Positions 1-64,000 of a DNA stretch of 64,000 nucleotides are shown piece after piece. The number at the start of each line of letters is the position of its first letter. Within the stretch, counting starts at the first letter, position 1. The stretch lies in NCBI GenBank assembly GCA_964252035.1, contig OZ176203.1. One strand, given 5' to 3'. Under the pieces are notes generated by a model, which worked only from the letters and a program-made list of their open reading frames with translations, searched no databases and was not told the origin of the DNA. The position numbers were made by a program, and so were the translations under genes. Origin of the DNA: Podarcis erhardii (Eukaryota).

Positions 1-6
1 TAATTA

Positions 7-266
7 CCGTATTTTTTGCTCTATAAGACTCTCTTTTTCCCTCCCAAAAAGTAAGGGGAAATGTGTGTGCATCTTATGGAGCGAATGCAGGCTGCGCAGC
101 TATCCCATAAGCCAGAACAGCAAGAGGGATTGCTGCTTTCACTGTGCAGCGATCTCTCTTGCTGTTCTGGCTTCTGAGATTCAGAATATTATTTTTTCTT
201 GTTTTCCTCCTCCAAAAACTAGGTGCATCTTATGGTCTGGTGCATCTTATAGAGCGAAAAATACAG
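7..266. mobile_element. Non-autonomous Tc1/mariner-superfamily MITE
   Basis: Terminal inverted repeats (TIRs) CCGTATTTTTTGCTCTATAAGA ... TCTTATAGAGCGAAAAATACAG. TA on both sides (5-6, 267-268). Internal hairpin AGCCAGAACAGCAAGAG...CTCTTGCTGTTCTGGCT. Confidence 0.85.
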
Positions 267-439
267 TAGTTCCCTCTTTACTGTGTTGGTTCTGGGTCTG
301 GCATGCTACATCATCCTATTATCTTTAGCCTTCAAGGTTAGTTGATGTCAGTCACACAGCAAGCCTTCCTGTACACACTTCCACTGGTGTCTCCTCACAA
401 CTACTGATTCTGTTAGCTCAGTATCTGAAACCATAGTAT

Positions 440-1010
440 GAAAACAACACACCTTTCTTCTTGCCATGCCCTGCAGTGATTTTCAGTGACTATCTGTGGC
501 TTGGACCCAAGAACTGCATCCCTTACTTGGACACAATTCTGAAGTACAGCAGAGCCATGAACATCTGGATGCATCATGTCACAACTGGTGGAAGCCACTT
601 AGGAGGTCTTCACCAAACAGGTCCAGAGTGTGGTGAATGTGTCTTTACACAATGGACTGGTGCCTGCTGCCCACCCATGAGGAAGCCCACCCTGGACACT
701 ATAAGAACTAGTGCCCAGTTCCATAAGATGGTTGAGAGGGTGGGAGCCAAACAATTGCAGGTGTTCCTGAAGAGCACTAATATTTGGGTGTGGTTTGGGG
801 ACTGAATCACCATGATGACTGGTATTGAGAGAGTGACTGGGTGAGTGTGACTCTGCTTCTCAATCTCTCAGCAACTTTGGGTAACATTTACTATGGTATC
901 CTCCTCAGCAGCTCTGTGAGATGGGTACTGGGGAGCGCATTGTTTTACAGTTGTTCCACTCCTACTTACAGGGTCACGTGTATTGGGAATTTGTGTTTCG
1001 GCTCCATGAT
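440..1010 (+). mobile_element. Degraded L2-clade LINE reverse-transcriptase fragment
   Basis: Frames read KPTLD..., KMVERVGAKQLQVFL and VTLLLNLSATLGNIYYGILL. These are decayed versions of the L2 RT motifs KVIERVVA.QLQ.FL and LLDLSAAFDTIDH.ILL, with many frameshifts. Confidence 0.7.
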
Positions 1011-1020
1011 ATTTGTGATA

Positions 1021-1246
1021 AAGTGGTACCTCGGGTTAAGAACTTAATTCGTTCTGAAGGTCTGTTCTTAACCTGAAACTGTTCTTAACCTGAGGTACCA
1101 CTTTAGCTAATGGGGCCTCCCGCTACCACCGTGCCACCACTGCACGATTTCTGTTCTCATCCTGAAGCAAAGTTCTTAACCCGAGGTACTATTTCTGGGT
1201 TAGCGGAGTCTGTAACCTGAAGCGTCTGTATCCCGAGGTATCACTG
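1021..1246 (-). mobile_element. Tigger-like (TcMar) MITE, family A
   Basis: Ends (C)AGTGGTACCTCGGGTTA ... CCCGAGGTATCACTG, TA flanks. Same family as the copies at 13382, 16913, 27865, 30025 and 40443. Confidence 0.9.
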
Positions 1247-3343
1247 TATAGTGCACCACAGGGTGCAGTCTTGTCTTCACTGATTTTTAACATCTATATG
1301 AAGCCACTTTGCGCAGTTAGGAATTTGAAGTCAAATGAAACCAATTAAGCTTAAGTTTCAGGGCCCAGAAGTGTCCCAGAAGTGACTTTAGTCCACCTTG
1401 CTTCCAAATTTTGCTTTAAAAATGTATCATGCATTTCCCTAATTTTCATCCCCCTATAACTCAAAAACTAGGGATAGGGGTTTTTTTGTTCACACCAGTG
1501 ACTTTGACATGTGAGATAATTCAGAACAGCAATTTTAATCAAGATTTGAGATGTAGGAGCTATTTAAAAATAAATAAATGTGGAGTTCTGTCATGGAACA
1601 ACCCTGTTGAAGATGGTAAGAGTGGTTACCCCTACCTTGTTGCTGGTTGCAAAACTGCCCCCATATCAGTTCCAGCTGCAGGGTCCCCAAAATGTAGGTC
1701 CGCCACTGAACCTGAATGACTAAGGATTGTTTCAATTTGGTTGGGTGCTTCTTTATGCTTAATTTATTGTCCATGACTACTTTTGTAATTATGTGTGTTC
1801 CTTTTCGTGTGGTAAGCTGCCTTGAGCATGGTTTTTAACTATGGAAAGGTGGCATACAGATAAAATGTTGTATACAGATTCTGATCTTTCCCAGACAGAA
1901 AGAAGCATAGCAGTAAACCTTTTCCTTGTGAGAGAGGCCTTGCAAAATCTGACTGAAAATAGAGAAAATTGCAACCTGTCAGATGGTTACTTAGCTTTTC
2001 ACATGCTTGTCATATAATGAAAATGTCACGCCATCTATCATCCCTTCGTTCTTACCTTGGGTAGAGGACATGCTTAGTAAACCCATAATGTGTAAAAGGA
2101 AAAAGGCAGGGGAGCTACCAGTTCTTAGCAGAATTACTTTGATAGGCACCAAATGGAGGTGTTGATTTTAGTTTTGCAGAGAAATGCAGTCAGAACACGT
2201 AGTGCTGGGCATCAGAAGGTCAGATCACATGTGGCTATCTGTAGCATTTCAATTTCCTTCGTTCTGTTTCAATTTAAATCTCCTGCTTAATTTGAGCCTC
2301 CTCATTATTTCAGGTTTGATTGGGCTCTCTGTCGATGCTTGTGGGGTGTTTTACTGATAATAAGGACATATTTCAGGTAAATTTAGAGTAAGATGCAATA
2401 CAGTAAATCATTAGTTACGCCATTATGGCCAAAACCCAAATTAACTAGATCTTGGAGAGAGCATTATTTTTTAACAATAACAGTTTCCCCAGACCTTTCC
2501 CCAAAGTAAGATTTATTGCCAAGGTAGTAGGACAGCCACTTTTATGGGACTAGAATTTCAACAGCAAATGAAGCGCAGTCAGGAAGCATCTACCATAATG
2601 AACAAAATATACAAGTTTCCCTGTAAAAAGACTTTTATGTGTCATGCCTGCGTCTCTGGGTCATTGCAGCAGAAGGGGTCAAGTTGCATGTCCTGTATTT
2701 ATAGGTTTTCTCTTGTGGGGCAAATATAATTGGGGTGGGGTGGGCAGTTTAGATCTGGAAAGCGGCATTCAGAGATAGGCTTAGCTCCTTTACCCATTGC
2801 TGTGGCCTTGATGTGACTCAATGCTGTGGACATGATCTGATGAAAGGTTAAAAACCTCAGAAGATCTGATCATCCATATCTCCCATCATGTTAGCCATTT
2901 TGCCCTAGCCTTGCCAGCTACTGCTGCCACCACGTACCCTGTGCTATTTTTCTAGAAAAAGAGGTGCCAGAACTCACCTTGTTCTCTGGTAATGGTAATG
3001 GCCTCCACCTGCAAAAGAGTCCTGCATGCACCACTGCCATGCAGCCGCCCTGATAAACATGCATTTGATATTCATCAGAAAGTATTCTCCATGCATACAG
3101 AGATGTGCATGGATCATTCCTACACATCAGGTGAGGATTCTAGCCAATCAGGATCCCTTCTCTCAAGTAGGAGTTTTCTATGCATACATCTGTACGTGTG
3201 GAGACACTTTTTCCAAAATGAACATCAAATAGACATCCAGCAAGGGAACATGGCAGTGGCCAATGGGAATGGCAGTAGGCAGGACTAGCCTAAACACCTC
3301 TGCGATCCCCTCTGTAGGTTCACATTAAAAGAGGCAGTCTGAG

Positions 3344-3596
3344 AGCCAGTGTGGTGTAGTGGTTAAGAGTGGTAGTCTCATAATCTGGGGAACCGGGTTC
3401 GCGTCTCCGCTCCTCCACATGCAGCTGCTGGGTGACCTTGGGCCAGTCACACTTCTTTGAAGTCTCTCAGCCCCACTCACCTCACAGAGTGTTTGTTGTG
3501 GGGGAGGAAGGGAAAGGAGATTGTTAGCCGCTTTGAGACTCCTGAAGGGGAGTGAAAGGCGGGATATCAAATCCAAACTCTTCTTCTCTTCTTCTT
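3344..3596 (+). mobile_element. tRNA-derived SINE (Squam2/Anolis-SINE2-like) with (CTT)n tail
   Basis: A box TGGTGTAGTGG, B-box-like GGTTCGCGTCTCC, about 250 bp, CTT tail. Near-identical copies at 22190 and 61346. Inserted in an L2 remnant (GAGGCAGTCTGAG | GTATTGCGCTCCTGAGCC). Confidence 0.85.
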
Positions 3597-4756
3597 GAGG
3601 TATTGCGCTCCTGAGCCGTCTTCCATTGCCTCTTTCTATTTTAGCCTGATCTGATGACTTGGAACTCCACAGTGGCATCCACAAAATGAAGTATAAAGAT
3701 CCCTCTGCTAGAAATATGGCGCAATATGTGCCATTGCACTGGTTTAATAGGAACAGAAAACCACCTTGTACTGAATAAAATCACTGATCTGTCTTGGTAT
3801 TAACTATGCTAAGTGGCAGTGGCTGGTATCAGGCTTGAATCTTTCCCAGCTCTACCTGGGAAATTACCAGAAATTGAACCTTGGAATTTTTGCATGCAAC
3901 TCATGAGTTATGCCACTGAGCTACAGCCAGTCCCCACCATCTGAGCACCCGTGGTCAACGTTTAATTTCATTCATGCTACTTGCATTTCTGTCTATGGCA
4001 AGTCAAGGAGAGTTTCTTTTGAGTACACATGTATCTTATACAGGCTTATTTATATGAATGGCTAGGAGTCACACAATATATATATATGGACAAATTTATG
4101 AACAAGGATGCATCCTTCTAATCTGCATTAGTTAACTGAAATAATCACCACACCCTCAGGTTTGTTGTTGTTGCTTTTCTTACTATGATGTCGACTTGTA
4201 TCTTGCCCTTCCTCTTGAATGATCCCAGTGTGGCAACATAGGTTAAAAACCCTCCTTCAGCCATAAACAAACATCAAAAGGCAAAATGACACCCACCAGT
4301 TTGCCATCGTGATTGTGAAAATGACAGGATATTTAAAGGGTTCAACAGTAGCTAATGCATGCTAAGTGATCTTGAGAATGCTCCCTTAGATAAGTAAGAA
4401 AGCTATTTAAATATGATTACAGTGACAGAGGAAGCCTGGTTGACATGTCATACAGTACAGAAAAGTGGAGGGGGTTTTTTGTTAAAATTATCCATTTCAT
4501 TGTGAAGGAACACCATAGTAAATAAGTTATTGATTATTATTTTCAAGCAGCTATTATTCCCCTCTTGCTTTCTGCTGATGAATGAACTCATTTATCCCTG
4601 CAGAAAGCACTTACATTTCAGTTTCCTATAGAAAAAAGGGGAAAAGCATAGGGAAGCAATCTAAACATTAGTCACACAGACAAAACAGCTGCCTAGATAG
4701 GCATTACTGTTAATTCATGAGGTCCCTTCTGATTTATTTAGAATATGTTTGTTTGT

Positions 4757-4782
4757 TTGTGTGTGTGTGTGTGTGTGTGTGT
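4757..4782. repeat. (GT)n microsatellite
   Basis: Read directly. Confidence 0.95.
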
Positions 4783-5145
4783 CCGTGTATCCTGACAGCT
4801 AATACCGCCTATGATTTGAAATCATTTTCAATGGCAGCATTTGAAAAGACTCAATATATGATATTCACGGTTCATTAGAATTTGTCTTACAAAATCCAGA
4901 TAGTGTAACTGAAAGAATTATCTATGGCCAATCTTGACGCCTGCATTTCTGTGGCACTTGGCGTTGTTATTTATTTACTATATTTGTCAATCAGCGGTTT
5001 GCAAGATTATAGAAAACACACTGCAAATCAATCCTCTAAAAAGTGAATTCATTCTATTCTTAATGTGTAACGCGGAGTTAGACAGCAACCAAAAGCACGG
5101 CCTTGCATTCACTGCACTAAATAGAATTATAGAGAAATAGCTATA

Positions 5146-5147
5146 GA

Positions 5148-5181
<34 letters not shown>
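5146..5181. repeat. (AC)n microsatellite
   Basis: Read directly. Confidence 0.95.
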
Positions 5182-5183
<2 letters not shown>

Positions 5184-6044
5184 AATTGAAGAAACATATA
5201 CTGAAACACACATCCAAATACTTAATATATTTTTTTAGTCTACGATGTTTTTGGTCATTAAAACCAATGTGTGCTCCAAACAATCAACAACAGGATAAAG
5301 CAGAGCAAGGGGATGTCTGGGTTTGTTCTACTGTAAGGCAAGGAGGAGTTTTAAGGAAAAAATATGAAGCCAAAATGATACCACCAAGCTATCCGTAACC
5401 ACACCCAATGCAGAAAGGAGGCAAAACTATCTCACAGTCCGAAGCCAGTTAAAAATATGGCTGTTACCAAGTGCCTGGAGCCAAGCACTAGGGAGATAAG
5501 AGTAGAAGTGGGACACTCTATTACTATTTCCGTCTCACAGATCAGGATCTGACAGATGTGCAGCCTGATAGCTGTTGCTTTCATCTCCCACATGCACATC
5601 CTTAGAGAGAGGGGATGCTAGTGGAGACGGAAAGCTGGTTGGACTGCAGAGGTAGAAAAAAGCGTTGTGGTCTATGAGGATTGTATTCCAATGAGATTCA
5701 AAATTTGTGTCAAGGAAGAGCCCAGAACCTGCTTGCAGTGCCTGTTTGTCAAAGAAGCCCACCCAAATGAGGAGATGTACTTGGAAGTCCACCTCATCTA
5801 ATAATTAGATTCTGGCTCTGAGCACCCATGATGTCTCTGAACTTTCCTGCTAGCCTGTGCTTTTCAACCTGCTCTTTATAATCCCATGGCTAGAAAAAAT
5901 ATATATCCTTATGCAGTCATGAAAATACTTGATACTATATGATGATGTCACGTTTGAATGAGTAGGAGATATAAAAGGTATGGCCAATGCTATCCCTATT
6001 GGCTCAAGCATCTGTGCCAGCATAGCCCAGGTCACCAAAGGCAT

Positions 6045-6230
6045 CCGACCTGGGAGAGCGGAGTTCGAATGCCCACTTAGCTATGATGCTCACTGGGCCA
6101 GTCACCCTCTCGTAGCCTAATCTATCTCACAAGGCTGTTGGGTAGATGGAATGCAGAAGAGAACCCTACCTTGAGATTCTTGGAAGATAAAGGTGGTATA
6201 TAAATGTAAGAAATATGAATAAATAAATAA
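6045..6230 (+). mobile_element. Old tRNA-derived SINE remnant with A-rich (AATA)n tail
   Basis: B-box-like GGAGTTCGAATGCC, core CACTGGGCCAGTCAC...CTATCTCACAAGGCTGTTG, tail ATAAATAAATA. Confidence 0.5.
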
Positions 6231-6387
6231 ACAGGCCGCTATTACTATAAGGTGACCAAAACAGGCATTATGGCTCAGCTGTAGTTTTAACCTTTACTCC
6301 CAATGAAGCTCTGGATGGCAGATTAGATTATTTTTAATAATAATAATAATAAAGGAATGTCATTTATTGAACAGTACCTTGGCTCCT

Positions 6388-6739
6388 AGGGTCCTAGGGT
6401 GGCGCTGTGGGTTAAACCACAGAGCGTAGGACTTGCCGAACAGAAGGTTGGCGGTTCGAATCCCTGCAACGGGGTGAGCTCCCGTTGCTCGGTCCCTGCT
6501 CCTGACCACCTAGGAGTTCAAAAGCACATCAAAGTGCAAGTAGATATATAGGCAGCGCTCTGGTGGGAAGGTAAACGGCGTTTCCGTGTGCTGCTCTGGT
6601 TCGCCAGAAGCGGCTTAGTCATGCTGGCCACATGACCCGGAAGCTGTACACCGGCTCCCTCGGCCAATAAAGCGAGATGAGCGCCGCAACCCCAGAGTCG
6701 GCCACGACTGGACCTAATGGTCAGGGGTCCCTTTACCTT
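6388..6739 (+). mobile_element. Sauria SINE (Squam1; BovB/RTE-mobilised)
   Basis: A box GGTGGCGCTGTGG, B box GGTTCGAATCCC, (ACCTTT)n tail, 13-bp TSD TACCTTGGCTCCT. Confidence 0.95.
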
Positions 6740-6854
6740 TACCTTGGCTCCTGAGCAATAACTTCTAAGTTCTCATGCACATACATTTTCAGCGGTATAG
6801 TTACCAGGGATAGGTGTTTCCACTGCTAAATGAGCACTCTAGAAGTTGAGAGTA

Positions 6855-7032
6855 CTGTGGTACCTTGGTTCCTGAACAGCTTGGCTCCCAAACAAATTGG
6901 CTCCTGGACACAGCAAACCTGGAAGTGAACGTTTTTCAGAAGCCGGCGCGGCTTCCGCGGCTTCCAATTGAGTGCAGGAAGCTCCTGCAGCCAATCAGAA
7001 GCTGTTCAAGTTCGAGAACCAAGATACCACTG
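6855..7032. mobile_element. Tigger-like MITE, family B
   Basis: Ends CTGTGGTACCTTGGTT ... AACCAAGATACCACTG, TA flanks. Interior resembles the copy at 38185. Confidence 0.75.
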
Positions 7033-7629
7033 TAATGAAGAATAGGAAGGCGAAAGAAGGAGTAAAGCCTAAACAGCAGATGTGTCATTTTGTTGCAGTT
7101 GCTTGCACAGTCACCCCTTGCCCCATAGCATCTTGACCAAAAGGTGCTGATTTCTGCTAAGCTCTAATACTCTAACAGGGGGTCAGGCTTCATTCTTTCA
7201 CACTGTTTGTGATCTTGACCAGAGATCCATGGATGATCAGGGAACTGTTAGTCCTGTAACACCAGTGACTGGTATGTAATGATCTTAGGGGGCTCTTCCG
7301 CATTGAGGTCACACTTGCTGGGCCCTAGTTGGATGCTGTTCCTTGTAGTTGCAGTGAGATCAGGCTTCTCAGGCTTTGATGTCTGTCTTTGGCCGGTTTC
7401 TGATAGCAAGCTTTGTGATGAAGCTAACATTGCCTGCAGCTTCTTTCCTGGTAGAGGAACTTTCATTTCTAAGCTAGACGATCATTCCTCACTTACACCG
7501 AAGACATTAAAGAGTGTTGTGTATTTGTGGACAATGTTGCAGAAACGTGGGCATCCAGATGTCTATAGGAAGTCGCAAGGAGGGCATGCTGGCAAATGCC
7601 CTTTTCTGCCCATATGGTCTGATGACTGG

Positions 7630-8202
7630 TGTGATGGCCTGGGAATCCGATTCAGAGGCTGAACCAGAGGAATCCCAGCCTGCACAGGAGTCCCCGCCTC
7701 CAGGGCCGGCTGAACTGGGGCAGGGCCTTGATTCTGAAGCGCCTGCACCTGTGCCGGATCCTCAGGAGCAGGCACCAGGTGAATCCACTCTGGCTCCAGA
7801 AGTGGTTGAGGACTCAGTGCCTGCAGGTGAGTCTCCCCCTGGGCCCAGTAACCCTTTAGCCTCTCCTGAACTGCAGAGGCTCAGGGCAGAGAGGCGAAGG
7901 GAACTGGTTTCTCCCAGGAGGAGTGCTCGCCTTAAGGCAAGGAGAGACGGGTCTCCTGGGGGCCGGGGCCGCCCCTGGCCTCAGAGAAGATAAAGGCCAG
8001 TCAGCCCGGTCCCAGGTTGCGGGAGCAACGTCGATGAAGAGCTGTTTTGGCCAGCATCCAGTCCTGTTCCCCCAGTGTTCCTGTCCCCGCCCGGCTTCCT
8101 GCTTTGGACCTCGCCCCGCTCCTTCGGAACTGTTTCCAGGCTATTGACCCAGGACCGGACTTTGACTACGCCAGCGGTAACCTTCCCCCTGGGACCAGCA
8201 CA
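7630..8202 (+). mobile_element. Solo LTR, probably Gypsy-type
   Basis: TG(TGATGG)...(CAGCA)CA termini. 5-bp TSD with one mismatch (ACTGG/ATTGG). TATA-like GATAAA at 7989. GC-rich, sharply bounded. Confidence 0.75.
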
Positions 8203-10058
8203 ATTGGCATGCTGCCTCTGGTCTTTGAGTTAATATGCACGCAGCATGAGTAGGAACCACTGATAGGCCTAGGCCCCATCAATTAGGAGTGTCTTTGGCC
8301 ACCAGCAGAAGGCAACATGACCCCTCATGCCCTAGCCCCTAGCAAAATGCCTTCCCACCCTCCCACATACAATCCCCAGAAAAGAACCACAGATGCACAC
8401 TGCAGATCTTTCAGCAAAACAAACATTTTCCAGTGAAACACATAATTGCCAACTACTACTCTCATTACTTAATATTTTCATGTAGATGTCACATCAAGAA
8501 AGAGATCCAACAATAGCATACAAGCATGTAATGTAAATAGTTTTGAACTGATGGGTTTCACGGCCACATGGTATTCTGGTTTCATCCCCTCCCTTAAACA
8601 GATGGTATCTTTGCTGTGTTGTTGTGACACTTTGTGTTGCTGCCGGCTGATGACTCACTAGAGTAAAGTCCCAGGATGCTCAATACTAGAAAATAAGAGT
8701 GTTTGGTGTTCTTTGCTACATCTAATTTTCCAACAGAATTTCGACAGATGTGACAATTTCACTGAAATCTTGTCAAAATAACATCAACACATTGACAAAT
8801 TAAATCTGGCTCATTTTCATCCCCTCGGTACTGCAGTGCTTCATCTGCCATAACTGGGGATTTTATATCAGTGTCATCCTTGACAACTTGATCATTTCGG
8901 ATGGCAGATTATCAATTTGTTTCCCCTTCCTGATGGCTTGCTTTGCGGTCTCTATGCTACTCTCCCTCGTATCTTTTTCAAATAATTATAACCCAAGAAA
9001 GAATGCTTGGAACTGATCCCACATTGTTCAGGGATGAAAGAAAAGCATAACTCCCATAGCTCTCTGGGAGAGGTCAAACAACTAGCTTTAGCAACCAACT
9101 GAGTGAGTTCTATATCTGTTCTGCTGGCTGTCTAAGGTTGCAATCCAATACACACTTTCCCATTGAACAAAGTGGGACTTAATGCTGAGAAAACACACGT
9201 AGAATTGTGCTAAGTCTGTACTTCTAGGAACTCTTATTTGAGACTGAAGTTCCATTGAATTCAACTCATAATTGCGCTGTGTATCAGGTTCTAGAGTGAA
9301 ACATGTAACAATTCATCATGTAATGGCACCGTTGTATTAGACAATAAGAGTTACTTATTCAACCATACTTAGTTTGATCTCAGCATCAAATCAAATATGG
9401 TACATAATCATAAACTCAGTGCCATGTGGTATATATTGCTTTGCTTATATTCCAAAACAAGGATGGGTCTATGGGGTGTTAGGGGAGGGGTAGCAAGTCT
9501 GGTGGGGGACATGTCATGATTTTTCTGGGATATTTTGTCCACCTTTGGTCACACTTGTGGCTCCTAGAAGCTATCAGCTTCTGACAGAGACCACACCCTG
9601 GGAAATGGCATCGACTAGCTGTCAGGTGAGGGTAGCTGATGGATCTCAAATGCTTAGTGAGTTAGGGACTTCTCCTGCATATAAGAACACGCTCCATTGA
9701 ATTGAGCGGATGAGACCAATAGTGGGTCCAACATTCAAGAAGGTGATTACTGCACATGCTGTAGAAGGAAATGAGGAGCACCTGGGAAGGTGGCCCATCT
9801 AGGAGAAGGAAAACTCTGATCCAAATTCTCCGTCGCCTTGTGGCTATATTTATTCATGAGAAAGGTTTCAGGAGTAAACCCCAAAGAGAGTTGCATTTTC
9901 AGCTGAATTTGGGGAAACCACTTAAAGCATCCATTGTGCTGAGCTATTTCAAGGGTGTTTGTTTGATTTGCTCATTGCAAACAGCTGAAAGTCTGTACAT
10001 TATGATAATAAACCTGATTTGCAATGGGGGCTGAATAATTTCGATTGCAACTCTACGT

Positions 10059-11060
10059 TGGGGTTATAACTTTTTTCCAACCACATGTTCCTATAGCTTA
10101 GTTAGGTGAAGTTTTCCCCTAAAAACAAAGGAATGAGCTGTCATTTCCAAGTCTTTTGAAAAAAGTTCACCCCGAAATCATTATGTAATATGTATAATAT
10201 GTATAATATGTATAATATGTATTTCCTGTATTATAATACAGGAAAAATAGAGCTTGGAAATTTTCTACTAGTAGTGTAATATTATTGATTACTAGTGTAT
10301 TACTAGTATAATATTTTGTATATTGTATATCACTTCCTATTGTTTAGAATAAACTGAGGTTGCAGTTTGTCTTTCTTTCTGCTGCAAGCACCATAAAGTT
10401 CCCACATAACTTTGATTCCATGTTCTGAGCACTGATTATTTTTCGGTATCTGCAGTTATGGATGGCTCCTGCTTCCAGTGATTCTCCAATGCTTTTATAA
10501 CTTCTTTTACAGCTGTAAAAGTTCTAAACAATTCCATAAAGTTTTTAAAAGTGCTAATACTTAATGAATAGTAACGTTACATATATGGTGATTCCAGCTT
10601 TTCATTTCGTGGTGACCTGTTTTCATAACTGAGAAGAAATACTCCCTTTTTCAGTGTTTCTAAGCAGTAGTTCATCCTTTTATGATACAGGAATTTTATT
10701 TTATTTTTAATAATAATTTTTATTAGTTTTCCATTGCAATCCAACAATAGCCTATTTATAATACAACTATTAATACTAATCGCTCAAATACCAAATTATA
10801 TAATTTTGATAAAGTGGCCCCCCGCGTGCTAGAATTGATGGCTTGATTATTTGCTTTATTTCTGCATTCCAAAATCTTATTAATTTCCATTACATTCCAG
10901 TCATATTAATAATCCCTTATATAACAACTGCATTATTAATAACTTCTATTCGTGTTGACACATTAAATGATTTATAAAACTACAAGTGAGGAACTCAAAC
11001 TATATCCTTGTTCTTTCATTGTGTGGATTTATTTATTTTTAAGTCAAAAAGTTATAACCC
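10059..11060 (-). mobile_element. Degraded DNA transposon with transposase C-terminal relic (hATm-like by recollection)
   Basis: Inverted ends GGGTTATAACTTTTT / AAAAAGTTATAACCC. The minus strand from about 10520 to 10330 reads ...KEVIKALENHWKQEPSITAD/(frameshift)NNQCSEHGIKVMWELYGACSRKKDKLQPQFILNNRK*. Confidence 0.5.
10692..11010 (-). mobile_element. Probable L1-type LINE 3' UTR fragment nested in the above
   Basis: Starts with a T-rich tract ATTTTATTTTATTTTTAATAATAATTTTTATT (minus-strand tail), then an AT-rich body like the L1 3' end at 28319. Confidence 0.35.
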
Positions 11061-12094
11061 TTATAGACCTGTTTTCAAGCTGTAAGCAACCTCATCAGTA
11101 CCATTCACTGCACACTTACTGCATAGATAAACACCAGACTTAGAATGGCTTCAACAGTTATTCCATCTTCCATGAGAGCTGTAACAGGGTGAGGTATCTC
11201 TCACAGGCAACTCTTAGAACTATCACCCTGCAACACTTCCCAGAAAACTGTAGTAGAATACATGGGAATTAAACTGGTATGTGGTTTTTCAATCAGCTTG
11301 AGAGGCAATAGCCCCAGTCTAACAAAAGAGCTGCTTCTGCACAGTTTTCCTTGTTGGACCAGTAGCTGCGTACCCAGGGCATTTCCACGCAAATGGCTTA
11401 CATCTGCTTGGGCCTCATTCAGCTCTGAATACCAAATGTGCCTTGGCAAGAATTCACCTCCCTCCACTCTCTCTGCCACATAAACAACACCACACTTAAA
11501 CATAAATAGTGCAAGACAGGCTCAAGGGTGGTTTATGACCCTTGATGCTTGGAAAGAGCCACATTACAATGCACTGATGCAAGAGGATGGTTATGAAATC
11601 TAACTCAACCAGATTGTGCCTTGGATTTTGCAGTTCCATATTTTCCAGCACGGTTTCCAGATTAGAACTTGGCAAGGCGAATTCCAGAGGAGTATTTTTT
11701 AAAAAATTTGCCCGGCGGCAAACTAAACTGCTAAAGGTTTGAAAGAATGGTTTTCTTCTGTTTTAAAGAAAATGTTACAGATGTGCAATGGTGAAATGAT
11801 TTATTATTCATAATAATGATCTATATCCCACCTTGGAAGATACAAATCCATCTAAGATAACTTACAAGTAAAATCAAAACACAGTAATAAAATATTGGCA
11901 CATAACAAGTCAGCAGAATCTTTCCCACAATGCAGTTGGTGTACGCTGGCTCAGAGGGAAGAGGACAGTTCAAAAGGAGCCAGCATCTGGTGTTCTATAT
12001 CCCTGCCTCCTTTGCCTCTTCCCCCCCCACAGGGATATGTTGGAAAATGGTCCCAGGGCAATGGGATAGTTCAGCAGGAACAGATACCTTATAC

Positions 12095-13374
12095 CAGTAT
12101 TTCCCAACCTTTTTTGGGCAAAGGCACACTTGTTTCATGAAAAAAATCTCGAGGCACACCACCATTAGAAAATGTTTAAAAAATTAACTCTGTGCCTATA
12201 TTGACTATATATAAAGTAACTCTCTTTAATAGGCATCAAATAAACACAAAGAAAGTACCGTATTTTTCGCCCCATAGGACGCACTTTTTCCCCTCCAAAA
12301 ATAAAGGGGAAATGTGTGTGCGTCCTATGGGGCGAATGCAGGCTTTCGCTGAAGCCTGGAGAGCAAGAGGCATCGGTGCGCACTGACCCCTCTTGCTCTC
12401 CAGGCTTCAGGAAGCTGTCCGCAAGCCTTGCACGCCCGGCAGGAGCTCCCGCCAGGCGCGCAAGGCTTGGGGCGGCAGCCTGTTGCCCGAAGCACGCGGA
12501 GCCCTCCGGAAGGCTCCCCGTGCTTCGGGCGAGTGTCTGCAAGCCTTGCGCGCCCGGCAGGAGCTCCCGCCAGGCGCGCAAGGCTTGGGGTGGCAGCCTG
12601 TTGCCCGAAGCACAGGGAGCCCTCCGGAGGGCTCCCCGTGCTTCGGGCGAGTGTCTGCAAGGCTTGCGCGCCCAGCAGGAGCTCCCGCTGGGCGCGCGAG
12701 GCTTGGGGCGGCAGCCTGTTGCCCGAAGCACGCGGAGCCCTCCGGAGGGCTCCCCGTGCTTCGGGCGAGTGTTTGCAAGCCTTGCGCGCCCGGCAGGAGC
12801 TCCCGCTGGGCGCGCAAGGCTTGGGGCGGCAGCCTGTTGCCCGAAGCACGCGGAGCCCTCCGGAAGGCTCCCCGTGCTTCGGGCGAGTGTCTGCAAGCCT
12901 TGCGCGCCCGGCAGGAGCTCCCGCCAGGCGCGCAAGGCTTGGGGCGGCAGCCTGTTGCCCGAAGCACGCGGAGCCCTCCGGAGGGCTCCCCGTGCTTCGG
13001 GCGAGTGTCTGGAAGCCTTGCGCGCCCAGCAGGAGCTCCCGCTGGGCGCGCAAGGCTTGGGGCGGCAGCCTGTTGCCCGAAGCACAGGGAGCCCTCCGGA
13101 GGGCTCCCCGTGCTTCGGGCGAGTGTCTGCAAGCCTTGCGCGCCCGGCAGGAGCTCCCGCTGGGCGCGCGAGGCTTGGGGCGGCGGCACGGGGCGGCCGG
13201 CCGAAGCGAGCGGCGATGGGATTTGGGAGGGAGCTCGCTCGCCGCCCCGCGTGTGCTCGCCGCCGCCGCCGCCCCGCCTCTTGCCACCGGACTCGCCCGC
13301 CTCCCTCCCACGGCACACCAGGCAACGTCTTGCGGCACACTAGTGTGCCGCGGAACACCAGTTGGGAAACACTG
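12095..13374. mobile_element. Composite non-autonomous hAT element
   Basis: TIRs CAGTATTTCCCAAC ... GTTGGGAAACACTG. Perfect 8-bp TSD CCTTATAC (12087-12094, 13375-13382). Contains the left end of a mariner-type MITE (TACCGTATTTTTCG, 12256) and a tandem array. Confidence 0.9.
12421..13184. repeat. GC/CpG-rich minisatellite, about 6.5 x 118 bp, each unit two hairpins
   Basis: Units start at 12421, 12539, 12657, 12775, 12893, 13011 and 13129. Each has AAGCCTTGCGCGCC..GGCGCGCAAGGCTT and GCCCGAAGCACG-GGAGCCCTCCGGAGGGCTCC-CGTGCTTCGGGC. Confidence 0.95.
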
Positions 13375-13381
13375 CCTTATA

Positions 13382-13862
13382 CAGTGGTACGTCAGGTTAC
13401 AGACGCTTCAGGTTACAGATTCCACTAACCCAGAAATAGTACCTCGGGTTAAGAACTTTGCTTCAGGATGAGAAGAGAAATTGTGCAGCAGCAGTGTGGC
13501 GGCAGTGGGAGGCCCCATTAGCTAAAGTGGTACCTCAGGTTAAGAACAGTTTCAGGTTAAGAACGGATCTCCGGAACAAATTAAGTACTTAACCCAAGGT
13601 ACCACTGTACTTCTGTTGATGCAGCCTGGCCTGTGGAATTGTATATGCTGATAACGAACACAAGTGTGGATCTTTTGTAGCCAAAATGGTAGCATCCATC
13701 AACCAGAAAGAGATATCAGCAGGTCTGGGAGAGCCTCACAATTTGCAGAAGTACAAAGTAACTTTTTTTTGCAGGGAAAACCTTACTTGAGGAGAAGAAC
13801 CGAGAAACACGAATTACGAAAGAAACACGAACGAATTAAATTCTTAACCCGAGGTACCACTG
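13382..13862 (+). mobile_element. Tigger-like MITE family A expanded by a templated insertion (two right ends)
   Basis: Left TIR at 13382. First right TIR ends at 13607. Then 201 bp copied from 40240-40440 (inverted), a short filler, and a second right TIR ending at 13862 followed by TA. Confidence 0.9.
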
Positions 13863-13898
13863 TATGTGTTTGCTTCTTTGTTTTGTGAGGTAACCCAG

Positions 13899-14030
13899 CA
13901 CTGTTTTTCTAGAAACAGAGGTGCCGGAATTCACCATGAACACATCTCTTGTTCTCTTAGCATGGCAATGACACCCACCTGAGAGGTGCCAGTAGTGAGT
14001 TCCTGTGAGTTCCAGCTGGGGAAAGCCCTG
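13899..14030. mobile_element. Short hAT-type MITE remnant
   Basis: CAGCACTGTTTTTCTAGAAA...GAGGTGCCGGAA...GGGGAAAGCCCTG. Related fragment at about 2943-3010. Confidence 0.5.
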
Positions 14031-14713
14031 GTTATACCCTGGTTATATACCCTGGTTATATTGAGGCAGCTTACAATATAGTTAAAATAAAATTGATGAT
14101 ACATTACCTGTTAGGGTGAATATATAAGCTTTCCCCCTGGTTCTCCAGTGTACCAGCCGCCATTCAACTGAATGTTCTGTCCTAGGGCTGGCTGTTGAAG
14201 CAGACAGATGGTTCTCGCTTTCAAGCCAGGGCTGCCTCACTTGGCTACTGCTGAGGCCTCTCTCAGCCTCTGGGTCTGGTGGCAGACGCAGAAGGCACTA
14301 AGGGAGGAGAGATGTTGCAAGCCTCCTGCCAATTCTCAGATATTCCAACTTCTGCTGGGCCGCTGAATCTCTCAACCACAGCAAGGCCTCATTGGAAATA
14401 ATCCTGGCCCAGAAATGGCTTCCAAAGCAGCCAGATGTCACAGGTCAGGGCTTCCTGACTGTGTTGCTGCTGATCATTATTGTAGCTTCAGGTTCTGGTG
14501 TTTGCCTCCCTCCTTCCTCGTGATAAAGTGGTGCAATGGTGCAAATGAAATCGATAAAGGTATTGAAATAGGCTGCAGTTCAACCACTGAGCATCTTCTT
14601 GGTGTAAGGTCTTCTGCAATTAGATTTTTCTTGCTTCCCACCAGAATAAGAGCTATAGCTCTATCAATCCTCTAACTGATTTCAATGGAGACACTGTGTA
14701 TCTATCTATTAAT

Positions 14714-15045
14714 TGTTGTTGTTGTTTAGTTGTTTAGTTGTTTAGTCGTGTCCAACTCTGTGTGACCCCATGGACCAGAGCACGCCAGGCACTCCTGTCT
14801 TCCACTGCCTCCCGCAGTTTGGTCAGACTCATGTTGGTAGTAGCTTCGAGAACACTGTCCCACCATCTCGTCCTCTGTTGTCCCCTTCTCCTTGTGCCCT
14901 CAATCTTTCCCAACATCAGGGTCTTTTCCAGGGAGTCTTCTCTTCTCATGAGGTGGCCAAAGTACTGGAGCCTCAGCTTCAGGATCTGTCCTTCCAGTAA
15001 GCACTCAGGGCTGATTTCCTTCAGAATGGATAGGTTTGATCTTCT
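14714..15045 (-). mobile_element. BovB (RTE) LINE, 5'-truncated 3' end
   Basis: Minus-strand ORF MRREDSLEKTLMLGKIEG.RRRGQQR.RW.D...EAVEDRSAWRALVHGV is the BovB ORF C-terminus. (AACAAC/CTAAAC)n tail. 13-bp TSD TCTATCTATTAAT. Confidence 0.95.
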
Positions 15046-16912
15046 TCTATCTATTAATAGCTACATCTATCTATTCTGCTTTTAAAGAAATTGTATGTGT
15101 GCAGAATTCTACCGCCTATATTCTAAAATACAAATTTCCGGCCGGAATTAATCTGTTTGGAACCAAGAAGATGTAGAATCCCAGAACAATTATAGAATGG
15201 AAATTTTCCATTCTGCTTCTCCATAGCGATATCAAACCTGGCCTCCACCTGTGCTACAATTTTGAGGGGGTGGGGTGCAGTTCTATCTACGTTGCAGTGC
15301 AGCCTGAATAGAGCATCTGTCCACCATTTTCGGGAGCAATCCTATGTAAAAGAAGCTGGTGTAAAGCAAGCTGATCTTAAGCCAGCGTAACATTGCACCA
15401 GATCCAAATTCCTTAGCCTTAGAGTGAAAGCAAGCTTCTACACTGAATTTCCAAGTAACATGGCTGAACTGAATGGGTTCAAGATCCAGCCTATGTACCC
15501 CCTCTCTGGTCCTGCTTCCTCCACATCTCTGGAATGCTCCTTGCTGGAGACTTACACCAGTCTTGGCCAGCCAAACCCATCAATTTCCCCTCTAAATCTG
15601 TTCAATTGTTACATGTAAATATATTTGGGAGCCAAAGGTACTGAAACAAAGAGATTGTGACTTCTCCAACCCGTGTGTTCATAGGTGGTATCACATGTGC
15701 ATCATAAATGTGATGGCTGAGAGTAGCCTTCAGCTCCAAAGTGATTGCCATTATTCAAAATGATATTTCAGTGAACTGTGGCTCACGGTCAAGGAGTGGG
15801 TGAATCTTTAACCAAGCTGACAGTGAAATGTATAATACTTTATATCAACCAATAATGCCCTAATTTAAGAAAGAAAGCCACACGCAAGACAAAAGAGTCA
15901 GGCATATATTCTTTTCTGTTTCAAGATAATTTTAAGCAGCAGATGGGACTTTATTTTAGCTATAAAGCTGATATTGTAAACCAGGATGCTGCAAAACTTC
16001 CCCGGGGGTTTCAAACCCTGTTTCAAGTCTTTCAAAACAAAGCACGACATTTGGACTGGTGAAATGTCATCATACCACCCATCTCTCTTGCCTGCCCCCC
16101 AAGTATAAACTGAAAAAGTGGTCTCAGCAGAGCTCATCCAGCCTGCTGTGATTTTCCAGTCAGGAACCTTTGTGTAATCTTTATTCTGTTCTCCTTATTT
16201 CAGTCTCCACTATACCTCATCCTTTGATTGTAATGTTTATAGAATAATACATTTATGTAGCAGGCATTTTTTATCATATTATGAAAGGGAATTGGATATT
16301 TGAATGAGAACTAGAGTCGTCCAATACCAATACAACCACAGAGGATTAAATGGAAGATGTTACAGGTATTTTAATGCATTATGTAGTGGAAAGCATTGGG
16401 TACAATGGAATGAAAAACTGACTTCCCATATTTGAGAAATCGTCTTCTGCAGATACCCTCCTGATACAAATACCACCCACTTCTGCTCTGATGACCTCAT
16501 GTTCTGTAGTAGGTTGTTTTCTTCTGTTTCTCTTTATCATGTTGCAAAACAAATGTTCCAATGCAGATGAAGCTGCCAACAGATATTCAGCCCTTTGTGT
16601 GGCCATTGCCAACAGTAGTAAGGAAACAATCACTTGGTATTGCTTTATTTGTGTTCCTTATTATTAAGACACTAACAAAATGGCTGTACCAGTTCTAATG
16701 GTGCACAATTGGCAAGGGGGCCCAATTGGGTACCATATACAAGCTGCACAATGGATTTGGCCCAAACAGTTTGAGCAGCCACATTTAAATACTGTATAAA
16801 GATTCCCACAATAAGACTATGTTGTTGGTACGTTCCAGCTACTGATTTCATAGGCCTTCCTAATTATCTGGTGTGCTGTACAAATTTGCAAAGTCTGCAG
16901 CACTTATATATA

Positions 16913-17151
16913 CAGTGGTACCTCAGGTTACACACGCTTCAGGTTACATACGCTTCAGGTTACAGACTCCGCTAACCGAGAAATAGTACCTCAGGTTAAG
17001 AACTTTGCTTCAGGATGAGAACAGAAATCGTGCTCCAGTGGCACAGCAGCAGGAGGCCCCATTAGCTAAAGTGGTGCTTCAGGTTAAGAACAGTTTCAGG
17101 TTAAGAACAGACCTCCGGAACGAATTAAGTACTTAACCCGAGGTACCACTG
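16913..17151 (+). mobile_element. Tigger-like MITE family A
   Basis: TIRs CAGTGGTACCTCAGGTTA / TAACCCGAGGTACCACTG, TA TSD. Confidence 0.95.
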
Positions 17152-17224
17152 TAACTGGAATCAAGCGTTATGTTCTTCAAAAGTTCTTCTGCTGCTTCTA
17201 CTTCTAATACTATTACTAATAATA

Positions 17225-18020
17225 AATCGGGTCCTCCTCCCAGAAGGCACATGTTGCAGTGAGAGCATCAAGGGCTGACCTCATTGTTGTGGGTGGGAGC
17301 GATTGGACAGCCACAACAACCTGATTGGAGATCCTTCAGTTGCTAGAATTTTGTGAATTAACCGAGGGCTCTTTATATTCCACTGCACGTTGCATTGAGC
17401 TTCCTCTTTTTCGCTTCGTGCACCAGTTCACCCGCCCACCCATCCCTATATTTATGGCCTGACTTTGACCTTGCTTTGCTGTTGTGGGTCATCTGCTGTT
17501 GGGACAGGGGCCCGGAAGGAATTTTCCCATTTGGCTGATTGGCAGGTGCCACTTGGGTTTCACCTGCCACATAGCAAATCGTCACAACTTGTAAGGTTTG
17601 GCGGTTAGGCATTGGTTAAATGGTGGTTTGGAGGGTGGTTTATGAACCTGTAACCCCTCCAACAGCAAGAGGTATTCCATTAAAGGAATCCAGGGACTTG
17701 CTGTGCTTGTCGGGCCCTTTGGGGGGGGTTGGACCATGCAAGAGTCCCTGGGAGCATTATTTGGGTGAGGTTGAGTCACGAAGCCGTACCAACACTCCCT
17801 CATGGTGTTTGCCTGCATTGGCGATATGGTGGGGCCCAGTCGTAAGTGCTGCGTCCTGCTGACGTCAGCCGCAGCCTAGTCGAACCAATGGCTAAACAAA
17901 CCACTCACTTGCTGTAATTAGTAAAGTTGTGGCCAAAATTATGCCAATAACCTAAAACTAAATTCTGTGTCATGTTTGAATTTATTTATTATTGGGGTAG
18001 CTCCTGGGAGTCTTCACACG
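17225..18020 (+). mobile_element. LTR-like interspersed repeat without TG..CA ends (possibly DIRS/Ngaro-type terminal repeat)
   Basis: Homologous blocks at both ends and in the middle with the reverse complement of 24560-25330 (TGTTGTGGGTGGG..GATTGGA.AGCCACAACA; CCCTATATTTA; AGCAAAT.GTCACAACTTGTAAGG; ACCACTCACTTG.TGTAAT.A.TAAAGTTGTGGCC). Confidence 0.6.
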
Positions 18021-19282
18021 CAATATTTTTTTTATAGTCACAGAAATTGCTTTTTAACATAAAACGTTTGTTAAAGTTCTCAACAGCAATAGTAACTCAG
18101 GTTGTGCTAAAATAATGCCTCAAAGGGGACATTTATCTCAGGCAGGTTTTATTTCAAAGTGCAAAGAGTCTCATCAAAATGCATTGGGAACCATATCAAT
18201 TGGTAGAGCATGTTTGTTCGTTTGTTTGTTGGGGGGGAGGGGTTTAAAGGATGGGCAAATCCCAGAAATCTGCAGTGCCTTGAGGATCATGGATCAGGGC
18301 AGTTCCTGAGCTAACAATGGGAAACCCTTCAACCCAATCAGCTTATAGCTTTTGAAAGGAATTTTAGCCTTTCTCTATTAACTACCCCAGCCGGTATTTT
18401 CTTGACATTTTTCAGATAATGACAATGAGGGGGGAGGACACCTCTCTCTCTGAAACCTCAGAGTATTAAATGTGCATTAGGCTATCACTCTGCACTTGAC
18501 TGCCAACTTGCCAAGTGCTGGCCTTCCTGCCCTCTTTGACTTCCACCTGCCTGCCTGCCATCTGCTTATCTGTTCCAGGTACTTGCCAGCTCTCGGACCT
18601 GAAAGCGTGTCACCTCCATTGTGGCTCAAACTACTGCTGGGCCTTCGCAACATAATTAATACAAAACTACTGCCAGCCATGTGCACAGTTTAACAATGCA
18701 TGGGACTCGACAGTGGCATCTGGGCATGCACGAAGGCCTGAAAAAGTCAATCACACATCAGCACTGTGTTTCTTTGACCACATCAACAGCAAGCAGCATT
18801 CCAGGTCACATCATGCATCCGATGAAGTGGGCTTTAGCTCATTAGTGCCCACAAAACAATATGTTTTGTGCAGCAAGAGGAAGGCATATGGAGATTCACA
18901 TCTGGAGGGAAGTAGCCCAATGGCAGTAGTCATTTACACTGTGGGTGAGCCTGCAGAGAACTCACAGCATCTTCGGACCATAGGACAGTAAATGCAGTTT
19001 CCTCTTACAGCTTTGCTTGAGTATACAAGCAAACACTTGTCAGTGCTGGGTCTCTTTGTGCATCCCCAGATTTAAGTGTGGAAAACATTCTGGCTTCTGC
19101 AATTCACTGTGGAGTTTGGGCAGGCAGAGCAGAACTTCATTTGCTATTGACTAAAATGGTAGGGAAACCAGGTAGTTGCATATATTCCTATCTAAACCAT
19201 ACTGTGTTTTTCCATGTATAAGACGCCCCCATGTATAATACCCTTATTTTTTTTAACCCAAAGTTAAGAAAACAAAACCCTA

Positions 19283-19693
19283 AGACTAGGGCCCTTCAGG
19301 ATTTAACGTCCTTCCGTTGGGCCTGTAAGAGCTATTCTGCCTGACCTTTAATTTGAATTCAGCCTGATCTTTTATTTCCCTTCTCTTTCCTCCCCCTCCC
19401 CTTTTATGAAGATTACCCGCTCTGAGACCCCACAGCTAATTCCCCCCTGGCCTCCTTGCTGGCCCAAGTAGGACCAATTCAGCCAGCTAGCCCTGGGGAT
19501 TATCTAATCCTTATTAGATGAATTTCCCCCAAATTGATTTCTGAACTTTGAAATTTATTGTTATTCATGCTTTTATACTGTATTTTATGCTGCTTTTACA
19601 ATTAAGTATTTTAAATTTGTTGTTAGCCGCCCTGAGCCCAGTTTTTGAACCGGGAAGGATGGGGTATAAATAAAAATTTATTTATTTATTATT
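19283..19693 (+). mobile_element. L2-clade LINE 3' end
   Basis: Ends GTTAGCCGCCCTGAGCCC...GGGGTATAAATAAAAATTTATTTATTT, like the other L2 tails in the window. Confidence 0.65.
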
Positions 19694-19763
19694 AAAATAG
19701 AAGTGAAAATCTGGATGGTCTGTGGCAGCAAGTTTATCTTTTGGGGGGGAAGGGCAATCGCCT

Positions 19764-19922
19764 TCAAGTTTTGAACTGGCCACTGACTCTGCCTGTGATT
19801 TTATCAACCTCAGAAATATTCATTTGGATGGAGGCATGGTCTTTAGCACCAATTATCCAGTTGCTAGCAGAGCATTTACGAGGAAGGTAGAGATCCACAA
19901 ATTCCCCAGCGTCGTTCTGCAT
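19764..19922 (-). pseudogene. RPS21: Processed (retro)copy of 40S ribosomal protein S21 (eS21), codons 1-52 then a stop
   Basis: Minus strand translates as [52 protein letters not shown], matching the vertebrate RPS21 N-terminus. It is contiguous across positions that carry introns in the parent gene. At 52 aa it falls below the shortest ORFs in the track (60 aa). Confidence 0.95.
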
Positions 19923-20001
19923 TGTGTTTTTCTAGGGTTTTGCCACAAGTGACGTGCAACAGGAAATTTCTCCTCACACACCGTGAGCCCAGGCCGGAAA
20001 A

Positions 20002-20350
20002 GGGACGCGGGTGGCGCTGTGGGTTAAACCACAGAGCCTAGGACTTGCCGATCAGAAGTCGGCAGTTTGAATCCCCGCGACGGGGTGAGCTCCCGTTGCT
20101 CAGTCCCTGCTCCTGCCAACCTAGCAGTTCGAAAGCACGTCAAAGTGCAAGTAGATAAATAGGTACCGCTCCAGCGGGAAGGTAAAAGGTGTTTCCGTGC
20201 GCTGCTCTGGTTCGCCAGAAGCGGCTTAGTCATGCTGGCCACATGACCCGGAAGCTGTATGCCAGCTCCCTCGGCCAATAAAGCGAGATGAGCGCCGCAA
20301 CCCAGAGTCGGTCATGACTGGACCTAATGGTCAGGGGTCCCTTTACCTTT
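20002..20350 (+). mobile_element. Sauria SINE
   Basis: Full length, GGGACGCGGGTGGCGCTG ... CCCTTTACCTTT. Sits within the 5' extension of the RPS21 retrocopy. No clear TSD. Confidence 0.95.
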
Positions 20351-20827
20351 AATCACCTCCAGCATGAGGAGCATGCAGTGCACCGTGGTGCAGAAGCAAA
20401 GGCAGCGGTTGGGGTACCGCAAGCTCCACCTTGATGGCAGCTGCTGCTGTGGGGAAGTAAGCGGAAGGAGGTTCCCAAGGAGGATACCAAGGAGGAGCTG
20501 GGGGGAGGCAGCGCCCACTCTGCGCCGGGCCCTGCCGTCAAGGAAACTGAGCTGAGGAAGGTGGTGAGCGGGCTGGGGGCAGGGTGGGAGTTTGAGAGGG
20601 GAAGGGGGGGGGAAGGAAAGAAGGGCAGGGAGAGGTAGCTGAGGCAGCTGAGGCAGCGGCGGTGGCAGCTACTTTTCCTCCGGTGGTCAAGCCAACGGGG
20701 TTTCAGTAGGCAAGCTAATCGTCAGCATGCAGCCCGGAGGGGGAGGAAAAAGGGGGACTATTTTTTTTTAGCAATGCGGTATTTTCATGGTTTAACCTAA
20801 CCAAGTAGTGAGTAGCCGTTGATTTGC

Positions 20828-21297
20828 GATGGTCCCTAGTTTTTCCATTGACAGAATACTTAAATTCCCCTTTCAATAAAACTTGCTAAACTGTTTTTTT
20901 CTGTAATCCTGTATAGCAGATATTGATGCCTTTATCAGCATATCATTACACAAAATTGTGATGGTATCAACAGTTTCTTCTTCAGCACCTCGATTCTTTG
21001 CTGTCTGTGGGGGAAACAAGCCCTAAATTCACTGCTAAGAAAGTAAGCAGAACTATTATTATGTTATAAACATGATGTAATGTAGTTCCGTTTGTGAGTA
21101 ACATGGCCATTCCTAGTAGTTGATATAAAACAACAACAACAATTTTATTATTTATACCCCACCCATCTGGCTGGGTTTCCCTAGCCACTCTGGGTGGCTT
21201 ACATTACATAAAAAAATTTAAAACATTAGACATTAAAAATTTCCCGATGCAGGGTTGCCTTCAGCTGTCTTCTAAAAGTCAGATAGTTGTTTATTTC
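20828..21297 (+). repeat. Direct duplicate (about 470 bp) of 25784-26622, lacking the SINE present there
   Basis: Colinear sequence from GATGGTCCCTAGTTTTTCCATTGACAG to GTCAGATAGTTGTTTA, roughly 90% identical by eye. Includes an L2 tail. Confidence 0.95.
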
Positions 21298-22189
21298 GTA
21301 AAAATGTGGTATTTTCAAGCCATTTCCTTAACCCTTCAATCTCTGTTGTGCACTGTGTGCATTGGTTGTTAATAAAATAAACAACAATAACCCTATAAGA
21401 TATTTTGTATTCAGGTTGCACTAAAGGCTGCTTTTAATGTTTGCCATCAAACACTCCATCTATATACGCTGTCACAGCAATATATTTATGCAGTGACAGT
21501 TGACCCTGTTATGTTGTATTTGCTCCTGCTAAGAGGAAAAAAAGACATCCAGGTGCGAAAGGCCGTTGAACTAGATCACTCTGACACCTATCACACTTGA
21601 TCTATGGCACTGATGTTTTCATTAGGTATTAACTGAACAACCTGCACCATATGGTTCCTGTAGTATTCAAATGCTTGAAGGTAAAAATTATTTTGTCTGC
21701 CCGGATGGTGAATGTCCACTTTAACTTTCACAGCCTCTTTGAGTGCTAATTAGTTCACACTTTGATGCCAGCTTGCAGAGATGTTACTTTTTTATTATAA
21801 TCCCTTTAATATAATTCTACTCTGAGCTTTTTGGCCTCAGAAGCAGCTCACGTTCTGTGAAGCATACCAGAGGATGTAAGTCTTTTCATCCTGATCCAGC
21901 TTGATGCATATTACAATCAGGAGCCGGATTTTCATCCAAATGCACATCCAGTTGAAAGTAATGCAGTATGAACGGACAATATCAACATCAGAACACAATC
22001 TAATTTACATCCGTGGTACCTAGGGCACAATCCATAGTTCCTCACAGTGTTCGAAACTCCCATTGTTCTAGGCGCATGTTGTGACAGGGAATTTCATTAG
22101 CGCAATCAGTTTCTGAGCTCTGGGTGCAGTCCTGCACCTAAGATTTTGGATTAAAACTGCAGAGTGGGAGGAAAGGAGGACCTTTTTCT

Positions 22190-22433
22190 GCCAGTGTGGT
22201 GTAGTGGTTAAGAGCGGTAGACTTGTAATCTGGGGAACCGGGTTCGCTTCCCTGCTCCTCCACATGCAGCTGCTGGGTGACCTTGGGCTAGTCACACTTC
22301 TCTGAAGTCTCTCAGCCCCACTCACCTCACAGAGTGTTTGTTGTGGGGGAGGAAGGGAAAGGAGAATGTTAGCCGCTTTGAGACTCCTTCGGGTAGTGAT
22401 AAAGCGGGATATCAAATCCAGACTCCTCTTCTT
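22190..22433 (+). mobile_element. tRNA-derived SINE (Squam2-like)
   Basis: Near-identical to the copies at 3344 and 61346. Confidence 0.85.
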
Positions 22434-23089
22434 CCCCACTTCCAGGTACTCTCTGAAGACTAAAGAAGAGACCCCCTTAAGAATATTAGGGGGGTGAGCA
22501 GGGGAAAGACTAGACCATGTGAAAAATGAACGTAATATTTTAGCTGTAGTTCATTCATTTTCAGCTTGATATTCTTGTTATAAAAAAGCGTACCTGGACA
22601 TTCTGTTACTGCACCCATAACCTAGGTTTAAGGTGCCATTTAGCTCCTAGCTTCCATCTCTCAGTTTTTAACACTAGTTCATTGTTTAGTAAGTGATGGC
22701 TGTGTGGAAATCTGTTTCTGATGTAGATCTCTTTATTTGATTTGGAGCTCTTTCACTTATGCATAATGTAATCTTGGTCCTGAAAAGGAGATCGACTTGC
22801 CAAAATGCTTGTTGATGACATTTACTGGCATGTCATGTATTTTGGGAATGTGTATCTGAAGGTGCGTCTCCATCCATATTGCAGTCCCACTACAATATGC
22901 ACAACTGGAACCATCTCAGGCATGCTTCTCTATAGACTCTTACACTTTCATGTTGGGTGTTAACTTGTGTGTTAGTTGTGGCTACTGTTCATTAAACACT
23001 TTTCAAAGATTTGTGCAGAACTTATACAAACCAGATTTTAGGGTTTTACCTCCAAGCTTACAATCTAAATGTGGGCGAGAAATCTCCCT

Positions 23090-23625
23090 AGCTTGTTTTT
23101 CCTGCTCTGGAGGGTAGGACTCAAACAAGTCACAAGAAAGGAGGATCCAGCGAAACATCAGGAAGAACTTTCTGACAGTAAGAGCTGTTCAACAGTGGAA
23201 CAGTCTCCACTGTGAGGCTGTGGACTCTCCTTCCTTGGAGGTCTTTAAGCATCGGTTGGATGGCCATCTGTCATGGATGCTTTAGTTGAGATTCCTGGAT
23301 TGCAAGGGGATTGGACTGGATCAGGCATGTCCAAAGTCTGTTTCAGGGGCTTAATCCAGCCCGCCAGTTGGTTTAATCTGGTCCCTGTGGCAGTTTATTT
23401 CCTGAGGTAAAAACCAATAAAAAGCTCAACAACTTCAATCCAATAAAATGCTCAATAACTTTGGGGTAAAATCGTAAAAATAAAATAAAAAAACTCAACA
23501 ACTTTGGCCCTTTGGTTGGTCCTCACACATGTTCACTTCATCAAATCTGGCCCTCTTTGAAAAAAGTTTGGACACCCCTGGACTAGAAGATCCTTGGCGT
23601 CACTTCCAACTCTACAATTCTATGA
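23090..23625 (+). mobile_element. CR1 LINE 3' end, interrupted by a hAT MITE
   Basis: GCTTGTTTTTCCTGCTCTGGAGGGTAGGAC...TTGGACT|GACTAGAAGATCC...TTCCAACTCTACAATTCTATGA, the CR1 tail. Confidence 0.9.
23322..23580. mobile_element. hAT (Charlie-like) MITE
   Basis: TIRs CAGGCATGTCCAAA / TTTGGACACCCCTG. 8-bp TSD with two mismatches (GACTGGAT/GACTAGAA). Confidence 0.85.
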
Positions 23626-24559
23626 AAGAATAGTAGGACATAGGTTGATGGAGGGGCTCTAGGTTTTTTTATAGACTACCATACGGGAAATTGTGGGAAG
23701 GTTATTAACTCCCTACCATAACTTCTGGTATCAACCATTTGTTGTGGCAGGGAGGTATCTCTGTTCCTCATTAGGAGGGGAGAAGTGCAGCGCAGGATCG
23801 TGCTGTGCGGATACTGTTCTCTCTTCGGTGCAGATGGCACCTGTGCACAGTTCAAACAAGGATTGTGTCAGGTTGCCATCTGGCTCTGCCACTCTGGCAA
23901 GATTGTCATGCGGTGACACCATCTGCCTTTCCTTTCGGGGATGCAAAGTGAATTTACAGAGGAAGCTGGCACTGTACCTATTGAGCAGATACGAGAGTAC
24001 ACAGTGTTCCTAATGAGCAGACCCTTACATAGAGTTGGCATATTCTGGACAAACCGTTGAGCTTTTTGGGGGGAACATTTTGGACTTTTCTTGAATTTTA
24101 AAAGCATTTTTTAAAACAGTATCGCCCTACTTGCCATACGTCCTCGTTTTGCCGAACATTTTGCCGATTCAGCATAAATATGCCCGGACGCAGCCTGATT
24201 CCCAGACGTGTCCAGGGAAACCCTGGCGTATGGCAGCGCTACCTTACATGACAAGTAGGACTCCTGCACTAAATTGCATTTCTTCCCACCCTCAAAAAAA
24301 TAAGTTTGTTAGTATAATAGTTGATAATGTACCAGATGTGCTAAAATGTTATCAGTTCAGCAATGTCAAAATGGTGTCCGTCAGATATAGGTCTTTATGA
24401 AGCTAAGTCAAGAGAAGAAGGGAGGATGTGGAGGGAACGGAAAGGTTTCTATTCCCAGGAAATCATCTGAAGGAAGTCTAATAATAATGAAGCCCAGTGT
24501 GTAGAAATAAGAATTGCCATATTCTTTTCATGGTAGCTCTCTTGCATGTTTAGACCTTT

Positions 24560-25330
24560 TAACCTCCCCCTTAAATAAATTCAGACAAGACTCAAATTTT
24601 GGTTTGGTTTTTGGCAGAATTTAGGCCACAACTTTATTGATTACATCAAGTGAGTGGTTGCACAGGCTCTGGTTTGACTAGCTCCCTGCACCTTGGCAGG
24701 TAGCGCTGACCCAGGGCACCAGCATAGGTCAGCCTAGAGTGAGCACCTGGAACAGCAGAAAGCCGGGAATCAGGCTAGTCCACCACCCAGATGCCCCCCT
24801 TGACTCAGGCATGGGCACAACCCCTCTGAGGGTTGACCAAACCATTGAGTCCCTGGATTACTTTAAAGGAATACCCTTCAAATAGGGATGGCAAGAGTGT
24901 TCCCCCATCCCTATCACCTGAACCAGAGCCTATCTGCAACCTTACAAGTTGTGACAATTTGCTACATGGCAAGCGAAACCCAAATGGCAGCAGCCAATCA
25001 GCCAAGTGAGGGAAATTCCTGCCATGCCCCTGTCGCAATGACAGGCGAAACATGACGGCATAGCTAGGTCAAGTGCAAGCCCTAAATATAGGGAGAGGTG
25101 GGTGGGTGTTCCAATGCACTGGCCCAAAAAGGAAGCTCAGGGTCATGTGCATGGGCATATATAGGTCCCTCAATCCATTTGGCTAGTGTCCCATTGGCCA
25201 GATTAAACACAGCATCAAGGGACCTACCAATAGGGTGTTGTGGCTATCCAATCATACCCACCCACAACACAGGGTTTGGTTGTCAGGTCGCACCACAAAA
25301 CGTGCCCTCTTCGAGGGAGGACACAATTTA
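24560..25330 (-). mobile_element. Second copy of the LTR-like (DIRS/Ngaro-like?) repeat
   Basis: Reverse-complement homology to 17225-18020. Confidence 0.6.
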
Positions 25331-26051
25331 TAGCTCAGTGGATGTTACCTTTCCTGGCACCAGCTACCGAAATTCCTTCTTCTGCACAACCATGACAACT
25401 ACAAGTACACCACCCCTTTCTGTCTGCTCGGGCTCAAACTTAGCGAACCTGAAAAATCCAGGAGTGATCCTTCTTTCTCTTTGCTGCCCACATTCATATC
25501 ACTAGATATGCTTTGTGAGAAGTTAAGGAGGACCAGTTATTGAGTAACATGTGGCAGCTTGGTCTGACGTTAGTTCTGGCATCTCAGTGTGAGATCCACC
25601 CAGCAGGATTTTTGCACCAGTTACCAAAATCTACATCAAATGCAGGATTATGTGAAAACATCAGCAGTTTCCCAGCCCCTGTTGATAATATATGTGCTAA
25701 TAAATTTCACAGGCAAAGACAACATAATGCAGATTTCTCCCCTGAAGAGAGGAGGTTGGCAATCTGTCTTTGTGAATATTTATGATGGGTCCCTAGTTTT
25801 TCCATTGACAGAATACTTAAATTCCCCTTTCAATAAAACTTGCTAAACTGTTTTTTCCATAATCCTGTAAAGCAGATATTGATGCCTTTATCAGCTTATC
25901 ATTACACAAAATTGTGATGGTATCAACAATTTCTTCTTCAACACCCCGATTCTTTGCTGTCTGTGGGAGAAACAAGCACCCCTTCAGATGCAAAGTTCAC
26001 TGCTAAGAAAGTAAGCAGAATATTATTCTGTTATAAACATGATGTAATGTA

Positions 26052-26402
26052 GGGACGCGGGTGGCGCTGTGGTTTAAACCACAGAGCCTAGGACTTGCCA
26101 ATCAGAAGGTCGGCGGTTCGAATCCCCGCGACGGGGTGAGCTCCCGTTGCCTGGTCCTTGCTCCTGCCAACCTAGCAGTTCAAAAGCACGTCAAAGTACA
26201 AGTAGATAAATAGGTACCGCTCCAGCGGGATGGTAAACGGCGTTTCCGTGCACTGCTCTGGTTTGCCAGAAGTGGCTTAGTCATGCTGGCCACATGACCC
26301 GGAAGCTGTACGCCGGCTCCCTCGGCCAATAAAGCGAGATGAGCGCCGCAACCCCAGAGTCGGTCACAACTGGACCTAATGGTCAGGGGTCCCTTTACCT
26401 TT
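26052..26402 (+). mobile_element. Sauria SINE
   Basis: Full length, TSD AATGTA. The empty site is visible in the duplicate at about 21075-21085. Confidence 0.95.
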
Positions 26403-26452
26403 AATGTAGTGCCATTTGTGAGTAACATGGCCATTCCTAGCAGTTGATATAA

Positions 26453-26721
26453 AACAACAACAACAACAACATTTTTTTTATTTATACCCCACCCATCTTG
26501 CTGGGTTTCCCCAGCCACTCTGAGCGGCTTACATAAAAAATTGTGAAACATTAGACGTTAAAAAATTCCCATTACAGGGTTGCATTCAGATGTCTTCTAA
26601 AAGTCAGATAGTTGTTTAGTTCCTTGACATCTGATGGGAGGGCGTTCCACAGGGCGGGCGCCACTACCAAGAAGGCCCTCTGCCTGGTTCCCTGTAACCT
26701 CCCTTCTCGCAGTGAGGGACC
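26453..26721 (-). mobile_element. L2-clade LINE 3' end
   Basis: (AAC)n tail, TTTATACCCCACCCATC..GCTGGGTTTCCCCAGCCACTCTG, body homologous to 56458-56891. Confidence 0.9.
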
Positions 26722-26769
26722 TATCTCCTACAGTTCATCCATTTTCCTGTTTCTGAGGAAATTGTCAAT

Positions 26770-27180
26770 TTGCCATAGCCTCCAAGGAGAGCCTAACAAA
26801 ACTCCCTTCCATATGGAAAATATCCACTTCATCTGGGGCTTGGAGTGTGGTGGTGTTTGCCGCATGTTGTGGCTTCAGCTGGTCCGAGGAGGCTGCCATC
26901 TTCCTGCACATCTGGGGGAGGGGAAGGTCACCTGATGCCACCCATCTCAGCCATCCCAGGCCTTCCCAGGTGTGGTTGGGCATCACTGGCAAGGCCAATC
27001 GTGGCAAAGGTCCTGGGCGCTGCCCCCAGCCTGCCCCTGGGGTATTTAAGGGAGTACAGGCCACCTTCTTTGCTGTCGCCAATCAAAGGCCACAGCTCTG
27101 TAGAGCCAGCATGGCGACTCACTACTTGGTTAGGTTAAACCATGAGAAAAGCCCCTCTGGGTGTTATTACAGCTTCTGTG
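26770..27180 (+). mobile_element. LTR-like fragment (family unresolved)
   Basis: GC-rich block with CCAAT (GGCCAATC) and TATA-like GGTATTTAAGGG. Ends not defined. Confidence 0.3.
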
Positions 27181-27711
27181 TGGAGAACTACCTCCTAGAT
27201 GCATCTTTTGGTTGCCTCCGTATGGGGTCTATAAAATACAAAGAAATCCTGAGGTTTCACATGTCAGTGTTTCTTTTCAAACACTTTTCATTTATTTTTT
27301 AACAAAACCTGCTTAAGAAGTCCCTCAGATGTTCACTGAACATCTGTACCAATTTCCAGTTATTGATTGCAGCCCCTTCCATTTTTTAAAATTCATTTTC
27401 ACACATCAGTCGGATTTTCTAAGGACATCAAAATGATGGTCATTCTGACTGAAGTTTTGTTTTCCTTTCCTCATCCCATGTGTTTTGAGAGAGGTAGAGG
27501 AGGGAGCATCTAGTTTAGCTAACATTATTTTACAGCAGGGGCAAGATAAAACTATTTTCTGTACACCAACACTCTTGTCAGGCTACTGTGCCAGCATGCA
27601 GTTTGACCTACCTGATGCTTTTGAAATAAATAGAGTTGTAAACTCAATAGTGACTTTAAGAACATTGAAATGGGAGGAAATTACTTTAGGCAAAAAGTAC
27701 AATTCTTATTA

Positions 27712-28310
27712 GGGACGTGGGTGGCACTGTGGGTTAAACCACAGAGCCTAGGACTTGCCAGTCAGAAGGTCGGCAGTTCGAATCCCCACAACGGGGTGAG
27801 CTCCCGTTGCTCGGTCCCTGCTCCTGCCAACCTAGCAGTTCGAAAGCATATCAAAGTGCAAGTACAGTGGTACCTCGGGTTACAGGCGCTTCAGTTTACA
27901 GACGCTTCAGGTTACAGACTCCGCTAACCCAGTAATAGTACCTCTGGTTAAGAACTTTGCTTCAGGATGAGAACAGAAATCGTGCTCCGGCAGCATGGCA
28001 GCAGCAGGAGGCCCCATTAGCTAAAGTGGTGCTTCAGGTTAAAAGAACAGTTTCAGGTTAAGAACGGACCTCCGGAACGAATTAAGTACTTAACCCGAGG
28101 TACCACTGTAGATAAATAGTTACTGCTCCGGAGGGAAGGTAAGCGGCGTTTCCATGTGCTGCTCTGATTCGCCAGAAGCGGCTTAGTCATGCTGGCCACA
28201 TGACCCGGAAGCTGTACGCCGGCTCCCTCGGCCAATAAAGTGAGATGAGCGCCGCAACCCCAGAGTCGGTCACCTCTGGACCTAATGGTCAGGGGTCCCT
28301 TTACCTTTAC
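27712..28310 (+). mobile_element. Sauria SINE split by a MITE
   Basis: 5' part 27712-27864, 3' part 28109-28310. TSD CAATTCTTAT at 27700-27709 and 28831-28840. Confidence 0.95.
27865..28108 (+). mobile_element. Tigger-like MITE family A inserted into a Sauria SINE
   Basis: TIRs, with duplication of the TA in the SINE sequence AAGTA|GATAAATAG. Confidence 0.95.
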
Positions 28311-28318
28311 CTTTTTTC

Positions 28319-28815
28319 TTTTTTCTTTTTCTTTTTTTAAAAGATATTTATTAAAAATTTCCAATTTAATACAGAAAGAAAAAGCAACAGACAAAAAAGG
28401 AAAAATACACAATTTAAACAAACAAAACAAAACAAGTATAGTTCCCATTTCTTATTTCCATTACCTTATATCCCGGACCTCCTCTCACCTCCCCCTTTTG
28501 TATTCTAATTCAGATTCTTAATTCAGCAAATCCTTATTTATAACTTAATATAACTTATTTTCGCTTGTGTTCAACCTTTACATTACAGCTAGTAACCATT
28601 TAATTTCTGTCCAACATCATTCTAACATTCATTAATTTTGCAGTATTTCTGTAAATAGTCTTTAAATTTCCTCCAATCCTCTTCTGCCGACTCTTTTCCC
28701 TGGTCTCGGATTCTGCCAGTCATTTCTGCCAATCCCATGTAATCGATCAGCTTCATCTGCCATTCCTCCAGAGTGGGTAAATCTTGTGTCTTCCAATATT
28801 TTGCGATAAGAATTC
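28319..28815 (-). mobile_element. L1 LINE, 5'-truncated 3' end
   Basis: Minus strand reads ILIAKYWKTQDLPTLEEWQMKLIDYMGLAEMTGRIRDQGKESAEEDWRKFKDYLQKYC, an L1 ORF2 C-terminus. Poly(A)-type tail. 16-bp TSD ACCTTTACCTTTTTTC (28303-28318, 28816-28831). Confidence 0.9.
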
Positions 28816-28979
28816 ACCTTTACCTTTTTTCAATTCTTATGGAGACCGTGCATGGAGACCTTATGACAAATTTTCTTAAATAGTGCGGGATGATCAGAAA
28901 AGCCGAGATTAATGTGTTACACACATCTCTCACACACAAAAACCACCTGCATCTGGTGAAGGAAAAGCATGAAGCCTTT

Positions 28980-29276
28980 TGTCATGGGTCAGGAGTTGGC
29001 TTCACCTGCTGAGCAGCAGCCTGAAGGAGCAGAACGTATTGTGACTCCACCTGTTGCTGATCAGCCTTCTTGCTCCTGATGAGAACCAGCTTTTCTCCAG
29101 CTTTCTTAAGCAGGGTTTCCAGCCTCAGTCAGTTGCTGGAAGCAACATTTGTCATTCCCGGTCAGACCTTGCTGCTTCTTGTGACCTTGGACCTTTGGCT
29201 TTCAACCCCCAGATCATCTGACTACATGAACTGAGATACTTCTGACCTTAGGACTGGCCTGAACCATATTACGACA
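28980..29276 (+). mobile_element. Solo LTR
   Basis: TGTCATGG...TTACGACA termini, 5-bp TSD CCTTT/CCTTC. Confidence 0.75.
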
Positions 29277-30024
29277 CCTTCCCCCCATGATTGAAGGGAT
29301 CTGGGGCTGCGCGACATCATCACGCCATACATGCATACCCTGTGGCGTGCTGACGTGTTTTGTGGATGCCCCACAGTGTGCATGCGTGACACAAGCATGC
29401 CCCACGGCCTGCTCACATGGCTGCTGAGGAACTTGGGGGGGTGGCCCCTTCATTGAATTTTTTGGGGAGAGCTCTGGTCCCTCACACACACCTCATTCAG
29501 CGCTGGGGAGCCTCAGTGCTTCTTCTCATTTACTCTGCTTCTCTTTCATTGGTATGTTTTCTTTTCTTCAGTTGTCAGAAATGCAATTTCAGTGTGACTT
29601 TGTATGTATGGTGCTAAGAAAGCTCAGTCTCAGCTATAGTTTGGATCCAAATTACCATTTGATTAGCTCATTGAATTTGTGCCCACAGCAGCACTGGATT
29701 TCTGTTTCTCCAACATCAGTCCCCTATGCTGCATCAATCCTTTAAAACTGAGGAAAAAATGAGTTCATTATGTAGCATACAGGTGTGCCACTGTAAGTAA
29801 TAATAATAAAAATGTAAAAAAAAATCACTGGCCATACCTGAAGTAGTTTTATCAGTTCCAAACTTAGAGATACTTGGAGTACACACACTGAAACACACTG
29901 GATTTACAGGAATAATCCTATTGTAAGATCTGCCAAGATGAACAGCTTTAGGAAGGAGCAGATCTCCAGCTCAACCATCATTAAGTCCTGAACCATAAAT
30001 TCTAAAGGAAAAGTTAATTAAGTT

Positions 30025-30255
30025 CAGTGGTACCTCAGGTTACAGACGCTTCAGGTTACAGACGCTTCAGGTTACAGACTCTGCTAACTCAGAAATAGTA
30101 CCTCGGGTTAAGAACTTTGCTTCAGGATGAGAACAGAAATCGCATGGCGGCAGAGGGAGGCCCCATTAGCTAAAGTGGTACCTCAGGTTGAGAACAGTTT
30201 CAGGTTAAGAATGGACCTCCGGAACGAATTAAGTACTTAACCCAAGGTACCACTG
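30025..30255 (+). mobile_element. Tigger-like MITE family A
   Basis: TIRs CAGTGGTACCTCAGGTTA / TAACCCAAGGTACCACTG. Confidence 0.95.
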
Positions 30256-31460
30256 TACCGATGAATAACTTTTGTTCTTTAATTTTAAACTGAAATCAGT
30301 ACAGATACAAACATATTTGTGGTGGATGAAGCTTTGAGAAGTAGCTATGAAAACTCTCATCATTTTTCTCTTAAAACACTGCAATCATAATTTGTTTTAT
30401 TGACTCAATCATTTTTCTTTCTTTGTACTGGAAACCATGCTGGTAATTGCAACATTCGCTGTCGGTGTTTGTTTACTAGAGTTCTGATGGCTGAGCTGAG
30501 GCATACTTTTTTCTGAATTAACACTGGAGGCAAACTTCACTCTCCTAACCTAAAATGTATTTGTGCAGGATGTATGAACAAGAATTACATGCCAGACTCC
30601 AAGAGAACTGTGATGTTAGGGGAAAGGGAAAGGCTCAGCTGCCATGTATTTTTGTGATGTCACAGGTGGTACTTAGTCCATAGCAACAACAAGGGATGCA
30701 GCATCACAATCTCCACAGGCCTCACAACTGTGAGTTCCCCTCAACTGTGCTTTGTGTGCTTCTTCAGTTTTAGACCAATTTTCATCTGTACCAAATAGGT
30801 GCAAACCATAAAACTGTTGGTGGTCAGAGGCAGGAGGCGACTCTTATTTTTGTACAACCACAGACCCTCCAATTGTCCCTATTTTCCAGGGACGTCCCTG
30901 ATTTAGAGAAGCTGTCCCAGTTTCTAATTTGATTCCGGAATGTCCCACTTTTCTTTAGTATGTCCCTATTTTCATTGGAGAAATGTTGGGGGGTATAGAG
31001 TTATCCGACCCACTAGCTATCTGAAGGCAATACTGTATAGGTAACTTTCTTTTTAAACGTTTAATGTTTATTATGTTTTTATACATGTTGGAAGCAATGT
31101 GTTGGGTATAAATAGTAAAATTATCATTATAGAAGAGACACACAAAGAGGAGCCTCAGATGATGATTTCAGGGTCCAGGTCAGTTCACATAGAGAGAGGC
31201 AGTCCTTGAGGTATTGCGGTCCTGAGCCAATCACATACCTTCCAACCCATGGGCTGGTGGCTCCCCACCCCTTTTATAAAACTCAAGGGTTATATTCAAC
31301 ATTAGTTGTAGTCAGAGTAATCCATTTAATTGGATGACCGAGTAATCCATTTATTTTGATGGCTCTACTTTGAGTGTGAAGCATTTGGATATCACTCCCA
31401 ATTATTAAGAACACCAACACAGAAAGACACTAAAACAACCTAAACAGAAGAGAAGGCTAA

Positions 31461-31780
31461 TGTTATGTATTCAGTGGTCTGTGTTTGCCTGAGCTTGAGT
31501 CTGGACTAAGGATTCTGAGTCCCTGTGTTCTAATTTGATACATGATATCCAATCACAGAACATTTCATGATTTGGGCCTCTGCCATTGGCCCTTAATCTC
31601 CGAGTCATGATTTCCACTTGGAAGTCTAGACATCCAATCACCTTGGGAGTGGGAGTGGCCCAGGCCTTCAGAAATGTATATAAGCAGTTGCTTCGCCCAT
31701 GTTGTTCACTTCTGTTAGTTCAATAAAGGTTCTTGCTGTTACCACTGTGTCTTGCCTCGTGGGAACCCACCTACACTTCA
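31461..31780 (+). mobile_element. Solo LTR with intact promoter signals
   Basis: TGTTATG...CTTCA termini. TSD GCTAA/GTTAA. CCAATCA twice, GTATATAAG, AATAAA. Confidence 0.8.
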
Positions 31781-33347
31781 GTTAATATATATTTTTAAAA
31801 ACAAACCTTAAAAGCCTGAGGGGCTTTTATGGGCCCTAGTGCTACATAAGCCCCATCTATGCCCTGCAAATGTGGAGAGAAGGTGGCCATTTTATTTTGC
31901 TGCTGTTGCCTGGCAACCCCTCTCTTCTACAAGCAGCATCAAAATGGCTTGGGTTGGCAGGGAAGAACAAAAGCATTGCAGGCGCAATTGCAGAAGGGAG
32001 TGTGTTCAGAATAAGAATGACGAAAGGCATTTGGAAAAGATCCAAACGATTACCAAAACATCAGTCTACACTTCAATTGCCATTTTCCCACCGGTGAACA
32101 GGTTCCCCATGTCCTACAAAATTAGCTGTGCACTATATGTGCCTCGGCTATGCTGGAGAACCTTGGTCTGAACACCCCAAAATAGATGAAGTGAGCTATG
32201 GAAAATGATGTCCACTCAATTGGGTAGAACCAAGGTCCCAGAACAGCTTTGCCACCAATAAAATTATTCAGATTTCCTATTAACCACGGATTATCCCCTT
32301 GAAATTCCTGGCAGACCCTGAAGATTTCATCCAAAATCTGTTCTGAAAATTGGAAAGGTAGTTTATTACACGCACACACAAATGTATGCAGGAATTTGCT
32401 TATTCGTGATTTTCTTATTTGCTACATTTTTAGTCACTTCTTAACCTAGTCCTCCAGGTGACTGATTTCTAGACAGACACTTACTAAATAAATAAATATG
32501 GAGGTATATTATGTTATGCCTTCAGACTACTAGATTTGTGCAACATGCACGGAAGTTTTTTTCTGGTCCTTTTAGTGCTATGTAGGCCCTGGGTCTTCAG
32601 GCCCTCTTCACAGATTTTGTTCCTCCCCCTTTTCTTTTTGCTGGTTTTGCATTTCTTAATTTTCATAATGCACACACTCCTTTCTCTTATTACCTACAAT
32701 GCCTTTTGTGCTTCAACGCCCCAGCCCCAGCCCCAGCCATTTTGCTGTAGCAAGTAGAATAGAGCATGGTTGCTAGGCAACTGCAGCAAAAAATAAAATG
32801 GCCGTCTCATAACAGCATGGCTATGGCACACTGGGGAAACTCGGCAGCTGCTTGGGGCCTGCTGCAGCCCCGGCATTTGAAGCAAATGTTCTTTTTGACT
32901 CATAACCACCTGGCCAGGACAGCAGCTATTGAATAAGTCATACAGCTTGGTCCTGTGGTTGTTTACTTGGAAGCAAGCACCACTGATGGGACGTATTCCT
33001 ATTAAATTTAGTTTAAAGGTTGCGCTCAGGCCCTGTCCACACTTTCATTTGTCGCACGCTTTCTTAGAATTTGCAGTGGATCAGTCCACTGGTGCAAAAG
33101 CTTTTCATTTATATAAAGCACTGGTCCAAAAGCTTTCCGTTTATATCCCAATGCAGAAATATAGAAGACTTGCTCTTTACCGCTGTATCAGAACGAACGA
33201 AAAATCCATTAAAACCCAAATGGAAAATTGTTCCCCTTCCATACTGGGGAAGGGGGAATAAAATGGAAAAACACAGAGTTTCCTTTGTATATGTATATAT
33301 TACTGAATCTCATTCAATGCACATTCCTCAAGCCTACATTCCTCAAG

Positions 33348-33446
33348 TTTTTAATGTGTGACATTTTGATGTTATTTTTAATCTTTGTTGGAAGCTGCCC
33401 AGAGTGGCTGGGGAAACCCAGCCAGATGGGTGGGGTACAAATAAAT

Positions 33447-33480
<34 letters not shown>
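33348..33480 (+). mobile_element. L2-clade LINE extreme 3' end with (ACA)n tail
   Basis: GGAAGCTGCCCAGAGTGGCTGGGGAAACCCAGCCAGATGGG is the reverse complement of the tails at 56510 and 26480. Confidence 0.9.
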
Positions 33481-35246
33481 TATGCTGATAAATTGAGAAT
33501 GCAAGGGAGAGGCGCTTGAAAGGAAGAACTAGTGGACAGGAGGGAGTACTTCACCCCTCCACTCCCCACCCCCCAACTGATTCTCCTCTGAAATTGGAGT
33601 TTTCCCCTCAGCTGCATTGGTTTTTATATTCAACTCCAGATCCTGGCTTGGAGGAAAACAGTTGTTGAGAACCTGTGACACATTTGTCAAATCAGAAGAA
33701 AGTGGCTATAAATGCCCATTTTTCTGCCCGCAAATTCTCCTCTGCAAATTGCCCCCTCCACTACCAAATTCATGTGATGACTAAAAGATGGGTTTGGAAA
33801 CCTCCAGGTTCCCTGCAGGTGTGCTCTTAACCTGACTTTCAAATAGCACATCTAAAAGCACACCCAACCGCAGAAGAGACCCCTAACTAACATGAAGTGT
33901 TTTTATCATGTACAAAAGTACTTCTTGCTGTGTCAGCTGATTGCTTGTTCCTCACAGTTCTTAACATGCCCTCATAGAAAAAGTATCTGCAATCTGCATA
34001 TAACTGCTGCTGACAACAAGTCCTCTCTGTTCAAGGCAGAAATACTCTTATTATATGCACTGATTACACCTGGCAGGTGAGCATCTTCAAATTCTAGTCC
34101 TCTTAACTTCAGCCTATTAATTTACCTTTAAAAAACTGCATTGTCATTTTGATTTCACTGACTTCCAAAACACATTCCCTTTCTTGGCTTGCCCAGTACA
34201 AGGTGGGCCTGGGCCATGATGAATTAGTGGAGAACATAGGTTTTGCATGCCAAAAGTCTCAGGTTCATTCCCTGACATTTATTCACATGAGCCAAAATTT
34301 CTCACAAGACTTACGCCCCCCCCCCCCATATTCTTTTGGAAATGTGTCCCTTTCTTTTCACCTGTGAGTTATTTTTCTCCTGATATTCTCCATCATTATT
34401 TTGTGGTGGATGCCATATCCCTCTAGTATAACCAGAAATGATACCAGGGGTTCATTCAGGCTTCCTATTGTACTGCATTTCTCAGCACAAGTCTGGGATT
34501 TAAATCTCCATGCCTGAATGGTTTTTGTCATTGTTACTGTTTGTCCTGGCACTTTCCCTGGGAAAACTCATGTTTTACCACTGAATCGGAGCAAGCAGCA
34601 ATCAGGTTTTCTGCAGATTGCTGTTTGCTATGATTCAGCAGTAAAACGTGGATTTTCCCAGGGAAAGCATCAGAACACACACACAAAACCCGCACTCTGG
34701 CACAAAAGTTTAAGGTGTGGACCTGTGCCTAGAAACTGCAGCATAAAAGAAGTCTAGATGAGCCCTGGGTCTGGGAATAGACAATAACAGCATCTATTTA
34801 AAGAATGACAGCTTCTTTTACTGTAATTCTATGCACAAGAAGTGTAAAGCAAGCTGGTGTAAATTAAGCTGGCGTAAAGTTACACCACATTCAAACCCCA
34901 TTCAGCAACGAGGCGGCGGCTACTCCCTGGCAGAAGAAAAACAAGCCTTTAAAATCGTATTTTATGCTGGGTTGACAGGTCATGTGGCTGATCCAAACAG
35001 GCTTAGGATCCTAAGTCCTTCCCTCCCTGGTCCTGCTCCCATTATGGCCCCAAACTGGCCCCATTGGGGACCTTACGTCTGCCTCAGTTCCTCCAGCTGA
35101 GTCCCAGCTGGGACAAGCAAGCTAGGCTGGCATGTCTCCAACTGAGCAAAGTTTGGAGGCTTAACTCCAACTGAGCAAAGAATCAGCAGACTGTGCTAGA
35201 GATCCATTGCATGCTAAGCTGCTCATTTTGGCAGATCTTGCCATAA

Positions 35247-35274
35247 GATGATGATGATGATGATGATGATGATG
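35247..35274. repeat. (GAT)n microsatellite
   Basis: Read directly. Confidence 0.95.
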
Positions 35275-36424
35275 ACTGCTGTTGTAATTATACAAGATTT
35301 TTTGGGGGGGGGAAGCATCACATTAGTTTTTTAACTTCTTAGTTATAGCAGAAACTATTTTCTTTGCTTTACACCTTTTGGTATCATATGGTTCACTGTA
35401 TTCTTGATATCCTCCCCTCCCCCCATTATGAAACAAAAAAATTGCCAGTCACTGAGTTCCTGCTGTTCCTGCTAAATTTTCTTTTTGGCCTGACCTTTAC
35501 ACAGCCCATTATGTAAGTTAGCACACTTTTTGCATGGAGGACGAGCGAGACAGAAGGTCAGTTCTTTCTCCTTCCCCTTACCTGGACTGTACATCTTCTC
35601 CGAATTTGCTGGCACTGGACACCTCCCACCATGAAATGTCCAGCTACAAATGTGACTGCCATGCCTAACAAGGAAAACTAGTTACATATATGTGTGTAAG
35701 GCAACCTTGTATATTTATAGTTTGCACTTTTAATTCCTTGTGTAATAGAAAAAGATTCATTTTTATTGCATGGATTGGATTTCAAACCTACTTTTGTCAC
35801 TGCAGCAGTCTGAACACAGCAAGCTGTACATTATGTATTGCTAGCATTGAACACATTACCTGATGAGAGAGAGAGAAAAAGAGAGAGAGAAACAACATTA
35901 CAAATGTCTCTTGTTTTTAGATACGCAGATCAAGACATCTGCCCTGAGGAGGATACAGTTTAATACTGCTTGAAGTTTCTATTAGCGTAGAAGAAAATGC
36001 ATAGTCCTAAATAAAAGGAGACAAGTTTGTAAATGGAAGCTATTAAAGGCTGAAATGCTAAACAAAGGTGAAGGGCAACAAACTGGGACTGCAGGTGTTT
36101 GAAGAAGTTCGTGTCTAGCACACCAAGTGAGTCCATTTGTTCATAAGCATGGCCCCATATAAATCTGCCAATTTGTCTACATGCTCAAAAATGGCTTGCA
36201 CTCTAGTGGGCAATGATATAAGTATCCTGAAAATAGCCTCAGAGGTTCACACAAGTAGTTTTCCCACCACATTGAAAAGAAGCGGTAGGTTCATGTGACT
36301 GAAATTGGACCAAAGCACAAGTGTTTCCTTTTATTTCAAGGAAGAATCCACACTCTCAAAACTGGGGGTGAACTTTGCCACTCTGCCACTGCCCGGTATG
36401 CAAATTAGAAGATGGCGAAAAGTG

Positions 36425-36657
36425 CAGTAGAACCTTGGTTGGCGAATGTAATCCATTCCGGAAGACTTCCGAAACATTTGACAACCAAAGCGCAATTGCC
36501 GGTCGGCAAAATCCATTGAAAAAATGGAGAAACGCACCTCGGAAGCCATTCGACTTCCGAGGCGCGTTCGAAAACAGAAGCATTCACTTCTAGATTGTCG
36601 GTGTTCGACTTCCAAAGCGTTTGACTTCCAAAGTGTTCAACAACCGAGGTTCCACTG
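36425..36657. mobile_element. Tigger-like MITE
   Basis: Ends CAGTAGAACCTTGGTTG / CAACCGAGGTTCCACTG followed by TA. Confidence 0.8.
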
Positions 36658-37790
36658 TATCTGATATTCATGCAGTGACTCTCAAAAGGTTGCGCCAGGA
36701 CGAAGATGCTTTGAGGACTGTCAGAACACCTTCCCGGAAGGTGCGCTGGCAATCGCTGTGAGGGACGCTCAAGGCAAATCATCTTCACCCAAGCATCCCT
36801 TTCAAAGGCAAGATGGCTGGCGGTGGGTGTGGCTCATCAAAATAATTACGTTGTTTTCTTTCAGCTTGCAGTTAGAGTTCGCGAATAAATCTAGCGATTC
36901 CTCATCTTCATCGTGCACACGTTTCTTTCTCCCCCTGCTCCCATCATTCTTCCATTCCCCTTTCCTAGATGCTGAAATATAATGAGCTCCCTCGGCCTTC
37001 AGGACATACACCATACCAAATTCCTACATTAAAGTTCATAACATTAGCTAAGTTTTAACAATGAAATACATGTTATGTCTGGCTGTTTGCATCTGACTCA
37101 GGCTGCCTTGTGCTTGCACATCTTTCATCCTGAAAGATTCTTTAACTTTTCAGCAGCTTTCAGAAGTGACCTTTAGCGCACGGGGTCCTATTTGCATCAG
37201 CAAGGTATTCAGGTGGGGTGGTGAAAATACATCAAGCTGAAAAACCATTGCTTGAGTGAACAAAAGGTCTTGGCCTCTCCACAGACAGGCAGACGCAAAG
37301 ATGCTACATGATATAATTTGACAATAAATCCTTGGTATGATAGTTAGTATATTAATATGTAAGCAAGAATTTGGGTTTTGTGATCAGCTTTGATAGGGTG
37401 TGATGAGTTGTTTGCAATGCAGATGAGAAAGGTATATTTGCTGTGTCTTTGAGGACTTTTTGTGTCAAAATTTAGATTGTCACTTTGGAGCACTTTGGGT
37501 TTGAATGACAGGGGCTGTTTCAGCCCTTGAAAGAGAGATGGAGATAGCACCATATTGTAATTCCAAGGAGAAACTGGGAAGCATGTTCTTAATATAGGGT
37601 ATCACAAACCATTCAAACTAAATTGTGCTTTATAACATGCTTAAAACTGCTTTTGGTGTAATGTGTTAGAATTTTCATGGCATATGGAGACTGGTTTTCA
37701 ATTATATATCTCAAAACAAGAGACTCTGATTCAACTCTTGCCCACTTCAGAAACTGATGCACATGATGGTAAAGAACATATGGCCCAGTT

Positions 37791-38152
37791 AAAGGTAAAG
37801 GTAAAGGTACCCCTGACCATTAGGTCCAGTCATGACTCTGGGGTTGTGCGCTCATCTCATTCTATAGGCCGAGGGAGCCGGCATTTGTCCGCAGGCAGCT
37901 TCCGGGTCATGTGGCCAGCATGACTAAGCCACTTCTGGCGAACCAGAGCAGCACACGGAAACGCCGTTTACCTTCCCGCCGGAGCGGTACCTATTTATCT
38001 ACTTGCACTTTGATGTGCTTTCGAACTGCTAGGTGGGCAGGAGCAGGGACCGAGCAATGGGAGCTCACCCTGTCGCAGGGTTTCGAACCACCGACCTTCT
38101 GATCGGCAAGTCCTAGGCTCTGTGGTTTAACCCACAGCGCCACCCGCGTCCC
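37791..38152 (-). mobile_element. Sauria SINE
   Basis: (AAAGGT)n at left, CACAGCGCCACCCGCGTCCC at right, TSD ATGGCCCAGTT. Confidence 0.95.
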
Positions 38153-38184
38153 AATGGCCCAGTTAGGAGGTTAGAAATTCTATA

Positions 38185-38426
38185 CAGTTGTACCTTGGTT
38201 GTCGAACGCCTTTGTACTTGTACATTTTGGCTCCTGAATGCCACAAACCCGGAAGTAAGTGTTCCGGTTTTCTAATGTTTTTCTGAAGCCAAATGTCCGA
38301 CACGGCTTCCAGTTGAGTGCAGGAATCTCCTGCAGCCAATCAGAAGCCATGCCTTAGTTTTTGAACCGTTCGGAGAGTCGAACGGATTCCCATAATGGAT
38401 TAACTTAGAAAACCAAGGTACCACTG
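38185..38426. mobile_element. Tigger-like MITE family B
   Basis: CAGTTGTACCTTGGTT / AACCAAGGTACCACTG, TA TSD. Confidence 0.85.
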
Positions 38427-40419
38427 TAGTGAGAACCTACACTTTTCCCATGGAATGTGCACAGGTAATTGGAAACCTTGATTGTTCATGGCTCTTGATC
38501 CATGTGGAGGATACGGTGCATGTTCAGCTAAACATATGTTGGTTCCCCCTTCAGACCTTCCTCCCCAGTCAGAAAAGTTGGGGTGATGCTGAGAGGGACA
38601 GAAATGTTGGAGCATGTGTTGGCCCACTTCTTCCTCTTTTCTGAATAATTCCTGTTGGGGCTTAGGTGAATTATCATTCTACAATGTAGTTTTTAAACAG
38701 AAACTGTAATTCTGATCTTATTAAAATATTGATTATTATATCCTTTTATTTTATTTTTCTGGTTGTTTTTTAAATGTATTTCATTTATTCTGAGAAAGGA
38801 AAGGAAATTTATTCTTTCATAGGAAAGAGGGAGGGAGATCCAGGAGTGGTTGGGTGAGTGGGGATCCTTTCCAAAACATAAGGTTATATTGGATAAAAGC
38901 CATCCTGTTAGCTCAATAACTTCTTCCTGTGCAATGGGACTTCCTCTTCTCTTCTCATGCGGGGGGGGGGGGGGAGAGGGAGATGAAGTCCTGTAGCACA
39001 AGTGAAAGTCATTGCACTAACAGAATGACTTTGTTGGCTGCAACCCATAAACTAATACTTTTAAAATGCTAGTGTTTCTTCATGTCTTACTCAAGTATTT
39101 TTGTAAACAAAATGCAGCTGAAAAATGAGGATCTCCCCCATCACTGAAATATTTGAAGATAATTATTAAAGTAACAAAGTATATATATATACACTTTTTC
39201 AGGTTTTAGTTACATCCATATAATACATTGTCCTAGCTCCATGAATTCTATTAAGTATGATAAAATAATAACTAAATTATACTGAGTTTGATAAATAGTT
39301 ATTCTTGTCTTAATGAGATCATCACATTGAGTTATGCACTTAAAGGACTTTCCTTTGTAGAAGAGAGTGCAATTAATGAGTTATATTTTTAGTTCCTTGA
39401 CAAACGGTTGTCATAAAAAAGGCATAAAATGTACTAAAAGATTATCTGTGTACATGTGCAATCTTTTCTGAAAACAGTTATTTCTTTAACTGAATAAGAT
39501 ATTGGCTCATATCCCGCATAGTATTATAGAACAAAATGAGTGGGTTTTAATAGATGCAGTGAAATTAATTATACAGCATACAGAAAGGGCTGGTAGATTT
39601 AAGGTGCTCTTAGGACCACTTCACAATGCTAAGTTTCTTGATATAAAGTGTATGCAGGAATACTGTCATGTAGATTATAGCTCTGCCCATGGCAGCCAGC
39701 AGTTATCCCATGGTTGGTTGAATGGGGCTTGTAGTCTGTTGACTCCATAGCAGGGGTGGGGACATTTTGTGACTGGCGGGCCAGATTTTAATCTCCCCAA
39801 CCCTGGTGGCCAAATCTGGCAGGTGGGTGAAGTCCACAGCTGGCAATGCTGCACTTTGAAGCCCTGGTTTTCAGAACGTCAAAGTGCAGCATGTTTACAA
39901 AGGGCTTTCAGCCACAGACAGCTATTTGAACCTCAGGTTTATAGAGTCTGTGGATTTAGACAATCTCTAAAAAGCAGGGACAGGAATTTTATCTCCCCAT
40001 TTTAGCACCTAGATTGAGAAATAAAGCACTACGTTTTTTTAGAGTCCCTCTCTAAAGATCAGGCAGAGCTTCATCTTGCAATGTGATCTATAGGAGCTGG
40101 CAAGTCAATTCCTGAAGCTCACTGAGGTGGATCTGATTTGCAGGCTGCCGGCTAGTCACTCTTGCTGCAGAGCTCACATGCCATGGAGATAAGTATGCCC
40201 ATTACATTCTGTAACCACTGAACACACTCATTCCTCATTGTGTTTCTCGGTTCTTCTCCTCAAGTAAGGTTTTCCCTGCAAAAAAAAGTTACTTTGTACT
40301 TCTGCAAATTGTGAGGCTCTCCCAGACCTGCTGATATCTCCATCTGGTTGATGGATGCTACCATTTTGGCTACAAAAGATCCACACTTGTGTTCGTTATC
40401 AGCATATACAATTCCACAG

Positions 40420-41222
40420 GCCAGGCTGCATCAACAGAAGTACAGTGGTACCTTGGGTTAAGTACTTAATTTGTTCCGGAGATCCGTTCTTAACCTGAAA
40501 CTGTTCTTAACCTGAAGCACCACTTTAGCTAATGGGGCCTCCCGCTGCTGCCGTAGCACAATTTCTGTTCTCATCCTGAAGCAAAGTTCTTAACCTGAAG
40601 CACTATTTCTGGGTTAGTGGAGTCTGTAACCTGAAGCGCCTGTAACCTGAAGTACCACTGTACAGTGTCCCGATCAAGGGAAGTAATAGCCCCACTCTAT
40701 TCTGTCTTGGTCAGACTGTACCTGGGGCACTGTGTCCAGTTCTGGGCACCACAATTTAAGAAGGATATTGACAAGCTGGAACGTGTGCAGAGGAGGGCAA
40801 CCAAGATGATCAAGGGTCTGGAAACCAAGCCTTATGAGGAACTGTTGAGGGAGTTGGGTATATTTAGCCTGGCAAAGAGAAGGCTGAGAGGAGATATGAT
40901 AGCCATCTTTAAATATCTATAGGGCTGTCACATGGTGGATGCAGCAAGCTTGTTTTCTACTCTGGAGGATAGGACCAGAGCAAATGGATTCAAGTTACAA
41001 GATTCTGACTAAACGTCAGGAAGACCTTTCTGAGAGTAAGAGCTGTTTTTTCTGTGGAAGAGACTCCCAGGAGAGGTGCTGGACTCTCCTTCCTTGGAAG
41101 TTTTTAAGCAGAGGTTGGGTGGCTATCCGTCATGTATGATCTTGTTAAGATTCCTGCAGTCTAGGTGGTTTGACTGGATGAGCCTCAGGATCCCTTCCAA
41201 TTTCACAATTCTGTTCTATGAG
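40420..41222 (+). mobile_element. CR1 LINE 3' fragment, with a MITE inserted near its 5' end
   Basis: [50 protein letters not shown] is CR1 ORF2. Tail TTCCAATTTCACAATTCTGTTCTATGA. Confidence 0.95.
40443..40660 (-). mobile_element. Tigger-like MITE family A (donor for the insertion at 13.5-13.8 kb)
   Basis: TIRs, TA TSD (40441-40442, 40661-40662) splitting the CR1 sequence CAACAGAAG|TA|CAGTGTCC. Confidence 0.95.
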
Positions 41223-42402
41223 ACTGAACCATTTGCAGGAAACAAATACAAGTTTTGGGAAGTAAAATCTATTCCAGGCTTCTATTTTGAAGCTAAGGTT
41301 ATCATCAAGGTTAGGTTGAGGTGTCAAGAAAGTGTGACTGTGACAAGATTTAGTGACAATGCGAGGACAAATTAATGCAAGATCAGTGGCCCAGCTATTG
41401 ATTCTTATCATGGGATCCTGCTGAAATGAAGTAATGATTTAAATAGCCTTTGATGTATACTATTCTGGCCCCCAGAATAGACTGCTCTCAGCTTTGATGT
41501 CTACAGTTCCTTTTCCACTCTCATAAGTGAGCAGAGAGACTCTGGAGGGTTGATTAAATAATGATGCATGAGCATGTGCGTGAACACAGAGACACATACA
41601 CAAATCCTATTTGTTAAACTATTCCTGCTGTTGTTTTCTCATAAAAGGCAGCAAAGGCATGTCTTTCACTTCCCCATTCGAGCCTTTAGTGTTTCAAAAC
41701 TGTCAAATGGGGATTACTCACTTGCAGTAGCAATGGACTATTTGAAGCCTGAGTGTTTGTGTAGATTTCTGAGTATTACAAATAGTTAAGGCCTGCTCAC
41801 TTATTGCTCTTAAGGGAGACGGTTCAACCCAGCGAGAGTCTTCAGCATATTGCACTTTCACCTTCCATTCGCCAGAAGAAAGTTGCAAGTGAACTATGCT
41901 GTACCACGTGCAGTTTAATGATAATGAATTGTTCGACTCATGCTCCCCCTTGCTAGTATCTGTTGACAAATGACCACCTGCGATGACTGGTGAAATTAAA
42001 TCACTAATACGGCAAGTTAAAAATAATCAGTCCTCGGGGAAACCTTTATTTTATCTAACTTACTAAAGGCATTAATTGAATGCTGGGCACCAGTGTTGGT
42101 TTTGCTTTCTGTGTATGATTATGGTTCACAGAGAGTCCTGACTTAATAGAAAGATGCAATACTGGTGGTGGTGGTGAAGTGTGTGTGTGTGTGTATGTGA
42201 CAGGAGAATACTTTGCCAAATATTTTATTTATTTTATTTTAAAAATTTGTAGCTTCATCTTGCCCAAGGCAGCAACTAACCAACCAACCAGAGAAAAAGA
42301 CATACATTTAAAGCATCCTGCTCATTTCTAAAAGGCCACAGATAGTTAAAGACCAAAGGTCTGGTTAGAGAGGAAAGATTTTGCCTAGCACTTAAAGATA
42401 TA

Positions 42403-42643
42403 CAGTGGTACCTCTGTTTTCAAACGTCTCCATTGACAAACATTTCAGTTTTCGAACGCCGTAAACCTGGAAGTAGATGCTTTGGTTTTTGAACGCACCT
42501 CAGAAGTTGAACATGCCTCGCGGATTCCACTGAGTGCAAGATCCTGAGGCCTAGCTGTCGGCTGTTGAGTTTTCTGTTTCAAACGTTTCAGAACTCAAAC
42601 GGTCTTCCAAAACGGATTACGTTCAAAAACCGAGGTACCACTG
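42403..42643. mobile_element. Tigger-like MITE
   Basis: CAGTGGTACCTCTGTTTT / AAAACCGAGGTACCACTG. Confidence 0.85.
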
Positions 42644-42900
42644 GATAAAGATGGCACCCGGTGAACCTCCCTGGAGAGAGGACTCCACAAATGGGCTGTT
42701 CTTGTGTTGCCACTCTCCAGACTGCTTGTGGAGGGGGCACACAAAGAAGGGCCTCAGATAGTGATTGCAGAGTCTGGGGTGGTTCATATGGAAGAGTCGA
42801 TCCTTGAGGTAGTGCAGCTTCATAGATCGAAACCAGCACTTTGAATCGAGCCTGGAAACTGTCACGGCGCTGTTGACAAGGAATATCCAGAGTGAGGAAC
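42644..42900 (-). mobile_element. Degraded L2 fragment
   Basis: Similar to the body of 56458-56891 (ACCAGCACTTTGAAT, GAAGGGCCTC). Confidence 0.6.
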
Positions 42901-45900
42901 TAACTCTTTTTTTGTGAAAAATACCATTGCAAGTTAGAAAAGGCATGTACATCAGTTCTGTGTCTCTCGGCTGCTCTTAGGTATGCAGTTGCAGCAAGAG
43001 AGAAGGCCTGCCCCTGACTCCACACCAGCCTGATCTCTCTCTCCTCCCTCCCACAAGTGTTTTCCACTCTCCAATCCTGCAGATTCTCCTTCCTCTGACT
43101 CTTATCTCCTGGCTGTTACAGCTCCCCCAGGCATACAAGGCTTTAGCTATGGGAGAAGCAAGAACCTCTTTGGAGTATTAGTGCTGTTAGCCTCTCCATT
43201 GTAGGCTCAGGTTGTATATTTGTGGAAATAAACCTTATATCATAGAGACACTTCAGTCTCTGCAGTGCCTCATTGTCAGAAGAAAACCCAGAGCCTGGGT
43301 AAAGCATGCCTGGAACTCCCTGGAATCTCGCAGAGCTCAGAGACTGGGCATGGCATGTAACAGCATTTTAGTATTTGTGAATTAGCATCAGAATTTGTCC
43401 ATTAAACTTTGATTAGTTTAATGTTAAGTAAACGTCCAGTGCGCTTCCAACGCCATAAGTCTTATCTCAGCAGAGAATTTCGTGCAGTGGCTGAAGGAGG
43501 CAGGAGAGTCAGTACCTTTTATAAATGAAGAATCCTGGAGCAAGCACTTTGGAACTCAGAGAAAAAACTTTATTCACAAAAGCAAAAAAAAACCCTGGCG
43601 ATAAAGCACACATGCTTTTATCTCCGGCATAAAGAAAAACTTTACTCTAAACTTAACTCATCTCAGCAAACACGCCCATGGCCACAAACTGAGTCTGCGA
43701 GTCAGGTCAAGGGGGGAAGAGAGAGAGAAACAAGGGTGAACTGACTATTTATACAAACCAACTCACATTCCTGGATGCTTAATGACTTTCAGCTGCTCAG
43801 TGATTAGAGCGACTTGTTACCTCTTAACCCTTTAGTACCAACAGAAATGTATGCCAAATAGGAATAGCTTGTTTCTAAGTTGAGAAGCTTTTGCCTACGT
43901 AGAATAAACACCTTCCTTAAATAAAGAAGCACCTTATTTAATAACATCTTTTAAATAACAACACCTGGCTTGTTTTTAGCCATATAAATAGGGCAGGTTT
44001 TATGGCTGAGGCCATGCAGGCTATATGAAAGTCAAGTAAAAGAGAAAATTTAAAAGTGCCTTGTTTTAAATGGCACATTCATAAGAATTTAGGGTATTCA
44101 TAGTACACATGCAGCCACCCTCGGTCACAATTACATTTGAGTGAGCTGGGTGGCGGGAACTAATGCAAAAACCTATTATTCTCAAGACACATCTTAGAGC
44201 CAGGAGATTCTTAAACAAAGCACTGGAACTATTGAAAGAAAAACAGTGGTGGTGGTGAACATTATGGTGGTAGAAACCAGTACACCAAAGTAGAAAAAGT
44301 CAGGCCACACATTGAATGAAATGTGGTGAATTATATTGCCCCTTTGTTTACTTGAATCAGGCTTGGATTGGGGAAGCCAATTTGCTGGTGGCAGTAGATG
44401 CAATTGCCTATGGTTGCAGAATGCAATCTGTTCACTAATTAATTATTAGATATATTTGGTATGTTCCATTCATTTCTCAGAGCTGATTCACAAGCGCGTG
44501 TAGATCAGCAGACCCCTTGTCATTTCATTATTCAATGTCTGGAGTGTGTGAACTGTCTACATTGAAAAGCACTTCCCTGACCTAAGGCTGACATCCTATG
44601 TGGCTCCCCAAGCAATTTTTCTGCCCTCCCCCCAAAGCTACAACTGATTTTGGCAACAATGAATGGTGCAGGGAGGGGGAATTAAGTATACGTGTTGTTC
44701 AGATGGGCAGACTGACTTCTAGCCACAGCTCAACTGAGGCATCTGATCAGGGCCTGGATTTTAAAATGAGCTTAAAGATTTTCAAATGTTTTATGCCAGG
44801 CAGAAGACCAGCTGCCTAAGTACTTTGGCAAGATGTTTATCCTCCTGGACAAGGGCCCCCCCCGATTTATAGCAGAAAACAATTCTCAAAGTCGTAAAAA
44901 GGGAATTACAGGCTGAGAGCAAAGGTTACACTGACCCTACATATTACAGAATATAAAAAAGCTGAGAAAAAAACATAATTAAGAGTTGGTAAATAGTAAA
45001 ATAAAACCATGTGCCTCCCATTAAACTTGAGCCATATTTTCCTAAGGTTAAAGGGCAAGAGCAAATGGAAAAAGCAGCTGGCTTGGCTGGAGAAGGGGGG
45101 TGTAAACAGAAGAAGAGGCTTCTTCCTATTTTATTTTGAGGCTGTAAACTGTTCCTTCCTTTTTACTTTGAGAAGGTTTATTCTTCTAAAAAGCTATCTA
45201 TGATAATGTATTAAATATATTGGCTTAAATGTAATTATGCAAAGGATTTAAGAAATGTTGGATTCTTATTTCATATAGTTGTAAGAGTTGTAACTATCCT
45301 GAAATTAAGTCAGCCATCAGCCCAGCCCCCTGTCAGGCAGGAAAACACCATCAGAGCACTCTAGACATGTGGTTGTCAGGCTTTTGTTTAAAGGAACCTC
45401 CAAAGAAGGAGATCTTTCATTGATGATGCATGAGAATGTGAACCCAAGATCTCTGACAAAAATTTAAAACTATTAACCATCTGTTTTGGAGGGCAATAGG
45501 GCAAGGAGGGCAAGAGGTGAGCTGGTAATTAAGGTTCCTTGTTGAGACAAATGTAAGATATATGACTACTTCTTTGTCATTTATAGATAGAAGAATATAT
45601 AGCTTTTTGTTTCCCATAAAAGGCAAAAGGATATGGGTGTATCTTTTGTGATTGGTTCTAGCAAACAGCCAATAGGAATTTCAACCAGGCTGATTGGACA
45701 GAGGCAGCCACAGGAGGAGCAAGGGGGCTGGATTAAGGAAATATAAGTGCTGGCCATAATGGCAGGAGGCCAGGCCAGAGCTTGGTAACCATATACCACT
45801 GTGCCTCTCATTTATTTGTCTGACAAATAAATTATTATTTTAATTTCTCTATTGCTGCGTTGAATATTTCATTCCAGCTAAGCATTAACCACAAGCAGGG

Positions 45901-48198
45901 TGCTACACAACCTGGCATGTAGTCGCCAGAGAGTCAAAAAATGTTGTGAGCATTACCTTCAGGCCAAAAACTTTAGCCTCCTCCAACCTGAGGGAATCGG
46001 AAAGGTCCATCTTTGGTATGTGATCTGTCAGGGCTCATACACAATCACAATTGATGACTTGATATGACAATCAACAAGCACGCAGCATGAGCATCTCCTT
46101 CGTTAACCCGGCAGTAAAGACAGGCAGATTGATACACAGAAATATTGCCGTACGAGGTGGGGAAGGGGTCCTAAAATACAAAGAAAATAGTTTCGTATGT
46201 TCCTGAGTCCAGATTGCCAAAAACAAAACAAAATGCAGTTGAAGTGTGCTTGCTTAGCATTATTAAGACTCATCCCAGAGCAAGGCTATTTCAGACTACT
46301 GTCATTGTCCCATGGGTTACTTGAGGATATGCTAAATATTTGATCAGCAACAGCACGTGTAAAGAAGAGAGGGTGCTCAGGAGAGCCTCTCACCAACTCC
46401 ACTCCTTCTTCTTGGGTGTAAAAATATAATTTGTTGGCTTATATCGCATAATAATAGCTTGGGCAATGGCTCTACCCAGTGCTTCTGTGACCCTTTCTGT
46501 CTTATTCACATTGATATTCACCTGCCATTGGTCTTATTGGTAATGGGGGGAAATGTTTCTTTACTAGAGTTTCTTCATATTTACAAAGATGGCTTCCACT
46601 TCTATGCCTACATGGTGGGAGTGATTTTTGTGACTGCTTCATACAGGAAGGAAGAAGAGAGATTGAGAGAGCAAGAGGGGTGGTGCTTAGAGGTTTAGTG
46701 GGAAATCCTGCCCTCTACTGACTGGAGGCCATAAGCTTGTTTTCTGTTCCAAAGGAAGTCCCATTGAGTTCAAAGGGGCTTCCTCCGTAGTTAAGTGGAT
46801 ATAAGACTTCAGCCGTCACTGATTTCAGTTTTCAGTGGATGATGACCACTGTGTTGGGTACAATATTATGCAGTAAATAATGGCATTTGTAACCATAATG
46901 AGAAGTTCTTTTTTTATAGTATTTAACCTCATATGATGCTTATACCATTGCAGGCAAATGAGCACTGTTGTTGGCACCTATTCCTCCCTTTTAATTCAAG
47001 CAGAAAGATATATAACTATCCTTGAAAAACCATTCGCATACTGTTACAAATGCTCAGTGTGTTGCCATTTATGTTCATATTCAGAGCAGCACTTCTTGTA
47101 GGTCTCTTGCAGTGATGATGTGTGGTTCTTGACCATCTACATCAAAAGAAATACAAGCCAAATGCTACACCCAGATGCTATAGGTTAGAGAATATGATAC
47201 CTGTGTGATGCCGTAAATGCATATAACATCACATACTGCAAAGTTAATTGTGACAGAACACAAGTCTTTACTTGCCAGTCTGGCAATCCTTCCCTGTTTC
47301 CTTCCCTGATGGAAGTAGAAAGAGTGTTGGCATTTCTACTGGACATTAGGACAATTTGCAATTGCACTCTAAGAATACTGTTCTGGGTTTAAACCTACCC
47401 ATCTGAGAAGCTCTTGTCTCATTACATTCAAGGTTGAAGCCTGAATTACATGTAGATTGTTGGAAAGAGGGATATGATGTTCACTAAAGTGAAAACTTCT
47501 GGTACTACTGCATTATCTGACGATGAGTGTTTTTGGTTATCCAGACTGACATTAGTGGTCTAAGAATTATGCCCCCCAAGTTTTAAATCCCCCAAAAGCT
47601 GTAGCATGTGGTCTTTGCAGAAAATTGGGTAAGCAGTGCCAACATTACTTATCTGCGTTTACTACACTTTTAAATATTACCTTGCTTAAGTCTCCACATT
47701 TGACTTTCCTACAGAAGAAGTCCCCCTGTACTATAGTAGTTTGTCAACAATTGGTTGCCTTAGTTCTTAAACGATTGTGTTGCCCATTTGCTCTCTGCTT
47801 TAGGAATCCACCATTCTCCATCCCTCTTAGTTTTCTTAACATTATCTTATCGAAAGTTTTGATCATCTTGCCATAACATTGGTGAGGATAGTGCTTCCTA
47901 AGCATGACTACTCAGAAGCAACTCCAGTTGAATTCAAGGGGACATTAGCTTGTTTGTGTTCATCGTAAACATACCTGCACTGGTGATGTCAGTAATAGTT
48001 GTTGTTGTTTTTTCCCATTCTCCTAGGCTGGAGAAAGAAAGGATACTTAAGCAGCAACTACATATAGCTGAAATATGGCTACATATAAGAGTTACATCAC
48101 ACATACCATCTTTAAATGTGTACCCCTTTTGGAGGGGAGGGCGTACACCTAAAATTTAAAAATATGAATGCAACTTAGGCAGTATTTGGAAGCATGTA

Positions 48199-48544
48199 CA
48201 GTGGTGCCCCGCAAGACGAACGCCTCGCAAGACGGAAAACACGCTAGACGAAAGGGTTTTCCGTTTTGGAGGCGCTTCGCAAAACGAATTTCCCTATGGG
48301 CTTGCTTCGCAAGACGAAAATGTCTTGCAAGTTCCTGCGGGGTTTTTCCCCCTTTCCCTAAGCCCTAAGCCGCTTATCAGCTGATCCGCTGATAAGCCAC
48401 TTATCAGCTGATCCGCTAAAAGCCGCTAAACCGCTAATAGCGCTAATCCGCTAAGCTGTCAATGGGCTTGCTTCGCAAGACGAAAAAAACGCTATACGAA
48501 GAGCCTCCCGGAACGGATTAATTTTGTCTGGTGAGGCACCACTG
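48199..48544. mobile_element. Tigger-like MITE with internal short CCGCTAA/CCGCTTATCAG repeats
   Basis: CAGTGGTGCCCCGCAAGACGAA / GTGAGGCACCACTG, TA TSD. Confidence 0.85.
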
Positions 48545-49462
48545 TACATGTGCTCATTTTGACTGAACTCTAGCCAGCAAGCCCAGTGTTGTAACATTGA
48601 GTGAATGTATACTGTGAAAGGAGTTAGTTGAGTCACTGACTGATACACCAAATGTCATTCACACCACAATGGGCTCATTTGGGTGGAGCAGGACACAAGC
48701 AAGGTCATTGTTCAATTACACCAGTGCAACTAGAGGAGACCAGGACTAATAAAGCAAGCGAGCTAGAAATTGTGAAGGGAGAAGCTTTCTTGTATACTGC
48801 AAAATTGAAACTCTCAGTTACATGTTGGGAGATGAGAACAGCATCTCCCCTTTGAAAGTCGGGGATTAGCCTTGCAAGATGAAAGAGGAACGTTCCTCTA
48901 GATCAGACCCTAGCTGCTCCGCAGCATAGAAAATGGCAAGTCTGATAAGTCGTGGTGCAGCTTGTTAAACGAAAGCAGCAATAACAAACTGAACGTGGGA
49001 GAGATAAGCGATCATCAATGTGAAAATGAAAATGTTGTGTCAAGCAGAGAGCAAATTCGGTTTTAAAAGAAAAAGAAGATAGGGACTTCTTTTTTCAGAA
49101 TGTCATTATTTGTTAAATGGCATGTGCTTTCCCTAATATTTGCAGAACAGTCAGCGGGAAGCGACTGCATTCTGCTAAGATAATGAGTCAAAGAAACACA
49201 GGGAGCATATGGAGCAGAAGGGATGATTGGGTAACCCAGTAAACACAAACCAAAATAGGTTCAATATTGTCGGAAAGGGACTGTGGCTGAGCTTTCTTTA
49301 TGGTTCCCCAAAACAGAAATGTAGATGATAACATTTAATGTGCTAATTCTCTCTGCGTGTGTGTGAGAGAGAGAGACATGAGAGACATTTATGAAATTAT
49401 GCATGGCATGGAGACAGTGGATAGAGGGGTGGAAATTCTCCATCTCATACAAGAACCCGTGG

Positions 49463-49822
49463 ACATCCAATAAAATGGAACAGTGGAATATTTAGGACAG
49501 ATAACAGAAAGTAATCCTTCATGCAGTGTGTGGTTATACTTTGGAACTTGCTCCTGATGGCCACCAACTTGGATGGCTTTTAGACAAATTCATAGAGGAC
49601 AAGGCTATCTGCAGCTACTAGCCACAATGCTTGGCACCTCCAAAGTCAGAGGCAATATGCCTCTGAATACTAGCTGATGGGAACTGCAGGTGGGCAAAGT
49701 GCTCTTGCACGCATTTCAGCTTGTAGGCTGACACAGGATATCTGGTTGGCCACAGAGGATGCTAGACTAGATGGGTCATTGGCCTGATCCAGCGGGTTTG
49801 CTTTACATTCTCATGTTCCTAT
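49463..49822 (+). mobile_element. Old CR1-family 3' fragment
   Basis: ...GGCCACCAACTTGGATGGCTTT..GACAAATTCAT.GAGGA...CTAGATGGG....GGCCTGATCCAGC...TTCTCATGTTCCTATG. Confidence 0.65.
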
Positions 49823-50574
49823 GGTCTCCCCTCCCCTCTTAAAAGCCAACATAGGGCTGGTTCATAGCACTCCTTTAGCCATGTTTTATCCAAAGGCCAG
49901 ATAGGGGGACAGGGGACTTTTAATTTAGCGAAGGAGCTGAGCTGCTCACTTGAAAGCTAACAGCACATGCTTAACTCAGCAGATAGTCACTTCTGTCACT
50001 GTGTTTAGCCCTGAATAATTTAATAAGACCTTGGAAATGGAGACTGCTGCTTCCATTCAGAGTTTTTTAACCAAAGGGTTGAAGCAGGGACCTGTAGCCA
50101 CAGTTGCTGTCTGGAATTCAGGAGGAAGAGCTTTCTCAGTGTAGTGAGGTGACACAAACTCTTCATTTCTTGCAAGCTGGAATAACAATAACAACAACAA
50201 ATAGGGTGTTGACAGGGTGCTACCACTTTTATTGCTAAAGGCTACAGCAAGCAGAAACTCAGTTAGAAAAGCTTTTCCTGGCAGGGAGATGCAATGAGGG
50301 ACTAGAGTACATCTGTTGATATTTGCCTTCTATGTGGGCTTATAAGTTTTGGGTGATAATTTTTGAGTTGCCCCTTTTTTAAAAAAGAAAAGTCACAGAA
50401 CCACTTCCCACTGAGGAGGAGGAAACCTTGTTACAGGGTGGCAAAACCAAATTGTCCACAGGATTTCCCAAGGAATTCATTCCTTCTATAAACTGACATG
50501 ATCCGCTACTCCAAGATGAATGTGAGGATCGGAATGTTGTTATCCATCTGCATATGAACTGACCCAGAGCCTGC

Positions 50575-50900
50575 ACTTGTCATCTGAGACCTTTCTATAT
50601 GTTCCCCATCCCAGAAAGGTTTGTAGGGTGGCAACAAGAGAAAGGGCCTTTTCTGAGTGTGGAATGCTCTCCCCAGAGAGACTCGCCTGGCGCCATCACT
50701 ACATATTTTTAGTGCCAGGCAAAAATGCCTATGGCTATAAAATAATATTTGGCCTGTAAAAGTCTGGGGAAGAGGACTCTTATTATATTTTATTAGGCTG
50801 TCTGTCAGTATGCTTTTTATTATGTTTTTATTATTGATGTTCTATAATGTGTTTTTGATATGTACACTGCCTTGGGATCTTTTAATAAAGGAGAGTATAT
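50575..50900 (+). mobile_element. Degraded L2 3' end
   Basis: GAAAGGGCCTTTTCTGAG..TGGAATGCTCTCCCCAG, a decayed RAFS..WNALP motif, with an AT-rich tail. Confidence 0.6.
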
Positions 50901-51447
50901 AAATTGAAATTCATCACCATCATTATCATTATCATCATATATTGTCATGCCTCTTGAATGATCTGACATAGTTCTCAACTAAAAGAAGAAAATCAAAATG
51001 TGTGTGTGTGTGTTTTCAGAGAAGATTTTTTAAAACGTTTTTTAAATGCAAACTTTGGGATGAGGTATTTTTTTAAAAATCATAGCTTAATGTGAAATGA
51101 TGTAGAGTGAATACATAAAAAATAGGCTGTTCTATCCATCGCTAACTGTCCATTCCTGCCAGCCTGCTGCTTCTTCATTCAAGCAAATCTTTTGAAAAAC
51201 TCCCTGTCTAAATATCACAGGTGTCAACTGGTGTGTGTGTGTGTCCTTTGAATCGTTGATATCTATACTAGCTTAAATAATTGGAAGATAAGTAGTGGTT
51301 CCACCAAAAGTTATTATTAAGTGCTAAACAATTGTCATGCAGTGCCAGTTGTGGTTTCATTGCCTGAGGGCTGCATTTTTTCACCTATCAGGTCTCTGGA
51401 TAGACACAGGAAATTGACTTCCTTTGTTTTCTTTTTCCTGCCCTTAA

Positions 51448-51720
<273 letters not shown>

Positions 51721-51902
51721 TAAATTGAAAACGGGACATAGTGACTGCATGCCTTCGTTTGGTTGTCACTCACACTCTCCGATCAAAGTTTCTGCGGTTT
51801 ATAGGGGACGATCATTGTTCCGCCTTGGAGCTGTTTTCATTAAATCTCTCTCAGTGTCACACTGTCATGTGATGTTGAAATTCCTAAGCTAAATTTGTAG
51901 GG

Positions 51903-51948
<46 letters not shown>
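51903..51948. repeat. Compound (TG)n(AG)n microsatellite
   Basis: Read directly. Confidence 0.95.
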
Positions 51949-51950
<2 letters not shown>

Positions 51951-54073
51951 CATACTGCAAATGTTTGGGTTGGGTTTGTGGTAACAGGCCTAGCAGGAGA
52001 GAGAAATTGTGTGAGAGAGTATGCTTTGTGTTAAAGCTATCCTGCTTCAAGCTGATCTGCAAATATGAATGCAACACAATCCTTGGTTCATTTTTCCCCT
52101 GAGTCAAGTATGATTGGGGGAATGAAATGCTCTGAGAACCATCGATGTGACAGGCAAAACTATCAGCCCCATAACTCGAGTTTAAAATATGCCAAATTCT
52201 CTCCTTCCATGCTCAGAATAATAATAAGGCACCCTGCTGATACATAAATAAGAAAACAGGAAACTTCATTTCAGATAGGTGGCCATTCTGCTGTAAGTCA
52301 ATTTAGGTAGCTCTGTGCCTTCCCGGAAGATTTTTGTTTTGCCTACCATCCAGAAATCATTAGTGGGAAGAGGAGATGCCCAGCTTCTAAACAACAAAAT
52401 GTAACCATAATAAAGATAATGAGGAAAAGGGAACAAAAAGAAGTTGATCTGAAAGTCGTCTTCACCTGACTGAGTGCCACTACAGGGTGATAAGTTTTGG
52501 GTTTCTTAAAATAAAATATAAAAAGCACCGTATTAGTGAAACAAAGCAAATATCTGATGTCTTCCCGTTCCAAAAAAAGCCCATTGGGTGTCGAGTGATT
52601 TTCTTCCCCTTGTCACAAAAAAAGCAATTAATTTTCTTGAAGTGCCTATTTCATCTTTCTGCCTCCTTTTGAAATAATTCCCTTTCACTGAATACCTTGG
52701 AAGAAAACAAACGCACAATGAGCAATGAGGCAGAACTCTGCTGTGAAGGACAAGCAAAAATGTAGAAGAGCTCTTCACATCTTAATTCCGGCAGAAAACA
52801 CACCCAAGTGGACTTGTATTGTTATGTTGGGTTTGTAGACTGTGTAGAAACTACAGGGGGCTGGATGAAAAAAGGAACAGAGAGAAGGCACATTGAGGAA
52901 CATATATAGAATATACTTTTAAAAGGTACTTGAGGGAGAAATGACCGTGATGAGTTGAGATGTGTTTACATTCTTAGTTATCCCAAGATACACGCTTCCT
53001 GGACACATATCATTATGTAAAGTGAAGTGCATGAGATTCAATAACCAGAGTGAAATCGGCACACTTCTCTTTCATCCAATGACAAATTATTTCATCGATA
53101 ATAAGCAGGGTCAATATGAAGTTTTCGCCACACTAGACAAAAGACTATAAAAGTGTCCAGCCCACTCAGTTACAATCACATGGAGGGGAAGATTCCTCCA
53201 TAATGTGGAACCTAATCTAGTACTAAAGAGAGTCAGCAAATGAGTGTCAAGGCATGCATTCATGCCATTATTACATGTGGTTTTGTAATTTATTTATTTT
53301 TTAAAAAACCCGAATGACTGGAGCTGATGGTTGGATGAATAAATGAGTTTGTACACTATAGGTAGGGTAGTGGTGTTTCTACCGTATATTTTTTCTTTTA
53401 AAAAATGAATGTAAGAATACTTTCTAGTACTAATATATAACGCACAATATAATATCGCTAGATACTGTAAAATACTATAATGATGTATAATGCATAACTT
53501 TGTTATTTACTGCTATCGTTAAACATCCTTCTCCACATACAACCTCCTAAAATAATGTCTTCCTTATCATTTCATTTTAGCAGTGCAAATAGTTTCGTGA
53601 TAAACCTTTGTTTCCTATGTTGCAAATATGGTGTGTGTGGGGGGGATTTTTTTCAAACTGTTCCTTTTTCCACCTTCTTTTCCCCAACCATTCTATTTAA
53701 AACTCTTGAAGAGTGTGCTACATTTTTACACAACCATTTTACTGATGCTGGAACTGTCAGGCTTGAGGTTTATGCAAGAGTCTTGTTTGCCAGGTGTGTA
53801 CATTTTGGGATTAGCCATGATGAGCAGTGAGTTCCCAGGTACACACCCAATGAAATAGATCACAGATATAAATTTAATTAATTAATTGGCAGTATATTTG
53901 GGAGGGGTTTTCGTACAACGGTGCCTGCTTCTGTAGAGCAAATGGAATGGATGAAACAGATTTGCTGGTTGAACAAAGTGTATCTGAATTTTAATGCTGG
54001 GGTACCAAGGAACCAAATGCATCTCCACTCCCTTATGGGCATTCCCAATTATTCCTTAAGGCACTGTGTAAAC

Positions 54074-54259
54074 CAGGTGTTGTCAACCTGGTCCCTACTG
54101 CCCGCTAATGGGCGTTTCAGGATTCTAGGTGGGCGATAGGTGGTTCTACGGCACAAGCTGAATCCTTCTTCCATTGAGCATTGGTGGGTGGTAAGGAAAT
54201 TTTTACCATCAAGAAAGATGCATTAGTGGGCGGTAGGTATAAAAAGGTTGACCACCCCG
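54074..54259. mobile_element. hAT MITE
   Basis: TIRs CAGGTGTTGTCAACCT / AGGTTGACCACCCCG, perfect 8-bp TSD GTGTAAAC. Confidence 0.9.
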
Positions 54260-55019
54260 GTGTAAACTGATGGTATAATAAAAATAATATTTTGTCCGAT
54301 GCAAAATATCTCATTGAGTAGTAACAAAGATAACTTTGTAGTAAGGCAACGTGGTGTGTGTTTTTCCTATTGGGAAAAGGAATTCTGTATAATCATACAT
54401 TCGGCAGGTTTTCAAAAGAGGAAAAAAAAATCATAGCTCACCTTGAGGATTGAACTGCAAGCAGGCTACTTCTGTCAGACAGCTGTCAAGCCTCTTCTAA
54501 TAACAAACACCATATGCAATTCCCTTCATACAAAACACTACATAACTTTTACTAGCCAAATTAAAATGAAAAAGCAGAAATATGCAGCACCACTGAGCTA
54601 TGAAAGATTGGATAGGCTGCATGAGCGATTTTACCTCTGGAGCTTGTGTCGAGAACCATGCATGAAGAAAATAATATATAACGTTGTGCATTAGTAGTCT
54701 TTGCTTAGGTAAATGTGACTGAATGTTTTATTCCCCCCTCCCCCCTTTCATTCTACTTTTTCTTTGTTAGTACCAAAACCTAAGTTGCAAATAAGTGGGG
54801 GAGGGAGCTATCCGGCATTTTTTCAGATAGCTTTACTTCCAATTATTGGGAAAGCTGCTGCCACACAGCCTTGCAAGTTTTCCCACTTCTCCTTTCGTAT
54901 AGATTTTCTGACCTCATATGGCAGCGGGTGGACGATTTATGGTGCCCTCCCGATGTTGTAGGACTACAACTTCCATCATCCCTGACCACTGATGATCAGG
55001 AGGCTTGGGCTGATGGGAC

Positions 55020-55480
55020 TTTCATCAACAGAAATATAGTGTCCAGGTCAAGTGAAGTAATAGCCCTGCGCTATGCTGCCTTGAGATCCAGAGATCACAC
55101 CTGGAATATTGTGTCCAGTTCTGGGCACCACAAAAAGGATATTGACACACTGGAATGTGTGCTGAGGGCAACCAAGATGACCAAGGGTCTGGAAGCCAAG
55201 CCTTATGAGGAATGGTTGAAGGAGCAGGGTGATGTTTAACCTGGTAAAGAGGAGACACTGAGGAGATATGATTGCCATCTTCAAATATCTAAAGGGCTGT
55301 CATGGGAAAGATGGAGCAAGCTTGTTTTTGCCTGCTCTGGACTACAGGACCCAAACCAATGGATTCAAGTTACAAGGTGGTGGACTTTCCTTCCCGAGGT
55401 GTTTTTAAGCAGAGGTTGGATGGCCATTTGTCATGTATGATCTAATTGAGATTCCTGGACCGGATGACAATTCTACAATT
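55020..55480 (+). mobile_element. CR1 LINE 3' fragment
   Basis: Homologous to 40420-41222, with frameshifts and internal deletions. Confidence 0.9.
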
Positions 55481-56456
55481 CAACCTGCAAGGCACCATGT
55501 TGAAAACCCCATCATATGATCTACCAAGCCAGGAACACGTGATGTTCTGTATAAGGTGATTGTGGAAAATTGACCTGTTATCAAAATCATTTGCCAAGCC
55601 TATGGATTTCAGTGGGTTTACTCTAAGTATGACTTAACTGGATACAAGCAGATGTGTATATAAACCTTCTGGATAATTTGTATCTGCCTTAGGCCACTCT
55701 TAACTGCCATGACTGCCAACCATTGTTTGAAGGCTACAAAGAATCCCAAGAATTGTAGTTTGAGAATGTTTGACATTAATTACTGCTGCAATTTTATCCT
55801 GCTCAGAATGCATTTTCAGCTTCAGCAACACTAGCCTCCCTTCCTTCAAACTTAGCGTATAACTTTGTCACCAAAATGACCCCAGGGACTTAAAAGCAAG
55901 AAATCCTATCCTTCCAGGCTCAATGCTTAGAGAGCTTGATTCAAAATGACCTTTTTTAGCTTGAGAATGGATGCGTCATCTCAGAATAAGCCTTGCTAAT
56001 ATGCTTTTCACAAGTTCTCCCTCTCTTATCTCCAATATGTTGATTGGTCCACGTCACAAGAAGTGGGTGGTCAGCCATTTGCAATCCTGAAGGTCTTTCC
56101 CTCCTAAAATGTTTCCCAAGAGATTCAGAATCACTCTGAGCATCTTTTGAAGAATCTGATGGTATGAGAGGTTCCTGCTTCTATGTCTCTTGAAGGACAG
56201 GAGTTTATTTCTCCTTCTTTGCCCTTTAGTGGTAGACTTTAAAACCTGCAACTCAAGCAAATATGTACCTTACCACTGAGATAAAGCAACAATGTGTTTT
56301 CATTTATACTTGAATTCTGGAACTGAAGTGAGAGGAGTCCTATTCACACAAAGCTTCATTGGAGGAAACCATGTTTTCCTTGTTCTTCCTTCTCTCTGTA
56401 GCTTCCTGTGCCTCGTTGAAAAGCTACTTCTGATGGTTAGGGGACCTCTGGAAGAG

Positions 56457-56457
<1 letters not shown>

Positions 56458-56506
<49 letters not shown>

Positions 56507-56891
56507 TTATTATTTGTACCCCGCCCATCTGGCTGGGTTTCCCCAGCCACTCTGGGCGGCTTCCATAGAAACCAAAAATACACTAAAATATCACACATTA
56601 AAAACTTCCCTGAACAGGGCTGCCTTAAGATGTCTTCTGAATGTCAGGTAGTTGTTTATCGCTTTGACATCTGATGGGAGGGCGTTCCACAGGGCGGGCA
56701 CCACTACCGAGAAGGCCCTCTGCCTGGTTTCCTGTAGCTTTGCTTCTCGCAATGAGGGAACTGCCAGAAGGCCCTTGGCACTGGACCTCAGCGTCTGGGC
56801 AGAATGATGGGGGTGGAGACGCTCCTTCAGGTATACTGGACCGAGGCCATTTAGGGCTTTAAAGGTCAACACCAGCACTTTGAATTGTGCT
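56458..56891 (-). mobile_element. L2-clade LINE 3' end with (TAT)n tail
   Basis: ORF LVLTFKALNGLGPVYLKERL...LRSS..GLLAVP...RAFSVVVPALWNALP is the L2 ORF2 C-terminus. Confidence 0.92.
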
Positions 56892-59295
56892 GGGGAAGGG
56901 GAAAATCGATGAAAATCATCCTTCCCATTTCTTCTGATAAGAATGTTAGTCAGATTCCCTTCTGTGAATGTCTGGATTCAACTCCATGTGGTCTAATTTC
57001 CTAATAATATCATTGTATCTATTACATTAAATTGCCTCTGAATTCCAGCTTTCTTAGATGCTCTGCTGTGCTACATTCTACTAAGAGGCAGATATTTTGG
57101 TTTTATAAGAAACACTAAGGCTGAGTACACACCATGCAGTTAAAATGCATTCAGAGCATATGCACCCCAATGAATCTTGGGAGCTGTACCTTAATCCTCA
57201 CAGAGCTACAATTCCCAGCACCTTTAGCATACTAGAGACCTTGTGTCCCTCACAGGGAAAGGTACTGACATTCTTTGTTAGAAACTTCCAGCCACCTCAC
57301 CTGTTCCTCTACAATTGCCACAGATCTCTGGTGAGAGATAATAGCTATTAAACCCGTTTAACAGCACAATTCTGTGTCTGGCTACTGAGAAGTAAGCCTC
57401 ATTCAATGGAGTTCAATGGAGTTCAATGGAGCTTACTTCCAGGTTAGTGTTTATAAGTTGGCAGCCTAACTCTGCAGTGTGCTGAGTGTTTGTGAAAGAA
57501 AGAGCAACAATAAACACAGACATGGCCTCCAAGAAACAATTATGAAATCATTTCCCCTAAAAGAATTTCAGGGCATGAGAGATGTCTTTCAAAGCATGTC
57601 AGTCATTTTGGCTCTGAAGGGCTCTCCCAAGATGATTTCAAATGTCACATTTGCCATGTTGCATTGTCAGTCACAGTGAGGTAAATCTGGGGCCTTTTCA
57701 GATGATTTTTATCGAACAAGAAATGTGCACTTGTTACTCAAGTTTTGTACATGATCCAGTCCCCCCCCCCCCGTGCCCAAATCTCCTAGTTTCTACAGAG
57801 AAATTTCCTGAAATGAAGAACCCAAAACAATCTATTTTACAGTTATTCTGAATGTGCTGGTGGGTTCTTCGTAGCTCCATGTCAGACTTCAGGAGGAAGC
57901 TAATTGGATAATTTCTGGTCCCTGCCACTTTTGTATGAGATCACCACGCTTGGTCTCTGCCCAGAATCTGACTCTGCACTTATAGCCTCCTCCTCGGTCA
58001 ACTCTGTGTCCCCTGCAGAGAGCAGATGAGGCCCATTGGAACCCACTGGAACCCCCCCCCCCAGAATCATTCAACTCTTCCAGCTCCTCCCACCCTTCCT
58101 CCTGATCCAACCATCCCCTCCAGTTGGACTGCAACTCCCATCAGCCCCTGGGGGGATGTTGAACATTCTACTCTATCTCTACAATCTGGAGGCAACTTTA
58201 GAAGGGAGAAGAGAAACATTTCTTCTTTTCTGCCATCAGATTTTTGTTGGTGGCAGTGACATTATCTCATCTCAAGAGTAGTGAGCAGAATTTGCACCAC
58301 CACAAAGAGAGGCAGGCTATGCCAGTAATGTCAGGTAATAGCTGAACTATATTTTGTTTTCTCATTGCCATGTCAGGAAGCATCTAAGATCTTACCCCAC
58401 TTCAAGATGTCACCTACATCTCCTATATAGATGTGGTTAATTCACAGAGGTGCCAATATTTGGTTCTGATAATGAGTCCATTGTGTAACTGTCAATAGAA
58501 AATTTGCTTTCAATAGCATAAGTGTTCATATGTAGCGGGAGGCTGTAGCTACATTTTGATTCATTGGTTAATTATTTTGTGTTACAATTATTTTTCTCAT
58601 TTGTTTTATCCTTCCTTGAAGCAGTCTTGTAGGAAAGGGGGAGGGGTATCAACAGCTCAGTGGGAAAAGATGTGAATGCTCTAGCTCATCAGTCTCATTC
58701 CCAAGAGTTTCAAGTAATTTATTTTAAAATGGATGATTATGTTTTGGAAACACTTCTTTTTTCATTTGCTTACAAATCAAAATGCTGACATTTTGCAATT
58801 ATGAATTATCCCTAAATTGCCTTGCATTTCAAGGATAGTGCTTGAAGCAACATCTACAAACTAAAGTGGCTTAGCGTTGACTTTTTCTTTGTTTTTTAGT
58901 TTGCTACTTTGCTGTGTATTAATGGCTGAAAATGGGTATCGGCATCCTGGCCTTGCCTATGACAAGTAGGAAGTTTCAGTGACAGTGAGAAGATTGGATA
59001 TGTGATATATGCAATACATAAATATTTGCAGACCCTTTGAGGATAAAATGGATGTTGTTCACCTATTGGGGAGGCTACTGTTGTGGATTTCCTGCACTAA
59101 TATATGTTCACTAATATATACATTTTTATGCACACTTTATCCTGGTAAGTGCATTTGTGCACATTACTTGGCTGGAGAATTGCATTGCAAAATTCGGAGA
59201 AGTGCAAATTTCATAGGGCGGCTGAGTTTTGGTTCTTGTATTGTTTCAGAAACTGTGAATTAGGTAACTGAATCAAACTTCTCTTCTATCCCTAC

Positions 59296-59640
59296 TCCTA
59301 GTAAAAATTGCAGCCTGAAGCACTCAAATGTCAGCCTTTGGGCCAGTTCAGGTTCCCAAGGTGTCTTCAAGGGCAGCCCCATGTAGAATACATTGCAGTA
59401 ATCCAATCTGAGCTTGGAGTACTGTGCCCTAGTCATCTCTGCCCAACAGGGGCTGCAGCTGGCAAACCAACTGGAGCTGAAAATTGGCACTCCTGGACCC
59501 TGAGGCCACTTGGGCCTCAAGTGTCAATATTGAATCTAGGTGTACCCCCAGGCTTGAAGCTTGCTCCTTCTAGGGAAGTGCAATCCTGCCCAAAACAGTC
59601 TGTCTTCATACCTCCTGAACTCAGGAACTTGGAACTCTAA
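59296..59640 (-). mobile_element. Degraded L2 fragment
   Basis: Frame RLDYCNVFYMGLPLKTPWEPELAQ resembles L2 SRLDYCNALY.GLPLK...LQLVQ. Confidence 0.8.
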
Positions 59641-60284
59641 ACATCTGTCTTTTCAGGATTCACTTTGTTTGTTGGCCCACACCCAGCCCATCAATGCATT
59701 CATACATCTGTCTAGCACCTTAACTGCATCTCCAGATTCATATGGAGCAGATCTGTGGCGTAGATTCTCGCCGAGCTTCGCTTACTGTGATTTTGAATAG
59801 TCCTTCAACATTCTGGAAAGATTTGACTGGCTTGATGTGTGTGCAGGCAAAATAGCCATATTGGGAGTAAGCTCCCCACAAGGCATGTTTGGCCCAAGCC
59901 ATTTACTTGGAAATGTCAGCTGGCCAAATTTTAACCTACTCTACAGTAATATGGAAGGGGAGATATTTTCCACCCTGGTAATGAAAGGCTGGATTTTGTA
60001 TAACATTCTCGCTTCTTTGGAGACATGGGATATTGTGCCATTCGGAGCCAAGAGAATTGCCCAGGGTTGCAGTCTGTAAAACCATTTTCTGTTTAAATGT
60101 GCAGCTATATGTAATGGAACCATAACCCATCATTAGAGAATGCTGAAAGCAATATACCAGCCCTAATACCCCCAGAACTGAGGAAACAGACCCCTTTGGA
60201 GAAAATGTTCTGCCGTGTCCTCTAAAATGACTAGTAAAATAAGTCAGTGCATGCATTCCTTCAATCTAATAAGAACATTACGGC

Positions 60285-60376
60285 TGCAGTCCTGTCTTAT
60301 GCTTATTCAGCTGGGAGTGAGCCCAATTGAACTCAACAGTACTTATTTCTGAGTAGACATACATAGGATTGTGCTG
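60285..60376. repeat. Short hairpin-type interspersed repeat (old MITE-like family)
   Basis: GGCTGCAGTCCT...GGGAGTGAGCCCAATTGAACTCAA...TTCTGAGTAGACATACATAGGATTGTGC. Related remnants near 9135, 32960, 46760, 55600 and 57390. Confidence 0.5.
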
Positions 60377-61345
60377 GAAAAGCAGGAAGAAAAGGAGGTA
60401 GATATTCTTTGACGTTTTGGAGGCAGTTGGATTCTTGCTTCAGAAGCAGATGCTATAGAAGATGAATGTATCATTTATACTACTGCAAGGTGATTTACTT
60501 CATCATGCATATGTAAAACAACACTTTGGGGTCCAGTTATAATAGCTGGAGCAAAACAACCGGTTTTGCCCAATGGAAACTATATATGTAAGGAACTTTT
60601 AGAACTATTTTTTAAAAACTCCATTGGGAGTAGATAGCTTTACAGCCCATTAGCATTTAATTCAGGTAGTGTAATATTTTACTTGGAGGTGAAAACGCCA
60701 TGTGTGTGATTTTGCTATGTAAACAAATGCACCAAAAATTGGCTGGCTGCAATTCTGATGCCTTTCAGGTGACCTGAAATTTTCACTAGTTTCTAAACAG
60801 TTTGCAAATACCTTTATTCGTAACATAGAGTCTTTTGATGAAGTACCATTACCACTTTTTCCACCCAGCTATTTTCCAAGGGATATTGCCAAGTAGTCCA
60901 TTCATTTTCCTGGTGATGTTTCAGTTTGAATGCTGAAGCTTCCAAGAGTCTTTTTAAGTAAGAGCAGTTTATTGAAATTATACTACGTTTTGCATTATAC
61001 CGAATTTGCACAGTATCAGAGGTGGTTTGACAATCACAGCTTACTGCGTGTAATCCACATCCCAAATATTATGTTTTCCTGCTTGATGATTACTTTTTTT
61101 AAAATCACAAGATTGGCTGTTAAAAAACACACTCAGAGCTATCTGAATTACCTGTGGAGCCATCTGTGCATGCAATCCTATCACCAATGGCAGAATTCCC
61201 ATTGGTTTTATCGGAACAGGTAGCCTTAAATAATCTTAGTGTGCTGTATACATAGTACTACTGTGACTTGGGGAAAACTAAATTATGAATTTCTTTGTAC
61301 CCATGAGCCTCTGTTGGCTGACTCTTTCCTGGTGTTTCGCCATAC

Positions 61346-61594
61346 AGCCAGTGTGGTGTAGTGGTTAAGAGCGATAGACTCGTAATCTGGGGAACTGGAT
61401 TTGCGTCTCCGCTCCTCCACATGCAGCTGCTGGGTGACCTTGGGCCAGTCACACTTCTCTGAAGTTTCTCAGCCCCACTCACCTCACAAAGTGTTTGTTG
61501 TGGGGGAGGAAGGGAAAGGAGAATGTTAGCCGCTTTGAGACTCCTTCGGGTAGTGATAAAGCGGGATATCAAATCCAAACTCTTCTTCTTCTTC
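61346..61594 (+). mobile_element. tRNA-derived SINE (Squam2-like)
   Basis: Near-identical to the copies at 3344 and 22190, (CTT)n tail. Confidence 0.85.
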
Positions 61595-61881
61595 TATGCA
61601 CAAATGTCTTTGATAAATGCCCCCCACCCTATTTGTGATCAGAGAAACTGAGATGGCTATTTCTATAAAGCATTGCCAAAAAAGAGGGAATGGGAAACTC
61701 ATTTGCAGGTGCTGTATGGGCAGGTGCCGTGTAGGACAGTTTCTTCCAATTGCATTTGTCACAGTGAGTCTCTTGAACACAGAGAAGGAGAAGGAGAGGA
61801 CAGTGTCTGAGTGCAATTTTCGTTTTGAGTGCAACTCACAGCAAGCATAATCATTATCCTTCTGTTTGGTGTGATGGGGCG

Positions 61882-62087
61882 GCGGCACTCACCTGACTTG
61901 TGGTTGGTTGCATTGCTGCTGCTTACTGAGAGATAGAGGGGAGGTTGGTGTGGTGTAAACACACCAACGGGAGCACCAGATTGGCTCTGCCGGTGTGTTT
62001 GTACTGCACCAACCTCACTGCTGCTTCCTGCTCTATCTCCCAGAAAACAGCAGCAATGCAACCAACCGGAGATCAAGTGAGTGCCGC
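61882..62087. repeat. Long imperfect inverted repeat (foldback element)
   Basis: Left arm GCGGCACTCAC..TGGTTGGTTGCATTGCTGCTG..GAGATAGAG..GAGGTTGGTG..AAACACACC pairs with its reverse complement in the right arm. Confidence 0.85.
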
Positions 62088-64000
62088 TTGTTAAGTATAG
62101 TCATTTAATCCACTGAAATTGCAAATGCTGGTATGCACTACTATGCATTTAAATCTGAGTAGTTGATAACTGAATTCTAGAGTGTTCTCTAGTAGTTCTC
62201 ATGTGATTGGCTCACGGTCACATGGGAGGTATGTAGTGAAGAAGAGACTCCATTTTATGTGAAGCAAGATGACTGTATTTTAGAATCCACTGTGAACACT
62301 GCTAAGTTGAATAGAGTGTTGGGATGCTGCTTCTTTGCTTGAAAGAAAGACAGCAAAGCTGAGGGAGAAGGGGAAAGTGGAAATCCCTTATAGGAGCTGC
62401 AAGGCATGGCCTAACTGAGATACAGAAGGCTGAATGCTGAGCTCTGGAAAGAGAGGAAAATACAGTTGTTTGGAAGTTAGAAGAAGAGACTGTAGGGCCA
62501 TGATAAGCAAGTGATTGTAAATATTTTAATTCATCTATAAGTTTCTGCAAGCAAAGTTTTTGAATGTTCATGTCTGCACATTGGTTTAATTTCCAAAGAA
62601 GAGTGCCAGTCGTAAATATGATTTGAGCTTCTTTGCTGCGTTTTCGCTACTCTTACTTCAACACCGCTATCCCAGCACCTCATTGCTTAATGTTGCTGTG
62701 CTTGTAGCTACAATAGTAGCTTCCCAGTAGGAGGGGCAGTGTTACTCATCATGAAGGAGAGACAGCAGAGAGGTCAGGGCGGTGCAGATGCATGGCATGA
62801 GTGCCAGATTGGCGCCACCAGGGCATTTGCACCGCACTGACTTTGCCACCCATCTCATCTCTCCCTCTCAATAACCAACAGCGATCCGTCTTCTGGAAAG
62901 CTAACATAGCAGGTCTGCCCCACCTGTTGAGTCACTTCTGGAGGTAACAGTGATGCGGAATTCTTGGGGGGGGGGAGTGGTCTATTTTGAGGGGGGAAAT
63001 CAGAATTGTTCTTAGGAAAAAGTCTTCTGAGACATTTTGGCTCAGCTCTAGTAAAGCCTTTTTCTTCAGGCAGAGTTTTGTTTTATCAGACAGATGATTG
63101 TCTTGTTCAAAATCTCCATTTCATCTGCTGCACCTCTCTGTTTTTTATGGTAATGTGTATTTGACATATGATTGCATTTCATTCTTTATTTTAATTGTTG
63201 TTAGCTATCCCATCCTTCTAGTGCTTTAGGTACCACTTAGATTGGCTATCTTTGTATGTATGAATGCATGCAGACAATAATAAATGGATAAATTGGCCTT
63301 GTGGAAATAGCATGATGGAAAATCTACCTGCAAATTACTATTTTTCCCTCTATTAATGAAGGATTTGCTATGACTGGCATTTTGTTTTAACTGGATTATA
63401 TTTGTAGTTGGACGTGGAAAAACTAGTCATCTTTAAAAGATGAAAGGGATTTTGATTTTGACCTTTGTACGATTAAATACAAGAAGCCAATTCACACCAA
63501 TTAGCCCAGCTTTCATTTACAATCCAGAAACTATATTCCATGCAGGATGATGGGGGGGGGGGTGAGAGAATCATACTTACCCTTCTAGTTTCTTACAGTG
63601 CTAGTTTCAGTCAGGAGGGGGAAGGAAAGGGTTTTCTAATGTAGCTTTATGAAGGTCAAAGGCACTCTGGATCAAATGTTCTGTGAATTCTAATTGACGC
63701 AGCTTTGCAGAAATCATTCTGCCAGCAACCCATATATTTGCTGTTGCGTTGCTCCCATTTGAGGATAAATCAGAGAACAAGGCACTGAGTAAACATCATC
63801 ATGCTTATGAATGGTTTGGGAAGACTTGATTCCAGCTTGCCTTCAGTGGAAAGATCTATTTAATGTCCTGATGGCAATCTAAATACATAAGCTGCATCAG
63901 AACCTTCTAAATTCTTATAACTGTTAGGAACAAATAATATATTCATTACTGTGCTGACAATCTACAGTGAGCCTAGGGTGTTAACAGCGTTTTGAAAACA

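Follow-up and report, generated by a model that had tools for sequence, protein, structure and literature searches.

A MITE located at 13.4 kb of the 64-kb stretch of Podarcis erhardii DNA analysed here (contig OZ176203.1; hereafter the window) carries, between its own two ends, a copy of the right end of an inverted sister MITE together with 201 bp of the LINE that adjoins this sister. It is likely that the MITE at 13.4 kb was broken and that its repair proceeded through invasion of the inverted sister, guided by homology, with overshoot into the sister's flank and closure by end joining. The resulting element, bounded by TIRs, about 480 bp long and probably single-copy, holds foreign DNA as well as a second right TIR in its interior.

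The MITE Family and Its Surroundings

One MITE family is represented in the window by six copies of 218-245 bp each (Table 1). The copies start with CAGTGG and end with CCACTG, their TIR arms (20-21 nt) are 85-90% complementary, and TA is found on both sides of five of the six, the remaining copy having a mutated TT on one side. The TA duplication, the TIRs, the small size, the non-coding sequence and the large number of copies identify the family, as far as such sequence features allow, as a Tc1/mariner-type (Stowaway-like) one. In the left part, the copies differ from each other by 7-15%, and each public run contains over 20,000 contig pieces that match the MITE at 93% identity or above. An additional tandem unit, about 16 nt long and similar to GCTTCAGGTTACAGAC, is present near the left end at 16909-16948, 27863-27900 and 30025-30062, and is absent from the copies at 1.0, 13.4 and 40.4 kb. 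The occurrence of this unit in three of the six copies suggests that two subfamilies may exist.

With regard to other repeats, at 12395-13374 a GC-rich tandem array with units of about 118 bp (93-97% unit-to-unit identity) is found inside an element whose hAT-like terminus, ...GTTGGGAAACACTG at 13361-13374, lies 5 bp from the TA of the recipient MITE. Two other interspersed pairs with 94-95% identity (20001-20353 and 26051-26405; 22190-22434 and 61347-61591) are probably SINE-type; they have nothing to do with the capture.

Table 1. Positions of the composite element, its donor locus and the six MITE copies in the window
Feature	Position	Strand	Remarks
Left TA target-site duplication of recipient MITE	13380-13381	+	Read from the sequence; TA in all six copies, one mutated to TT
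Recipient MITE's own left part, including left TIR (CAGTGG...)	13382-13534	+	13 mismatches and an 8-nt indel against the sister, 91.0%
Switch zone, same sequence in donor, recipient and most of the family	13535-13568	+	Diagnostic sites absent between 13534 and T13569
Donor-type right end of sister MITE, including TA (13608-13609)	13569-13609	+	T13569, A13578, A13596
201-bp cargo, copy of CR1-like LINE flank (40440-40240, inverted)	13610-13810	+	199/201 identical
18-nt templated filler, GAATTA + CGAA + AGAAACAC	13811-13828	+	Matches to both flanks
Right end of the recipient MITE itself (TIR up to 13862) and right TA (13863-13864)	13829-13864	+	32/36 to donor-type end
Parental cargo copy	40240-40440	-	In decayed CR1-like LINE continuing on both sides of the MITE and past 40240
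Donor sister MITE	40443-40660	-	Inverted relative to recipient; TA at 40441-40442 and 40661-40662
MITE copy 1	1019-1250	-	Same family, within the 64-kb window
MITE copy 2 (recipient)	13380-13609	+	Within the 64-kb window
MITE copy 3	16909-17153	+	Within the 64-kb window
MITE copy 4	27891-28110	+	Within the 64-kb window
MITE copy 5	30025-30257	+	Within the 64-kb window
MITE copy 6 (donor)	40441-40662	-	Within the 64-kb window

Mosaic Structure of the Composite Element

Alignment of 13370-13870 with the reverse complement of 40230-40670 by BLAST gave a single alignment comprised of two regimes. In the left regime (13382-13534 against the sister MITE), 132 of 145 positions are identical and an 8-nt indel is present, an identity that is no higher than that of any other MITE pair. 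In the right regime (13535-13810 against the reverse complement of 40515-40240), identity reaches 274 of 276 positions, and the step from 91% to 99.3% at 13534/13535 is sharp (Fisher p = 3.4e-5). The copied tract contains the last 73 nt of the sister MITE (73/73 identical to 40515-40443), the TA and 201 bp of the sister's flank. Both of its mismatches are adjacent, at 13708-13709 in the 201-bp flank, where the recipient reads AA and the donor TG. If the tandem array at 12.4-13.2 kb is set aside, no other repeat pair in the window reaches 99% identity, and no further copy of the cargo was found there beyond those of the recipient and the donor. All of these points, i.e., the reverse-complementary tract, its two flank mismatches and the divergence of the two MITEs upstream of 13535, had been read correctly in the original prediction.

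Three variants, namely T in GGATCT, A in GAACAAATT and A in CCCAAGG, occur jointly in only two of the six MITE copies, as had been predicted; the last of them is found alone in one further copy. The last recipient-specific sites are 13532 and 13534, and the homologous entry point may lie anywhere in 13535-13568 because this zone is devoid of diagnostic sites. On the other side of the cargo, the recipient right end retains the family CG at both sites where the donor reads CA, so that 13829-13862 can be assigned to the recipient itself. The element is thus a mosaic of the order recipient-donor-recipient, given its own variants on the left and its own CG-bearing end on the right.

The donor-type right end forms an internal, second right TIR of the composite, and the right TIR expected beyond the cargo was indeed observed at 13829-13862, followed by TA at 13863-13864. 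With the TA at 13380-13381, the whole composite is flanked by TA, and both TIRs and both TA duplications are intact. With respect to its extent, the end proposed earlier (13862) was retained; the proposed start (13535) had to be moved, since the MITE proper begins at 13382. A 74-aa ORF spanning the filler was looked up in public assemblies, with no record returned.

The Donor Locus and the Direction of Copying

The MITE at 40.4 kb lies in a TA of a LINE that runs on both sides of it. On the plus strand, its left flank ends with ...CATCAACAGAAG-TA and its right flank starts with CAGTGTCCCGATCAAGGGAAGTAATAGCC. The LINE translation to the left of the MITE ends in ...GCINRS and the right flank can be translated as well, and these translated flanks are taken here to be the conserved tail of CR1-type LINE ORF2. 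Pfam returned no match for seven LINE ORF pieces, and only unnamed eukaryotic clusters were obtained for LINE ORF pieces from the protein atlas; the CR1 label is given because of the ORF2 tail motif and because of further CR1-like LINE tail copies in the window, at 55.0 kb (55023-55460) and 23.1 kb (23100-23306).

The copy at 55023-55460 shares 79% identity with the right flank of the 40.4-kb MITE across 243 nt and is 5′-truncated 14 nt upstream of the position of this MITE. It can be used as an empty-site control because the truncation lies upstream of the insertion position. Across this position it reads CATCAACAGAAATA directly followed by TAGTGTCC, or CATCAACAGAAATA-TAGTGTCCAGGTCAAGTGAAGTAATAGCC across the same point, uninterrupted and with a single TA. 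Since this independent LINE copy crosses the insertion point intact, the context at 40.4 kb is native and the site is the donor, in agreement with the direction proposed originally. At 13.6 kb, the same 201 bp are bounded by MITE pieces on both sides. By our reading of the reading frames, the end of the tract at 40240 is internal to the LINE and coincides with no natural element boundary. The copying was non-reciprocal, the donor context being intact.

In the donor LINE, 20 nt past the end of the copied tract, a 13-mer on the minus strand (40208-40220, CAGTGGTTACAGA) is similar to the left terminus of the MITE without its middle part. This resemblance is probably due to chance.

Several other ways of obtaining the two copies were considered and rejected. 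The 13.6-kb locus does not qualify as the donor, as the LINE is continuous across the 40.4-kb MITE. An inversion via crossover between the inverted MITEs would move sequence without duplicating it, whereas the cargo is present twice. A larger segmental duplication that was later trimmed is incompatible with a left MITE part that is 9% diverged and carries an indel, against 0.7% in the tract, and a second near-identical pair is absent from the window.

The Filler Junction

The junction between the cargo and the right end of the recipient reads AGAAACAC-GAATTA-CGAA-AGAAACAC-GAACGAATTA, in which the 18-nt filler (13811-13828) is GAATTACGAAAGAAACAC. The filler is of templated origin. Briefly, ACGAATTA at 13809-13816 is found again at 13831-13838, AGAAACAC at 13821-13828 is found again at 13803-13810, and AGAAACAC plus GAA occurs twice without mismatch, as an 11-nt unit at 13803 and 13821, 18 nt apart. 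Of the 18 filler nucleotides, 14 fall within matches of at least 8 nt to the flanks on the two sides, and a coverage as good occurs in 0.1% of shuffled fillers and 0.5% of random 18-mers from the window (P ~0.001-0.005); the patchwork of re-copied junction sequence described earlier was substantiated. Both templates, ACGAATTA and AGAAACAC, lie within 25 nt of the junction, which has a 2-nt AC overlap and contains copied runs of 6, 4 and 8 nt from both sides. At the site where an A stands in the donor MITE, the ACGAATTA piece has G, as does the right end of the recipient itself, and it was hence templated by the very end that was being joined. A simple tandem duplication of the junction was rejected, as the 18-nt units share 11 nt and then read TTACGAA and CGAATTA, respectively.

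It was reported that polymerase-theta-dependent junctions display iterative synthesis in runs of 3-8 nt (PMC2895639). The run lengths of the filler are consistent with a polymerase-theta end-joining signature, from which the participation of this enzyme may be presumed.

Copy Number and Relative Age in Public Sequencing Data

Public runs from nine organisms were found, four of which were examined as Logan contigs over 13190-14390; such contigs have one depth figure each and are incapable of proving absence. In the run from the species of the window (X15), 2 of 474 letters of the flank differ. The X15 contig covering 13598-13707 has a mean depth of 20.9, compared with 11.8-14.8 in neighbouring single-copy contigs, which suggests that the cargo occurs in about two copies per haploid genome. 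At 13708-13709 this run contains three paths, AA (depth ~7), TG (9.8) and AG (~4; possibly an error), so that both variants of the window, AA of the recipient and TG of the donor, are present in it.

In the other three runs (X1, X18 and X5), the flanks are 1-2% diverged from the window, and each run has one contig that passes through the cargo into the donor flank and carries AG, although contigs of this kind cannot prove that the capture is absent. The ancestral state is hence AG, the only variant seen in these three relatives, and it follows that the donor and the recipient each gained one substitution after the event. As AA, TG and AG (the last at ~4) co-exist in one sample, at least one of these two post-duplication substitutions is possibly still polymorphic. 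A contig joining the MITE right end to unique flank (13844-13933) was found in all four runs, which makes the MITE insertion older than the capture. In the contigs of these runs, other MITE copies crowd the joints and loose ends, and the unconverted ancestral MITE was not recovered there. Taken from these variants, the event appears to be young relative to the MITE family, with an age of at most about the split from the relatives represented by X1, X18 and X5.

An assembly artefact, i.e., a chimeric join or a misplaced haplotig, is very improbable. It is true that none of the contigs listed for the four runs crosses 13811-13843, that the filler junction is hence read from the assembly alone, and that high-copy MITE sequence is present throughout the region. 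However, an 18-nt filler templated from both sides is not something that assemblers create, the recipient's own A13709 was seen in public contigs beside the donor variant, the mean depth is raised over the shared part, and the window has no sequence gaps.

The summed contig depth is in the tens for the cargo bins and in the hundreds of thousands to millions for the MITE bins, so that the cargo shows no sign of having been amplified. This low copy number speaks against a multi-copy mobile composite. The related possibility that the sister MITE was transduced with its 201-bp flank by end bypass, which is a recognised capture route where the parental copy abuts an element, hardly fits either, since the left 153 bp are recipient-specific and collinear rather than nested and since the outer right TIR is missing at the donor locus beyond 40240. 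A mobile origin of either kind has only a very slight probability, and there is no sign of mobilisation of the composite.

Proposed Mechanism of the Capture

The repair of a break from a nearby MITE copy, as originally suggested, agrees with the chimeric structure and the templated filler, both of which tested positive; the break, its position, the SDSA-like synthesis and the involvement of polymerase theta are what we infer from these sequences. According to this favoured scheme, a double-strand break would have occurred in the right sub-terminal region of an old, TA-flanked Tc1/mariner-type MITE (13382-13862), between the family positions equivalent to 13535 and 13574. Sites specific to the recipient extend to 13534, those specific to the donor begin at 13569, and the right end of the recipient itself is taken up again at the position in the family that corresponds to 13574. 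As the replaced part of the original MITE amounts to only about 5-39 bp, the break should have been internal and resection small.

The left 3′ end would then have invaded the homeologous sister MITE, which is inverted and lies on the same chromosome at a distance of 27 kb. The homology of this end to the sister amounts to at least 34 nt of perfect match within about 190 nt at 91%. It counts against the scheme that the donor distance is beyond that of most published cases (5-15 kb). Synthesis would have copied the last 41-75 bp of the sister MITE and then 201 bp of the adjoining LINE. The displaced strand presumably failed to anneal at the second end, where homology is limited to 36 bp at 89%, and this shortage may account for the failed annealing, the 201-bp overshoot and the closure by end joining. 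Finally, microhomology-primed end joining to the recipient's own right end would have left the 18-nt insertion, made of 4-8-nt runs from both ends. The outcome is non-reciprocal, with the donor unchanged.

Transposase-triggered abortive gap repair could also be envisaged, in which the whole MITE is excised, the gap is refilled from the sister chromatid on two sides, and the left strand switches from the sister chromatid to the ectopic sister MITE before the nascent strands are end-joined. Gap repair after excision, which is among the two scenarios put forward in PMC8277862, is the classical way in which DNA transposons acquire internal rearrangements and filler, and the intact TIRs and TA duplications of the composite would suit it. 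It requires, however, one template switch more than an internal break, and the loss of only about 5-39 bp contrasts with the large, terminal-biased deletions expected from excision. Moreover, the family copies differ by 7-15%, against 0.7% for the capture, so that the event probably took place after the family had ceased to be active. This route is accordingly considered quite unlikely, and an internal break remains the preferred origin.

Replicative template switching (FoSTeS/MMBIR or BIR) would begin with fork stalling or collapse in a hairpin-prone MITE end and proceed through a one-ended break templated on the sister MITE, with a microhomology switch back. Fork stalling in TIR elements was invoked in PMC8277862, and short serial template switches are typical of MMBIR junctions. 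The right sub-terminal MITE sequence folds as a single-stranded hairpin (-15.4 kcal/mol, z = -3.6) with the inferred break zone in its loop, but the equivalent region of another MITE copy (z = -1.6) folds no better than shuffles, so that the predicted hairpin gives only a hint of what caused the break. In addition, the filler templates are at most 25 nt from the junction, which end joining fits at least equally well. Replicative switching is thus unlikely, with the reservation that its product is indistinguishable from that of two-ended break repair; a two-ended break and a collapsed fork fit the sequence alike and cannot be told apart by it.

Comparison with Known Systems

Ectopic gene conversion is the non-reciprocal transfer of a tract between diverged copies of a repeat family, in which the donor remains unchanged, and the tract of an ordinary gene conversion stops within the homology. 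The event described here resembles it in the non-reciprocal tract between two MITE copies and the unchanged donor. It differs in that the tract extends 201 bp past the homology and was apparently closed by end joining.

In Drosophila, it was found by Chan, Yu and McVey in 2010 that aborted SDSA after P-element excision is finished by polymerase-theta end joining (PMC2895639). Homology-started synthesis followed by end joining, as well as insertions templated by the flanks in short iterative runs, are common to that system and the present one. On the other hand, the Drosophila work was experimental and involved a transposase break and a sister-chromatid template, whereas the lizard case is a natural germ-line event with an ectopic homeologous template.

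Pace et al. (2009) described 824 repair-mediated duplications inside human TEs, with microhomology, 1-68-nt filler and small deletions, which were attributed to SDSA with ectopic templates (PMC2671141). The present element shares with them the presence of 100-300 bp of nearby chromosomal DNA within a TE, the microhomology, the filler and the small deletion. However, the published events are mostly less than 5 kb from their donor and their inserts are unalignable to the host TE, whereas the tract here begins in the TE by homology.

In animals, 370 Pack-TIRs, 115 of them in Tc1/mariner elements, were reported by Tan et al. (2021); nearly all are single-copy and were ascribed to transposition-independent gap filling; a cis bias was noted, the breakpoints were internal, and the orthologous site held an older TE (PMC8277862). 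Similar to these, the composite has TIR sequence on both sides, a parental copy on the same chromosome, a single copy, an internal break, a small deletion, and microhomology with a short insertion at one breakpoint, and the element predates the capture. Its entry, in contrast, relied not on microhomology but on a perfect match of at least 34 bp inside some 190 bp of homology at 91%, its cargo is LINE debris, its donor is 27 kb away (less than 15 kb in the majority of Pack-TIRs), and its parental DNA abuts a sister element of the same family. With regard to the definition used in that survey, the recipient TIR parts (13382-13534 and 13829-13862) flank a cargo that is 99% identical to 40440-40240. 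The parental copy, however, is part of a LINE and borders on the donor MITE (40441-40443), and Tan et al. took out those parental copies that had a TE no more than 100 bp away and admit that linked cases were possibly missed (PMC8277862). Because its parental copy touches a TE, the composite would not be catalogued as a Pack-TIR by this criterion, though it works like one.

The earlier proposal of a Pack-type capture route holds insofar as a TIR-bounded element with foreign cargo is present. Its novelty was overrated, as the route has been published (PMC8277862, PMC2671141). Likewise, the DNA between the TIRs is a copy of host sequence as proposed (LINE, 199/201), but it is a decayed LINE fragment and not a gene. 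The case is a clean, ordinary instance of published repair-mediated duplication, and the only twist is the guidance of template choice by a sister element.

Implications for MITE-Rich Genomes

No functional consequence is evident, the cargo being a decayed LINE fragment in non-coding DNA. As a young natural record, the element leaves the homology entry, the overshoot and the templated end-joining closure legible to the base, with the direction and the relative age fixed by outgroup variants. It serves as an example of how a TIR-bounded element may come to carry foreign cargo independently of transposition, and it highlights a class that is filtered from published surveys, in which the parental copy lies beside a sister element.

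It might tentatively be proposed, with considerable doubt, that sister-element-guided capture is a recurrent and uncounted route by which abundant MITE families gain their neighbours' flanks. In that event, homology between copies would pick the template, and overshoot and end joining would fix the flank of the neighbour between TIRs. If this were true and common in MITE-rich genomes, the birth rates of Pack-TIRs would be underestimated, since one animal-wide survey discarded parental copies that touch TEs, and MITE density itself would drive local duplication.

What the first reader, a model, noticed from the sequence alone, without database searches (positions are those of the whole stretch)
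19761..21339. Hidden RPS21 retrocopy that is 3'-truncated, lacks poly(A) and is 5'-extended
Seen: intronless RPS21 codons 1-52 on the minus strand, open from the ATG (19922) to a TGA (19764-19766) supplied by flanking DNA. The last ~30 codons, 3' UTR and poly(A) are not nearby. Upstream on the same strand are a pyrimidine-rich TTTCCTGTTG (possible TOP start), CACGTCAC, TTCCGG and about 430 bp of GC-rich sequence. A 7-bp repeat CCTTCAA (19761-19767, 21333-21339) brackets the whole unit. Known: L1-made retrocopies are normally 5'-truncated and polyadenylated. Inference: an upstream-initiated, spliced RPS21 transcript was internally primed by microhomology, either by non-L1 LINE machinery or during RNA-templated break repair, and brought the parent's CpG-island promoter with it. 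It could yield an antisense transcript in GPC6 or a truncated eS21 peptide.
Basis: partly seen in the sequence, partly recalled or inferred. Interest (0 to 1): 0.7.

Follow-up and report, generated by a model that had tools for sequence, protein, structure and literature searches.

The report
Tail-less RPS21 retrocopy fused to SINE
A lizard intron holds the first 236 bases of a spliced ribosomal-protein S21 mRNA joined head-to-head to a complete Sauria/Squam1 SINE, probably one unusual insertion event; the supposed copied promoter is unrelated local DNA, so this is a decaying pseudogene fragment of mechanistic interest only.

Summary
The core observation holds. The minus strand (20000->19766) carries an intronless copy of RPS21 exon 1, exon 2, exon 3 and the first 43 nt of exon 4. 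It gives a 52-codon ORF closed by a TGA made with flanking DNA. There is no poly(A) tail, and the rest of the gene is absent from the whole 64 kb.

The "5'-extension" is refuted. Against two Podarcis parental loci, the copy starts in the pyrimidine tract at the start of parental exon 1, where an independent Lacerta retrocopy also starts. The next base upstream is the first base of a full-length Sauria/Squam1 SINE (20001-20350, + strand). The GC-rich 20354-20787 matches the 7.8 kb upstream of the parental exon 1 no better than shuffled sequence. The CCTTCAA bracket is chance-level.

Best reading (about 0.55): one composite event. A Bov-B-mobilised SINE inserted normally, and the opposite DNA end primed on RPS21 mRNA inside exon 4. 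Both cDNAs ran to their RNA 5' ends and were joined, as in twin priming but with two RNAs.

The weak point is the flanking repeat, which is only 9/12. No outgroup or read data could be obtained, so a deletion-plus-coincidence history (about 0.3) is not excluded. Substitutions look neutral (4 non-synonymous, 1 synonymous). This scan had not noted the composite before.

The parts
19766..19808 (-). RPS21 exon 4-derived segment: the first 43 nt of a 72-nt exon. Ends at codon 52 plus the first base of codon 53.
   Evidence: Aligns to L001 13091-13133. The parental exon 4 runs on to 13162.
19809..19872 (-). RPS21 exon 3-derived segment.
   Evidence: Aligns to L001 ~11537-11600. The parent has the donor GTGAGT immediately after.
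19873..19969 (-).
   Evidence: 98/99 identical to L001 9952-10050.
19970..20000 (-). RPS21 non-coding exon 1-derived segment. It starts in the parental pyrimidine tract CTCTCTTTCCGGCC.
   Evidence: Aligns to L001 7798-7828, followed in the parent by the donor GTGAGG. The independent Lacerta retrocopy L003 starts within 2 nt of the same point.
19764..19922 (-). 52-codon ORF (truncated eS21). The stop TGA is made of one RPS21 base plus two flank bases.
20001..20350 (+). Full-length Sauria/Squam1 SINE: head (A)GGGACGCGGGTGG, tail (ACCTTT)2. It lies head-to-head with the RPS21 fragment. Base 20001 could belong to either element.
   Evidence: Family features from PMC13295347 and PMC10670947.
19755..19766 (+). 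Left copy of a possible degraded target-site duplication (CAATCGCCTTCA). Bases 19766-19768 (AAG) are the 1-3 nt shared with the RPS21 mRNA (CTT).
20350..20361 (+). Right copy of the possible target-site duplication (TAATCACCTCCA). It starts TA, as in other copies of this SINE.
20362..20772 (.). G-rich (on the + strand), low-complexity block. It is pre-existing target DNA and not RPS21 promoter. Its identity is otherwise unknown.
   Evidence: No Pfam hit for its ORFs and no Rfam hit.
20773..21317 (.). Separate, older insertion (20788-21302) flanked by 15-bp direct repeats (20773-20787 and 21303-21317, 14/15). It copies 25778-26052 plus 26402-26622, and a 36-bp piece of 27113-27148 inverted.
21333..21339 (+). 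A chance match.

Best explanation
One composite retrotransposition event. A Sauria/Squam1 SINE RNA was inserted by target-primed reverse transcription by its partner LINE (Bov-B, RTE clade), starting at the T/A site at 20350/20351 and running to the SINE's first base. The other DNA end of the same break (top strand, ending ...CCTTCAAG at 19768) annealed by 1-3 nt (AAG with CUU) to an RPS21 mRNA inside exon 4 and primed a second reverse transcription, which ran to the mRNA's 5' end. The two cDNAs, each ending at the complement of an RNA 5' end, were then joined. This is the geometry of twin priming, but with two different RNAs.

It accounts for four features at once:
- the missing 3' part and poly(A) tail;
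- the complete 5' end;
- the opposite orientation with 5' end against 5' end and no filler;
- the absence of a TSD around the SINE alone.

Shown: the anatomy, the exon structure, the 5' and 3' limits and the SINE identity. Inferred: that it was a single event, which enzyme acted, and the priming step. The product is a neutrally decaying pseudogene fragment.
For: - Precise intron loss, a start at the beginning of parental exon 1, and an end in mid-exon 4.
- The SINE is full-length at both ends, and its first base is adjacent to the first base of the RPS21 copy.
- Six other full-length copies of this SINE in the window and in L001-L003 all have clean TSDs (mostly 11-14 nt) starting TA. This copy has none on its own: no exact repeat of 5 nt or more relates 19975-20006 to 20340-20385 apart from one off-position 5-mer.
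- The flanks of the composite match 9/12 and all three mismatches are transitions. The null is 2.5%, or 0.4% when transitions-only is required. The right copy starts TA, and a T-run lies 13-16 nt upstream of the left copy, near the published Tn-TA signature.
- CpG decay is similar in the two parts: SINE 8 of 31 lost, RPS21 4 of 10 lost.
- A normal lacertid RPS21 retrocopy (L003) has a 3' UTR, an A-rich tail and a 15-nt TSD, so the window copy is a different kind of product.
- Precedent: antisense-oriented tRNA, 5S and mRNA segments in L1 chimeras are attributed to twin priming (PMC13174262). About 70% of 5'-inverted L1 copies show 2-5 bp of microhomology at the 5' junction (PMC2912911).
Against: - There is no clean TSD. 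Three mismatches in 12 is more than expected, because SINE copies with more CpG decay keep perfect TSDs.
- Both flanks belong to one low-complexity G-rich domain, so chance resemblance is likelier than my null suggests.
- The RPS21 part has 4 private non-deamination changes in 236 nt, against 0 in 349 nt of SINE (p about 0.03). This hints that the RPS21 part could be older.
- It also keeps the ancestral CAG TTC (Gln49 Phe50), where the Podarcis parents and a Lacerta retrocopy have TGC.
- The T-run is 3 nt further from the putative nick than in other copies.
Confidence: 0.55

Rival explanations
1. Independent events. An ordinary, full-length, polyadenylated RPS21 retrocopy (L1-type) inserted first. 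A later deletion removed its 3' third, tail and downstream TSD. A Squam1 SINE later landed by chance at its 5' boundary, with loss of its own TSD (an insertion-associated target deletion).
For: - The RPS21 part shows more non-CpG change than the SINE, and it carries an older parental codon state.
- Squam1 is dense, about one copy per 12-14 kb. Across thousands of retrocopies in a genome, a few boundary coincidences are expected.
- Sen et al. warn that random 3' deletions mimic tail-less insertions unless the pre-insertion site is reconstructed (PMC1920257).
- P0001 of Podarcis muralis shares Trp22 and runs on to about codon 64. If it is the orthologue, the copy was once longer.
Against: - It needs three events and two coincidences: a junction within +/-1 nt of both elements' first bases, and the only TSD-less copy among seven SINE copies examined.
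- No remnant of an RPS21 3' part, tail or L1-type TSD exists in the window.
- Trp22 is a CpG transition and is easily recurrent.
- P0001 differs at 7 of the 52 shared residues and could not be located.
Confidence: 0.28
2. Break-repair capture without LINE endonuclease. Two free cDNAs (SINE and RPS21 5' part) were ligated or copied into a spontaneous double-strand break in the G-rich block. This parallels endonuclease-independent L1 insertion, and it is the reader's second alternative.
For: - No clean TSD, a 3'-truncated tail-less mRNA copy, and microhomology at the junction. These match three of the four criteria used for non-classical L1 insertions (PMC1920257).
- The target is G-run-rich and low-complexity, and a second templated insertion lies 420 bp away.
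Against: - The SINE has its exact family 3' end, (ACCTTT)2, placed at a T/A step as in endonuclease-dependent copies.
- The flanks resemble each other 9/12, which a break without staggered nicks does not predict.
Confidence: 0.13
3. An upstream-initiated RPS21 transcript was retrocopied and carried the parental CpG-island promoter (20351-20787 plus 21318-21332), bracketed by a CCTTCAA TSD.
For: Only the presence of GC-rich DNA on the same strand and the 7-bp repeat.
Against: - The GC-rich block has no similarity to 7.8 kb upstream of exon 1, or to intron 1, in two Podarcis parental loci. Local alignment scores were 13-19, against shuffles of up to 18.
- The real parental promoter sequence directly upstream of the exon 1 pyrimidine tract (…GAGTGACGTTCGGT) is absent.
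- CpG o/e is 0.45.
- A full-length SINE would have had to land exactly at the start of exon 1.
- The 7-mer is chance-level.
Confidence: 0.02

Closest known systems
Twin priming / 5'-inverted L1 insertions (Ostertag and Kazazian 2001, as described in PMC2912911)
   Same: Two segments lie in opposite orientation. The 3' segment has a normal 3' end at the nick. The inverted segment starts at an internal RNA position with short microhomology to the target's top strand. The junction is formed between two cDNA 3' ends.
   Different: The classical case uses one RNA for both reactions, is made by L1, and has a normal 10-17 bp TSD. Here there are two different RNAs, the enzyme is probably RTE-clade Bov-B, both cDNAs reach the RNA 5' ends, and the TSD is at best degraded (9/12).
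Antisense RNA/LINE-1 chimeric insertions in mammals (PMC13174262, Cell Genomics 2026)
   Same: A second cellular RNA (tRNA, 5S, some mRNAs) is joined in antisense orientation to the 5' end of a retrotransposed element. The authors explain this by twin priming on a different RNA.
   Different: Those chimeras involve L1 itself and are in mammals. The antisense mRNA cases there did not include a first exon. Here the partner is a SINE in a lizard, and the mRNA segment starts at exon 1.
Endonuclease-independent / non-classical L1 insertions (PMC1920257)
   Same: 3' truncation, no poly(A) tail, no clean TSD, junction microhomology.
   Different: The criteria were defined for L1 fragments, with pre-insertion sites verified in outgroups. 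Here the companion SINE keeps a canonical 3' end at a T/A site, and no pre-insertion site is available.
Ordinary L1-type processed pseudogene (for example the Lacerta agilis RPS21 retrocopy, L003)
   Same: Intronless and derived from the same gene. It starts within 2 nt of the same point in exon 1.
   Different: L003 has the whole coding region, the 3' UTR, an A-rich tail and a 15-nt TSD. The window copy has none of these.

Membership tests
RPS21 (eS21) processed retrocopy | Sequence derived from the eS21 gene | tested here: met
   Pfam PF01249 E=3.7e-23. 88-90% aa identity to lacertid eS21 proteins. 226 of 236 nt identical to the Podarcis exons.
RPS21 (eS21) processed retrocopy | Introns removed exactly at the parental splice sites | tested here: met
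   Four blocks spread over 5.3 kb of L001 are contiguous in the window. Parental GT donors and AG acceptors lie at the block ends.
RPS21 (eS21) processed retrocopy | 3' poly(A) tail | tested here: not met
   The copy ends in mid-exon 4 at 19766 and is followed by non-A flank. No RPS21 3' part occurs in the window.
RPS21 (eS21) processed retrocopy | Target-site duplication flanking the retrocopy itself | tested here: not met
   No repeat relates 19735-19775 to 19996-20030 beyond one 5-mer.
Sauria/Squam1 SINE | About 350-nt dispersed element with the family head and an (ACCTTT)n tail | tested here: met
   Five copies in the window and more in L001-L003, at 77-94% identity (most 88-94%). All have the same head and tail. 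The tail is as published for Sauria_POM. Squam1 is the same family as Sauria. No reference consensus was available to align.
Sauria/Squam1 SINE | About 12-nt TSD beginning with T(A) around the element | tested here: not met
   Met by six other copies. Absent around 20001-20350 alone.
Twin-priming type composite insertion | Two retro-copied segments in opposite orientation, joined at the ends that correspond to cDNA 3' ends | tested here: met
   The RPS21 5' end (20000) abuts the SINE 5' end (20001/2), on opposite strands, with no filler.
Twin-priming type composite insertion | Microhomology between the target's top-strand end and the internal priming site | tested here: inconclusive
   1-3 nt (AAG with CTT at 19766-19768). 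This is compatible, but too short to be significant.
Twin-priming type composite insertion | One TSD flanking the whole composite | tested here: inconclusive
   9/12, with all mismatches transitions. Null 2.5% or 0.4%. No exact run of 5 nt or more.
Twin-priming type composite insertion | Both segments derive from the same RNA (classical definition) | tested here: not met
   The segments are a SINE and an mRNA. It therefore works like twin priming but is not the classical form.
Twin-priming type composite insertion | Single event, shown by an empty site lacking both parts | not testable with these tools
No lizard genome search tool is available.
   No BLAST hit. Local alignment is no better than shuffles.

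The most novel reading that the evidence does not exclude
The reverse transcriptase of an RTE-clade LINE (Bov-B), which normally needs its own 3' recognition sequence, can copy an unrelated cellular mRNA when the second DNA end of a SINE insertion primes on it. That would give squamates a non-L1 route to tail-less, 5'-complete gene fragments. If it recurs genome-wide, such SINE-plus-mRNA head-to-head composites would form a distinct class of retrocopy.
Probability: 0.35. Interest if true: 0.5.

Novelty: new variant of a known kind. Interest (0 to 1): 0.3.

Why it matters
The locus itself is a neutral pseudogene fragment in an intron and has no evident function.

Its value is mechanistic. If it arose in a single event, it extends heterologous twin priming from mammalian L1 to a SINE driven by an RTE-clade LINE in a reptile. 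Heterologous twin priming was proposed only recently, for L1 chimeras. The locus would also show how 3'-truncated, tail-less retrocopies can arise without L1.

It is also a caution for retrocopy annotation. GC-rich DNA next to a retrocopy is not evidence of a copied promoter until it has been aligned to the parent locus.

Tried and rejected
- Searched the whole window by tblastn and blastn for the missing RPS21 3' part. None was found.
- Aligned the GC-rich block to both parental loci on both strands. The result was noise.
- Scanned ORFs of the GC-rich block against Pfam, and 18500-22500 against Rfam. Nothing was found.
- Ran ARAGORN on the SINE. No tRNA was called.
- Looked for exact TSDs under three models (SINE alone, RPS21 alone, composite). 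None of 5 nt or more was found in the right place.
- Template switching from SINE RNA to RPS21 mRNA was rejected on geometry. It would put RPS21 on the same strand as the SINE, with its internal breakpoint, not its 5' end, against the SINE head.
- Tried to fetch P0001 (P. muralis, Trp22, 65 aa) as a possible orthologue. It is not on record.
I did not use read laying.
- The host gene identity (GPC6) was not tested.
- The relative age test was inconclusive. The CpG clock gives equal ages, while non-CpG changes suggest that RPS21 is older (p about 0.03).
Full report
**What is there**

The minus strand from 20000 down to 19766 is an intronless copy of the 5' 236 nt of an RPS21 (eS21) mRNA. The ORF 19922->19764 encodes 52 residues and matches Pfam Ribosomal_S21e at E=3.7e-23. 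Its best protein match is a Podarcis muralis eS21-like protein, so the window comes from a lacertid lizard.

I fetched the parental gene of Podarcis raffonei (L001) and P. muralis (L002), each with 10 kb of flank, and an independent retrocopy from Lacerta agilis (L003). The window copy matches L001 in four blocks spread over 5.3 kb:

| Exon | Window coordinates |
|---|---|
| Non-coding exon 1 | 20000-19970 |
| Exon 2 | 19969-19873 |
| Exon 3 | 19872-19809 |
| First 43 nt of exon 4 | 19808-19766 |

The parental GT donors and AG acceptors lie exactly at the block ends. The comparison was made exon by exon.

The parental exon 4 continues for another 29 nt, so the copy stops in mid-exon at codon 52. 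The stop codon is one RPS21 base plus two flank bases. There is no A-run after it. Neither codons 53-83 nor the 3' UTR occur anywhere in the 64 kb.

**The 5' end**

The parent reads …GAGTGACGTTCGGT CTCTCTTTCCGGCC…GAGGAG|GTGAGG. Exon 1 is therefore a roughly 32-nt leader that starts in a pyrimidine tract. I take that tract to be the TOP-type transcription start. This is inferred from the sequence and from where retrocopies begin; the start site itself was not mapped.

The window copy begins at (T)TTTCCGGCC, in that tract. The independent Lacerta retrocopy begins within 2 nt of the same place. TTCCGG is in exon 1. The copy is 5'-complete and not 5'-extended.

**What lies upstream**

The next base (20001/20002) is the first base of a full-length SINE on the opposite strand (20001-20350). 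It occurs five times in the window and several times in L001-L003. All copies share the same head, (A)GGGACGCGGGTGG, and an (ACCTTT)1-2 tail.

Those features match the published description of Sauria SINEs, including Sauria_POM of P. muralis: an (ACCTTT)n tail, TSDs of about 12 nt beginning with T, and the RTE-clade Bov-B LINE as partner (PMC13295347). Sauria is the same family as Squam1, which has 107,000-131,000 copies per Podarcis genome (PMC10670947).

Beyond the SINE, 20354-20787 is G-rich on the + strand, with 61% GC and a CpG o/e of 0.45. It has no BLAST match to either parental locus, which cover 7.8 kb upstream of exon 1 and all of intron 1. Its local alignment scores fall within the range of shuffled sequence.

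It copies DNA from 5-6 kb downstream in the same window (another note of this scan, s1-215003, flagged it).

The CCTTCAA pair is chance-level. The 7-mer occurs 8 times on the + strand of the window, and two 60-bp zones share an exact 7-mer in 16% of random placements.

**How it probably arose**

Three anomalies coincide:
- The mRNA copy lacks its 3' third and its tail.
- The mRNA copy and the SINE meet first base to first base, on opposite strands, with no filler.
- This SINE copy has no TSD of its own. Six other full-length copies examined all have clean TSDs (mostly 11-14 nt) starting TA.

A single event explains all three. In this model the SINE RNA is reverse-transcribed from the bottom-strand nick at 20350/20351. 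The top-strand end (…CCTTCAAG, 19768) anneals through 1-3 nt to CUU inside exon 4 of an RPS21 mRNA and primes a second cDNA. Both cDNAs run to the 5' ends of their RNAs and are then joined.

This is the geometry of twin priming (PMC2912911). Its use of a second, unrelated RNA has recently been proposed for antisense tRNA, 5S and mRNA segments in mammalian L1 chimeras (PMC13174262). Simple template switching is excluded. It would place RPS21 on the SINE's strand, with its internal breakpoint against the SINE head.

Three observations are consistent with one event:
- The flanks of the composite resemble each other. CAATCGCCTTCA (19755-19766) and TAATCACCTCCA (20350-20361) match at 9 of 12 positions, and every mismatch is a transition. 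The null is 2.5%, or 0.4% when transitions-only is required.
- The right copy starts TA, like other copies.
- CpG decay is similar in the two parts: 8 of 31 sites lost in the SINE and 4 of 10 in the RPS21 fragment.

**Why confidence is only about 0.55**

- The putative TSD is poor for an insertion of this age. SINE copies with more CpG decay keep perfect TSDs.
- The two flanks belong to one low-complexity G-rich domain, which inflates chance similarity.
- The RPS21 part carries 4 private non-deamination changes in 236 nt, against none in 349 nt of SINE (p about 0.03).
- It retains the ancestral CAG TTC (Gln49 Phe50), whereas both Podarcis parents and the Lacerta retrocopy have TGC. Either the copy is older than the SINE, or the window species' own parent gene differs from the Podarcis genes.
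- A P. muralis protein (P0001) shares the unusual Trp22 and runs on to about codon 64. If it is the orthologue, the copy was once longer and was cut by deletion. It could not be located. Trp22 is a recurrent CpG transition, so this is only a lead.
- Sen et al. stress that random 3' deletions mimic tail-less insertions unless the pre-insertion site is reconstructed (PMC1920257). No tool here searches lizard genomes by DNA.

A break-repair capture of two cDNAs without LINE endonuclease remains a sub-variant, at about 0.13.

**Function**

Relative to the parents, with changes polarised by L003 and by other vertebrate eS21 proteins, the coding part has four non-synonymous changes (V13L, R22W, V42I, N47S) and one synonymous change. 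That is a neutral pattern for one of the most conserved ribosomal proteins.

No promoter was imported, and the SINE's Pol III promoter points away from the ORF. An intact 156-nt ORF at about 4% divergence is unremarkable. Expression could not be tested. The host gene (GPC6) was not verified.

**Verdict**

The promoter-carrying 5' extension is refuted. The idea of internal priming by non-L1 machinery survives in a different form.

The locus is most likely a heterologous twin-priming product of a Bov-B-driven Squam1 insertion. That is a new variant of a known kind, of modest and purely mechanistic interest. An empty-site comparison is still needed.

Noticed in passing
window 20773-21317 (source 25778-26052, 26402-26622, 27113-27148): A 515-bp insertion flanked by 15-bp direct repeats AATG[C/T]GGTATTTTCA (14/15). 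It copies two stretches that, at the downstream source, are now separated by a Squam1 SINE. Here the SINE's 8-bp TSD (21078-21085) is present only once, so the copy preserves the source's pre-SINE empty site. A 36-bp piece matches 27113-27148 inverted. Identity is 87-90%, so it is older than the RPS21/SINE event.
   Followed up: partly
P0001 (UniProt A0A670HNN6, Podarcis muralis): A 65-aa eS21-like protein that shares the unusual Trp22 with the window copy but continues to about codon 64. It is either the orthologue of this locus in a longer state or an independent retrocopy with a parallel CpG hit. No contig is on record.
   Followed up: partly
L001 13091-13162 and L002 equivalent (parental exon 4): The functional eS21 of Podarcis has Cys50 (TGC) where other vertebrate eS21 proteins in the alignment have Phe. 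The Lacerta agilis retrocopy also has TGC. The window retrocopy keeps Phe (TTC) and CAG for Gln49.
   Followed up: partly
L001 16183-16836 (minus strand): A single-block gene call of 217 aa with Ribosomal_S13_N and Ribosomal_S15 domains lies 1.5 kb downstream of RPS21 in P. raffonei. It is possibly an RPS13 retrocopy next to the RPS21 parent. No such call is listed for L002.
   Followed up: no
window 19722-19754 and 20395-20675: The target DNA is a G-run-rich, low-complexity block with degenerate internal repeats (AGCTGAGGCAGC(G/T)G and GCTGGGGG(C/G)AGG). Two unusual templated insertions lie within or beside it, so it may be a break-prone site.
   Followed up: no
window 27711-27864 and 28108-28309: The two halves of another Squam1 SINE are separated by about 243 bp, presumably a later insertion into the SINE.
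   Followed up: no
window 19643-19653 and 19769-19779: TTTTGAAC[C/T]GG occurs both in the TE left of the locus and at the very start (on the + strand) of the RPS21 fragment. It is probably chance, but it lies close to the 3' breakpoint.
   Followed up: no
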